Both the position numbers and the translations under genes were made by a program. This document shows, one piece after another, positions 1-39,512 of a stretch of DNA of 39,512 bases; positions within the stretch are counted from its first letter, which is position 1; each line of letters opens with the position of its first letter. The notes beneath the pieces are model-generated. The model made no database searches. It was not told the DNA's origin and saw only the letters and a program-made list of their open reading frames with translations. This stretch comes from Planctomycetota bacterium (lineage in GTDB: Bacteria; Planctomycetota; Phycisphaerae; FEN-1346). The stretch is taken from the NCBI GenBank assembly GCA_016782785.1, contig JADHXV010000003.1, positions 1-39,512 on the forward strand. The letters are read 5' to 3'.

Positions 1-159
1 GGAAATTTGCGGTCGTGTGGAACCGTGCCGCAATCGGCTTCTCGAGCCCGCCGCGGGAGCGGCGGGTCATGTTTGCTCGGCATGGCACGTGCCTGGCCGG
101 ATCGAGCGTGACCGGCGGCTTCCGCCGCCGGCTCGAACAGGTGCAGGTCGTGCCACCCG

Positions 160-181
160 GCGCGGCCCGTACGGGCCGCGC
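160..181. repeat. Palindrome family A (core GGCCCGTACGGGCC), copy 1
   Basis: Perfect 22-bp palindrome GCGCGGCCCGTACGGGCCGCGC, preceded by GTGCCACCC (150-158). The same core recurs at about 8352, 13003 (1 mismatch), 34367 and 39097. Confidence 0.85.
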
Positions 182-260
182 GGAGTGCCTCGTGGTGCTC
201 GGAACAACCCTGCCGCGCGGCGCGCGCGACTTGCCGCTGGCCGCGGCGGGCCCCTGCCGA

Positions 261-281
261 TATAATGCCCACACAAGGAGG
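261..281 (+). promoter_or_regulatory. -10 box and RBS of the cyclophilin gene
   Basis: TATAAT at 261-266 and AGGAGG at 276-281 before ATG 288. No good -35 at canonical spacing. Confidence 0.55.
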
Positions 282-287
282 AACAGA

Positions 288-983
288 ATGACCCAGAAGA
301 CGACCGTGATTCTGGTCGGCGTCCTGCTTCCGCTCGTTGCGCTGGCGGCGCTCGCCGGCTGCTTCGAAACCGAACCGAGTTCCGATTCCGCCCAGGAAGG
401 CGCCGCCGCGCGCGGAGGCGCCGCGAAGGCCCCCGACGCTTCGGAGCCTGCGGACGTGCCCGCTTCCCCTGAACTCGCCAAGGAGAAAGAGGCCGCCATG
501 CCCGAACCGCTGCCCCAGGTCACCCTCCATACCAACAAGGGCGCCATCTGCCTGGAACTGGCCGAGGACGACGGCCCGAACACCGTGGCCAACTTCATCC
601 ACCTGGCCGAGAAGGGGTACTACGACGGCCTGGCGTTCCACCGGGTCATCCCGGACTTCATGGTCCAGGGCGGGTGCCCGGAAGGCACCGGCCGCGGCGG
701 GCCCGGGTACGTCATCCGCGACGAGTTCAGCCCGAACCTGCGGCACACGCGCGGCGTCATCTCGATGGCCAACGCCGGTCCGAACACCGGCGGCAGCCAG
801 TTCTTCATTACCCACGTGCCGACCCCGTGGCTGGATGGCAAGCACGCGATCTTCGGCAAGGTGATCTCCGGCATGGAGGTGGTTGACGCCATCCAGGTGG
901 GCGACAAGATCACCCGCGTGACGGTGGACCGGAAGCGCGACCACGTCTACAAGGCGGAAACCCTGGGTTCGCGGGGGCGCTGA
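288..983 (+). CDS. Cyclophilin-type peptidyl-prolyl cis-trans isomerase with lipoprotein signal
   Basis: Motifs [40 protein letters not shown] and [13 protein letters not shown]-terminal hydrophobic stretch with lipobox LAGC. Start moved to ATG 288 on the basis of the RBS. Confidence 0.93.
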
Positions 984-1137
984 ACCGGCCGCCCGGACTG
1001 AAGGTGTCGGTGGGCACGGGCGTCTCGTCAGGCAGGGTTGGCCGGAAGTTCCCGGTACGCCCGCGGCCCCGTCTTGTTAAAGGCCGAGAGGCGGCCGCCG
1101 GGGTCGCCGGACGGCCGACCCCCCCTGAGACCGCGAC

Positions 1138-1215
1138 ATGTTTATTTACCTCGGCAACGTGCTGCTGATTGCCGCAGCCTCGGCCGTGCTGATCCCCGCA
1201 CCCACAACGTACTAG
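1138..1215 (+). CDS. Putative 25-aa hydrophobic small protein (MFIYLGNVLLIAAASAVLIPAPTTY)
   Basis: ATG...TAG ending 10 nt before the next ATG. Mostly G/C-ending codons and one TM-length hydrophobic run. RBS is weak. Confidence 0.4.
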   Translation: MFIYLGNVLLIAAASAVLIPAPTTY

Positions 1216-1225
1216 GCAAAGGGCC

Positions 1226-2671
1226 ATGGGGCGAACCGGTCTCGTGCTTGCATCGGCCTGCCTGGCGTTTGCCGCTTCGGCGACGGCGCGGGCGGAGCGG
1301 CCCGACGCTGACCTCCTGCGCCAGACCGTCGCGCCCGCGGTCTGCACCGTGACGGTCGAGAACACCTGGGGCATGCCGGTCGCGATCGCGAACGGATTCC
1401 TGCTGGGTGACGGGCGGTTCGTTGTCTCGGACCTCGGCGCGGTGGCCCAGCCGGGCGTCGAGAGCGTGATCGTCCGGTTCGAGGACGGGCGGCCGTACCT
1501 GGCCCGGCAGTTCGGCCTGGCCGACGTCTCGCTCGGCCTGGTGGCGCTGGAGGTCCTGGCCGACCGGGGCGGCAAGAGCGGCCTGCCGCTGGCCGGCACG
1601 CTGCCCGACCTCGACGGCCTGACGGCGGTGGGGATGGTCGGCTGGGAGTACGCCAAGGACCTGGGCGTGGCGACGGGCCGGCTGTGGCAGGGGCCGTCGG
1701 CCGACGACGTGGCCAGCCGGGCCCGCATCCAGCCGCCCGCCGGCCTCGACGCCTTTTTGCGCATCGCGGGCGGCGACCTCCAGGCCGCCGGCGGCGCGCC
1801 CGTCGTCGACGCCAACGGCACCGTCCTGGCCGTCCACCTTCCCATCGCGGCCGCGGGCATCCAGGTGCCGCTGGCCGTGCCGGCGTACTCGCTTCGGCGG
1901 TCGCTCTTGTCGGCGGAGCCGAAACTCGCGATGCTGACGAAGTTGCCGAGGCCCGTCTGGCCGGTCGAGACGGTTCGCCTGGCGGGCGAACCGCCCAAGC
2001 CCGCCGGCTTCCAGGACGCCCGCCAACGCATCCGCGACGCCATGGTGTGCGGTCAGTGCCGCGGCCGAGGCAGGGTTCGTGCCGAGTTCGACGGCGGGGC
2101 GATTCGCACCTACGAAGAGAGCATCGAGTGCCCCCGCTGTCACGGCGAGGGCATCGCCCTGGAGAGCGGCGTGTACGAACTCCTGACCACCTGGGCCGAG
2201 GAGGGCACCCGGGCCGTCTGGGTTCCCGGGCCGGTTGGGGCCGTCCAGACGGCCGCCCGCGGCGCCGGACGCGATATGCTCCGCTACCTGGCGTCCCTCG
2301 ACCGGAACTTCCGGGCCGAGTTCGCCCAACGCGCCGGCCGCGACGTCAGCCAGTTGGGCACGCCGGCGCCGCGCGGCCTCATCGTCTACGCCGAGGTCCG
2401 CGAGACCATCGCCGGCCCGGACGGCGAGTATGTCATCCTGGACCCCGTCGATACGGACTGCGTGGTGGCGGTCCGGCTCCAGGACCTCATGGGTAAGGAC
2501 GGGCGGGGTCCCACCGGCCTGGGCCGGCGGCCGCCCGACCGGGCCTGGATCATCCTGGCGGGCACGGTTCTGTCGCGCCTTAAGGCGCCTGGCCACGTGG
2601 GCGTCTGCGTGCTTCCCTTCGAGTGGACCGGTTGCCCCACCCCCGGACCGGTGCCGCGTCCCAAGCGCTGA
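1226..2671 (+). CDS. Secreted trypsin/HtrA-like pseudoprotease with DnaJ-type zinc ribbon and unknown C-terminal domain (paralog 1)
   Basis: Signal peptide (ATARA). Trypsin_2-like spacing: PAVCTV, NGFLLGDGRFVVSD, VRFEDGRPY, GGAPVVDANGTVLAV. CGQCRGRG and CPRCHGEG motifs. Confidence 0.75.
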   Translation: MGRTGLVLASACLAFAASATARAERPDADLLRQTVAPAVCTVTVENTWGMPVAIANGFLLGDGRFVVSDLGAVAQPGVESVIVRFEDGRPYLARQFGLADVSLGLVALEVLADRGGKSGLPLAGTLPDLDGLTAVGMVGWEYAKDLGVATGRLWQGPSADDVASRARIQPPAGLDAFLRIAGGDLQAAGGAPVVDANGTVLAVHLPIAAAGIQVPLAVPAYSLRRSLLSAEPKLAMLTKLPRPVWPVETVRLAGEPPKPAGFQDARQRIRDAMVCGQCRGRGRVRAEFDGGAIRTYEESIECPRCHGEGIALESGVYELLTTWAEEGTRAVWVPGPVGAVQTAARGAGRDMLRYLASLDRNFRAEFAQRAGRDVSQLGTPAPRGLIVYAEVRETIAGPDGEYVILDPVDTDCVVAVRLQDLMGKDGRGPTGLGRRPPDRAWIILAGTVLSRLKAPGHVGVCVLPFEWTGCPTPGPVPRPKR

Positions 2672-2773
2672 GGTTTCCTTGGGCGCCGCGCACCCGGTTC
2701 ATGTGAAACCGGGCGACTTGGCCGGCATTGATAAAGAGGGAAGGCGGCCGATGGCGCTGGGTGGTATGGCGGC

Positions 2774-2807
2774 GGGTGGCATGGTCATCCCCCTCAGGGG
2801 GTGACCA
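2774..2807 (+). repeat. REP-like family C unit (GGGTGGCAY foot plus hairpin)
   Basis: GGGTGGCA followed by hairpin TGGTCATCCCC-CTCA-GGGGGTGACCA. Confidence 0.55.
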
Positions 2808-2821
2808 GGTGCGCCCCGGCG

Positions 2822-2837
2822 CGGCATGGAGCATGCA
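2822..2837 (+). promoter_or_regulatory. Candidate sigma54 -24/-12 promoter
   Basis: CGGCATGGAGCATGCA has GG-N10-GC spacing and resembles TGGCACG-N4-TTGCW, about 60 nt upstream of ATG 2900. Confidence 0.3.
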
Positions 2838-2899
2838 ATAAGCCGGCCCGCCGGCCGTTTAATCCAGTACACGGGTCCATCGCGACGGGGAGGCGATCC

Positions 2900-4441
2900 A
2901 TGCATAAACCAACGATGCTTGGCTTGGCGGTTGTGGGCGCGGTCTTGGCGTCCGGCAGTATGGCAGCCGAGAAGCCCGAGGTCGAGGCCCTTCAGACGTC
3001 CATCGGCCCGGCCGTCTGCACCGTGTCGGTTGAGAACGCCTGGAGCGTGTCTCAGGCCGTGGCCAGCGGCTGGCTGCTCGGCGACGGCAAGTTCGCCATC
3101 ACCGACCTGGGGGCCCTGAAGCATCGCGGGGCGGCCAAGGTGACGTTGCGGTTTGCCGACGGCACCTCGGCCACGGCCACGCAGTTCGGCATGGCCGACC
3201 CGTCGCTGGGGCTGGTGGCGCTTCGGCTCGAGGGGTCGGCCGGGACGCGCAAAGGCCTGGGCCTGGCGTCGGAGCCGCCGAACACGGCGTCGCCCCTCCT
3301 GGTGGCCACGACGGGCTTTGCGTGGGGCGACCAGTTGACCGTCAAGAACGGCCGGCTGATGCGCGGGCCGCGCATTGCGGATGTGGCAACCCGATCCGGC
3401 ACCCAGACGCCCGCGGGCGTCGATGCGTTTCTGAAGATCGAAGGCGACCGGCTGTCGGCCGCCAGCGGCGCCCCCGTGACCGACGCCGGTGGCACCGTGC
3501 TGGCGGTCCGCCTGGACGTGGCGGCCAAGGGGATGACGTCGGTGCTGGCGATGCCCGCCTCGACGCTGCGCGAAACGCTCCTGGCCTCCGGGGCGCAACT
3601 GAAACCCCTCACGGACCTGCCCGAGACGCTCTGGCCGGTCAAGATCCTCCGCCTGCCAGGCGAGCCCGTCACGCAGGAGGCGTTTCTGCGCGCCAGCCAG
3701 ACGTTGAACAAGGCCCTCGTCTGCGACCGTTGCCGCGGGGCCGGTGAGATCGACGGTGCATGGGCCTTCGGCCGAGACGTCACATGCCCGGCGTGCGCGG
3801 GCACCGGCGTCCACCTCGATACTGAGAATCTTGATATGCTCAAGGAATGGTCCCTGGAAGGGGCCCGCGTTGCGTGGGCGCCCGACGTCGACATCCGCAC
3901 GCGGTCGCAGGTCCGCAAGATCGGCGTTGAGGTTGTGGCCCACCTGGCGGTCGTCGGGCGGAGCATGCGGAACTCGTGGGGGCTGCTGGGGCTGCTGGCG
4001 CGACTGAACCAGGTCCGGGCCGAGCCCGGCAAGCCGCAGGGTATCATCCTGTACGCCCAGGTCAAGGAGCAGGTGGCCGGCCCCGACGGCGAGTACCTGC
4101 TTCTGGAGTCCTTCAACACGGGGACGACCGCCGCCGTCCGCGTCGAAGACCTGCTCGGTTGCGACGGCATGGGACCGCTGCCCGGTCGGCAAGTCCCCAA
4201 GAAGGACACTTGGTTCGCCCTGGCCGGCGCCGTCATCTCGCCCTTCAATTCGGGCAAGGCCAGCGGCGTCTACGTGCTTCCGTTCGAGTGGGCGCCGTAC
4301 GTCCCGTCGCTGGACCGGGGTGAGGGCGAGGGCGATCGCCGGCCCGAGTGGGACAGGGGCCGCTGGGGCGACCACGGGCCGGGCGACCGCGGCGGCGGGC
4401 CGGGCGGCCGCGGCGGCGGGCCGGGTGGCGGGGGCCGCTGA
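2900..4441 (+). CDS. Secreted trypsin/HtrA-like pseudoprotease with DnaJ-type zinc ribbon (paralog 2), Gly/Arg-rich tail
   Basis: GGAGG RBS before ATG 2900 and a signal peptide. Colinear with 1226-2671 (PAVCTVxVENxW, QFGxADxSLGLVAL, AGPDGEY, VLPFEW). CDRCRGAG and CPACAGTG motifs. Confidence 0.78.
   Translation: MHKPTMLGLAVVGAVLASGSMAAEKPEVEALQTSIGPAVCTVSVENAWSVSQAVASGWLLGDGKFAITDLGALKHRGAAKVTLRFADGTSATATQFGMADPSLGLVALRLEGSAGTRKGLGLASEPPNTASPLLVATTGFAWGDQLTVKNGRLMRGPRIADVATRSGTQTPAGVDAFLKIEGDRLSAASGAPVTDAGGTVLAVRLDVAAKGMTSVLAMPASTLRETLLASGAQLKPLTDLPETLWPVKILRLPGEPVTQEAFLRASQTLNKALVCDRCRGAGEIDGAWAFGRDVTCPACAGTGVHLDTENLDMLKEWSLEGARVAWAPDVDIRTRSQVRKIGVEVVAHLAVVGRSMRNSWGLLGLLARLNQVRAEPGKPQGIILYAQVKEQVAGPDGEYLLLESFNTGTTAAVRVEDLLGCDGMGPLPGRQVPKKDTWFALAGAVISPFNSGKASGVYVLPFEWAPYVPSLDRGEGEGDRRPEWDRGRWGDHGPGDRGGGPGGRGGGPGGGGR
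4376..4438 (+). repeat. About 3 x 21-bp coding tandem repeat (GPGDRGG/GPGGRGG/GPGGGGR)
   Basis: The unit GGGCCGGGCG(A/G)CCGCGGCGGC is repeated at the 3' end of paralog 2; the third copy is degenerate. Confidence 0.7.
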
Positions 4442-4503
4442 GCCGGCGGGGTCTTGCCAATTCCATTGCAGCGCATCGGGCCCGGGCTAGGCCGGGCCGA
4501 CAG

Positions 4504-4531
4504 TTGTTCCCTCCCTCCGCTCTGCTATAAT
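4504..4531 (+). promoter_or_regulatory. Sigma70-type promoter of the PIN/TRAM-ispD operon
   Basis: TTGTTC-16 nt-TATAAT with extended TG (TGCTATAAT). GGAGG RBS precedes ATG 4586. Confidence 0.65.
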
Positions 4532-4585
4532 AGCCCCGTATCATGATGGCCCGTTTTCATCGGCCCTGGGCGGGAGGGTATTATC

Positions 4586-5599
4586 ATGCTCGTGTTCATT
4601 GTGCGGCTGCTGTTCTTCCTGGCGATGGTGGCGGCGGGGTACGTGTTCGGCGACGCCGTCGGCGACGGGAAACAACTGACCTCGATGCTGGGGTTCGGCG
4701 TGGCCGCGGTGGTGGTTATCGTCGTGGACCTGGCGTTCCGCCGCAAGAACATCAGCGTGGTCTCGGCGGTGTTCTTCGGCCTGCTGGTGGGGTTGGTGGT
4801 GGCGATGCTGCTCGGCCCCGTGGTCGACATGTATCAATGGATCGACGTCGAGGTCCGCCAGGCCCTGAAGGTGGGGATCGCCGCCGTCACGTCGTACCTG
4901 GCAATCTCGATCATCCTTCAGACCAAGGACGATTTCCGTTTCATCATCCCGTACATCGAGTTCGCGAAGCAGCGAAAGGGCGGCCGGCCGCTGCTGCTCG
5001 ACACGAGCGTGATCATCGACGGCCGCATCGCCGATATCGCCGAGACCCGCTTCATCGATTCGCCGATCATCGTGCCGCGCTTCATCCTGCACGAACTCCA
5101 GAGCATCGCCGATTCGTCCGAGAAGATGCGGCGCGACCGAGGCCGGCGCGGGCTCGACATCCTTAACCGCCTCCAGACCACGCCCCACGTCGACATCCGC
5201 ATCCAGGACACCCGCCCCGAGGCCCCCGCCGGTGAAAGCCCCGACCAGAGTCTCGTGAACCTGGCGGCCCATTTGAACGGCCGCGTCGTCACCGTCGACT
5301 ACAATCTGAATAAGGTCGCCCAGTTGGCCCGCGTCGACGTGCTTAACGTCAACGACCTGGCGAACGCGCTGAAGTCCACCGTCATTCCCGGCGAGGAACT
5401 TGAAGTGACCGTTCTCAAGCCCGGTCAGGAGGAAGGCCAGGGCGTCGGGTACCTCGACGACGGGACGATGGTTGTGGTGGAGGACGGCCAGAAGCAGATC
5501 GGCCAGGTCGTCTCGATTAGCGTGACGAACGTGCTCCAGAAGAGCGCCGGCCGCATCATCTTCGGGCGCATCGGAGGCAGGCCGCGGCGGCGCTCGTGA
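4586..5599 (+). CDS. yacL: PIN/TRAM domain membrane protein (YacL family)
   Basis: N-terminal TM helices; LLDTSVIIDGRI, RGRRGLDIL, DYNLNKVA and GQGVGYLDDGTMVVVE motifs. Lies upstream of ispD, the usual context for this family. Confidence 0.92.
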   Translation: MLVFIVRLLFFLAMVAAGYVFGDAVGDGKQLTSMLGFGVAAVVVIVVDLAFRRKNISVVSAVFFGLLVGLVVAMLLGPVVDMYQWIDVEVRQALKVGIAAVTSYLAISIILQTKDDFRFIIPYIEFAKQRKGGRPLLLDTSVIIDGRIADIAETRFIDSPIIVPRFILHELQSIADSSEKMRRDRGRRGLDILNRLQTTPHVDIRIQDTRPEAPAGESPDQSLVNLAAHLNGRVVTVDYNLNKVAQLARVDVLNVNDLANALKSTVIPGEELEVTVLKPGQEEGQGVGYLDDGTMVVVEDGQKQIGQVVSISVTNVLQKSAGRIIFGRIGGRPRRRS

Positions 5600-5691
5600 C
5601 GCCTGGCCCGAAGCGGCGGGCGCCGCGCGGGGCGCGGGACGGCGCGGCGCAAGGGCTGCGCCGGCCGAGGGCCTGAAGGGCATTCATCTAC

Positions 5692-6420
5692 ATGCTTTTA
5701 CCACGAGCCAGCGCCATCATTGCCGCCGCGGGGTCCGGACGCCGGTTTGTCCATGCGAGCGGCGCCGGCGGCGGGCCGCCGAAGGTCTTGGCCGACCTGG
5801 CCGGCCGGCCCGTCCTGGCCCATGTGCTCGAGGCCTTCGCCAGGGTCGCTGCCGTGGCGGAGATCGTCGTGGCGGTGCCCGAGGGCCGTCTGGCGTGGGC
5901 ACATGAGGCGCTGGCCGGCCCCTGGCGCGACGGGTGCCGGCTGATGTTCGTCGCGGGCGGCACCGAGCGGACCGACAGCGTGGCCCGCGCGCTGGAGGCG
6001 ACCGACCGCAGCACGGAACTGGTGGCCATCCACGACGGGGCCCGGCCGCTCATCCGGCCGGCGGTCATCGAGGAAGCGCTGCGTACGGCCGTCGAATGCG
6101 GTGCCGCCGTGGTCGGCCGGCCGGTGGACCATACCGTCAAGGCGGTGGCCGAGGACGGTCGCGTCATCGAGACCGTGCCCCGCCGGGCGCTGTGGCTGGC
6201 CCAGACGCCGCAGGTCTTTCGCCGGGAGATCCTGTCGCAGGCGTACGCCCGGCGAAAGGACGTGGTGGGCCGGGTCACGGACGATTCGCAACTGGTCGAG
6301 GCCCTGGGGCAGACCGTCCGGATGGTCCGCGGCGACACGGCGAACCTCAAAATCACCACACCCGAGGACCTGCGGGCCTGCGAAGCGCTCCTGGCCGCCG
6401 GCTGGCCGTTTGAGCCGTAA
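5692..6420 (+). CDS. ispD: 2-C-methyl-D-erythritol 4-phosphate cytidylyltransferase
   Basis: AAAGSGRRF...PK, GGTERTDSV, IHDGARP, AQTPQVF, TDDSQL and NLKITTPEDL motifs. Confidence 0.93.
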   Translation: MLLPRASAIIAAAGSGRRFVHASGAGGGPPKVLADLAGRPVLAHVLEAFARVAAVAEIVVAVPEGRLAWAHEALAGPWRDGCRLMFVAGGTERTDSVARALEATDRSTELVAIHDGARPLIRPAVIEEALRTAVECGAAVVGRPVDHTVKAVAEDGRVIETVPRRALWLAQTPQVFRREILSQAYARRKDVVGRVTDDSQLVEALGQTVRMVRGDTANLKITTPEDLRACEALLAAGWPFEP

Positions 6421-6499
6421 AGCGCCGCGCCGCCGCGCCACGCGCAGCACGAGGGGTCGAAAGACGAGCCTGCACGGGACGCCATCGTCGGAGGACGGA

Positions 6500-8338
6500 G
6501 TGGCCGACGGACCACAGAGGCTTGAGAAGCTCGACGGGGGCGCGCCTCCCCCGCCGCCGGAGCACCGTCCGACGGCCGCGACGGTGGTTTTCCTGGCGGT
6601 GGTGGCCTCGGTCCTGGCGCTATACGGGGCGTCGGACCGGCCGCTGTTCACGGCACACGAGGCGCGGGCGGCGCGGTGCGCCCGGCATATGCTCCGGCCG
6701 GACGAATGGCCGGGAGACAGGCCGAACCCCTGGCTGATTCCGCAGTTCTCGCCCGATGTCCCGCCGGGCCTGGCCTACCAGAAGCCGCCGCTGTACTACT
6801 GGGCGGTGGCGGCGGCGAGCCTGGTCGGCGGCGAGGTGACACCACTGACGGTCCGCCTGCCCAGCGCGGTCGGTTTTGTCCTGCTAGTCCTCGTCGTCTA
6901 CTTCCTCGGCCGCGACCTCGTGGGCCACCGGACGGGCCTTGTGGCGGCCCTTGTGCTGGCGAGCACGCCGAAGGTGCTCTGGTGGGGGAGGGCTGCCATC
7001 CTCGACCCGATGCTGGCGGTGTGCATCGCGGCCGCGCTGCTGTGCTTCGTGCGGGCCCACCTGGGCCGCGGCGGCGCCTGGCAGTATTGGCTCTTCTGGG
7101 CCTTGGCGGGGCTGGGCACGCTCGTCAAGGCGACCGCCCTCGTGGTGCCGCTGCTGACGGTCGGCCTGTACCTGCTCGTCCGGTGTCGGCAGGACGGGTT
7201 CTGGCGGTCGCTGGCGCGCCTGAAGCCGATCACGGGGCCGCTGGTGCTGCTGGCCGTGGCGGCGCCGTGGCACATGGCGGCCCACTGGGCGACAGGCGGC
7301 GCGTTCAGCCGCATCTACTGGGGCATGCATGTGTTCGGCCGGGCCACCGGGACCGGCGTCTTCGAGGCCAGGACGGCCCCGTGGTTTTACCTGCCGGCGA
7401 TGGCCCGCGACCTGTTTCCATGGGTCGTGTTCCTGCCGGGGGCGTTGGTCCAGGTCTGGCGGCGTCGCTCGCGACCCGAACGCCGGGCGATGCTGTTTCC
7501 GTTCGTGTGGTTCGTCGGCTCGCTGGCGTTCTTCTCGGCCGTATCGTTTAGAAAAGATGAGTACATGCTCGTGGCGTATGGCGCGGCGGCGCTGCTGGTC
7601 GGGTACTTGCTGGACTATTACGTCGAGGCGCAGAACGAGGATGCGGCCCTTCGCAAGTGGATCGTGGTGGCCTTTGTGGTCCTGGCTGCGGTTGCGGTCG
7701 TGATGGTGGCGGCGCTGTTGGCGCTGGGCCTGGCGCCGTGGGCCCGCCAGGGGCTGCTCGAGGCGCTCGACAATCGGACCGACCGGGCGGTCGTCTCGGC
7801 GGTCGGCAACCTGCTGGCCGGTCGGGTCTGGCTGGCGGTGGCGCTGGCCGCCCCGGTGGCGGTGGGGGCGGTGGCATCGCTCGTGTTGGTTCTGCGGCGT
7901 CGGGCGACGGGGGCGTTTGCGCTGACCGTCTGCACAACGATCTTGGCGTTTGCCCTCTTCGTCGAGATGGCGGTGCCGGCGCTCGGCCGGGTGCGGGGCC
8001 TGGTGGCGTTCGCCGACGCGGTCGAGGCCGAGGCCGTCCGCCGCGGCCCGTCCACGCGGGTGCTTCTGGCGATTGAGGAGTGCCACGAACTGGCCTTCCT
8101 TCTGGACGAGCGGGCCGACGAGTTGAAGGCCCTTGTGAAGCCGCAGGCCTTCCTCGGCCGCGAGACGGCCGAGGGCCGGTCCTGGCTGGTCGTGACGGAC
8201 CGAGACGCCTACGAATCGGGTGCCTGGGCCGACCTGGGCGCGTGGCAGGTGGTGGCGCAGACGCCCGAAGGCCATCGCCGGCCGATGATCTGCCTGGCCC
8301 CGCCAGCCGAGAAAAGCGAACCGACGGAGGAGCCATGA
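6500..8338 (+). CDS. ArnT/PMT-family (GT-C) integral membrane glycosyltransferase
   Basis: HEAR.ARCARHM, YQKPPLYYW, VRLPSA, AAILDPML, GTLVK, APWH and PWFYL motifs; many TM segments. GTG 6500 has a GGAGG RBS; TTG 6410 is an alternative start. Confidence 0.88.
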   Translation: MADGPQRLEKLDGGAPPPPPEHRPTAATVVFLAVVASVLALYGASDRPLFTAHEARAARCARHMLRPDEWPGDRPNPWLIPQFSPDVPPGLAYQKPPLYYWAVAAASLVGGEVTPLTVRLPSAVGFVLLVLVVYFLGRDLVGHRTGLVAALVLASTPKVLWWGRAAILDPMLAVCIAAALLCFVRAHLGRGGAWQYWLFWALAGLGTLVKATALVVPLLTVGLYLLVRCRQDGFWRSLARLKPITGPLVLLAVAAPWHMAAHWATGGAFSRIYWGMHVFGRATGTGVFEARTAPWFYLPAMARDLFPWVVFLPGALVQVWRRRSRPERRAMLFPFVWFVGSLAFFSAVSFRKDEYMLVAYGAAALLVGYLLDYYVEAQNEDAALRKWIVVAFVVLAAVAVVMVAALLALGLAPWARQGLLEALDNRTDRAVVSAVGNLLAGRVWLAVALAAPVAVGAVASLVLVLRRRATGAFALTVCTTILAFALFVEMAVPALGRVRGLVAFADAVEAEAVRRGPSTRVLLAIEECHELAFLLDERADELKALVKPQAFLGRETAEGRSWLVVTDRDAYESGAWADLGAWQVVAQTPEGHRRPMICLAPPAEKSEPTEEP

Positions 8339-8345
8339 TGGGTTT

Positions 8346-8371
8346 CCGCGCGGCCCGTACGGGCCGCGCGG
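8346..8371. repeat. Palindrome family A copy 2, flanked by a 14-bp direct repeat
   Basis: 26-bp perfect palindrome CCGCGCGGCCCGTACGGGCCGCGCGG. CGGAGGAGCCATGA occurs at 8325-8338 and at 8379-8392. Confidence 0.85.
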
Positions 8372-8388
8372 CACGAAGCGGAGGAGCC

Positions 8389-9132
8389 ATGAGCGGCAAG
8401 TCGTCGAAAAAGGGCAGCGGCAAGACCTCGGGCCACGCCGTCAGCGCCGTCCTGCCCGCGTATAACGAGCAGGAGGTGCTTCGGCAGTCGACGGAAGAAC
8501 TGCACGCCGCCCTGGCGAAGGCGTGTGAACGCTTCGAGATCATTATCGTTGACGACGGCTCGACCGACGACACGCCGCGCGTCGCGGACGCGTTGGCCGA
8601 CGAGTACGACGAGGTCCGCGTCATCCACCACCGGCCGAACCAGGGGTACGGGGCGGCCCTTCGGAGCGGGTTCACGAGCGCCAAGATGCCGCTCGTCTTC
8701 TACACCGATGCGGATAGCCAGTTCGTGCCCGGCGAGATCGGCCTTCTGCTGGAGCGCATCGGCGAGGCCGACATCGTCACGGGCTACCGGGCCGACCGGC
8801 AGGACCCGTGGAACCGGAAGGTTTTCTCGTGGGGGTTCAAGAAGTTCATCGGCCTGGTGTTCGGCGTGCGGGTGCGCGACTGCGACTGCGCGTTCAAACT
8901 GTACCGGCGGAAGGTGTTCGACGAGATCACGATCGACTCCAATATGTTTTTCATCGACGCCGAGGTCCTGGCGAAGGCCAACGTCCTGGGGTACCGCATC
9001 GACGAGGTGCCCGTCACGCATCGGCCGCGGGCCGGGGGGCAGAGCACGGTGCGCCTCAGCCACATCCTCTCGACCCTGCGCGAGGCGTGGCACATGCTCG
9101 TCGCCCCGAACCTGCCGGTCCGGCAGCCGTAG
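8389..9132 (+). CDS. GT2 family polyprenol-phosphate glycosyltransferase (DPM1/ArnC-like)
   Basis: VLPAYNEQ, IIVDDGSTDDT, NQGYGAALRSG, YTDADSQF, DCDCAFKLYRR and EVPVTHRPR motifs. An alternative in-frame start lies at 8335. Confidence 0.92.
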   Translation: MSGKSSKKGSGKTSGHAVSAVLPAYNEQEVLRQSTEELHAALAKACERFEIIIVDDGSTDDTPRVADALADEYDEVRVIHHRPNQGYGAALRSGFTSAKMPLVFYTDADSQFVPGEIGLLLERIGEADIVTGYRADRQDPWNRKVFSWGFKKFIGLVFGVRVRDCDCAFKLYRRKVFDEITIDSNMFFIDAEVLAKANVLGYRIDEVPVTHRPRAGGQSTVRLSHILSTLREAWHMLVAPNLPVRQP

Positions 9133-9162
9133 CATGCGGCCGAGTAGGCCGGGCGCGGCGGG

Positions 9163-10410
9163 TCAGGGTTCCTCGGCGGGCGTCTCGGCGGGCGTGTCCG
9201 CGGACGGTTCGGCGGGCGGCTCTGCCTTGATTGGATGGATGTCGATTCCTGCAAGTCCAGGATACATCGTCCCGGCGATCGAGAGGCGGAGGCTCCGGAC
9301 CGGCACCACCAGGCCCAGGTCGACGATGACGACGCGGCCGGAGGTCATGCCGTCGATGCGGTGCGGTTTCGAGCCGTTGAGGGTAAGCGTGGCCTGGCCC
9401 CACGGGTCGGCGTCGGTCTCGCCGCTTCGGCCGAAGAGGAGGATGTACCGGCCGTGGGCGGGTGGGTCCCACGTGGCCTCGAACCAGCCGCGCGGGTTGT
9501 CCAGCGACCACGCCGTGTCGGTCCGGAGGCCCCCGAAGACGCGCTGCGGCAGTCGGTCGCCCCAGTGGCTGGAGGCCCGGGCGGTTCCGGTGCCGGCCAC
9601 GTTGGCGGTCGGGGGAAAGCCGGCGGCCCAGCGCTCGGCGAAAGTCTCATACGTCACGATGGTAATGGCGGGGAGGGCGACAACGGCGTCGGCCAGGACG
9701 TCGTTGACCTCGGCCAGGCCCTTCTCGACGTTGGCCCGGAGGTCGGGGTCGGGCTCGGCGGCCGCCAGATAGCGCTCGTAGTACGTGCGGGCGCGGAGCA
9801 TGGCGACGTACCGGCCGTGCGGGCTGGCCTCGCGGGCGAGGTCGCGGTACCAGTGGCCGAGCGCGGCGCACGCCCGGGCCGGCAGTTTCTCGATCGACAT
9901 GCCGGCCAGCAGGATGTACTTCTGGGCGGGGTCGTCCTTGGCCAGGTCGAGTTGGCGGGCGGCGGCCTGCGGGTTGTCAAACTCGACTATGTAGATACGC
10001 ATGAGACGCTCGCGCGACTCCTGGTCGTCCGGCTGTTCCTTCAGGTGTTCCTTGAGGCGCATGGCCTGACTCAGAAACCCCTGCCGGGTGGCGGCGTAGT
10101 CGAGTTTGGCCTTGATTTCGTCGTGGTTGACGCCTCGCAGGTTGACGGCCAGTGGCAGGGCCCGCTGGTACAGACGGGCCGCGTCGTCAAAGCGCTTGGC
10201 GGCGAGGTCTTCATCGGCGAACCGGACGAGGAGGGCGGCGAGTTCCTCGCCCGCCTGGATCTTGTCGGGGCCTCGCGCCTGTGCGTACCGGCTCTGGCAG
10301 ACGTCGAGGGCGGCCTGGCGGGCGGCATCGTCCTCGGCGGGCGCCGCGAGGGCCGCCGCGGCCAGGGCCAGGCCCAGAAGGAAGGCCGTCCAGGTGCCAC
10401 CGTTTGCCAT
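9163..10410 (-). CDS. Secreted hypothetical protein: helical/TPR-like region plus C-terminal beta-sandwich (discoidin/galactose-binding-like)
   Basis: Signal peptide (AAAALAA). TPR-like segment KRFDDAARLYQRAL. C-terminal NVAGTGTARASSHW...VFGG...TAWS...VRSLRLSI pattern. Start at ATG 10410 is inferred. Confidence 0.65.
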   Translation of the reverse strand: MANGGTWTAFLLGLALAAAALAAPAEDDAARQAALDVCQSRYAQARGPDKIQAGEELAALLVRFADEDLAAKRFDDAARLYQRALPLAVNLRGVNHDEIKAKLDYAATRQGFLSQAMRLKEHLKEQPDDQESRERLMRIYIVEFDNPQAAARQLDLAKDDPAQKYILLAGMSIEKLPARACAALGHWYRDLAREASPHGRYVAMLRARTYYERYLAAAEPDPDLRANVEKGLAEVNDVLADAVVALPAITIVTYETFAERWAAGFPPTANVAGTGTARASSHWGDRLPQRVFGGLRTDTAWSLDNPRGWFEATWDPPAHGRYILLFGRSGETDADPWGQATLTLNGSKPHRIDGMTSGRVVIVDLGLVVPVRSLRLSIAGTMYPGLAGIDIHPIKAEPPAEPSADTPAETPAEEP

Positions 10411-10508
10411 GACGGGTCCTGCTTCTCGCATGAGTTTCCGTAGACTGTTACGCACGCGTGGCGGCGGGCGCACGAGAATCTGTGGCTGCGGCGCGGCGCT
10501 TGCCCTTT

Positions 10509-10540
10509 GCGCGGCAGGTCGGGAGACCCGCCGCGCGGGA
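10509..10540 (+). repeat. REP-like family B copy
   Basis: GCGCGGCAGGTCGGGAGACCCGCCGCGCGGGA, 31/32 identical to 28382-28413. Confidence 0.8.
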
Positions 10541-10588
10541 CTTGCTTCGTGAGCGGCCTGTCCAGGCCGCGCGGCACATCCTGCGCCG

Positions 10589-11977
10589 TCAGTCGGGCGG
10601 GCGCTCGGCCAGGCCGTACTGTTTGATCTTGCGGTACAGGGTCCGCTCGCCGATGCCGAGCATGTCGGCGGTCTTCTGTCGGTTGCCGTTCGTCTCGTCG
10701 AGCGTCCGCTGGATAAGGACGCGTTCGGCGTCCTGGAGGCTCATGCCGGGCGCCAGGCCGGCTGCGGCGGGGGCGCCGTCGCCGGGCCGGATCTCGGCCG
10801 GGATGTCTTCAACGCCGAGCGTCTCGCCTTGCGCCAGGACGATCATCGTCTCAAGCGTGTTGATAAGTTCGCGCACGTTGCCTGGCCAGTCGTAGGCAAC
10901 GAAAACGGTCTGGGCGTCGGGCGTGAGGCCCGTCACGTGCTTGCCGTGTTCGGCGGCCACGCGGCGGAGGTAGTGCTCGATGAGCAGCGGGATATCGTCG
11001 CGGCGGTCGCGGAGCGGCGGCAGGACGATGCGGACCACCTTCAGGCGGAAGTACAGGTCCTTGCGGAACGTCCCCTCCTTGACCAGGTCGTCCAGGTTGC
11101 GATTCGAAGCGCTGATGAGACGCACGTCGACCCGGCGCGGGTCGTTGGAGCCGACGCGGACGATCTCGCGGTTTTCGATGACCCGCAGGAGTTTGATCTG
11201 GATGGGCGTGGGCATGTCGCCCACCTCGTCGAGGAACAGCGTGCCGCCGTTGGCGTGCTCGAAGCGTCCCTTGCGGCTGCTGACGGCGCCGGTGAAAGAC
11301 CCCTTCTCGTGTCCAAAGAGTTCGCTCTCCAGGATGCCCTCGCTGAGGGCGGCGCAGTTGAGGGCCACGAAGTTGTTCTCTCGCCGGGGCGAGTTGTTGT
11401 GGATGGCCTTGGCGACGAGTTCCTTGCCGGTGCCGCTGTCGCCCTCGATGAGGACGGTGGCGTCGGTGGGGGCGATCTGCCGGCAGGTCTGGACGACCCG
11501 GCGGATGGACGCCGACGAGCCGATGATGCCCTCGAACCCGAACCGCTCGTCGAGTTGGGCCGAGAGTTGTTCGGTCCGGCGGACGAGTCGGCGGTGCTCC
11601 AGGGCCTTGGCCACGCGGTCGCGCAGTTCGGCCAGGTTCAGCGGCTTGGTGATGTAGTCGTGGGCGCCGTCGCGCATGGCCTGGACGGCCGTCTCGATGG
11701 ACCCGTGGCCGGTGATGACGATGACCTCGGTCGCCGGGTCCAGCCGCTTCGCCTCGCGCAGGATGTGCATGCCGTCCACCTCGTGCATCACCAGGTCGGT
11801 GATGACGAGGTCGAAGCCGTTGTCCTGGAGCAGGTCGAGGGCGCGCCGCGGCTCGGTGACGACGACGCAGTGGTGGCCGAGGCGGGCCAGCGCCTCATTG
11901 ACGGCGTCGGCCTGGGGCCGGTCGTCCTCGACGATGAGGACGCGGGCGGGCGTGTCGGGTTGGTTGCGATCAGCCAT
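10589..11977 (-). CDS. Sigma54-dependent (NtrC/AtoC family) response regulator: REC-AAA+-HTH
   Basis: REC with LIVEDD, ITDLVM and YITKP. Walker A GDSGTGKE, ESELFGHEKGSFTGA, LFLDEVGDM, DLYFRL, WPGNVREL. Fis-type HTH GNRQKTADMLGIGERTLYRK. Confidence 0.96.
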   Translation of the reverse strand: MADRNQPDTPARVLIVEDDRPQADAVNEALARLGHHCVVVTEPRRALDLLQDNGFDLVITDLVMHEVDGMHILREAKRLDPATEVIVITGHGSIETAVQAMRDGAHDYITKPLNLAELRDRVAKALEHRRLVRRTEQLSAQLDERFGFEGIIGSSASIRRVVQTCRQIAPTDATVLIEGDSGTGKELVAKAIHNNSPRRENNFVALNCAALSEGILESELFGHEKGSFTGAVSSRKGRFEHANGGTLFLDEVGDMPTPIQIKLLRVIENREIVRVGSNDPRRVDVRLISASNRNLDDLVKEGTFRKDLYFRLKVVRIVLPPLRDRRDDIPLLIEHYLRRVAAEHGKHVTGLTPDAQTVFVAYDWPGNVRELINTLETMIVLAQGETLGVEDIPAEIRPGDGAPAAAGLAPGMSLQDAERVLIQRTLDETNGNRQKTADMLGIGERTLYRKIKQYGLAERPPD

Positions 11978-12001
11978 GATGAATCAGGTTCGTGGTGTTC
12001 G

Positions 12002-12033
12002 GCGCGGCGGGTGGGGACACCCACCGCGCGGGA
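12002..12033 (+). repeat. REP-like family B variant
   Basis: GCGCGGCGGGTGGGGACACCCACCGCGCGGGA has the same arms and GGGA tail as the 10509 and 28382 copies. Confidence 0.7.
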
Positions 12034-12047
12034 ATGCGCGTGTTCCG

Positions 12048-12130
12048 CGCGGGAATCCGTGGAACGAACAACGAGATTCTTCGTCGCCCTGCGGGCTCCT
12101 CAGAATGACATCTGTCTTGCGATTCCCGCG
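12048..12130. repeat. 10-bp inverted repeat enclosing a TGTCATTCTGAG-type REP half-unit
   Basis: CGCGGGAATC (12048-57) and GATTCCCGCG (12121-30). Inside is GAGATTCTTCGTCGCCCTGCGGGCTCCTCAGAATGACA (12073-12110). Confidence 0.55.
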
Positions 12131-12132
12131 TG

Positions 12133-12942
12133 TCACGCGCTGTCCTCGGCGGCCGGGAGGTGAATCGTGAAGCGTGTGCCCCGGCCGAGGTCGCTATGCA
12201 CCTCCAGCCGGCCCCGGTGTTCGGTGACGATGCGCCGGACGGTCGGCAGGCCCAGCCCGGTGCCGCCGGAACGTGTAGAGTAATACGGCTGGAAGATTTT
12301 GTCCAGATCCTCCGGGGCGATGCCGGCGCCGGTGTCGGTGACATGAAGGCGGATGTCGCGGCGGTCGCCCTCGGTGGCGATCATGAGTTCGCCGCCGTCG
12401 GGCATGGCGGCCTCGGCGTTCAGGATGAGGTTGGCGACGGCCTGCTTGAGGCGGTCGGCGTCGAGCTCGACGGGCGGCAGGCCCTCGGCCAGGCTGGTCC
12501 GGACCTGGATGCCCGCCCGCTGAAGCCGGTCGGCGTAGAACGCCACGATGTCCTCCACGACGGGGCTCAGCGGCCGGACCTTCAGGCGGACCTCGTGTTT
12601 GCCGGCCAGTTTCAGGAAATCGTCGAGAATCTGCTGGAGGCGAGCGGCCTCCTGTTCCAGGGTATCGAGTTTGCGGACGAGGCGTGCGTCGGCCTTGGCG
12701 CCGGGGCGGTCCAGGTCCTCGCGCAGCAGTTGCAGGTTCAGCGTGAGCGTGGACAGGGGATTGCGGATTTCGTGCGCGAGGCCCCCGGTCAGCGTGCCGA
12801 CGTAGGCCAGGTGTTCGGCGTCGCGGGCCCGGCGTTCGGCGTCCAGGGCCCGCTGCAAGGCCCGGCGCTGAAGGACGCGACCGGCGAGGGCGGAGACCGC
12901 GACCAGCGCCACGCCTGCCACAATCAGCACGAACGGGTACAC
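12133..12942 (-). CDS. Two-component histidine kinase (single TM, HisKA plus HATPase_c)
   Basis: H-box LAHEIRNPL, N-box NLILNAEAAM, G1 DTGAGI, F-box IFQPYYST and G2 GTGLGL. GGAG RBS before the GTG. Confidence 0.93.
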   Translation of the reverse strand: MYPFVLIVAGVALVAVSALAGRVLQRRALQRALDAERRARDAEHLAYVGTLTGGLAHEIRNPLSTLTLNLQLLREDLDRPGAKADARLVRKLDTLEQEAARLQQILDDFLKLAGKHEVRLKVRPLSPVVEDIVAFYADRLQRAGIQVRTSLAEGLPPVELDADRLKQAVANLILNAEAAMPDGGELMIATEGDRRDIRLHVTDTGAGIAPEDLDKIFQPYYSTRSGGTGLGLPTVRRIVTEHRGRLEVHSDLGRGTRFTIHLPAAEDSA

Positions 12943-12973
12943 GGCGCGTCTCCAGACCGACCGCCGGCGTCCG

Positions 12974-12999
12974 GCGCCGGGGATAAACCCCGGCGCTAC
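12974..12999 (-). repeat. GTAG-type REP hairpin
   Basis: Minus strand reads GTAG-CGCCGGGG-TTTAT-CCCCGGCGC: a GTAG tetranucleotide followed by a perfect stem. Confidence 0.7.
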
Positions 13000-13019
13000 C
13001 GCGGCCCGTACCGGCCGCG
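13000..13019. repeat. Palindrome family A copy 3 (one mismatch)
   Basis: CGCGGCCCGTACCGGCCGCG, directly abutting the GTAG REP. Confidence 0.7.
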
Positions 13020-13042
13020 CGGGGCCCGCGGTCAGACCCGCC

Positions 13043-15145
13043 TTACTCGGCCTTGGCCTCTTCGGCCAGGGCGGCCTTGCGCGACAGTTTGACGCGGCCC
13101 GTGTTGTCGACGTTGATGACCTTGACGCGGAGGATATCGCCCATCTTGACGACGTCGGTGACGTTCTTGACGTACTGGTCGGCCAGTTCGGAGATGTGGC
13201 ACATGCCGTCCTGGCCCGGGAGGATTTCGATGAAGGCGCCGAAGTCCTTGACCGAGACGACGGTGCCGGTGTAGATCCTTCCGACCTCGACCTCGGCGGT
13301 GATCATCTTGACGCGCTCCAGGGCCTCTTCGGCCTTGCTGGCGTCGACGTGGGCGATGGTGACCGTGCCGTCGTCCTCGATCTCGACGGTGGCGCCGGTG
13401 TCGGCCTCGATACTGCGGATGGTCTTGCCGCCTGGGCCGATGACCTTCCCGATCTTCTCCGGGTTGATTCGGATCTGGATGAGGCGCGGCGCGTGGCGGC
13501 TGATTTCGGGCCGCGGCGCCGGGATCGTTTCGAGCATGACCTTGAGAATCTGCATGCGTGCTTCGCGGCCGCAATCGAGGGCGCGGCGGCACACATCCAG
13601 GTCGATGCCCCGGATCTTGAGGTCCAACTGGATGCCAGTGACGCCCTTCTGCGTGCCGGCGACCTTGAAATCCATGTCGCCGATGTTGTCCTCCTCGCCC
13701 TGGATGTCCACGAGCAGGAGGTCCTTCTCGCCGTCGGAGATACGGCCGATGCTGACGCCTGCCACCGGGTCCTTGATGGGGACGCCGGCGTCCATGAGGC
13801 TGAGGGTGGCGCCGCAGACGGTGGCCATGCTGCTGGAGCCGTTCGACTCCATGATGTCCGAGACGATGCGGAGGGTGTAGGGGAACTCCTCGTCGCCGGG
13901 GACGACGCCCTCGAGGCTCTTTTCGGCCAGGGCGCCGTGGCCGATGTCGCGCCGCCGGGGACCGCGAATGAACCGCACCTCGCCCACGGAGAACGGCGGG
14001 AAGTTGTAGTGCAGCATGAAGTGCTTGCGGTATTCCTCGACCAGGCCGTCGATGATCTGCTGGTCATCCACGGTGCCGAGCGTTGTGACGACCAGGGCCT
14101 GCGTTTCGCCGCGAGTAAACAGGGCCGACCCGTGTGTGCGGGGCATGAGGCCGACCTCGCACGCGATGGGCCGGAGTTCGTCGGGCTTGCGGCCGTCGGT
14201 CCGGTCGCCGGCCAGGAGCATGCGTCGGATGAGGCGGTCCTCGACGTTCTGCCAGGCGGCGCGGAAGTCGGCGACGGCCTTCTTGTCGGCCTCGCCCTCG
14301 GGGCCGAGGATGGCCTCGCGGGCCTTGGCCTTGACCGCGTCGCAGGCGGTGCCGCGGTCGATCTTGCCGGGCACGTGCTTGGCCGCCTCGAGGTCGGCCA
14401 TGAACGTCCCCTCGATCTGCTTCTCCAGGGCCGAGACGTCTTTGGGCCCATCGAACGGCAGTTTCTGCACGTTCGCCTGGGCGATGAGTTCCTGCTGCAT
14501 CTCGATGGTGGCGGCGATGAATTCCTGGGCCATAACGAGGCCTTCCAGGACCTTCTCCTCGGGCACCTCGGCCGCGCCCACCTCGATCATGTTGATCGTG
14601 TTGCGGTGGCCGGCGGCGGCCAGGTCGAGCGGTGCGGTGTTGCGCTGGGTGTGTGTTGGCATGAGCACAAGTTCATCATTAATCAGGCCGATACGGACCG
14701 CCCCGATCGGGCCGTCCCACGGGATGCGCGAGAGGCTCAGCGCCGCGCTCGCGCCGATGATCGAGAGGATGTCCGGATCGTTCTCCTGGTCGGCCGACAG
14801 GACCAGCGCCACCACCTGGACCTCGTCGCGGTACCCCTCGGGGAAGAGCGGCCGGATGGGCCGGTCGACCATGCGGCAGGTGAGGGTTTCCTTGGTGGAC
14901 GGGCGTCCTTCGCGCTTGAAGAACCCGCCGGGAATCTTTCCGGCGGCGTAGGTCATCTCGCGGTATTCCACCGTCAGGGGGAAGAAGTCGATGCCTTCGC
15001 GCGGGTCGGCCCGCGTGGCGGTCACCAGGACCACCGTGTCGCCGTACTGCACCAGGGCGCTGCCGTGCGCCTGCTTGGCCATCTTGCCGGTTTCAATGCT
15101 GAGGGTCCGGCCGCCCAGTTCACGTTCGACTCTTAGAGTTGCCAT
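13043..15145 (-). CDS. pnp: Polyribonucleotide nucleotidyltransferase (PNPase)
   Basis: FFPLTVEYRE, GGFFKREGRP, HGSALFTRGETQ, ESNGSSSMA and GDMDFKVAGT motifs; KH and S1 domains. ATG 15145 has a GGAG RBS; TTG 15157 is an alternative. Confidence 0.98.
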   Translation of the reverse strand: MATLRVERELGGRTLSIETGKMAKQAHGSALVQYGDTVVLVTATRADPREGIDFFPLTVEYREMTYAAGKIPGGFFKREGRPSTKETLTCRMVDRPIRPLFPEGYRDEVQVVALVLSADQENDPDILSIIGASAALSLSRIPWDGPIGAVRIGLINDELVLMPTHTQRNTAPLDLAAAGHRNTINMIEVGAAEVPEEKVLEGLVMAQEFIAATIEMQQELIAQANVQKLPFDGPKDVSALEKQIEGTFMADLEAAKHVPGKIDRGTACDAVKAKAREAILGPEGEADKKAVADFRAAWQNVEDRLIRRMLLAGDRTDGRKPDELRPIACEVGLMPRTHGSALFTRGETQALVVTTLGTVDDQQIIDGLVEEYRKHFMLHYNFPPFSVGEVRFIRGPRRRDIGHGALAEKSLEGVVPGDEEFPYTLRIVSDIMESNGSSSMATVCGATLSLMDAGVPIKDPVAGVSIGRISDGEKDLLLVDIQGEEDNIGDMDFKVAGTQKGVTGIQLDLKIRGIDLDVCRRALDCGREARMQILKVMLETIPAPRPEISRHAPRLIQIRINPEKIGKVIGPGGKTIRSIEADTGATVEIEDDGTVTIAHVDASKAEEALERVKMITAEVEVGRIYTGTVVSVKDFGAFIEILPGQDGMCHISELADQYVKNVTDVVKMGDILRVKVINVDNTGRVKLSRKAALAEEAKAE

Positions 15146-15293
15146 AGTCTTCTCCAACCATCCTTTCGATTGCCGACACAGTTCGTTCGCTCACGCCCCT
15201 TGCCGTCCGACACTCCGGGTGCCCCGTCACGGTCTGGGGAATCCGCGCCGCCGGTGGGCGAGCCCCGTGGCTCGTGGTCCGCCAGCGCGGGAG

Positions 15294-15551
15294 TTACTTA
15301 CGGATGCCCAATCGCTCGATAATGGCCTGGTAACGCTGCCGGTCCTGGCGGGCCAGGTACTTCAGAAGGCTGGCGCGCCGGCCGACCATCTTCAAGAGCC
15401 CTCGCCGGGAGGAGTGGTCCTTGCGGTGGGTCCGAAGGTGTCCCGTCAGGTGGTTGATCCGCTCGGTCAACAGCGCAATCTGGACTTCCGGCGAGCCCGT
15501 ATCGTTCTCGTGCACCCGGTACGTCTGGATGAGTTCCTGCTTCTGCGGCAT
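15294..15551 (-). CDS. rpsO: 30S ribosomal protein S15
   Basis: [16 protein letters not shown]...[27 protein letters not shown]. Conserved rpsO-pnp synteny. Confidence 0.98.
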
Positions 15552-15656
15552 GCTCGTCTCCTTGCGACACGTGGGCGGCGGGAGGCGGCCTCTCCCGCGC
15601 CTGAGGCGCCACGTCGTGCGGCGCCACGCCTCGTTCCCATCAACGGCCGCTTCGAG
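15552..15656 (-). promoter_or_regulatory. Structured rpsO 5' leader (candidate S15 autoregulatory element)
   Basis: About 105-nt predicted UTR containing hairpins GAGGCG...CGCCTC and GCGGGAG-AGGCCGC-CTCCCGC upstream of the RBS. Confidence 0.4.
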
Positions 15657-15662
15657 CCTGGT

Positions 15663-15691
15663 ACTTTACCCGACTTGCCGGCGCAAAACAA
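15663..15691 (-). promoter_or_regulatory. Sigma70-type promoter of rpsO-pnp
   Basis: Minus strand TTGTTT-17 nt-TAAAGT, with an A-rich stretch upstream. Confidence 0.55.
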
Positions 15692-15796
15692 CCCTTTTAT
15701 CCCTCGCCTGCGGTTATGGGTGTGCCACGTTTTTCTGGGCGGCGGCCTGATGCGCCGGGTGGCATGGCCACTCGTCTTTGTAGCGTTGCAGTAGTA

Positions 15797-15926
15797 GGCT
15801 CTGTCTGAAAACGCCGCTCTGCCCGTATCGGGGTGCCACCGATTGCTCGCAATCGATGCCGCTTGGGGGCGCACGGGTTGACAAGCAACCCGTGGCACCC
15901 GGCGTTTCGCGTTTTCAGACAGAGCT
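15797..15926. mobile_element. MITE-like element (about 130 bp) with perfect 17-bp terminal inverted repeats
   Basis: GCTCTGTCTGAAAACGC (15798-15814) and GCGTTTTCAGACAGAGC (15909-15925). TA(G) flanks both sides (15795-97, 15927-29). Two inverted GGGTGCCAC-hairpin units lie inside. Confidence 0.7.
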
Positions 15927-17746
15927 TAGCGCGGGCCGCCGTGGCCTGTTCTGCCGCGTTGGCGCTGCTGGCCGCCGACGTCGGTCACACGGACCTCACG
16001 CGTCTGGAGCCGTTCGACCCGCACGCCGCTCGGCCCGTCCAGCGGGCACACGTTCTCGCATGTGCCGCAGCCGATGCACCGGTCGCGGAGGACGTACGGC
16101 CGGGCCAGCAGGCGCGACTTGGGCGGCATGGCCTCCAGTTCGGCCCGCTCGGTGTCCGACAGCGTGCCGGCGGCGAGACGGGCCTCCAGGTCCTCGTACC
16201 GGTGCCGCTTCGATTGCGGCAAGGCGAGCCAGTCGAGGTTGGCCACCTCTTCGGTCCGGTGGGAGATGGCCTTGTCGGGCAGGGGGCACTGTTCCTCGCA
16301 CGTCAGGCACTCTTCGCCGCGGGCCCACGGCAGGCACCGCGTGGGGTCGAAGACGGCCGTGCCGATCTTGTGCGCGATCTTCTCGGCGTGCGCGAGCGCC
16401 TGGATGGCGCCGGTCGGGCACACCTTGCCGCACAGGTTGGCCGTGCCGTCCAGGCGGCCGGCCTGCACGTCGTCGGCCGGGACGCCGCAGTAATATTCAC
16501 AATAGCCGATATTGAAGACGAACGTGGGCGTCCAGAGGCCCGCCAGGCCGTTCTCGATGCCCGACGGATGGAGCGCGTTCGTGGGGCAGACGCGCATGCA
16601 GGCGCCGCAGCGGACGCACGCGGCCAGGAACTCGGTGTCGGGCCGAAGGGCCCCCGGCGGCCGGACCTTCGGGTTCGTCTCGTTCTTCTCGCGGGTCCGC
16701 TGGTCCAGCAGCATCGCCGGCGCGACGACCGCCGCCGCCGCGGCCGAGCCCAGAAACGCCCGCCGCCCCGGCACCACCCGCGGCTCCGGACGCACCGGTC
16801 CCGGCCGGCCAGCCCCGATGTGGATGGCGTCGACCGGGCAGAACTCACGCTCGCATGAATAACAGAAGATGCATTCCTGGACGAGGCCCCGGTATCGCTC
16901 GCCGTCGGCCGTCGGCTCCAGCGCGCCCACCTTGCAGCGGTCGCGGCACGCGCCGCACGCAATGCAGGCGTCGCTGACCCGCGGCCGAAACGGGCTGACC
17001 GACCCCGCCAGGCCCAGCATCGCGCCCAGCGGGCACAGGTTCCGGCACCAGAACCGTTTCTGATACGCCTGCGCGAGCCAGATGCCGAGCAGCACGGCGG
17101 CAAACACGGCCAGCCACAGGTACCCGATGCCCGCGGTGCCTTCCTTGAAATTGGCGTCGCGGATGAACAGGCCCGCGCCCGACGCCCAGTCGTACACGCC
17201 GGCCGCCGCGTCGATGCCGGCCTCCTCGGCGGCCACGAGGCCGGTCTTGGCGGCCCAGTCGGCAATCGGGTAGACCGCCACCGCGAACGAGCGGGTGGCG
17301 ATGCAGACGGGGTCGAACCAGCCGAACACGCCCAGGCCGAACAGGGCGGTCACCAGGAGCGCCGCCAGCAGGCCGTACTTCATCTGCCGAAGCGCCGGGG
17401 CGGCCTCGCGCGTCCGCTTGCGCCTGCGGAAAAGGACCTTGTCGATGATGTCCATCGATGTGCCGAGCGGGCAGATCCATCCGCAGTACGCCCGCGGGAA
17501 GAGGAGCGAAAGGGCCAGCACCGCCAGGGCCGCCAGCAGGGCCGCCGAAAACGCCCCCGCCAGCGTCATGCCCACCAGGATGAGCGGGTCCGTGATGAGG
17601 AACAATCGCGCCAGCCACGGGTGGTCCGTGACCGTGGTGCCGAGCGCCGTGGCGACGACCAGCCCGACAAAGAGGCCGAGGAAGACGAGTTGCGACACGA
17701 TCCGCAGGACGTGCAGCAGGTGGCGTGGCTTCTTACGCTTGGCCAT
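15926..17746 (-). CDS. Membrane polyferredoxin (NapH/MauN-like TM domain fused to NapG/MauM-like 4Fe-4S domains)
   Basis: YCGWICPLG, WCRNLCPLG, CIACGACRDRC, CIFCYSC, RPPGA, CVRCGACMRVCP, CLTCEEQCP and CIGCGTCENVCP motifs. Start overlaps the upstream stop (TGATG). Confidence 0.92.
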   Translation of the reverse strand: MAKRKKPRHLLHVLRIVSQLVFLGLFVGLVVATALGTTVTDHPWLARLFLITDPLILVGMTLAGAFSAALLAALAVLALSLLFPRAYCGWICPLGTSMDIIDKVLFRRRKRTREAAPALRQMKYGLLAALLVTALFGLGVFGWFDPVCIATRSFAVAVYPIADWAAKTGLVAAEEAGIDAAAGVYDWASGAGLFIRDANFKEGTAGIGYLWLAVFAAVLLGIWLAQAYQKRFWCRNLCPLGAMLGLAGSVSPFRPRVSDACIACGACRDRCKVGALEPTADGERYRGLVQECIFCYSCEREFCPVDAIHIGAGRPGPVRPEPRVVPGRRAFLGSAAAAAVVAPAMLLDQRTREKNETNPKVRPPGALRPDTEFLAACVRCGACMRVCPTNALHPSGIENGLAGLWTPTFVFNIGYCEYYCGVPADDVQAGRLDGTANLCGKVCPTGAIQALAHAEKIAHKIGTAVFDPTRCLPWARGEECLTCEEQCPLPDKAISHRTEEVANLDWLALPQSKRHRYEDLEARLAAGTLSDTERAELEAMPPKSRLLARPYVLRDRCIGCGTCENVCPLDGPSGVRVERLQTREVRVTDVGGQQRQRGRTGHGGPR

Positions 17747-18732
17747 CAGGCAGCCACCTCGATCTTCGCCGGGTCGGCGGTGCCCAGGCCGGCCTCGGCG
17801 CCGCGGGCGACCATCTCGACGGCCTTCAGGTCGTGGTGCCCCTTGGGCCAGGGCAGGTGGGCCGGGTCGGCCGCCCAGCAGTCGATCGTTGTCGAGGAGG
17901 TGCCGCAGACGATCGTGTCGGCCCGGACGACTTGGTCTTTCCGGCCGCCGCCGGGTCCGCCGTCGATCATCACGCGCGTGGCGTCCAGGATGTTGAACGT
18001 GGGCGTGATAGTCACGTTCAGGTCGGCCAGGTTCTGATGAATCTCCTGGTGCATCTTGCCTCGGTCGCCGCCCTGCGTGCCCATCAGGTTCTTCATGCAC
18101 AGCGTCACGTAGCAGAGGTTATGCGTCTTGGCGACGGCCACGTTGACGAGGACGTCGCACGTCAGCACGTCGTCGTAGATGGGCCACTCCTTCAGCCGCT
18201 TGCACCGCGGGTCGGCGAACGTCACCGTGCGGAACCGGTGGCGCTGGCACAGGAAGACGTCGGCCCCGGCCTCGCGGGCGGCCTCTTCGATGCCGCTGAA
18301 CTGGTAGCACTTGGCGTCGGTGCCGACCGAGTTGTCGAAGACCTTGACGGTGGCCGCGCCGGCCTCCCGGCACAGGCGGACCACCGTGGCGACGACGGTG
18401 GGGTCGACGGTGGCGCCCATCTCGGGCACCTGGGCCCATCCGATGTTCGGCTTGACGACGACGATGTCGCCCTGGCGGACGAACGTGCGGACGCCGTCTT
18501 TGCCGCACAGGTTCTCGATGGCCGTCTGGACGTTGCGGGCCGGGTCGTCACCGCCCTGGGCGAGGCCGATGCGGTTCTTCCATGCCTCGGCCTGGGGATG
18601 GGCGCGGGCGCGGTAGGTGGCGTCGGCGTTTCCGCCTCCGCCGCAGCCGGGCAGGGCGGCCATGCCGGCTGCACCGAGCGCGGCCGCGCCGGCAGTCGTC
18701 AGAAAGGTCCGTCGCGGCAGGCGGTGGGCCAT
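17746..18732 (-). CDS. DUF362 family protein with Tat (lipo)protein signal
   Basis: RRTFL twin-arginine motif and LPGC. VVVKPNIGW, NVAVAKTH and TLCMKNLMG motifs. GGAGG RBS before ATG 18732. Confidence 0.88.
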   Translation of the reverse strand: MAHRLPRRTFLTTAGAAALGAAGMAALPGCGGGGNADATYRARAHPQAEAWKNRIGLAQGGDDPARNVQTAIENLCGKDGVRTFVRQGDIVVVKPNIGWAQVPEMGATVDPTVVATVVRLCREAGAATVKVFDNSVGTDAKCYQFSGIEEAAREAGADVFLCQRHRFRTVTFADPRCKRLKEWPIYDDVLTCDVLVNVAVAKTHNLCYVTLCMKNLMGTQGGDRGKMHQEIHQNLADLNVTITPTFNILDATRVMIDGGPGGGRKDQVVRADTIVCGTSSTTIDCWAADPAHLPWPKGHHDLKAVEMVARGAEAGLGTADPAKIEVAA

Positions 18733-18790
18733 GGGTCGGCCTCCCGAAATGGCCATGCGGCGCCGCCCGGATGGGGAGGGGCGGGCAGCG

Positions 18791-19210
18791 CTACTTCGCG
18801 TTCTCGATGCCCTTGTCGAGTTGCTTAATGAACCCCTGGACGATCTCGACGAGGTTGGGGATGGCGAACGGTTTGCGCAAATACTCGTCCACGCCGTTCT
18901 GCTCGGCGAATTCCTGGTGCCGCATCCCCTCGTTGCCGGTGACCATGCAGATGAGCGGCCGCTTGCCCTTCATCGAGGCCTTGCCCTTGAGCCGCTGGAG
19001 CACCTGGAACCCGCCGCGCCGCGGCAGCATGAGGTCCAGGACCAGGATGTCGGGGTCCTGTTGTTCGGCAACATCGAGGGCCTGGAGGCCGTCGCGGGCG
19101 GTCAGGACCTGCTGGTTCAGGTTCTGGAGGCCGACCAGGATGGTGGCCACGATGTCCGGGTCGTCATCGACCACCATGATCTTGTACTTTCCGTTCGTCT
19201 GCTCGGTCAT
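18791..19210 (-). CDS. Single-domain response regulator (REC)
   Basis: IMVVDDD, LVLDLMLP, MVTG and YLRKPF: acidic pocket, phospho-Asp, Thr and Lys are all intact. Confidence 0.92.
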   Translation of the reverse strand: MTEQTNGKYKIMVVDDDPDIVATILVGLQNLNQQVLTARDGLQALDVAEQQDPDILVLDLMLPRRGGFQVLQRLKGKASMKGKRPLICMVTGNEGMRHQEFAEQNGVDEYLRKPFAIPNLVEIVQGFIKQLDKGIENAK

Positions 19211-19245
19211 AGGGCGGCTCTCCTGCATGGACGCAAGACCCTCCC

Positions 19246-19275
19246 ATTATACGAGAAAGCGGGGCGACGCGTCAA
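19246..19275 (-). promoter_or_regulatory. Sigma70 promoter of the REC gene
   Basis: Minus strand TTGACG-18 nt-TATAAT. Confidence 0.75.
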
Positions 19276-19386
19276 CGAAACCCGGCGGGCCGCGGCCGAA
19301 AGGGAATAGAAAATCTCATAAGCGCGATGCAACGGCATCAGGCTGTTTCTGAAGGGGGGCATACCTGAAACACCGGCGGGTCGACG

Positions 19387-19405
19387 GGCAGCCGCCACGG
19401 CTGCC
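19387..19405 (-). terminator. GC hairpin downstream of the small lipopeptide ORF (possible terminator or stabiliser)
   Basis: 8-bp stem GGCAGCCG-TGG-CGGCTGCC, 14 nt after the stop. No clear U-tract. Confidence 0.35.
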
Positions 19406-19419
19406 GGGACACCTCAGCC

Positions 19420-19509
19420 TCACCCCGGTCTGCAGCCGCAGGCCAACAGCGCGAGGGCCAGCAGCGCGATGCCGGCAACCATCAGGATTAAGCGGCGAAT
19501 GTGTCGCAC
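19420..19509 (-). CDS. 29-aa small protein, lipoprotein signal peptide-like (MRHIRRLILMVAGIALLALALLACGCRPG)
   Basis: GTG start with GGAG 7 nt upstream. Basic n-region, long h-region, LLAC/ACGC lipobox-like end. Has its own promoter. Not in the supplied ORF track. Confidence 0.65.
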   Translation of the reverse strand: MRHIRRLILMVAGIALLALALLACGCRPG

Positions 19510-19538
19510 GAGCCGTCTCCGGGTCACAGTACCGCTGT

Positions 19539-19567
19539 ATTCTAGGCGCAGCCGTTCCTAAGAGCAA
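19539..19567 (-). promoter_or_regulatory. Sigma70 promoter of the small ORF
   Basis: Minus strand TTGCTC-17 nt-TAGAAT, about 30 nt upstream of GTG 19509. Confidence 0.6.
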
Positions 19568-19593
19568 GCCGCTTCGGCGGGCGACACGTTCCG

Positions 19594-20619
19594 TCACCCC
19601 GCCGGCAGGAACCCAAGTCGCCACGCCGCCGCACCCACCGCCACGCCGCTCAGGCAGACGGCGTGCGTGAGGATGAACGTGGCGTTGGCCAGGTCCTTGT
19701 TCAGATGGAACAGGTTGGCTATCAGCACCGAGTACAGGGCCGACGGCATGACGGCCAGCAGCAGGCAGACCTCCAGCGGCATGCCCGTCAGGCCCATCGC
19801 GAGGGCCAGCACCAGTGTCAGGGCGGGGCTGACGAGGAACTTCAGCGCCGCCGTCCCCATCGCCTTCTTCCAGAAGACGGGCAGCCGGCGGGCGACCACC
19901 GTCATCCCTACGCCGCCGAACTGCGCGACGATGCCGATGACCATCAACGCGTCGAGCACGTGCCATCGCTGGATGGCCGCAGGCGGCGCCACCGCCCGCA
20001 GGTTCAGCGTCAGGCCCAGGGCTGCCGTGTACAGTGGCAGGCTCCGGAGGTCCGTCAGACTTCGCAGCAGAATCCGCCCGGCATAGTGGAGGCCGGATTC
20101 GCCCGCCGCCTCGCCCGCCGCACGTTGGCCGTAGTGGCGGGCCAGGGGGAAGCAGAACAGGAACGCGAAGAACGGCCACATGAGGCAGTACATCTGCTCG
20201 ACGGCCAAGCCCTGGACGCCCCAGAGGGCGAACGCCAAGCTCCCGCCCAGCGTGTACCCGACGTTCCCCATGCCGCTCTGGAGGCCGAAGACGGCGGCGT
20301 CGCCCGGTGGCATCCGCCGCGCGCGGGCCACCGCCAGGCCGACCAGGCACGTGGCCACCGCCACCATCCCGCCCAGGACGGGCACCTTCCAGATGCCCTC
20401 GCGAATCGTCAGGTGCCAGACGGCCAGGCCGGCGATGGGGGCGTCGCAGCCGATGATGGCGGCACTCATCACCGGCCGGGCCCAGCCCGGCTTCGCCAGG
20501 CCGGTCCGCCGGGCCACGTACCCGCCGGCCATCGCCGCCACGATGCACCCCATGTACGCGATGAACCGGATCTGGTCGGGCCCGACCTCGGTCACCTGGT
20601 TCGCCAGGAGGATGGGCAC
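19594..20619 (-). CDS. AEC (auxin efflux carrier) family permease
   Basis: About 10 TM segments; MGNVGYTLG, ALKFLVSP, LLAVMPSALYSVL and DLANATFILT motifs. Confidence 0.85.
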   Translation of the reverse strand: MPILLANQVTEVGPDQIRFIAYMGCIVAAMAGGYVARRTGLAKPGWARPVMSAAIIGCDAPIAGLAVWHLTIREGIWKVPVLGGMVAVATCLVGLAVARARRMPPGDAAVFGLQSGMGNVGYTLGGSLAFALWGVQGLAVEQMYCLMWPFFAFLFCFPLARHYGQRAAGEAAGESGLHYAGRILLRSLTDLRSLPLYTAALGLTLNLRAVAPPAAIQRWHVLDALMVIGIVAQFGGVGMTVVARRLPVFWKKAMGTAALKFLVSPALTLVLALAMGLTGMPLEVCLLLAVMPSALYSVLIANLFHLNKDLANATFILTHAVCLSGVAVGAAAWRLGFLPAG

Positions 20620-20631
20620 GCGGCGGCCTCG

Positions 20632-22062
20632 CTACACGTCGGCGTCGTCGATCAGCCGCCGGAGCCCCTCGTACGAGGCGGCTTCGGCCGGCAGGCCCTT
20701 CGCGGTGGGCGAGGAGATGTCGCCGTGGACGCCCATCAGCGCCCGCGCGGCCTCTTTGCCGGCCTCGACGCCCGGCTGGTCGTACGTGTTGATGCCGAGC
20801 ATCGCCCCGGCGATGGACGTCTCAACCATCAGCATATAGAGAAGGCCACCAACGTTCCACGCGTCGGCGCGGGGCAGGACGATCTGCGTCGTCGGACGCT
20901 TCGACACCGCCGCCAGCGCCCAGATGGTCGCCCGTTCCTCGGCCTTCAGCAGGTCCTTCATCGTGCGGCCCTCGAGGTAATCGGCGCCCCCCAGGCCGGC
21001 CGGGGCCTGGGGCAGCGGCAGGGTGCAGCCGAACCGGTCCACCGAGAGGATGGTGAAGACCTTGTCGTTGGGGCCGTCGCGGTACAGTTGGACCTGGCTG
21101 TGCTGGTCGGTGACGCCCAGGGCCTTGATCGGCGTCGGGCCGACCTGTTCGCCGCCGGCCGTGGTCTTGCCGAGGCTCTCGGCCCACAGTTGCCGGTACC
21201 AGTCGGCCACGTCGCGCAGCGCCGCCGCGTAGGGCATCATGACGCTCATCGTCTTGCCCTTGCGGTAGAGGCCGATCTGGACGGCCGCGCCGGCGGCCGC
21301 GGGGTTATCGTCGAGCCGGCCGGCAGTGCACCGCTTGTCCATGGCGCGGGTGCCGGCGAGCAGCGCCCGGACGTCGATGCCGATCATCGCCGCCGGAAAC
21401 GTGCCCACCGGCGTCATCACGCTGAACCGCCCGCCGACGCCGTCCGGCACGACGAAACTCTCCAGGCCCATCTCGTTGACCAGCGGCCGCAGCAGGCCGG
21501 CCCGCGCGTCGGTCGTCACGACCACGTGCCTCCGCAAGTTCCTCTTGCCCACGCACGATTCCAGCAGTTCCATCACCAGGAGGAACTGCGACACCGTCTC
21601 GGCCGTGCTGCCGCTCTTCGAGATCACATTGACAAGTGTCCGCTTCGGGTCGATGAGGTCCAGCATCGTGGCGAACTCGTCCGGGTCCACGTTGTCCATG
21701 ACCCACACGCGCGGCAAGCCCTGGCGTTTCTCGCGCGGCAGGCTGTTCCAGTACGGTGTTCGGAGGGCCGTCTTCAGGGCCGTCAGGCCCAGCGCGCTGC
21801 CGCCGATGCCCAGGATGACCACGTCGTCGAACAGGCCGGCCTTCGCGCGGGCGCTCGCGAGGACGGCCCCGAGTTGCGAGAGACCCTGCCGATGCGGCAC
21901 GTCGCGGTAAGGCGTCCGGTCGCGCTCGCGGTTCAGGCGCCCGACGATGCCCGCGATCTCCCGACTCAGGGCGGACCACTCCTTAGGCGTCAGGCCGTGC
22001 GTCTTGCCGACCACGTCCGCCGTGGCGCCGTGGATCTTGAACTGGATCGATTTTCTGGCCAT
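20632..22062 (-). CDS. pgi: Glucose-6-phosphate isomerase
   Basis: LGIGGSALG, VISKSGSTAET, VGGRFSV, QLWAESLGK, DQHSQVQLY and YDQPGVEAGK motifs. AAGGAG RBS before ATG 22062. Confidence 0.96.
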   Translation of the reverse strand: MARKSIQFKIHGATADVVGKTHGLTPKEWSALSREIAGIVGRLNRERDRTPYRDVPHRQGLSQLGAVLASARAKAGLFDDVVILGIGGSALGLTALKTALRTPYWNSLPREKRQGLPRVWVMDNVDPDEFATMLDLIDPKRTLVNVISKSGSTAETVSQFLLVMELLESCVGKRNLRRHVVVTTDARAGLLRPLVNEMGLESFVVPDGVGGRFSVMTPVGTFPAAMIGIDVRALLAGTRAMDKRCTAGRLDDNPAAAGAAVQIGLYRKGKTMSVMMPYAAALRDVADWYRQLWAESLGKTTAGGEQVGPTPIKALGVTDQHSQVQLYRDGPNDKVFTILSVDRFGCTLPLPQAPAGLGGADYLEGRTMKDLLKAEERATIWALAAVSKRPTTQIVLPRADAWNVGGLLYMLMVETSIAGAMLGINTYDQPGVEAGKEAARALMGVHGDISSPTAKGLPAEAASYEGLRRLIDDADV

Positions 22063-22080
22063 CGTTGGCTCCTTGCTGTC

Positions 22081-22105
22081 GGGTGCCACCGGCGGCTTGC
22101 CCGCC
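22081..22105 (+). repeat. REP-like family C unit
   Basis: GGGTGCCAC-C-GGCGG-CTTGC-CCGCC in the pcrA-pgi spacer. Confidence 0.5.
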
Positions 22106-22120
22106 GCCACGCGCCGCTCC

Positions 22121-24322
<2,202 letters not shown>

Positions 24323-24359
24323 CGTTCGCCGTCTCGCTGAGAGTTCATCGGAAGGCCCC

Positions 24360-24446
24360 ACTATAGCAGGCCGTTCGACGGGTGTCCAGTTGCCGGGGAG
24401 CGTGAGGGTTTCCGCGTTGCTGTTCTGCGTCATTCTGTGGTACACT
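24360..24446. promoter_or_regulatory. Divergent promoters for pcrA and manA
   Basis: Minus strand: TGGACA-17-TATAGT (24388-24360). Plus strand: TTGCTG-18-TACACT with extended TG (24417-24446). Confidence 0.6.
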
Positions 24447-24490
24447 GATACGATTGCAGGTGTGCTGGCCGCTCCCGGGAGGAGGCAGTC

Positions 24491-25495
24491 GTGCTGCCAA
24501 TGCGGATGCAGCCGATTTACAAGGAACGCGTGTGGGGCGGGCATCGCCTGGCCGACCTGCTCGGCAAAGATGTGCCGGCCGACCGGCCCATCGGCGAGTC
24601 GTGGGAACTGGCTGACCATCCGAAGGGCCGGAGCCTGATTGCCGACGGGCCGTTCGCGGGCAAGACCCTCCGCTGGCTCCTCGATCGCCACGCCGACGCG
24701 GTCGTCGGCCGCAATGAGAGGGCTCGCGGGGCCGCCGCGCGGTTTCCGCTGCTCGTCAAGTTTATTGATGCCGCGGACCGGCTCAGCGTCCAGGTCCATC
24801 CGGACGACGCCGCCGCGGCCGTGCGGCACGGCGGCGAGAGCGGTAAGGCCGAGTGCTGGGTCGTCCTGGCCGCCGAGCCCGACGCCTGGGTCGTCGACGG
24901 CCTCGCGCCGGCCGTCACGCGCAAGGCGCTCGGAGAGGCCATCCGCGCGGGTAACGTGCAGGACCTCCTGATCTTCCGGAAAGTGGCTCCGGGAGACGTG
25001 ATTTGGATTCCGGTCGGGCACGTGCACGCTGCCGGGCCCGGCGTCCTGCTGGCCGAAATCCAGCAGAACTCGGACCTGACGTACCGCCTGTACGACTGGG
25101 ACCGCGCGGGCCTGGACGGCAAACCGCGCGACCTGCACGTCGAGGCCGCGCTCGAGACCATCGTGTTCGACGGCGAGCCGACCCCGTCGGGCGGGCGAGG
25201 GCGGACCATCAGCGAGACCGGCCTGGAGATCGAGCACCTCGTCGACTGCCACGCCTTCAGCCTGAGCCGCGTGCGGCTCGACCGCCGGCCGTGGGCGGCC
25301 GGGACCGGCGGGACGTACGCCGCGGTGATCGTCCTGGAGGGCAGGGCGACGCTGGCCGCCGACGACGGGCAAGCGGCGCTCGAACCCGGCGCGACGCTGC
25401 TCGTGCCCGCCGACGCCGGCGAATACGCCTTCACGGACGCGGATAACCTGGTGTGCCTGGTAGCGGCCCCGCCCGGCAAGGCCCCCACTCGGTAA
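24491..25495 (+). CDS. manA: Type I mannose-6-phosphate isomerase (cupin)
   Basis: VWGG, GESWE, FPLLVKFIDA, LSVQVHPDD, GKAECW and EIQQNSDLTYRLYDW motifs. GGAGGAGG RBS. Confidence 0.92.
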   Translation: MLPMRMQPIYKERVWGGHRLADLLGKDVPADRPIGESWELADHPKGRSLIADGPFAGKTLRWLLDRHADAVVGRNERARGAAARFPLLVKFIDAADRLSVQVHPDDAAAAVRHGGESGKAECWVVLAAEPDAWVVDGLAPAVTRKALGEAIRAGNVQDLLIFRKVAPGDVIWIPVGHVHAAGPGVLLAEIQQNSDLTYRLYDWDRAGLDGKPRDLHVEAALETIVFDGEPTPSGGRGRTISETGLEIEHLVDCHAFSLSRVRLDRRPWAAGTGGTYAAVIVLEGRATLAADDGQAALEPGATLLVPADAGEYAFTDADNLVCLVAAPPGKAPTR

Positions 25496-25502
25496 GGTTG
25501 TC

Positions 25503-26522
25503 ATGGCGTTGGAACGGCTACAGAAGATCCTGGCGCGGGCCGGCATCGGCTCGCGGCGCGCCTGCGAAGACCTCGTCGCCGACGGTCGGGTGACCGTCGA
25601 TGGCCGCACCGTGACCGAGCTGGGCACGAAGGCCGACCCGGAGCGGCAGGATGTCCGTCTCGACGGCCGGCCGGTCCGCCCCGAACCGTTCGAATACTGG
25701 ATCCTCAATAAGCCCAAGGGCGTCGTCTGCACCAACGTCGACCCTGCCGGCCGCACCCGCCCCGTCGACCTGATCCCGGAAAGCGGCCGCCGGCTGTTCC
25801 CCGTGGGCCGGCTCGACGCCGACTCCAAGGGCCTCTTGCTGATGACGAACGACGGCGACCTGGCCAACCGTCTCATGCACCCTCGGTACGAGGTGCCGAA
25901 GACGTACCTGGCGCAGGTCTCCGGCCCGGTGACCCGCGAGGACGTACGGCGCCTGATTCAGGGCGTGTACCTGGCCGAGGGGAAGACGCAGAGGGCGAAG
26001 GTCGCCGTGCTGAAGCGGAGCCGTTCGCGGTCGACGCTCGAGATCACGATTCGCGAAGGGCGGAACCGGCAGATTCGCCGCATGCTCGCACGGCTCAGGC
26101 ACCCCGTGCGCGAAGTCGTGCGAACGCGCCTCGGCAGGATCAGCCTGCGCGGGCTCGGTCCCGGCAAGGCTCGACGCCTGACCGCGGACGAGATAGAATA
26201 CCTGAAAAGGCTTCCGGACGCGCCGCCGGCGGAAGAGGAACGCGCAGAGGCGGGGCCCGGCCGGGGCCGGGGTCCTCGCCGGACCGGGGCCGGACCTCCC
26301 GACGGCGGTCGGCCGCCGGGCCGGGCGCGGGGCCGGCCGCCGGCACGCAAGACCGGAAGCAAGCGACCAGGAAAAGGCGATCGCAAGCATGACTCAGTTG
26401 GAACGGGCAAGACAGGGGGAGATCACGGACGCGGTGCGGGCCGTGGCCGAGGCCGAGGGCCTCGACGCCGAGACGGTCCGCCGCCGCGTGGCCGAAGGCC
26501 GCGTCGCGATTCCCCTGAATAA
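25503..26522 (+). CDS. rluB: S4-domain rRNA pseudouridine synthase (RluB/RsuA family)
   Basis: ERLQKILARAGIGSRR, LNKPKG, VGRLDADSKGLLLMTNDG and EGRNRQIRRM motifs. The low-complexity tail overlaps thiC. Confidence 0.9.
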   Translation: MALERLQKILARAGIGSRRACEDLVADGRVTVDGRTVTELGTKADPERQDVRLDGRPVRPEPFEYWILNKPKGVVCTNVDPAGRTRPVDLIPESGRRLFPVGRLDADSKGLLLMTNDGDLANRLMHPRYEVPKTYLAQVSGPVTREDVRRLIQGVYLAEGKTQRAKVAVLKRSRSRSTLEITIREGRNRQIRRMLARLRHPVREVVRTRLGRISLRGLGPGKARRLTADEIEYLKRLPDAPPAEEERAEAGPGRGRGPRRTGAGPPDGGRPPGRARGRPPARKTGSKRPGKGDRKHDSVGTGKTGGDHGRGAGRGRGRGPRRRDGPPPRGRRPRRDSPE

Positions 26523-27669
26523 GAACCGGGCCGCCTCCCGGGTGACGGGCATCGGCCTGGGCCTGCGCGTGAAGGTGAACGCGAACCTGGGCACGAGCCC
26601 GGACTATGCGGATATCCAGATGGAACTTGAGAAGGTCCGTGTCGCCCAGGAGGCCGGGGCCGATGCCGTCATGGACCTGTCGACGGGCGGCGACGTGCCG
26701 GCAATCCGCCGCCGCCTGATGGACGCGTGCGACGTAACTCTTGGCACGGTGCCTATTTACGAGGCAGCCGCCGCCGCGGCGCGGGCCCACGGTGACGTGG
26801 CCTCCATGACCGCCGACGACATGCTGGCGGCCGTTCGCCGGCACGCCGAGGACGGCGTGGACTTCGTGACGGTGCACTGCGGGGTGGCTCGACGGATCGC
26901 CGAGTCCGACGCGCTGGCGCGCCGCGTGTGCGGCATCGTGAGCCGCGGCGGCACGTTCCTGGCGCACTGGATGCGCCGGCACAAGCAGGAAAACCCGCTG
27001 CTGGAACGGTTTGACGAGGTCATCGACATCGCGCGGGAGTACGACGTCACGCTGAGCCTGGGCGACGGCCTGCGGCCGGGCGCGATTGCCGACTCGATGG
27101 ACACGCCGCAGGTGGAGGAGTTGACGCTCCTGGCGGAACTGGCGCGGCGGGCGGTGGCCGCGGGCGTCCAGGTCATGCTGGAGGGGCCCGGCCATGTGCC
27201 GCTCAACCAGGTCGAGGCGCAGGTGCGGCTCCAGAAAGAGGTGAGCGGCGGGTTGCCGTTCTATGTGCTCGGGCCGATCGTGACCGACGTGGCGCCCGGG
27301 TACGACCACATCACGGCGGCGATCGGCGGTGCGCTGGCGGCCATGGCGGGTGCGGACTTCCTGTGTTACGTGACGCCGACCGAGCACCTGGGCCTGCCGC
27401 GGCCGGAGGACGTGCGCGAGGGCGTGATCGCGGCCCGCATCGCCGCCCATGCGGGCGACGTGGCGCGCGGCCGGGCCGACGCCCTGGCGTGGGACCGCCG
27501 GATCAGCGAAGCCCGCGGCCGGCGCGACTGGGAATGTCAACTGGCCGAGGCGATTGACCCGGTCCGCGCGCGGCAACTGCGCGAGGCCCGGCGCCCCGAG
27601 CACGGCGACGTGTGCTCGATGTGCGGCGATTATTGCGTGTTCAAGGTTCGCAGTTCCGAGGACGCGTGA
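26389..27669 (+). CDS. thiC: Phosphomethylpyrimidine synthase ThiC, short form (a Bza-type paralog is not excluded)
   Basis: KVNANLGTS, AVMDLSTGG, GTVPIYE, IVSRGG, SLGDGLRPG, EGPGHVP, PGYDHIT and C-terminal CSMCGDYC motifs. Confidence 0.88.
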   Translation: MTQLERARQGEITDAVRAVAEAEGLDAETVRRRVAEGRVAIPLNKNRAASRVTGIGLGLRVKVNANLGTSPDYADIQMELEKVRVAQEAGADAVMDLSTGGDVPAIRRRLMDACDVTLGTVPIYEAAAAAARAHGDVASMTADDMLAAVRRHAEDGVDFVTVHCGVARRIAESDALARRVCGIVSRGGTFLAHWMRRHKQENPLLERFDEVIDIAREYDVTLSLGDGLRPGAIADSMDTPQVEELTLLAELARRAVAAGVQVMLEGPGHVPLNQVEAQVRLQKEVSGGLPFYVLGPIVTDVAPGYDHITAAIGGALAAMAGADFLCYVTPTEHLGLPRPEDVREGVIAARIAAHAGDVARGRADALAWDRRISEARGRRDWECQLAEAIDPVRARQLREARRPEHGDVCSMCGDYCVFKVRSSEDA

Positions 27670-28277
27670 CCGTGCGGAGAGGTGCACAACTCGGGCCGCT
27701 GGCCGCCGGCGTCCTGCTGGCGGCGCTGGTGGCCGGCTGCGACAGCGACGACCCCGTCCCGTACGTTCTGCCGGACGGGACCGATGTCGCGCGGTTCCGG
27801 TTCCTGGCGTTCAAGACGGCCGAGGAAGTGGAGGGCGGCGAGGTCGCGCTGGACTCGCTTCGCGGCAGCGTGGTGCTGCTGAACCTGGTCGGCACGTGGT
27901 CGGCTGACTGCCGCGACACCGCGCCCATCATGGTGAGCCTGTATCACCGTTACTATGGCGAGGATTTCGAAATCATCGGCCTGGCGTACGAGCAGACAGA
28001 CGACGCGGATCAGGCCCGCCAGGCCGTGAGCGTGTACCGGGAGGAGTTCAGTATCCCGTACCGTCTGGCCATCGGCCCGGAAGTCCTGTGGCAGGAACTG
28101 GAGCGTTACGCCAAGGTGTCGCGGCGCCTGCCGACGCTTGTGCTGGTAGACCGGCGGGGCGTGGCTCGGCACGTGTTCGAGGGGTTGGCGCCCGGAAGCG
28201 AGCAGACGCTGGCCGAGGAGATCGAAACGCTCTTGGAGGAACCTTACGCGCCGGACGGGTCCGGCGAGGCCGACTGA
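27666..28277 (+). CDS. TlpA/redoxin-like lipoprotein with SxxC active site
   Basis: Lipobox VAGC; LRGSVVLLNLVGTWSADC; cis-Pro motif LPTLVLVDRRG. GTGA overlap with the thiC stop. Confidence 0.82.
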   Translation: MTVRRGAQLGPLAAGVLLAALVAGCDSDDPVPYVLPDGTDVARFRFLAFKTAEEVEGGEVALDSLRGSVVLLNLVGTWSADCRDTAPIMVSLYHRYYGEDFEIIGLAYEQTDDADQARQAVSVYREEFSIPYRLAIGPEVLWQELERYAKVSRRLPTLVLVDRRGVARHVFEGLAPGSEQTLAEEIETLLEEPYAPDGSGEAD

Positions 28278-28314
28278 CGGTGGCCACAGCCGATGCGTCA
28301 CGTGTTGCGTCCTA

Positions 28315-28413
28315 TCGCGCGGTGGGTCTCCGGACCCACCGCGCAGTACCGGGAGCCCGGCGCGCGGGAAACGGGGGTTCAGCGCGGCAGGTCGGGAGAC
28401 GCGCCGCGCGGGA
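28315..28413. repeat. Inverted pair of family B REP-like units (REPIN-like) between convergent genes
   Basis: GCGCGGTGGGTCTCCGGACCCACCGCGC (about 28317-28344, reverse orientation) and GCGCGGCAGGTCGGGAGACGCGCCGCGCGGGA (28382-28413). CGCGCGGGAAA also recurs locally. Confidence 0.75.
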
Positions 28414-28447
28414 AATCGCGCGGGAAATTGGCAGACCCGGCTGCACG

Positions 28448-29014
28448 TCACTCCGCCGGCGCGAGCAGGAAGAGGAACTCGGCGTTGCCGCCGCCGCCAC
28501 GGATGGGGGACCGCGTCTCGGCCAGCAGGCGCAGGCCGGCTTCCTTGACGTCGATCCGGACCCTCGAGAGGACGGGGTCGAGGTTCGCTTCCGGCACGAC
28601 GCCGTCGGTGCGTTCGGTTTCGGCGGCTTCGTATTGCGGCTTGACGAGCGAGATGATGCGTCCGCCGGGCCGGAGGAGCGCGGCCGCCGCCGGCAGCACG
28701 TGACGCTGACGCGTCCAGCCCACGTCGATCGTGACCAGGTCCGCCGGTTCGGGCAGGGTGACGTGCATGGCGTTGGTGCGTTCCATGACGACGACGCGGG
28801 GGTCGTTTCGCAGTTTCCACGCCAGCGTGCCGTAGGACGTGTCCACCGCGTAGACCTTGGCGGCGCCGTGCGCGAGCAGGCAGTCGACGAAGCCGCCCTG
28901 GTGGCTGCCGAGGTCGGCGCAGACGGCCGATGCCGCGTCCACCTCGAACGTCCGCAGCGCGTGTTCGAGTTTCAGGCCCGACCGGGTAACGTACTTGGCC
29001 TCGTCGTCGGACAT
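28448..29014 (-). CDS. tlyA: TlyA-family RNA 2'-O-methyltransferase lacking the S4 domain
   Basis: YVTRSGLKLEHAL, DLGSHQGGFVDCLL, VYAVD, LRNDPRV, LVKPQYE and SPIRGGGGNAEFL motifs. Only 188 aa. Confidence 0.85.
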   Translation of the reverse strand: MSDDEAKYVTRSGLKLEHALRTFEVDAASAVCADLGSHQGGFVDCLLAHGAAKVYAVDTSYGTLAWKLRNDPRVVVMERTNAMHVTLPEPADLVTIDVGWTRQRHVLPAAAALLRPGGRIISLVKPQYEAAETERTDGVVPEANLDPVLSRVRIDVKEAGLRLLAETRSPIRGGGGNAEFLFLLAPAE

Positions 29015-29043
29015 AGTGCCCCTGTGCCTCGTTGGACCGGAGC

Positions 29044-29115
29044 ATTATAGAGTTTCCGCGGCGGTTGTACAGGATGTGCCGTGCGCTTGTGTGCGGGGCC
29101 GGCGACCGCTACAAT
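29044..29115. promoter_or_regulatory. Divergent promoters for tlyA and the lipoprotein gene
   Basis: Minus strand TATAAT at 29044-29049. Plus strand TTGTGT-17-TACAAT (29087-29115). Confidence 0.55.
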
Positions 29116-29159
29116 GGCCTCGTCAGGACCATGCAAGGACCCGGACAAAGGAGAAACCA

Positions 29160-29720
29160 ATGAGACGAGCGGCTCTGGTGGGAGTGCTGGCACTCGTGGT
29201 TGGCACGGGCTGCATCGGCACGGCGGCCAAGCAGGCCGTGTACGGCGTAACGGGCGCCAGCGCCCGGTACTACGAGATCAAGAGCGCGGGCGGCGAGACG
29301 GCGCTGGATCGCTTCAACGCGGTCGGCGTGGCGGCGTTCGACCCGTCGCCGATGCAGGGGGCGGTGCCCGCCGCGATCCCCCAGAAAGTACAGGCCGCCG
29401 TCGTCAAGCACCTGACCGAGTCGAAGATGTTCCCGGCGGTGACGGCCGGCACGCCGCCCGCCGGCGGGCTGCTCGTCCGAGGGAAGTTCATGGATTTCGA
29501 CCCCGGCGGCTCGGCGCTCAGGGCCATGGGCTTCGGCGTCGACCCGTTTCTGACGGCCCAGATTGAACTCGTCGACGCGGGTTCGAACCAGGTCATCGGC
29601 ATGGCCATGGTCACCGGTACCGTCAAGAGCGCCGTGCGGACGGGCCTGGATGAACTGGCCGACGGCGTGGGCAAGGCCGTCAAGGGACTTGTCGAACGGC
29701 ATCACAGCAAGCACGATTGA
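29160..29720 (+). CDS. Lipoprotein, DUF4410-like
   Basis: AAGGAG RBS; signal MRRAALVGVLALVVGTGC; LLVRGKFMDFDPGGSALRAMGFG...LTAQIELVDA pattern. Confidence 0.7.
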   Translation: MRRAALVGVLALVVGTGCIGTAAKQAVYGVTGASARYYEIKSAGGETALDRFNAVGVAAFDPSPMQGAVPAAIPQKVQAAVVKHLTESKMFPAVTAGTPPAGGLLVRGKFMDFDPGGSALRAMGFGVDPFLTAQIELVDAGSNQVIGMAMVTGTVKSAVRTGLDELADGVGKAVKGLVERHHSKHD

Positions 29721-29759
29721 CGTGGCCGGCGGGGCCCCGCCGCCGACGCCCCGAAGGCG

Positions 29760-31850
29760 CTAGCCTTGGTCCTCGGTCGACGGCGGGCGCGGCGGGAGGC
29801 CGGCCGTCTCGCGGGTTTCCCAGCAGTGCGGAGCCATGTAGCGATCCGCATATCTCCCGCGCTGGTGGATGTGCTGGATGCGGCCGCTCTCCTCGACCAG
29901 CCGGCAGCGTTTCTCCAGGTACTCGACCATGGCGGCCACGACCTCGGCGTGGCTCCAGGCCAGCGGTGAGACGCCGAGCGGTTCGCCGGTCTCGGGGTGA
30001 ATCTGCTCGGCCAGCACGCCGGAGGGCAGGGCCCACCGGGCCGCCCACTGCATCCACTTCAGCGTCGATTCGAGTTCCTCGGTGGTTCGCGCCCTCGCGA
30101 TTTCGCACCGCATCATCCACAGCGTCGTGATGAACCACGGGTTGCCCGGCACGCGCTCTCGGTCGTCGACGACGCGGTGCCAGGCGTCGCCCTCGTAGCG
30201 GGCGAGGCCGCCCACCTCGGTGTGGACCGTCAGGTGCTCGCGGACGGCCGCCAGCGTCGCCTCGACGCGCTCGTCGCACGGGTCGAGCACGTTAAAGAGC
30301 ACCAGGCCGCACAGGCTGGCGTCGACCGTGAGGTCCAGGTCGTAGCCGTCGCGCGACCGCGTGGCGGCGCGGGCGAAGCGCCCGGCGCGGTCGCTCCAGA
30401 GATGGCGGCCGAGTGCCTCGGCCATCCGCTCGGCCACCCGCTGGTACCGCCGGTGGAGGTCGAGTTCGCCGAAGGCCGCGGCGAAGCGGGCGGCGGCGTT
30501 CAGGCCGGCGATCACCGTCGCCACCGTCCACGTGTGCACGCCCCACCGCTCCTCCCACAGATCGTAAGACGGCAGCGGCAGGCCGGTGTCGGCGTCGACG
30601 TGCCTGGCCAGGAACTCGCCGGCCATCGTGATCATGGGGCGGTAGTGAGGCACGATGAACTCGATGTCGCGGAACTTCTGGAAGTGCCGCCACAGCGACC
30701 AGATGACCAGGGCCGTCTCGTCCTCCTGGATGGGCAGCTGCGGCGTGCCCTCCGTCTGCCACGGGTGCCACGACGACGCCAGCGACCCGTCCGGGTTGTA
30801 CTTGTGCAGGAAATAGCCGTCGCGGTGGATGACGTCGGCGCAGAACTCGAAGAACCGGCGGGCGACGCCGCTGTGGCCGGCCTTCAGCAGCGCGTAGGCC
30901 GCCAGCGCCCCGTCGCGCGGCCAGCAATACGAGTACGTGTCGCGGCTGAGGTGGATGATGTCGCTGTCGTTGGCGGCCAGGATGGCGCCGTCGTTGTCGA
31001 TCTGCGTCCGCAGGATCAACTGGCTCTGCTTGAACAGGCGGACGAGGTCCTCCGGCACGCCCTCGAAGTTGAACTCCTCCTTGTTGACCCACAGGCGCCA
31101 GTAGTTGCGCGTCCGTTCGATCAACGCATCGGGATCCATGTCCGTGACGGCGGCATTGAGGCGGCGGACCTCCTGGTACGCGCGGCCGGCGGCAATCCAG
31201 TAATGGACGATGGCGTGCCGTGAGGGGCCGAGGTCAAGCGGCACGGCCACGGTCGAATCCACCGTGCCCTGGGCGATGGTGTGGTGTTCCAGGCGGCCGT
31301 CCTCGGCGTCCCTCCACGTGCCCTCCAGGCCGTTCACCTCTTTCGTCCCGCAGGAGAACTCGCCCACGCCCGCCCCGTCCGGGCCCGAGCAGTTTACCAG
31401 CAGGTACCGGCGGGCCTTGTAATGGATGACGCTGCGGGTCTCCGGGTCGTAGAAGGCCGTGTCGCCCACCTTCGTGGCGTAGAGGTTGAAGTCGTGGCTG
31501 AAGAAGAGGCGTATCGGCCGTCGGCGGTCGGCCTGGTTGGTCACCCGGATGCGGCGCAGGTACACGTTCTCCGAGAAGTCCACGCAGTCGGCGCACTGGA
31601 GTTCAATGCCCAGGTCATGGTGGACGCAGACGACAAGCGTGACGAGCGTTTCGGGCTGATAGTCGAGGCGGATGTCCCACTCCTCGCCCATCCACGAAAA
31701 CCGGCCGTCGCACCATACGCCGAAGCGCGACAGGGTGCCCTGGTTGTGATTCTCCTGGCCGACGTGCGGAAAGTACAGGTCGCGAATCCGATAGGCGCGG
31801 TCGAAGGACACCAGCAGGCTGCCGTTGCCGACCGGCACGTCGCGGGGCAT
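29760..31850 (-). CDS. Glycoside hydrolase family 15 (glucoamylase/trehalase-like)
   Basis: VGNGSLLV, LYFPHVG, YSYCWPRDG, QEDETA, SYDLWEE, GLARYEGD, NPWFITTLW, LAEQ and SPLAWSHA motifs. Confidence 0.93.
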   Translation of the reverse strand: MPRDVPVGNGSLLVSFDRAYRIRDLYFPHVGQENHNQGTLSRFGVWCDGRFSWMGEEWDIRLDYQPETLVTLVVCVHHDLGIELQCADCVDFSENVYLRRIRVTNQADRRRPIRLFFSHDFNLYATKVGDTAFYDPETRSVIHYKARRYLLVNCSGPDGAGVGEFSCGTKEVNGLEGTWRDAEDGRLEHHTIAQGTVDSTVAVPLDLGPSRHAIVHYWIAAGRAYQEVRRLNAAVTDMDPDALIERTRNYWRLWVNKEEFNFEGVPEDLVRLFKQSQLILRTQIDNDGAILAANDSDIIHLSRDTYSYCWPRDGALAAYALLKAGHSGVARRFFEFCADVIHRDGYFLHKYNPDGSLASSWHPWQTEGTPQLPIQEDETALVIWSLWRHFQKFRDIEFIVPHYRPMITMAGEFLARHVDADTGLPLPSYDLWEERWGVHTWTVATVIAGLNAAARFAAAFGELDLHRRYQRVAERMAEALGRHLWSDRAGRFARAATRSRDGYDLDLTVDASLCGLVLFNVLDPCDERVEATLAAVREHLTVHTEVGGLARYEGDAWHRVVDDRERVPGNPWFITTLWMMRCEIARARTTEELESTLKWMQWAARWALPSGVLAEQIHPETGEPLGVSPLAWSHAEVVAAMVEYLEKRCRLVEESGRIQHIHQRGRYADRYMAPHCWETRETAGLPPRPPSTEDQG

Positions 31851-31883
31851 GAGTTCCGCCCTCCGATGGACGGCATGGCGGCG

Positions 31884-33230
31884 TCAGGTGGCCGGGTCAG
31901 GGGCCGGCCGGAGCCGTTGCTCGGCCGCCGCCACGAGCGCCTGGGCCGTCGGGCCGTCCTGGGGGAACCGGGCGATGGCCGTCCGCAGCCGCATCGTGGG
32001 CTCCGCCCGGGGTCCTGCCGCCGCCAGCCGGCGGGCGGCGGCCTCGGCGGTCTGCGCCGCCGCCGGCGAGCCCTCCGAGCCTTGCGGCGCGGTAATGGCA
32101 ACGGCGTATCGGCATGTGCTGAGACGCCCGCCCTCCCAGCCGCGCGCCAGCGCCTCCTTGACGGCCGCGCCGAGGCGGGCCGGGCCGTCGGCGGTGCGGG
32201 CCTGCGGGCCCGGCTCGGTCTCGACCAGCACCAGGGCGACGTCGGTCTGGCGATCGCGGGCGCACGCGATTTGGCTCTCCAGGTACGTCAGGAACGGGTC
32301 CGCCTGAAGCAGGCCGGTCTCGGTGTCGCGAAGGGCAAGCCGCGCGTACTCCTCGCGTCGGCGGGCCGCGGCCACCAGGTGGGCCAGGGCGTTCGCCAGG
32401 GCCTCGGCCGCCCGCTGATCCTCTGCCGACAAGGCCTGCCCCTTGCTCCGCGCAGGCAGGCACAGCACGCCGTGGATGGCCGACTCGTCGCGGACCGGCA
32501 CGCACACAAGGCCGTCGGGCGGCGCGCCGGCCGAACCGGGCGCCAGGAGCAGCGTCTCGCCCGTCCGGAGGCTCCGCGACGCCGCCGACCGGACCGTTTC
32601 GCGGTCGTCGGCCCTGAGCGACTCGGACCCGCCGACGATGACCGCCAGGTCGAGCCGGCCGGCTTGGGCCGACCACCAGAACGCGCAAGCCTCGGCTGCG
32701 CCGAGTGCCTGAAAGATGAGCCGGGCGCCGTCGTAGAACAGCGGCGTGGGTTGCGAGAGGGCGAGGCCGGCCAGCCGGCAGGCCGCGTCGAACCGGCGCG
32801 CCAGCCGCTCCGCATCGGGTCCGACGGCAGGCGAGGCGCCGGCCGTCGGATCGGCCCGGCCCGCCAGGACCTCCGGAAGCCGCCGCACGTCGTTCGGCAG
32901 GACGAAGTAGTCCGCCAGCCCTTCCGCGAGAAGGCGGGCGGCCAGCGGCTCGTTCTCAGGGGGCACCACGGCGTACACCGGGACCGCCGGCAGCGATCGC
33001 GCGAGCGCCGCAAGGACCTGTCGGGTCGAAGTGCCACCGTTCTCAATGCCGATGACCACAGCCCGCGGGGGAACCCGGGCGGCCTGAAGGAGCGCCTCGG
33101 CGGCCGAGGAGCACACCTGGCACCGATTCAGGTTCTGCTGGACCGCCGCGCGCGACGCCGGGTCGCGGCAGACACACAGGACCCGCCGGTCCGGTGGCGT
33201 GGGCGCGGGCCTGGTCGGGGGCGGGGTCAC
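31884..33230 (-). CDS. Degenerate REC-GAF-GGDEF-like signalling protein
   Basis: REC-like fold ending GLADYFVLP without acidic pocket or Lys. GAF-like LVCVPV...HGVLCL. LALRDTETGLL linker; GGDEF position reads GGRLSTCRY; AIARFPQDG...LVAAAEQRL. Confidence 0.72.
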   Translation of the reverse strand: MTPPPTRPAPTPPDRRVLCVCRDPASRAAVQQNLNRCQVCSSAAEALLQAARVPPRAVVIGIENGGTSTRQVLAALARSLPAVPVYAVVPPENEPLAARLLAEGLADYFVLPNDVRRLPEVLAGRADPTAGASPAVGPDAERLARRFDAACRLAGLALSQPTPLFYDGARLIFQALGAAEACAFWWSAQAGRLDLAVIVGGSESLRADDRETVRSAASRSLRTGETLLLAPGSAGAPPDGLVCVPVRDESAIHGVLCLPARSKGQALSAEDQRAAEALANALAHLVAAARRREEYARLALRDTETGLLQADPFLTYLESQIACARDRQTDVALVLVETEPGPQARTADGPARLGAAVKEALARGWEGGRLSTCRYAVAITAPQGSEGSPAAAQTAEAAARRLAAAGPRAEPTMRLRTAIARFPQDGPTAQALVAAAEQRLRPAPDPAT

Positions 33231-34207
33231 TGGTCGTCGTCCTCGCCGAGAAGCAGGCGAAGTTCTTCCTCGGTCAACTCCACGGTTCCGAGGACCTGGC
33301 CGCGAGCCAGGTCTTCGTCGGCGTCAAGGTTCTCGATGGCGTCGCGCGGCGGCTGGGGCGGGGGCGCCGTCGCGGCGGCTCGCTCCGTGGCAGTCCGCTC
33401 CGGCGCGGGCGGGGCCGCAGCGGGGGCGGGCGCCTGTCGGGTGGCCTGCTCGAGCGGGGGCGGCACCGGGGCAGGGGTGCGTGGCGCCGGGGCGGTCCGC
33501 GCTCCGGCCACGCCGCCTGGTGCTACCGAGGCGGGTGCCTCGGACGGCACCGGGCCCTGGCGCAGGACCTCGGCGAATGCCGGGTGCACATCGGCCCTGG
33601 CGCCCGGTTCGGCGGACGCTGTCGAAGGCGCCGCCGGCGAGAGCGACGGGCGCCGCGATGCCGCGGAGCGTTCCGCCGGCCGGGCCAACGCGGCCTCGGC
33701 CTCCACGTGTTGCGGGCGGGCAGGGGTGGGCCCGGCCGGTCCGGCGGATGGGGCGGCGGGCGACGGCCGAGGCGGCGCAGCGGCCGCCCGCGCCGGCGTT
33801 CTGCTCGACACGACCATCCGAAGGAACCGCGACAGGTCCGCCGGCCCCGCGATGACCAGGTCGGCGCCGACCAGTTCGGCGATGCGGCCCTTGTGTTCGA
33901 ACCCAGGCGAATGGTACGCGACAATGTACGTGTCGGGCCACTCGCGGCGAAAGAGCGGGAGGATGCGGAACTCGTCGGGGCCCAGAAAATCCACGCCCAC
34001 GATCAGCCGGTCGACGGGCTCGGCCCGCCCCGCCGCCTCGGTCACGGCGTCGTAGGCGGTGGCGACGAGCGTGACGGGCACGCCCAGGGCCCGCAGGCTG
34101 CGCTCGAGCCCGTCGGCCACGGCCGATCCGCGCTGCTTGACCAGCAGCGACGTGGTGGCCCGGGCGGCGGCGGGACGGCGATCCTGGCTTGAGGGCAACG
34201 CGGCCAT
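33227..34207 (-). CDS. Hypothetical protein: pseudo-receiver N-terminus, Pro/Ala-rich linker, acidic C-terminal amphipathic helix
   Basis: Alternating beta/alpha REC-like segment (LLVK...AYDAVTEA...LIVGVD...IVAY...ELVGADLVI); about 150-aa low-complexity linker; ends VELTEEELRLLLGEDDDQ. GTGA overlap with the next gene. Confidence 0.68.
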   Translation of the reverse strand: MAALPSSQDRRPAAARATTSLLVKQRGSAVADGLERSLRALGVPVTLVATAYDAVTEAAGRAEPVDRLIVGVDFLGPDEFRILPLFRREWPDTYIVAYHSPGFEHKGRIAELVGADLVIAGPADLSRFLRMVVSSRTPARAAAAPPRPSPAAPSAGPAGPTPARPQHVEAEAALARPAERSAASRRPSLSPAAPSTASAEPGARADVHPAFAEVLRQGPVPSEAPASVAPGGVAGARTAPAPRTPAPVPPPLEQATRQAPAPAAAPPAPERTATERAAATAPPPQPPRDAIENLDADEDLARGQVLGTVELTEEELRLLLGEDDDQ

Positions 34208-34213
34208 GCGTGT

Positions 34214-34242
34214 ACTATGTCCTATTTCCGGCCCTTCGTCAA
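34214..34242 (-). promoter_or_regulatory. Sigma70 promoter predicting a leaderless transcript
   Basis: TTGACG-17 nt-CATAGT, then 6 nt, then ATG 34207. No SD sequence. Confidence 0.6.
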
Positions 34243-34284
34243 GTCAGGTTCGCGGGCGGCAGGGGCACGGCCGCCCGCCATCGA

Positions 34285-34409
34285 GGGTGGCACGGCAGCG
34301 GCGTGGCCGCGGCCGTGGGGGGCCGTTGCCACGGCTACGCTAACAAACAGCGTGGCCGTGCCACCCGGCCCGTACGGGCCGGGCCACACAACAGCCGGCC
34401 GGGCCACAC
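34285..34409. repeat. Composite REP cluster: inverted family C pair plus family A copy 4
   Basis: GGGTGGCACGGC (34285-96) and GCCGTGCCACCC (34355-66), each with its own hairpin. CCCGGCCCGTACGGGCCGGG at 34364-83. GGCCGGGCCACAC occurs twice. Confidence 0.8.
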
Positions 34410-34451
34410 GGCGAGGCGAAGTGGCTCCGGTAGGGCCGGGCGGAATGCGGG

Positions 34452-34480
34452 TTCAAATCCGCGGCCGGCGGGCGTATAAT
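34452..34480 (+). promoter_or_regulatory. Sigma70 promoter of the ABC operon
   Basis: TTCAAA-17 nt-TATAAT. Confidence 0.6.
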
Positions 34481-34532
34481 CCTTCGGCATAGAGGGGGGG
34501 GGTGTGCAGGCTCGCTTGGAGATGATGACGCT

Positions 34533-35702
34533 ATGCGACGATATACGCGACTCGTTGCCCCACTTGTGGGGCTTCTCCTTATAGCCGCCGGCGCCGGCAC
34601 GGCCTGGGCGTGCATGGTCCCGGTGTTCCGGTACGCCCTGGAGCGCTGGCCGGCCGACCCGTACCTGGTGTACGTCTTCCAGCGGGGCGACCTGTCGGCC
34701 GAGGCCAACCAGGCGCTCGACCGGCTGAAAGACGCCTCGGTGGTGAAGCGTCCGGACGGCGTGGTCGACCTCTGGATTACGGACCTCGCGAAGGGCGAGC
34801 CGGAGGACTTGGCGGCCGACGTGTGGAAGAAGTACGGCGAGAAGGGCGACCCCCTGATCGTCGTGCAGTACCCGCGCATGATCGGGATGCCCGTCGAGGT
34901 GTTCTGGGGCCCGCTGACCGACGAAACGGTGACGCTGCTTCTGGACTCGCCGACCCGCCGGATGGTGGCGAAGCGGCTCCTGGAAGGCGACACGACCGTC
35001 TTCGTCATGGTCGACAGCGGCGACGCCGCAAAGGACGAGGCTGCCCAGAAACTCCTGGGGGAGGAACTCGCCCGCATGGAGAAGTTGATCGAGTTGCCGG
35101 AGGTCGAAGACGGCCAGTGGGACGACCCCGTGTACGACACCGAGGGCGCGCCGGTCCTGAAGGTCGCGTTCTCGGTGGTCCGCCTGTCGCGCAAGGACCC
35201 GGCGGAGCGGGCGTTCCTGGACATGCTGCTCGGCTGCGAGCCGGACCTGAAGGACGAGGCCGAGCCGGTCGTCTTCCCGATCTTCGGCCGCGGCCGGCTG
35301 CTGTGCGCCCTCGTGGGCGAAGGCATCGGCCGGGAGAACATCGAGGAAATCTGCGCGTTTCTCACGGCGCCGTGCTCGTGCCAGGTGAAGTACCAGAACC
35401 CGGGCGTGGACATGCTGATGGACGTGCACTGGGACGCGGCCCTGGCGGGCGAGCCGTCGGCCATTCCGGAGGTCGCGGTCCCGCCGCTGACGGGCCTGGC
35501 GAAGTTCGCCGAGGCGGCCGGCGAGAAGGTGCCGCCGGAGGCGGGCGCCGGCGAGGCCGACGCCGGGGCGCCGGCCGGCGTCTTGGCCGCCTTGGCCAGC
35601 CGGCCGGTCGTCATCGGTTCGGCCGCGGGTGTGGCGGGCTTGGCCATCGTGGCGCTGGTCTCCATGGTCATCTGGAAACGTGGCAAACGCGCAGAGGTGT
35701 AA
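34533..35702 (+). CDS. Exported hypothetical protein with N-terminal Cys, CxC motif and C-terminal membrane anchor
   Basis: Signal peptide ending AWA, then CMVPVFRYALERW. Internal PIFGRGR and APCSCQVKYQNPGVDML. C-terminal TM helix followed by WKRGKR. Confidence 0.85.
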   Translation: MRRYTRLVAPLVGLLLIAAGAGTAWACMVPVFRYALERWPADPYLVYVFQRGDLSAEANQALDRLKDASVVKRPDGVVDLWITDLAKGEPEDLAADVWKKYGEKGDPLIVVQYPRMIGMPVEVFWGPLTDETVTLLLDSPTRRMVAKRLLEGDTTVFVMVDSGDAAKDEAAQKLLGEELARMEKLIELPEVEDGQWDDPVYDTEGAPVLKVAFSVVRLSRKDPAERAFLDMLLGCEPDLKDEAEPVVFPIFGRGRLLCALVGEGIGRENIEEICAFLTAPCSCQVKYQNPGVDMLMDVHWDAALAGEPSAIPEVAVPPLTGLAKFAEAAGEKVPPEAGAGEADAGAPAGVLAALASRPVVIGSAAGVAGLAIVALVSMVIWKRGKRAEV

Positions 35703-35705
35703 CAC

Positions 35706-37004
35706 ATGAGCATCTGGCGACTGATTGCCAAAGAGATCCTGTATCGCCGGCTGAACTTCGCGCTGGCGGCCCTGGCGGTCCTTGTGGCTGTGGGGTCGCT
35801 GGTGGCGGTCCTGACGCTGCTGAAGGGCCACGACCTGCGGGCCGAGGGCATCGCCGAGGTCCAGTCCGAGCGGGCGGGCGAGATCGGTAATGGCCTCCAG
35901 GATGACGCGCGGCGCATCACGCTCGGCCTGGGGTACAACGTCCTCATCCTTCACGAGAACCAGGACCTGGGCGAATTCTACACCCGGGGGCAGGCGTCCC
36001 AGACGTTTCCGGAATCGTACGCCGACCGGCTGGCCCAGTCGAACATCATCCTGGTGCAGCATGTGCTGCCGAGCCTCCACAGGCGGATGGAGTGGCCCGA
36101 GAAGAAGAAGCAGATCATCCTGGTGGGGGCGCGCGGCGAGGTGCAGCGCGGCCACGTCAACCCGAAGAAGCCGCTGATTCAGCCGGTGCCGCCCGGCGAG
36201 ATGATCGTGGGCGACGTCCTGGCGGCCGAGGCCGGGCTTGAGGTCGGGCAGACCGTCTCGCTGCTCGGCCGCGAGTTCAAGGTCACCAAGATTCACGATC
36301 GCCGCGGCGACGAGGACGACTACACGGCCTGGATCAACCTGGCCGACGCCCAGGCGATGTTCAACCAGCCGGGCGAGATCGATACGATCCTGGCCCTCAG
36401 TTGTTTCTGCGCCGACGCCACCCTGGGCACGATGGACGAGCAGATTACCCGCCTGCTGCCCGACACGCGTGTCATCAGCCTGGAGCACGAGGCGGCGATC
36501 CGGCGGGCGACGCGGGCCTCCGCCGGCCAGCGGGCCGAGGAGTTCCTCGCCCTCGACGAGGCCGGCCGCGAAAGCCTCCGGGCCGAACGCGAGGCCCTGG
36601 CCACCTGGGTCATCCCCCTGGTGGTCATCGGGTGCATCGTCTGGGTCGGCCTGATGGCGCTGGGGAACGTGCGGGCCCGGCGGCCGGAGATCGGCATTCT
36701 GCGGGCCATGGGCGTCCGCGGCGGGCAGGTGGTCGCCATCTTTCTTGGGCGGGCCGTTATGGTCGGACTCATCGGGGCCGTGATCGGTTATGGACTCGGC
36801 TTCGCGGTGGCGGCCGTGTGGGACGCCCGCGAGGTCGGCGAAGGCGCCTTGGCCGGTGGCCCCGCCGGCACGGCGGCGCTCTTCGGCCCCGGACTTCTGG
36901 CGGCGGTCCTGGCGCTGGCGCCGGTGCTGTCGGCGGCGGCGAGTCTGGTTCCGGCGCTGCTGGCGGCGCAGGAAGACCCCGCCACAATCTTGCGTGAGGA
37001 GTAA
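35706..37004 (+). CDS. MacB/FtsX-family ABC transporter permease
   Basis: TM1, large periplasmic loop, then NVRARRPEIGILRAMG and IFLGRA with C-terminal TMs; ends DPATILREE. Confidence 0.9.
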   Translation: MSIWRLIAKEILYRRLNFALAALAVLVAVGSLVAVLTLLKGHDLRAEGIAEVQSERAGEIGNGLQDDARRITLGLGYNVLILHENQDLGEFYTRGQASQTFPESYADRLAQSNIILVQHVLPSLHRRMEWPEKKKQIILVGARGEVQRGHVNPKKPLIQPVPPGEMIVGDVLAAEAGLEVGQTVSLLGREFKVTKIHDRRGDEDDYTAWINLADAQAMFNQPGEIDTILALSCFCADATLGTMDEQITRLLPDTRVISLEHEAAIRRATRASAGQRAEEFLALDEAGRESLRAEREALATWVIPLVVIGCIVWVGLMALGNVRARRPEIGILRAMGVRGGQVVAIFLGRAVMVGLIGAVIGYGLGFAVAAVWDAREVGEGALAGGPAGTAALFGPGLLAAVLALAPVLSAAASLVPALLAAQEDPATILREE

Positions 37005-37012
37005 GCGTCACC

Positions 37013-37675
37013 GTGCTGAAACTTCAAGATGTCACGAAGATGTATCGTGGACGCGCCGGACGGGTCCAGGCCCTCGAGAACATCTCGCTGGCCGTCCAGC
37101 CGGGCGAGTTCGTCTCGGTCCAGGGACCGAGCGGCTGCGGCAAGACGACGCTCCTGCTGATCGCGGGCGGCCTGCTTCGGCCGGATGCCGGGCAGGTGGC
37201 CGTCGATGGCCGCCGTCCCTACGACCTGGCCCCGGAGGACCGGGCCCGCCTCCGGGCCGACCTCGTCGGCTTCGTCTTCCAGCAGTTCCACCTGATGCCG
37301 TACCTGACGGTCCTGGACAACGTGCTGGCGGCGTCGCTGGCCAAGCCGTCGGACGACGGCGTCCGCCAGCGGGCCGTGGACCTCATCGAGCACGTGGGCC
37401 TCGGGCCGCGGACCCATCACGTGCCGGGGGAACTGAGCACGGGCGAGCGGCAGCGGGTGGCCATCGCGCGGGCCCTGCTGAACCGGCCGAGACTCCTCCT
37501 GGCCGACGAGCCGACCGGCAACCTCGACCCGGCCTCCAGCGAGGTGGTGCTTCGGCATCTGGCCGACTTCGCCGACGCCGGCGGGGCGGTCCTCCTGGTG
37601 ACCCACGACGAACGGGCGGCCCAGTACCCCCACCGCGCGGTGCGGATGGTCGGCGGACGGATCAGCGAGGACTGA
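37013..37675 (+). CDS. LolD/MacB-type ABC ATPase
   Basis: GPSGCGKTT, GFVFQQFHL, LSTGERQRVAIARAL, LLADEPTGNLD and LVTHD motifs. Confidence 0.95.
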   Translation: MLKLQDVTKMYRGRAGRVQALENISLAVQPGEFVSVQGPSGCGKTTLLLIAGGLLRPDAGQVAVDGRRPYDLAPEDRARLRADLVGFVFQQFHLMPYLTVLDNVLAASLAKPSDDGVRQRAVDLIEHVGLGPRTHHVPGELSTGERQRVAIARALLNRPRLLLADEPTGNLDPASSEVVLRHLADFADAGGAVLLVTHDERAAQYPHRAVRMVGGRISED

Positions 37676-37724
37676 GGCCGCCGCCCGCGGCGCGGGCGAT
37701 GAGCCGGCATCGGACCGGCGGAAA

Positions 37725-37754
37725 GGCCCGCACAAGCACGCGGGCCGTTTCTTC
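37725..37754 (+). terminator. Possible weak intrinsic terminator before the rSAM gene
   Basis: GGCCCGC-ACAAGCAC-GCGGGCC followed by GTTTCTTC. Confidence 0.35.
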
Positions 37755-37763
37755 GGAGAAACC

Positions 37764-39059
37764 GTGAGCGACGTCGTCCGACCGTTTCACATCATGTGCA
37801 AGCCGGTGTGCGGGGTCTGCAACCTCGACTGCCGGTACTGCTACTACACCATGAAGCCGGGCGAACTGTACCCTGGCGTCACGCGGTTCCAGATGACCGA
37901 CGAGATTCTGCGGGAATATACGCGCCAATATCTGTCGGCGATGCCGGTCCGGTGCGAATTCGGCTGGCAGGGCGGCGAGCCGCTCCTGGCCGGCAAAGAC
38001 TTCTTCCGCCGCGCCGTCGCCTGTCAGCGCGAGTTCGGCCGGTCGGGGCAGGTCGTCTCGAACGGGCTCCAGACCAACGGCACGCTGCTCGACGACGAGT
38101 GGGCCGCGTTCTTGGCCGAGAGCAAGTTCCTGGTGGGCGTCAGCATCGACGGGCCGCCGCAGGTCCACGATGCGAACCGCGTGGACCACCAGGGCCGGCC
38201 CACCTGGCACCGGGCGTGGGCGGGCGTGGAACTCCTGCGCAAGCACGAGGTCGAGTTCAACATCCTCGTGACGCTCAACAGCACCAACGCGCCCCACGCG
38301 GGGAACATTTATCGCTATTTCGTCAACCGCGGCATCCGGTACCTCCAGTTCATCCCGATCCTGGAGCGGCGGTCGGGCGAGGACGAGGCTACCGGCTTCT
38401 CGTGCGCGGCCGACCAACTCGGCCGGTGGATGCTCGAGGTCTTCGAGCAATGGGCCGAGCGCGACGTCGGCCGCGTCTCGGTCCGCTTCATCGACGACAC
38501 CCTTCACGGCATCCTGTACGGGCGTTCTTCCACGTGCGTGCACAGCGAGCGGTGCGCCGCGGCGTACATCGTGGAGTGGAACGGCGACCTGTACGCGTGC
38601 GACCACTTCGTCTACAAGGAGTGGCTCATCGGCAACATCATGGCCACGCCGATGGTCGAGTTGCTGAAGAGCCCGAGGCTGGAGGAGTTCGCCGCCCTCA
38701 AGACCGACCTGCCCGCCGCCTGCCGCGACTGCGAGCACCTGCCGTTCTGCTGGGGCGGGTGCCCGAAGCATCATCGGCCCATGGGCCGCGACGCCGCCCG
38801 CGTCAACCACTTCTGCGAGGGGTACAAGATGTTCTTCTCGCGGGCGCTGCCGGAACTGCGGCGGATCGCGGAGTACATCCGCCGGGGCGAACTGCCGCCC
38901 ACCAGGGGCGACGCCGCCCAGCCGCCTCCTGCCCAGCTGCCGGCCGCCCGGGCGGGCCCGCACGCGGCGGGACTTGACCGCAAGGTCGGACGCAATGAGC
39001 CGTGCCCCTGCGGCTCGGGCAAGAAGTACAAGCACTGCTGCGGCCGGCAGGGCGGGTAG
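37764..39059 (+). CDS. Radical SAM/SPASM enzyme, anaerobic sulfatase maturase family, with C-terminal SEC-C motif
   Basis: CNLDCRYC, WQGGEPLL, LQTNGTLL, GVSIDGP and LQFIP motifs. SPASM region NGDLYACDH...CRDC...CWGGCPK...FCEGYK. C-terminal KVGRNEPCPCGSGKKYKHCC. Confidence 0.93.
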   Translation: MSDVVRPFHIMCKPVCGVCNLDCRYCYYTMKPGELYPGVTRFQMTDEILREYTRQYLSAMPVRCEFGWQGGEPLLAGKDFFRRAVACQREFGRSGQVVSNGLQTNGTLLDDEWAAFLAESKFLVGVSIDGPPQVHDANRVDHQGRPTWHRAWAGVELLRKHEVEFNILVTLNSTNAPHAGNIYRYFVNRGIRYLQFIPILERRSGEDEATGFSCAADQLGRWMLEVFEQWAERDVGRVSVRFIDDTLHGILYGRSSTCVHSERCAAAYIVEWNGDLYACDHFVYKEWLIGNIMATPMVELLKSPRLEEFAALKTDLPAACRDCEHLPFCWGGCPKHHRPMGRDAARVNHFCEGYKMFFSRALPELRRIAEYIRRGELPPTRGDAAQPPPAQLPAARAGPHAAGLDRKVGRNEPCPCGSGKKYKHCCGRQGG

Positions 39060-39119
39060 GGTCACCCGCCAGTGGCACACGGCGCGCGTGTGGTCCGGCC
39101 CGTACGGGCCGGGTGGCAC
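39051..39119. repeat. Family C unit plus family A copy 5
   Basis: GGCGGGT-AGGGTC-ACCCGCC-A-GTGGCAC, with the hairpin containing the stop codon. 39088-39119 is the reverse complement of 34358-34389 with 1 mismatch in 32. Confidence 0.8.
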
Positions 39120-39165
39120 CACCGTCCACATCCCTTGCAGCCGCGCAACCGGCCCTGAACTCCTG

Positions 39166-39194
39166 TTGCACGGCGCGGCTTCACGCGGTAAGGT
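39166..39194 (+). promoter_or_regulatory. Sigma70-type promoter of the SDR gene
   Basis: TTGCAC-17 nt-TAAGGT. Confidence 0.5.
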
Positions 39195-39238
39195 CTCTGC
39201 AGAACGGGGCTTGCCGACCGAACAGGGAGCCAGGGATC

Positions 39239-39512
39239 ATGCAGCAGCCGGACCTGACGGACCGCGTGGCCGTGGTCACCGGGGCGGGGCGGGGCATCGG
39301 CCGGGCCGTGGCGCTGGCCCTGGGAAATGCGGGCGCCCGGGTGGTCGCCGCCGCCCGAACGCGGGCGGAGATCGAGGCGACGGCGAAGGCGGTGCGCGAC
39401 GCCGGCGGCCAGGCCCTGGCCCACCCCGTGGACCTCGCCGACGAGGCGTCCGTCCGGGCCCTGTTCGCGGCCGTGCGCGACCGATGGGCAAGGCTCGACG
39501 TCCTGGTCAACA
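39239..39512 (+). CDS. Short-chain dehydrogenase/reductase (5' part, runs off the window)
   Basis: MQQPDLTDRVAVVTGAGRGIGRAVA...VDLADEASV...RLDVLVN, with a TGxxxGIG Rossmann motif. Confidence 0.9.
   Translation, partial: MQQPDLTDRVAVVTGAGRGIGRAVALALGNAGARVVAAARTRAEIEATAKAVRDAGGQALAHPVDLADEASVRALFAAVRDRWARLDVLVN

Follow-up and report, generated by a model that had tools for sequence, protein, structure and literature searches.

Proteases of the HtrA group (HtrA, DegP, DegS and DegQ; MEROPS S1C, Pfam Trypsin_2 plus PDZ) are exported proteins, and protease-dead HtrA proteins hold extended client segments in the cleft. MamO of magnetotactic bacteria is described as an HtrA-derived pseudoprotease with a degenerate triad and non-catalytic roles, whose presence, and not its triad, is needed to promote the processing of MamE (PMC4794232). 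PflC, an HtrA homologue of the Campylobacter flagellar motor, is reported to lack the triad and to form a periplasmic lattice (PMC12222027). The ectodomain of Clostridium thermocellum RsgI9 is reported to be protease-like and to bind cellulose, not peptides (PMC12203970). Here we analyze two adjacent genes, W1 and W2, in a window (the whole stretch of DNA under study) of 39,512 nucleotides from an uncultured planctomycete. Coordinates are those of the window, and all features lie on its forward (+) strand.

W1 and W2 are exported paralogues

W1 (1226..2671) is a 481-residue ORF with 32 homologues at 37–90% identity. The AlphaFold2 model and the sequence give the order signal peptide, dead HtrA-fold domain, zinc ribbon, three helices and OB-like barrel. 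W2 (2900..4441; 513 residues) has the same architecture followed by a low-complexity Gly/Arg-rich tail (4307..4438) that is common to W2-type orthologues. An alternative start for the W2 ORF is GTG 2801; we read the gene as 2900–4441 because a GGGGAGG box lies 6 nt ahead of ATG 2900 and the signal peptide begins at that codon. The sequence is identical in contigs from two studies. The two proteins are 42% identical across 459 residues (E = 6e-116), and their DNA similarity peaks in the C-terminal module (71% between 4033–4121 and 2368–2456). The W1 signal peptide (1226..1294; residues 1–23, ending ATARA before ERP) was assigned by eye and appears in the model as a lone helix (residues 4–17) of low pLDDT. 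Hydrophobic N-terminal stretches are found throughout the family, and both proteins are predicted to be exported through Sec. The description of the pair as tandem secreted paralogues in an earlier note on this DNA stands, and the motifs that it quoted are all present in the translations: SDLGAV (68–73), ADVSLGLVAL (99–108), AAGGAP (187–192), CGQCRGRG (275–282) and CPRCHGEG (302–309) in W1, and TDLGAL, ADPSLGLVAL, AASGAP, CDRCRGAG and CPACAGTG in W2.

The protease domain retains the HtrA fold without the triad

A profile of 32 family members found the HtrA2 protease domain as its best PDB-sequence match (E = 5.4e-5). The catalytic His, Asp and Ser of HtrA2 aligned with G71 (1436..1438 in W1, where tdLgav lies on TNAHVV), G104 (1535..1537) and residue 189, which is glycine in W1 (1790..1792; the GNSGGP of the oxyanion loop reads AAGGAP) and serine in W2. 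The alignments place the W2 positions at 3110–3112 (G71), 3209–3211 (G104) and 3464–3466 (S189). The manual HtrA alignment of the earlier note, with glycine at the His and Asp positions, was thus reproduced. The note had also called for a check of the chymotrypsin fold, which the AlphaFold2 model of W1 (mean pLDDT 89.1, pTM 0.87) supports. Its residues 27–235 (1304..1930) superposed on HtrA1, DegS, DegP, MarP and the S1C domain of RsgI9 with VIA-align Z values of 21–22.5 and rmsd of 2.2–2.8 Å over 180–195 residues; Foldseek E values for the same structures were about 1e-12 (4e-13 to 3e-11). The likeness to HtrA is far above chance. The corresponding W2 domain (2978..3604; residues 27–235) was delimited by alignment. 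Its ESM Atlas model (pTM 0.72) has structural neighbours of the trypsin family, and its sequence matches Pfam Trypsin_2 with E = 6.2e-4 and 21 bits, under the cut-off of 27.6.

Across 106 family sequences, the His position is occupied by Gly (52), Ala (31) or Ser (4) and never by His in the 87 that align there, and the Asp position is Gly in 86 of 86, with no change on the family tree. The Ser position (84 aligned) is Ser in 46, Thr in 15, Ala in 8, Gly in 7, Pro in 3, Asn in 2, and Val, Phe and Asp once each, with at least 20 changes on the tree; the serine kept in W2 is not conserved family-wide. At the oxyanion-loop position equivalent to Gly193, W1 and W2 have Ala and most members have a residue other than Gly, a replacement that could also weaken peptide docking.

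A zinc ribbon and an OB-like barrel follow the protease domain

The Pfam scan found no PDZ domain in W1 or W2, as the earlier note had noticed. Each instead carries two CxxCxGxG motifs, which are invariant across the family in all four cysteines: CGQCRGRG and CPRCHGEG in W1 (2048..2152; residues 275–309), with one predicted Cys4 site, and, from sequence, CDRCRGAG and CPACAGTG in W2 (3722..3808; residues 275–303). Pfam matches to the ribbon fall below threshold (DnaJ_CXXCXGXG, E = 3e-4; Anti-TRAP, E = 7e-4), and profile matches are weak (DnaJ 1exk, E = 0.055; anti-TRAP 2bx9, E = 0.12).

The W1 C-terminal module (2171..2632) is modeled as three helices (316–375) and a five-stranded OB-like barrel (383–469); homology to W1 places that of W2 at 3827..4297 (about residues 310–466). 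Both proteins have the motifs IVYAEV (W1) or ILYAQV (W2)...AGPDGEY, ...LAG.V... and VLPFEW. AlphaFold2 applied to the W1 module alone gave a pLDDT of 90.8, and searches of PDB and Pfam with its sequence gave no match. That the domain is possibly OB-like, as first proposed, is consistent with the structural search, in which the best matches were OB folds, though weak ones: nearly all of the top 50 matches of the wide VIA search to the barrel are OB folds (Z 5.1–7.0), and the top Foldseek matches are the N-terminal OB domains of LysRS and AspRS (E = 1.6e-3 and weaker).

Descent from live proteases that share the architecture

The whole protein is spanned by no Pfam or NCBIfam family, in line with the note, which had not recognised the architecture as a named one. 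We are confident that these proteins, with dead HtrA fold, two-repeat CxxCxGxG ribbon, helices and OB-like barrel, form a dead HtrA-derived family. All 21 genomes sampled from a single uncultured Phycisphaerae family have it, and it comprises at least four paralogue types there. Arrays hold one to four family genes in conserved synteny, and a third paralogue, W3, lies elsewhere in this genome.

Rarer proteins of the same architecture have an intact triad (e.g., P0104, P0110, P0128 and P0140) and are homologous to the family over their full length, including ribbon, helices and barrel. A comparison of the family with 20 same-architecture proteins by hhalign gave a probability of 99.95 and E = 3.5e-38 over 426 columns, from protease domain to barrel. 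Eight such relatives were scanned, and all pass Pfam Trypsin_2 (E = 1e-18 to 1e-27); six have the intact triad, and P0136 and P0149 are degenerate. Independent degeneration is seen in some lineages among these relatives (P0119, P0127, P0136 and P0149; L035, L036 and L038–L040). The live-triad relatives are metagenomic, annotated at most as 'S1-C subfamily serine protease', and none is characterised. Since they have the architecture end to end, it is not confined to pseudoproteases.

Against these relatives the family forms one clade (SH-aLRT 100), and the sequences strongly support live proteases with this architecture as its ancestors. Because the live-triad homologues match end to end and the loss is common to all paralogue clades, there is likewise strong support for a single loss of His and Asp at the family root, before the duplications, as the earlier note had argued; both became small residues, the Asp always Gly. 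Purifying selection on the family is also strongly supported by sequence comparison: ten of the 12 orthologue pairs have dN/dS of 0.22–0.48, the dead domain taken alone gives 0.17–0.54, and two inner-array pairs gave 0.73 and 1.04, values based on few changes. A dN/dS of 0.2–0.5 is relaxed for a bacterial gene.

Gene neighbourhood and DNA elements

Upstream of W1 lies a gene for a cyclophilin-type peptidyl-prolyl isomerase (288..983; Pfam Pro_isomerase, E = 2.4e-48) with a lipoprotein-type signal (...LAALAGC). Of 20 related loci that were fetched, 8 have a homologue next to the array. The gene is a conserved neighbour and a candidate partner at most; the linkage may be inherited gene order, as it is found in one taxonomic family only. 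There are no flagellar genes in the context of the array.

The W1–W2 spacer contains a short repeated palindromic element (2770..2811), outside the proteins, marked by a depth spike and short matching contigs; with up to 3 mismatches allowed, the genome holds it 19 times, and its stem covaries. A promoter-like element, TGCAAT-N16-CGTT (2834..2859), ends 40 nt before the W2 start. In the form TG[CA]AAT-N16-CGTT it is common to seven of seven aligned W2-type upstream regions, and in the loci it occurs only ahead of W2-type genes. It matches once in the window (0.09 expected) and three times genome-wide (control 0), and under a stricter matrix the W2 site is the sole match in this genome. ECF promoters are described as having the signature 'AAC' at −35 and 'CGT' at −10 (PMC3426412); judged by its letters, the W2 element resembles them, although it has AAT and not 'AAC'. 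Behind the matches no ECF sigma gene was found. The W2-type-specific element, a contiguous locus (G031) with a W1-type gene and no W2-type gene, and a second such locus (G084) whose sole family gene is of the W2 clade weaken the idea of a hetero-oligomer; going by gene content, an obligate W1–W2 hetero-oligomer is unlikely.

A proposed binding role without cleavage

We propose that W1 and W2 belong to an exported, dead HtrA-derived family that acts in the periplasm or cell envelope by binding instead of cleaving, a statement that as a whole we put at even chances. An extended stretch of a client would lie in the disabled active-site cleft, and the zinc ribbon and OB-like barrel would take the place of the PDZ domains by offering a second surface for binding or assembly. 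The paralogues would be variants with differing clients or regulation, and the ECF-like W2 element would fit an envelope-stress setting. The narrower reading, a non-proteolytic holdase or adaptor for protein clients, is tentative, somewhat short of even. Because RsgI9 S1C, the nearest solved bi-domain structure in Foldseek, is described as a cellulose binder and sugars or nucleic acids are frequent ligands of OB-like barrels, the family may bind something other than protein.

The dead proteins might instead join or dock onto the PDZ-bearing HtrA proteases of the cell, activating them or delivering clients. The genome (75% complete) has six genes of HtrA type whose products combine PDZ domains with the TNxHV and GNSGGP/GSSGGP motifs. 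W3-type paralogues have an invariant ...FFG[LIV]-COOH end after a Pro-rich linker (a regular expression finds it in 17 of 71 full-length proteins, and also in W3 and in four of five W3-type loci), which we take to be a PDZ-ligand C-terminus of the hydrophobic-x-hydrophobic type. This tail is missing in W1 and W2, however, and no live protease gene adjoins the arrays in this window or the fetched loci. The reported dependence of MamE processing on the presence of MamO rather than its triad (PMC4794232) is a precedent; even so, we consider docking unlikely.

Less probable still is an envelope ligand sensor or scaffold, in which a polysaccharide or wall component is the ligand of the S1C domain and barrel, as is reported for the RsgI9 ectodomain, or the proteins polymerise into a lattice, as reported for triad-less PflC (PMC12222027). 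RsgI9 S1C-NTF2 (PDB 7sjy) is the top Foldseek match of the W1 model (E = 3.7e-13) and ties for the top in VIA (Z 22.3, rmsd 2.6 Å over 193 residues; Z differences under 1 count as ties), but this similarity is not above that to ordinary HtrA proteases, and neither a membrane anchor nor an anti-sigma domain is present in the family. W3-type genes adjoin an Amidase_2 peptidoglycan hydrolase gene in five of five single-copy genomes and in this one, and PMT_2 and GT2 glycosyltransferase genes come after the array; gene neighbourhood is weak evidence.

We doubt strongly that the proteins are thiol-disulfide oxidoreductases, with two CxxC pairs that are redox-active in the oxidising periplasm and not a zinc site. 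The four cysteines are invariant, and for PSA2, a DnaJ-like zinc-finger protein in the thylakoid lumen, a protein-disulfide isomerase activity has been discussed as the mode of action (PMC4806229). Conservation extends, however, to the full CxxCxGxG including its glycines, as in zinc-binding DnaJ and anti-TRAP, and the retention of the dead protease and barrel domains would be left unexplained. Such a role could coexist with the binding role. That the proteins are still enzymes, using another catalytic set on the same fold, is scarcely credible: D69 and D100, close to the old active site, are at least 90% conserved and many members, including W2, have the serine, but W1 has glycine at that changeable position, the oxyanion-loop glycine is replaced, and in the family alignment not one His, Ser or Lys is invariant over the whole protein.

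Comparison with known systems

The family shares export and the N-terminal fold with HtrA, DegP, DegS and DegQ, and its motifs are recognisable derivatives of theirs, TNxHV, DxAxL and GNSGGP having become TDLGAV, GLVAL and AASGAP. It differs in lacking His and Asp, in its variable Ser, in a Trypsin_2 score below cut-off and in having the zinc ribbon, three helices and OB-like barrel instead of PDZ. The live-triad relatives, unlike the family, keep His-Asp-Ser and pass Trypsin_2. The DnaJ cysteine-rich domain, anti-TRAP and plastid DnaJ-like zinc-finger proteins likewise have CxxCxGxG with conserved Gly, whereas the family has two repeats only (one site), no J domain and matches below curated cut-offs, and its motif sits inside an exported multi-domain protein.

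RsgI9 also places an extracytoplasmic S1C-fold domain before a small alpha+beta domain, but it is a membrane anti-sigma factor whose second domain is NTF2-like, whereas the family's matches are OB folds. MamO is described as having, like the family, a degenerate triad and a non-glycine at position 193 (PMC4794232). It differs in binding metal through a di-His motif, in promoting MamE and in its C-terminal module; the family has no invariant His and no match to NCBIfam MamO. PflC, as reported, is likewise periplasmic, HtrA-derived, without the catalytic triad and reused as a building block (PMC12222027), but it retains two PDZ-like domains and belongs to the flagellar motor. The family would thus extend a known theme, represented by MamO, PflC and RsgI9, in which bacteria reuse disabled HtrA folds for non-cutting jobs.

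Results

Organization of the W1 and W2 Genes

The adjacent paralogues W1 and W2 lie in chromosomal DNA of 70% G+C. W1 occupies the open reading frame at 1226–2671 (481 residues). W2 (2900–4441, 513 residues) was started at the ATG at 2900 within an open reading frame of 2801–4441, because GGGGAGG stands 6 nt upstream of this codon and a typical signal peptide opens there. The two products share 42% identity across 459 residues (E = 6e-116), and every motif quoted in the earlier note was found in them, each in its place. Both N-termini carry a hydrophobic signal sequence with an Ala-x-Ala-type site at its end; this 23-residue signal peptide alone precedes the protease-fold domain, an anti-sigma domain and a transmembrane helix being absent. 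Positions 1000–4600 are covered without difference by contigs of two studies, both possible sources of the window DNA, and the indels that distinguish a ~90% identical relative over the same span are all compensated.

As a candidate terminator, the 2672–2760 segment of the spacer folded no better than shuffled sequences (z = −0.10). No sigma-70-like promoter emerged from a consensus scan, whose sole terminator-like site lies inside W1, and Rfam had no match in 900–4700. A palindromic repeat of ~35–40 nt (…GGTCATCCCCC-GCA-GGGGGTGACC…) occupies 2770–2811 and recurs at 18 other places in the genome. Stem changes between its copies are compensatory, and the copy at 2770–2811 produces a depth spike in metagenome contigs; it looks like a member of a REP-like or terminator-like hairpin family.

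An HtrA Fold with a Disabled Active Site

Pfam by itself is nearly blind to the protease domain: against Trypsin_2 (PF13365, cut-off 27.6 bits), W2 scored 21.0 bits and the third paralogue of the genome, W3, 21.4 bits, and the scan gave no match for W1. When a profile of 32 family members was searched against PDB sequences, it found the protease domain of HtrA2 (E = 5.4e-5). In this alignment, the catalytic His corresponds to G71, the Asp to G104, and the Ser to residue 189, giving G71/G104/G189 in W1 and G71/G104/S189 in W2. An AlphaFold2 model computed from the 32-member alignment was compact and confident (mean pLDDT 89.1, pTM 0.87). Its Foldseek matches in the PDB were the RsgI9 S1C-NTF2 bi-domain, MarP, DegS, DegP, and HtrA1 (E from 4e-13 to 3e-11, with 4e-12 for HtrA-type proteases), and VIA-align superposed residues 27–235 on HtrA1, DegS, DegP, and Deg1 with Z of 21–22.5 and rmsd of 2.2–2.8 Å over 180–195 aligned residues. 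ESM Atlas's own model of W2 (pTM 0.72) has trypsin-family clusters as its structural neighbours. Taken together, these results confirm the chymotrypsin/HtrA fold that had been proposed from the motifs. The Pfam scan of W1 and W2 (E up to 1) detected no PDZ family; in that place, the W1 model has the zinc ribbon, three helices, and a five-stranded barrel.

Across the family, the His position (87 aligned sequences) is Gly in 52, Ala in 31, Ser in 4, and His in none, and the Asp position is Gly in all 86 sequences aligned there. The Ser position (84 aligned) is far more varied, with Ser in 46, Thr in 15, Ala in 8, Gly in 7, Pro in 3, Asn in 2, and Val, Phe, and Asp in one each. The family lacks the base, the acid, and the oxyanion-loop glycine, can do without the nucleophile, and has no other invariant His, Lys, or Ser. 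Catalysis by the classical mechanism is thereby ruled out in W1 and highly improbable in the family as a whole.

The Zinc Ribbon and the C-Terminal Module

A conserved linker, LPxPxWPV…LRLxGEP, precedes the two invariant CxxCxGxG motifs of the ribbon, whose four cysteines are present in 83 of 83 sequences covering both motifs. Library models matched the two proteins below threshold: DnaJ_CXXCXGXG (PF00684) at 21.4 and 16.4 bits against a cut-off of 32.7, with two repeats rather than four; anti-TRAP (PF15777) at 19.9 and 24.4 bits against 32; and NF058604 at 21.9 against 65. For a J domain, the Pfam scan gave no DnaJ family at E up to 1, and TIGR02349 reached 17.6 bits against 377. The two repeats appear to form a single Cys4 site, in contrast to the two sites of DnaJ, and we infer from the motif pattern that the ribbon binds zinc.

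The last 170 residues of W1, modelled alone (pLDDT 90.8), form three helices followed by five long strands. The earlier note had called this C-terminal domain possibly OB-like, and we retain that reading, with moderate confidence, as the one that fits best: among the 50 matches listed from a comparison with 48,161 PDB representatives, nearly all are OB folds (Z 5.1–7.0), although none reaches a Z of 8. They include AspRS (1asy_A, Z 7.0, 112 residues at 4.1 Å), Ten1 (Z 6.6), the periplasmic YgiW (Z 6.3), RPA (Z 6.2), the AsnRS anticodon-binding domain, and RMI. The best Foldseek matches were the OB domains of LysRS and AspRS, with nothing at E of 1e-3 or better. An NTF2-like fold, suspected from the RsgI9 match, became less likely after the domain-only search, in which the 50 listed matches were nearly all OB folds and included no NTF2 entry.

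Searched against PDB sequences, the last 170 residues gave a best match of E = 0.048, to an antibody, which was taken as noise; they had no Pfam match, and the ESM Atlas offered nothing usable for this part of W1. A region search with residues 262–481 returned no protein above 842 residues and two short fragments only. The metagenomic protein P0164 (466 residues) is membrane-anchored and lacks the protease domain, yet its zinc ribbon, helices, and barrel are those of the family, so the C-terminal module can occur independently of the protease domain.

Family Distribution and Live Relatives

A word-indexed search returned 32 homologues of 37–90% identity, all unnamed or annotated as “hypothetical.” Exhaustive profile searching across 1.84 billion representatives recovered 275 proteins with E ≤ 1e-3, of which 67 had E ≤ 1e-30. 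From 182 sequences aligned to the profile, the family was defined as those scoring at least 100 bits, minus two live-triad proteins just above this line, leaving 106. Among 201 genomes sampled from the class, strong matches occurred in every one of the 21 other genomes that belong to the window's taxonomic family (1–6 each); in other taxonomic families, weak partial matches were seen in 11 genomes (best E 4e-9 to 7e-4). All genomes with family members are uncultured. Several public MAG records carrying this Phycisphaerae-type family (L083, L085, L087, L088, and others) bear the title “uncultured Anaerolineales bacterium,” apparently through mislabelling; the remaining titles are those of Phycisphaerae, Planctomycetota, or Planctomycetia MAGs. 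Neither Pfam nor NCBIfam has a family covering W1 and W2, and PADLOC matched no defence system to W1, W2, or W3. Exported CxxCxGxG proteins recur in Planctomycetota. A literature search listed no paper on the protease/zinc-ribbon architecture, which is no proof of its absence from print.

The weaker tier of the search contained proteins of equal length and plan in which TNxHV, DLAxL, and GNSGGP are intact. Eight weaker-tier relatives were scanned in Pfam, and all pass Trypsin_2 (E 1e-18 to 1e-27); the triad is intact in six of these and degenerate in P0136 and P0149. In the weaker tier, 29 sequences have all four cysteines: 16 align as His-Asp-Ser, 4 more do so by eye across an aligner gap, 4 are fragments without the protease part, and 5 are otherwise degenerate. 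Aligned by hhalign, the dead family and 20 live proteins match (probability 99.95, E = 3.5e-38) over 426 columns, beginning in the protease domain and reaching the barrel's end, so that homology to the live relatives is full-length and spans all four parts of the architecture. A survey of the phylum with the profile of these relatives was uninformative, the generic protease domain matching 300 of 301 genomes. The neighbours of seven remoter genes with the same architecture have no partner in common. Degenerate sites were also read in same-plan proteins of other Phycisphaerae families, at loci L035, L036, L038, L039, and L040: TNFLAL, with His replaced by Leu; GNIGGP or ATVHGP, with Ser lost; and NLAV, with Asp replaced by Asn.

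Order of Loss and Selection

A tree of 80 sequences (quick search, LG+G4), rooted by 14 live outgroups, placed the dead family in one clade against them (SH-aLRT 100), inside which the W1-type, W2-type, inner-array, and W3-type paralogues are each well supported. The Asp position shows no change on this tree and the His position seven, among Gly, Ala, and Ser. His and Asp were therefore lost once, before the duplications, as the earlier note had argued from two paralogues. At least 20 changes fall at the Ser position, 12 of them between Ser and non-Ser; this position has drifted since His and Asp were lost. Same-plan genes in other Phycisphaerae families (L038–L040) have Leu for His and Ile or Val for Ser, and the architecture has lost its triad several times independently.

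Selection was assessed by the Nei-Gojobori method on profile-aligned codons of 12 orthologue pairs. In ten of the 12, dN/dS was 0.22–0.48, and 0.17–0.54 for the dead protease domain alone, ratios that the strong G+C3 bias may inflate. The other two are inner-array pairs from close genomes (L015:8247–11697 and L016:6520–9737), with dN/dS of 0.73 and 1.04 at dS of no more than 0.042; their peak, which rests on few substitutions, lies in the ribbon/helix part and may reflect relaxed or diversifying selection. The genes of the family are maintained under fairly relaxed constraint.

Genome Neighbourhood and the Third Paralogue

The order at the W1/W2 locus of relatives is cyclophilin lipoprotein, one to four paralogues, PIN/TRAM, IspD, PMT_2 glycosyltransferase, and GT2. 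PIN/TRAM was present in 11 and cyclophilin in 8 of 20 fetched loci; the rest are W3-type loci or lack those neighbours. One contiguous locus (genome G031) has a W1-type gene and two inner copies but no W2-type gene, and another (genome G084) has a single W2-clade gene; these loci argue against an obligate W1–W2 pair. At L032:3463–5374 (genome G063), a W2-type copy matches the profile as three pieces on separate open reading frames and lacks the exact upstream element described below, which points to a broken gene or to an error in assembly.

W3 (G000:C203:4413–5840, corresponding to L003:1405–2979, minus strand; 524 residues) lies on a different contig of the same genome, which is 75% complete. 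It is 38% identical to W1 and has Ala/Gly/Thr at the triad positions. W3-type genes are flanked by 5-FTHF cyclo-ligase on one side and Amidase_2 on the other in five of five single-copy genomes and in the window's own. Judged from this fixed neighbourhood in single-copy genomes, the W3 type seems to be ancestral, and the array beside the cyclophilin gene seems to have expanded later. The C-terminus of W3-type proteins consists of a Pro/basic-rich linker followed by an invariant …FFG[LIV], a tail that we take to resemble a PDZ ligand. Of the PDZ-bearing HtrA genes in the genome, six keep their motifs intact and two, next to live genes, are degenerate. Adjacent PDZ-type HtrA genes on contigs C139 (L046, L048) and C220 (L047, L049), one of each pair with TNFHV/GNSGGP and its neighbour with neither, are ordinary live-plus-dead pairs of the PDZ kind.

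A Conserved Element Upstream of W2

The element TGCAAT-N16-CGTT lies at 2834–2859, 40 nt before W2. Its general form, TG[CA]AAT-N16-CGTT, is present in seven of seven aligned W2-type upstream regions and, across 49 loci, in 13 (nine genomes), always ahead of W2-type genes and no other. The window contains one match against 0.09 expected, and the whole genome three against none in a reversed control. Five relatives have 4–7 matches per genome (0–2 in controls), mostly before genes for proteins with a signal peptide or lipoprotein signal. A matrix built from nine W2 sites matched the W2 site alone in the window's genome. The core pattern has two further matches there, which precede genes for a GspE/PilB-type ATPase and for TetR and may be unrelated. 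Near TetR-family genes of four genomes (G000:C173:17065–17090, which is L050, and L064, L068, and L079), a direct repeat, TGAAATnGGCGTT, occurs twice 17–22 nt before the gene; it is probably the regulator's operator, resembling the W2 pattern by chance. Upstream of W1-type and W3-type genes, no motif is shared between genera.

ECF sigma promoters typically have “AAC” at −35 and “CGT” at −10, according to PMC3426412. Sigma70_r2 matches number 16 in the genome, and many have the size of ECF factors. No ECF sigma gene was found behind the element matches. The resemblance of the W2 element to an ECF promoter is a lead rather than a demonstration, given this missing sigma gene, the AAT in the −35 part, and the restriction of the stricter matrix to the W2 site.

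Discussion

Fold, ribbon, and barrel have been conserved together from live ancestors and kept by selection. The simplest reading of W1 and W2 would be as non-cutting binding proteins of the periplasm. The disabled cleft would still hold an extended chain, and the ribbon and barrel would stand in for PDZ domains. A less likely rival, that the family partners live HtrA proteases, is kept alive by the six intact PDZ-bearing HtrA genes and by the W3-type …FFG[LIV] tail. MamO is described in PMC4794232 as activating MamE and binding metal. A role as scaffold or ligand sensor is a further rival: PflC builds a motor disk, according to PMC12222027, and the S1C domain of RsgI9 is described as cellulose-binding in PMC12203970. 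MamO, PflC, and RsgI9 thus show that bacteria reuse the protease fold, and the same cases define these rivals. A redox role for the CxxC pairs, for which PMC4806229 on PSA2 provides a precedent, is another rival.

The non-cutting binding reading can be extended, quite improbably in our judgement, to a previously undescribed system of ATP-independent client handling in the planctomycete envelope. The cleft, the one-zinc knuckle, and the barrel would capture unfolded or C-terminal segments, and the …FFGL-COOH of the ancestral W3 type would be a built-in PDZ ligand that docks onto live HtrA proteases and switches them on. W1, W2, and the inner-array paralogues would then be stress-regulated, client-specific adaptors, W2 under an ECF-type promoter.

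The live-triad cousins of the same architecture allow the loss of activity to be placed on the tree, which makes the family a clean natural experiment in what a protease fold is kept for once cutting stops. The family also offers a way to study an unnamed C-terminal module, which at least one protein, P0164, carries in the absence of a protease domain. The host organisms are uncultured, so practical impact is limited pending in vitro study of the proteins.

Known bacterial HtrA-derived pseudoenzymes are few: MamO, PflC, and the sensor domain of RsgI9. Dead HtrA paralogues as such are already known; the present family differs in that every copy is dead and PDZ is replaced by a ribbon and OB-like barrel named in no domain library. 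It shares its fold with HtrA (MEROPS S1C), but no aligned member has the His or the Asp of the triad, PDZ is absent, and scores fall below the Trypsin_2 gathering threshold; with its live-triad relatives, it has all four architectural parts in common. DnaJ has four repeats, two zinc sites, and a J domain, whereas W1 and W2 have two repeats and no J domain. Anti-TRAP is a small (~53 residues) stand-alone protein; here the ribbon is embedded in proteins of 481–513 residues. Neither W1 nor W2 matched the MamO model NF040961 (E up to 0.01), which the live relatives match weakly; MamO has a surface di-His metal site, and the dead family has no invariant His. The S1C domain of RsgI9 (7sjy_B) superposes on the W1 model with Z of 22.3 and rmsd of 2.6 Å over 193 residues, but RsgI9 carries an N-terminal anti-sigma domain and a transmembrane helix, and W1 and W2 have neither.
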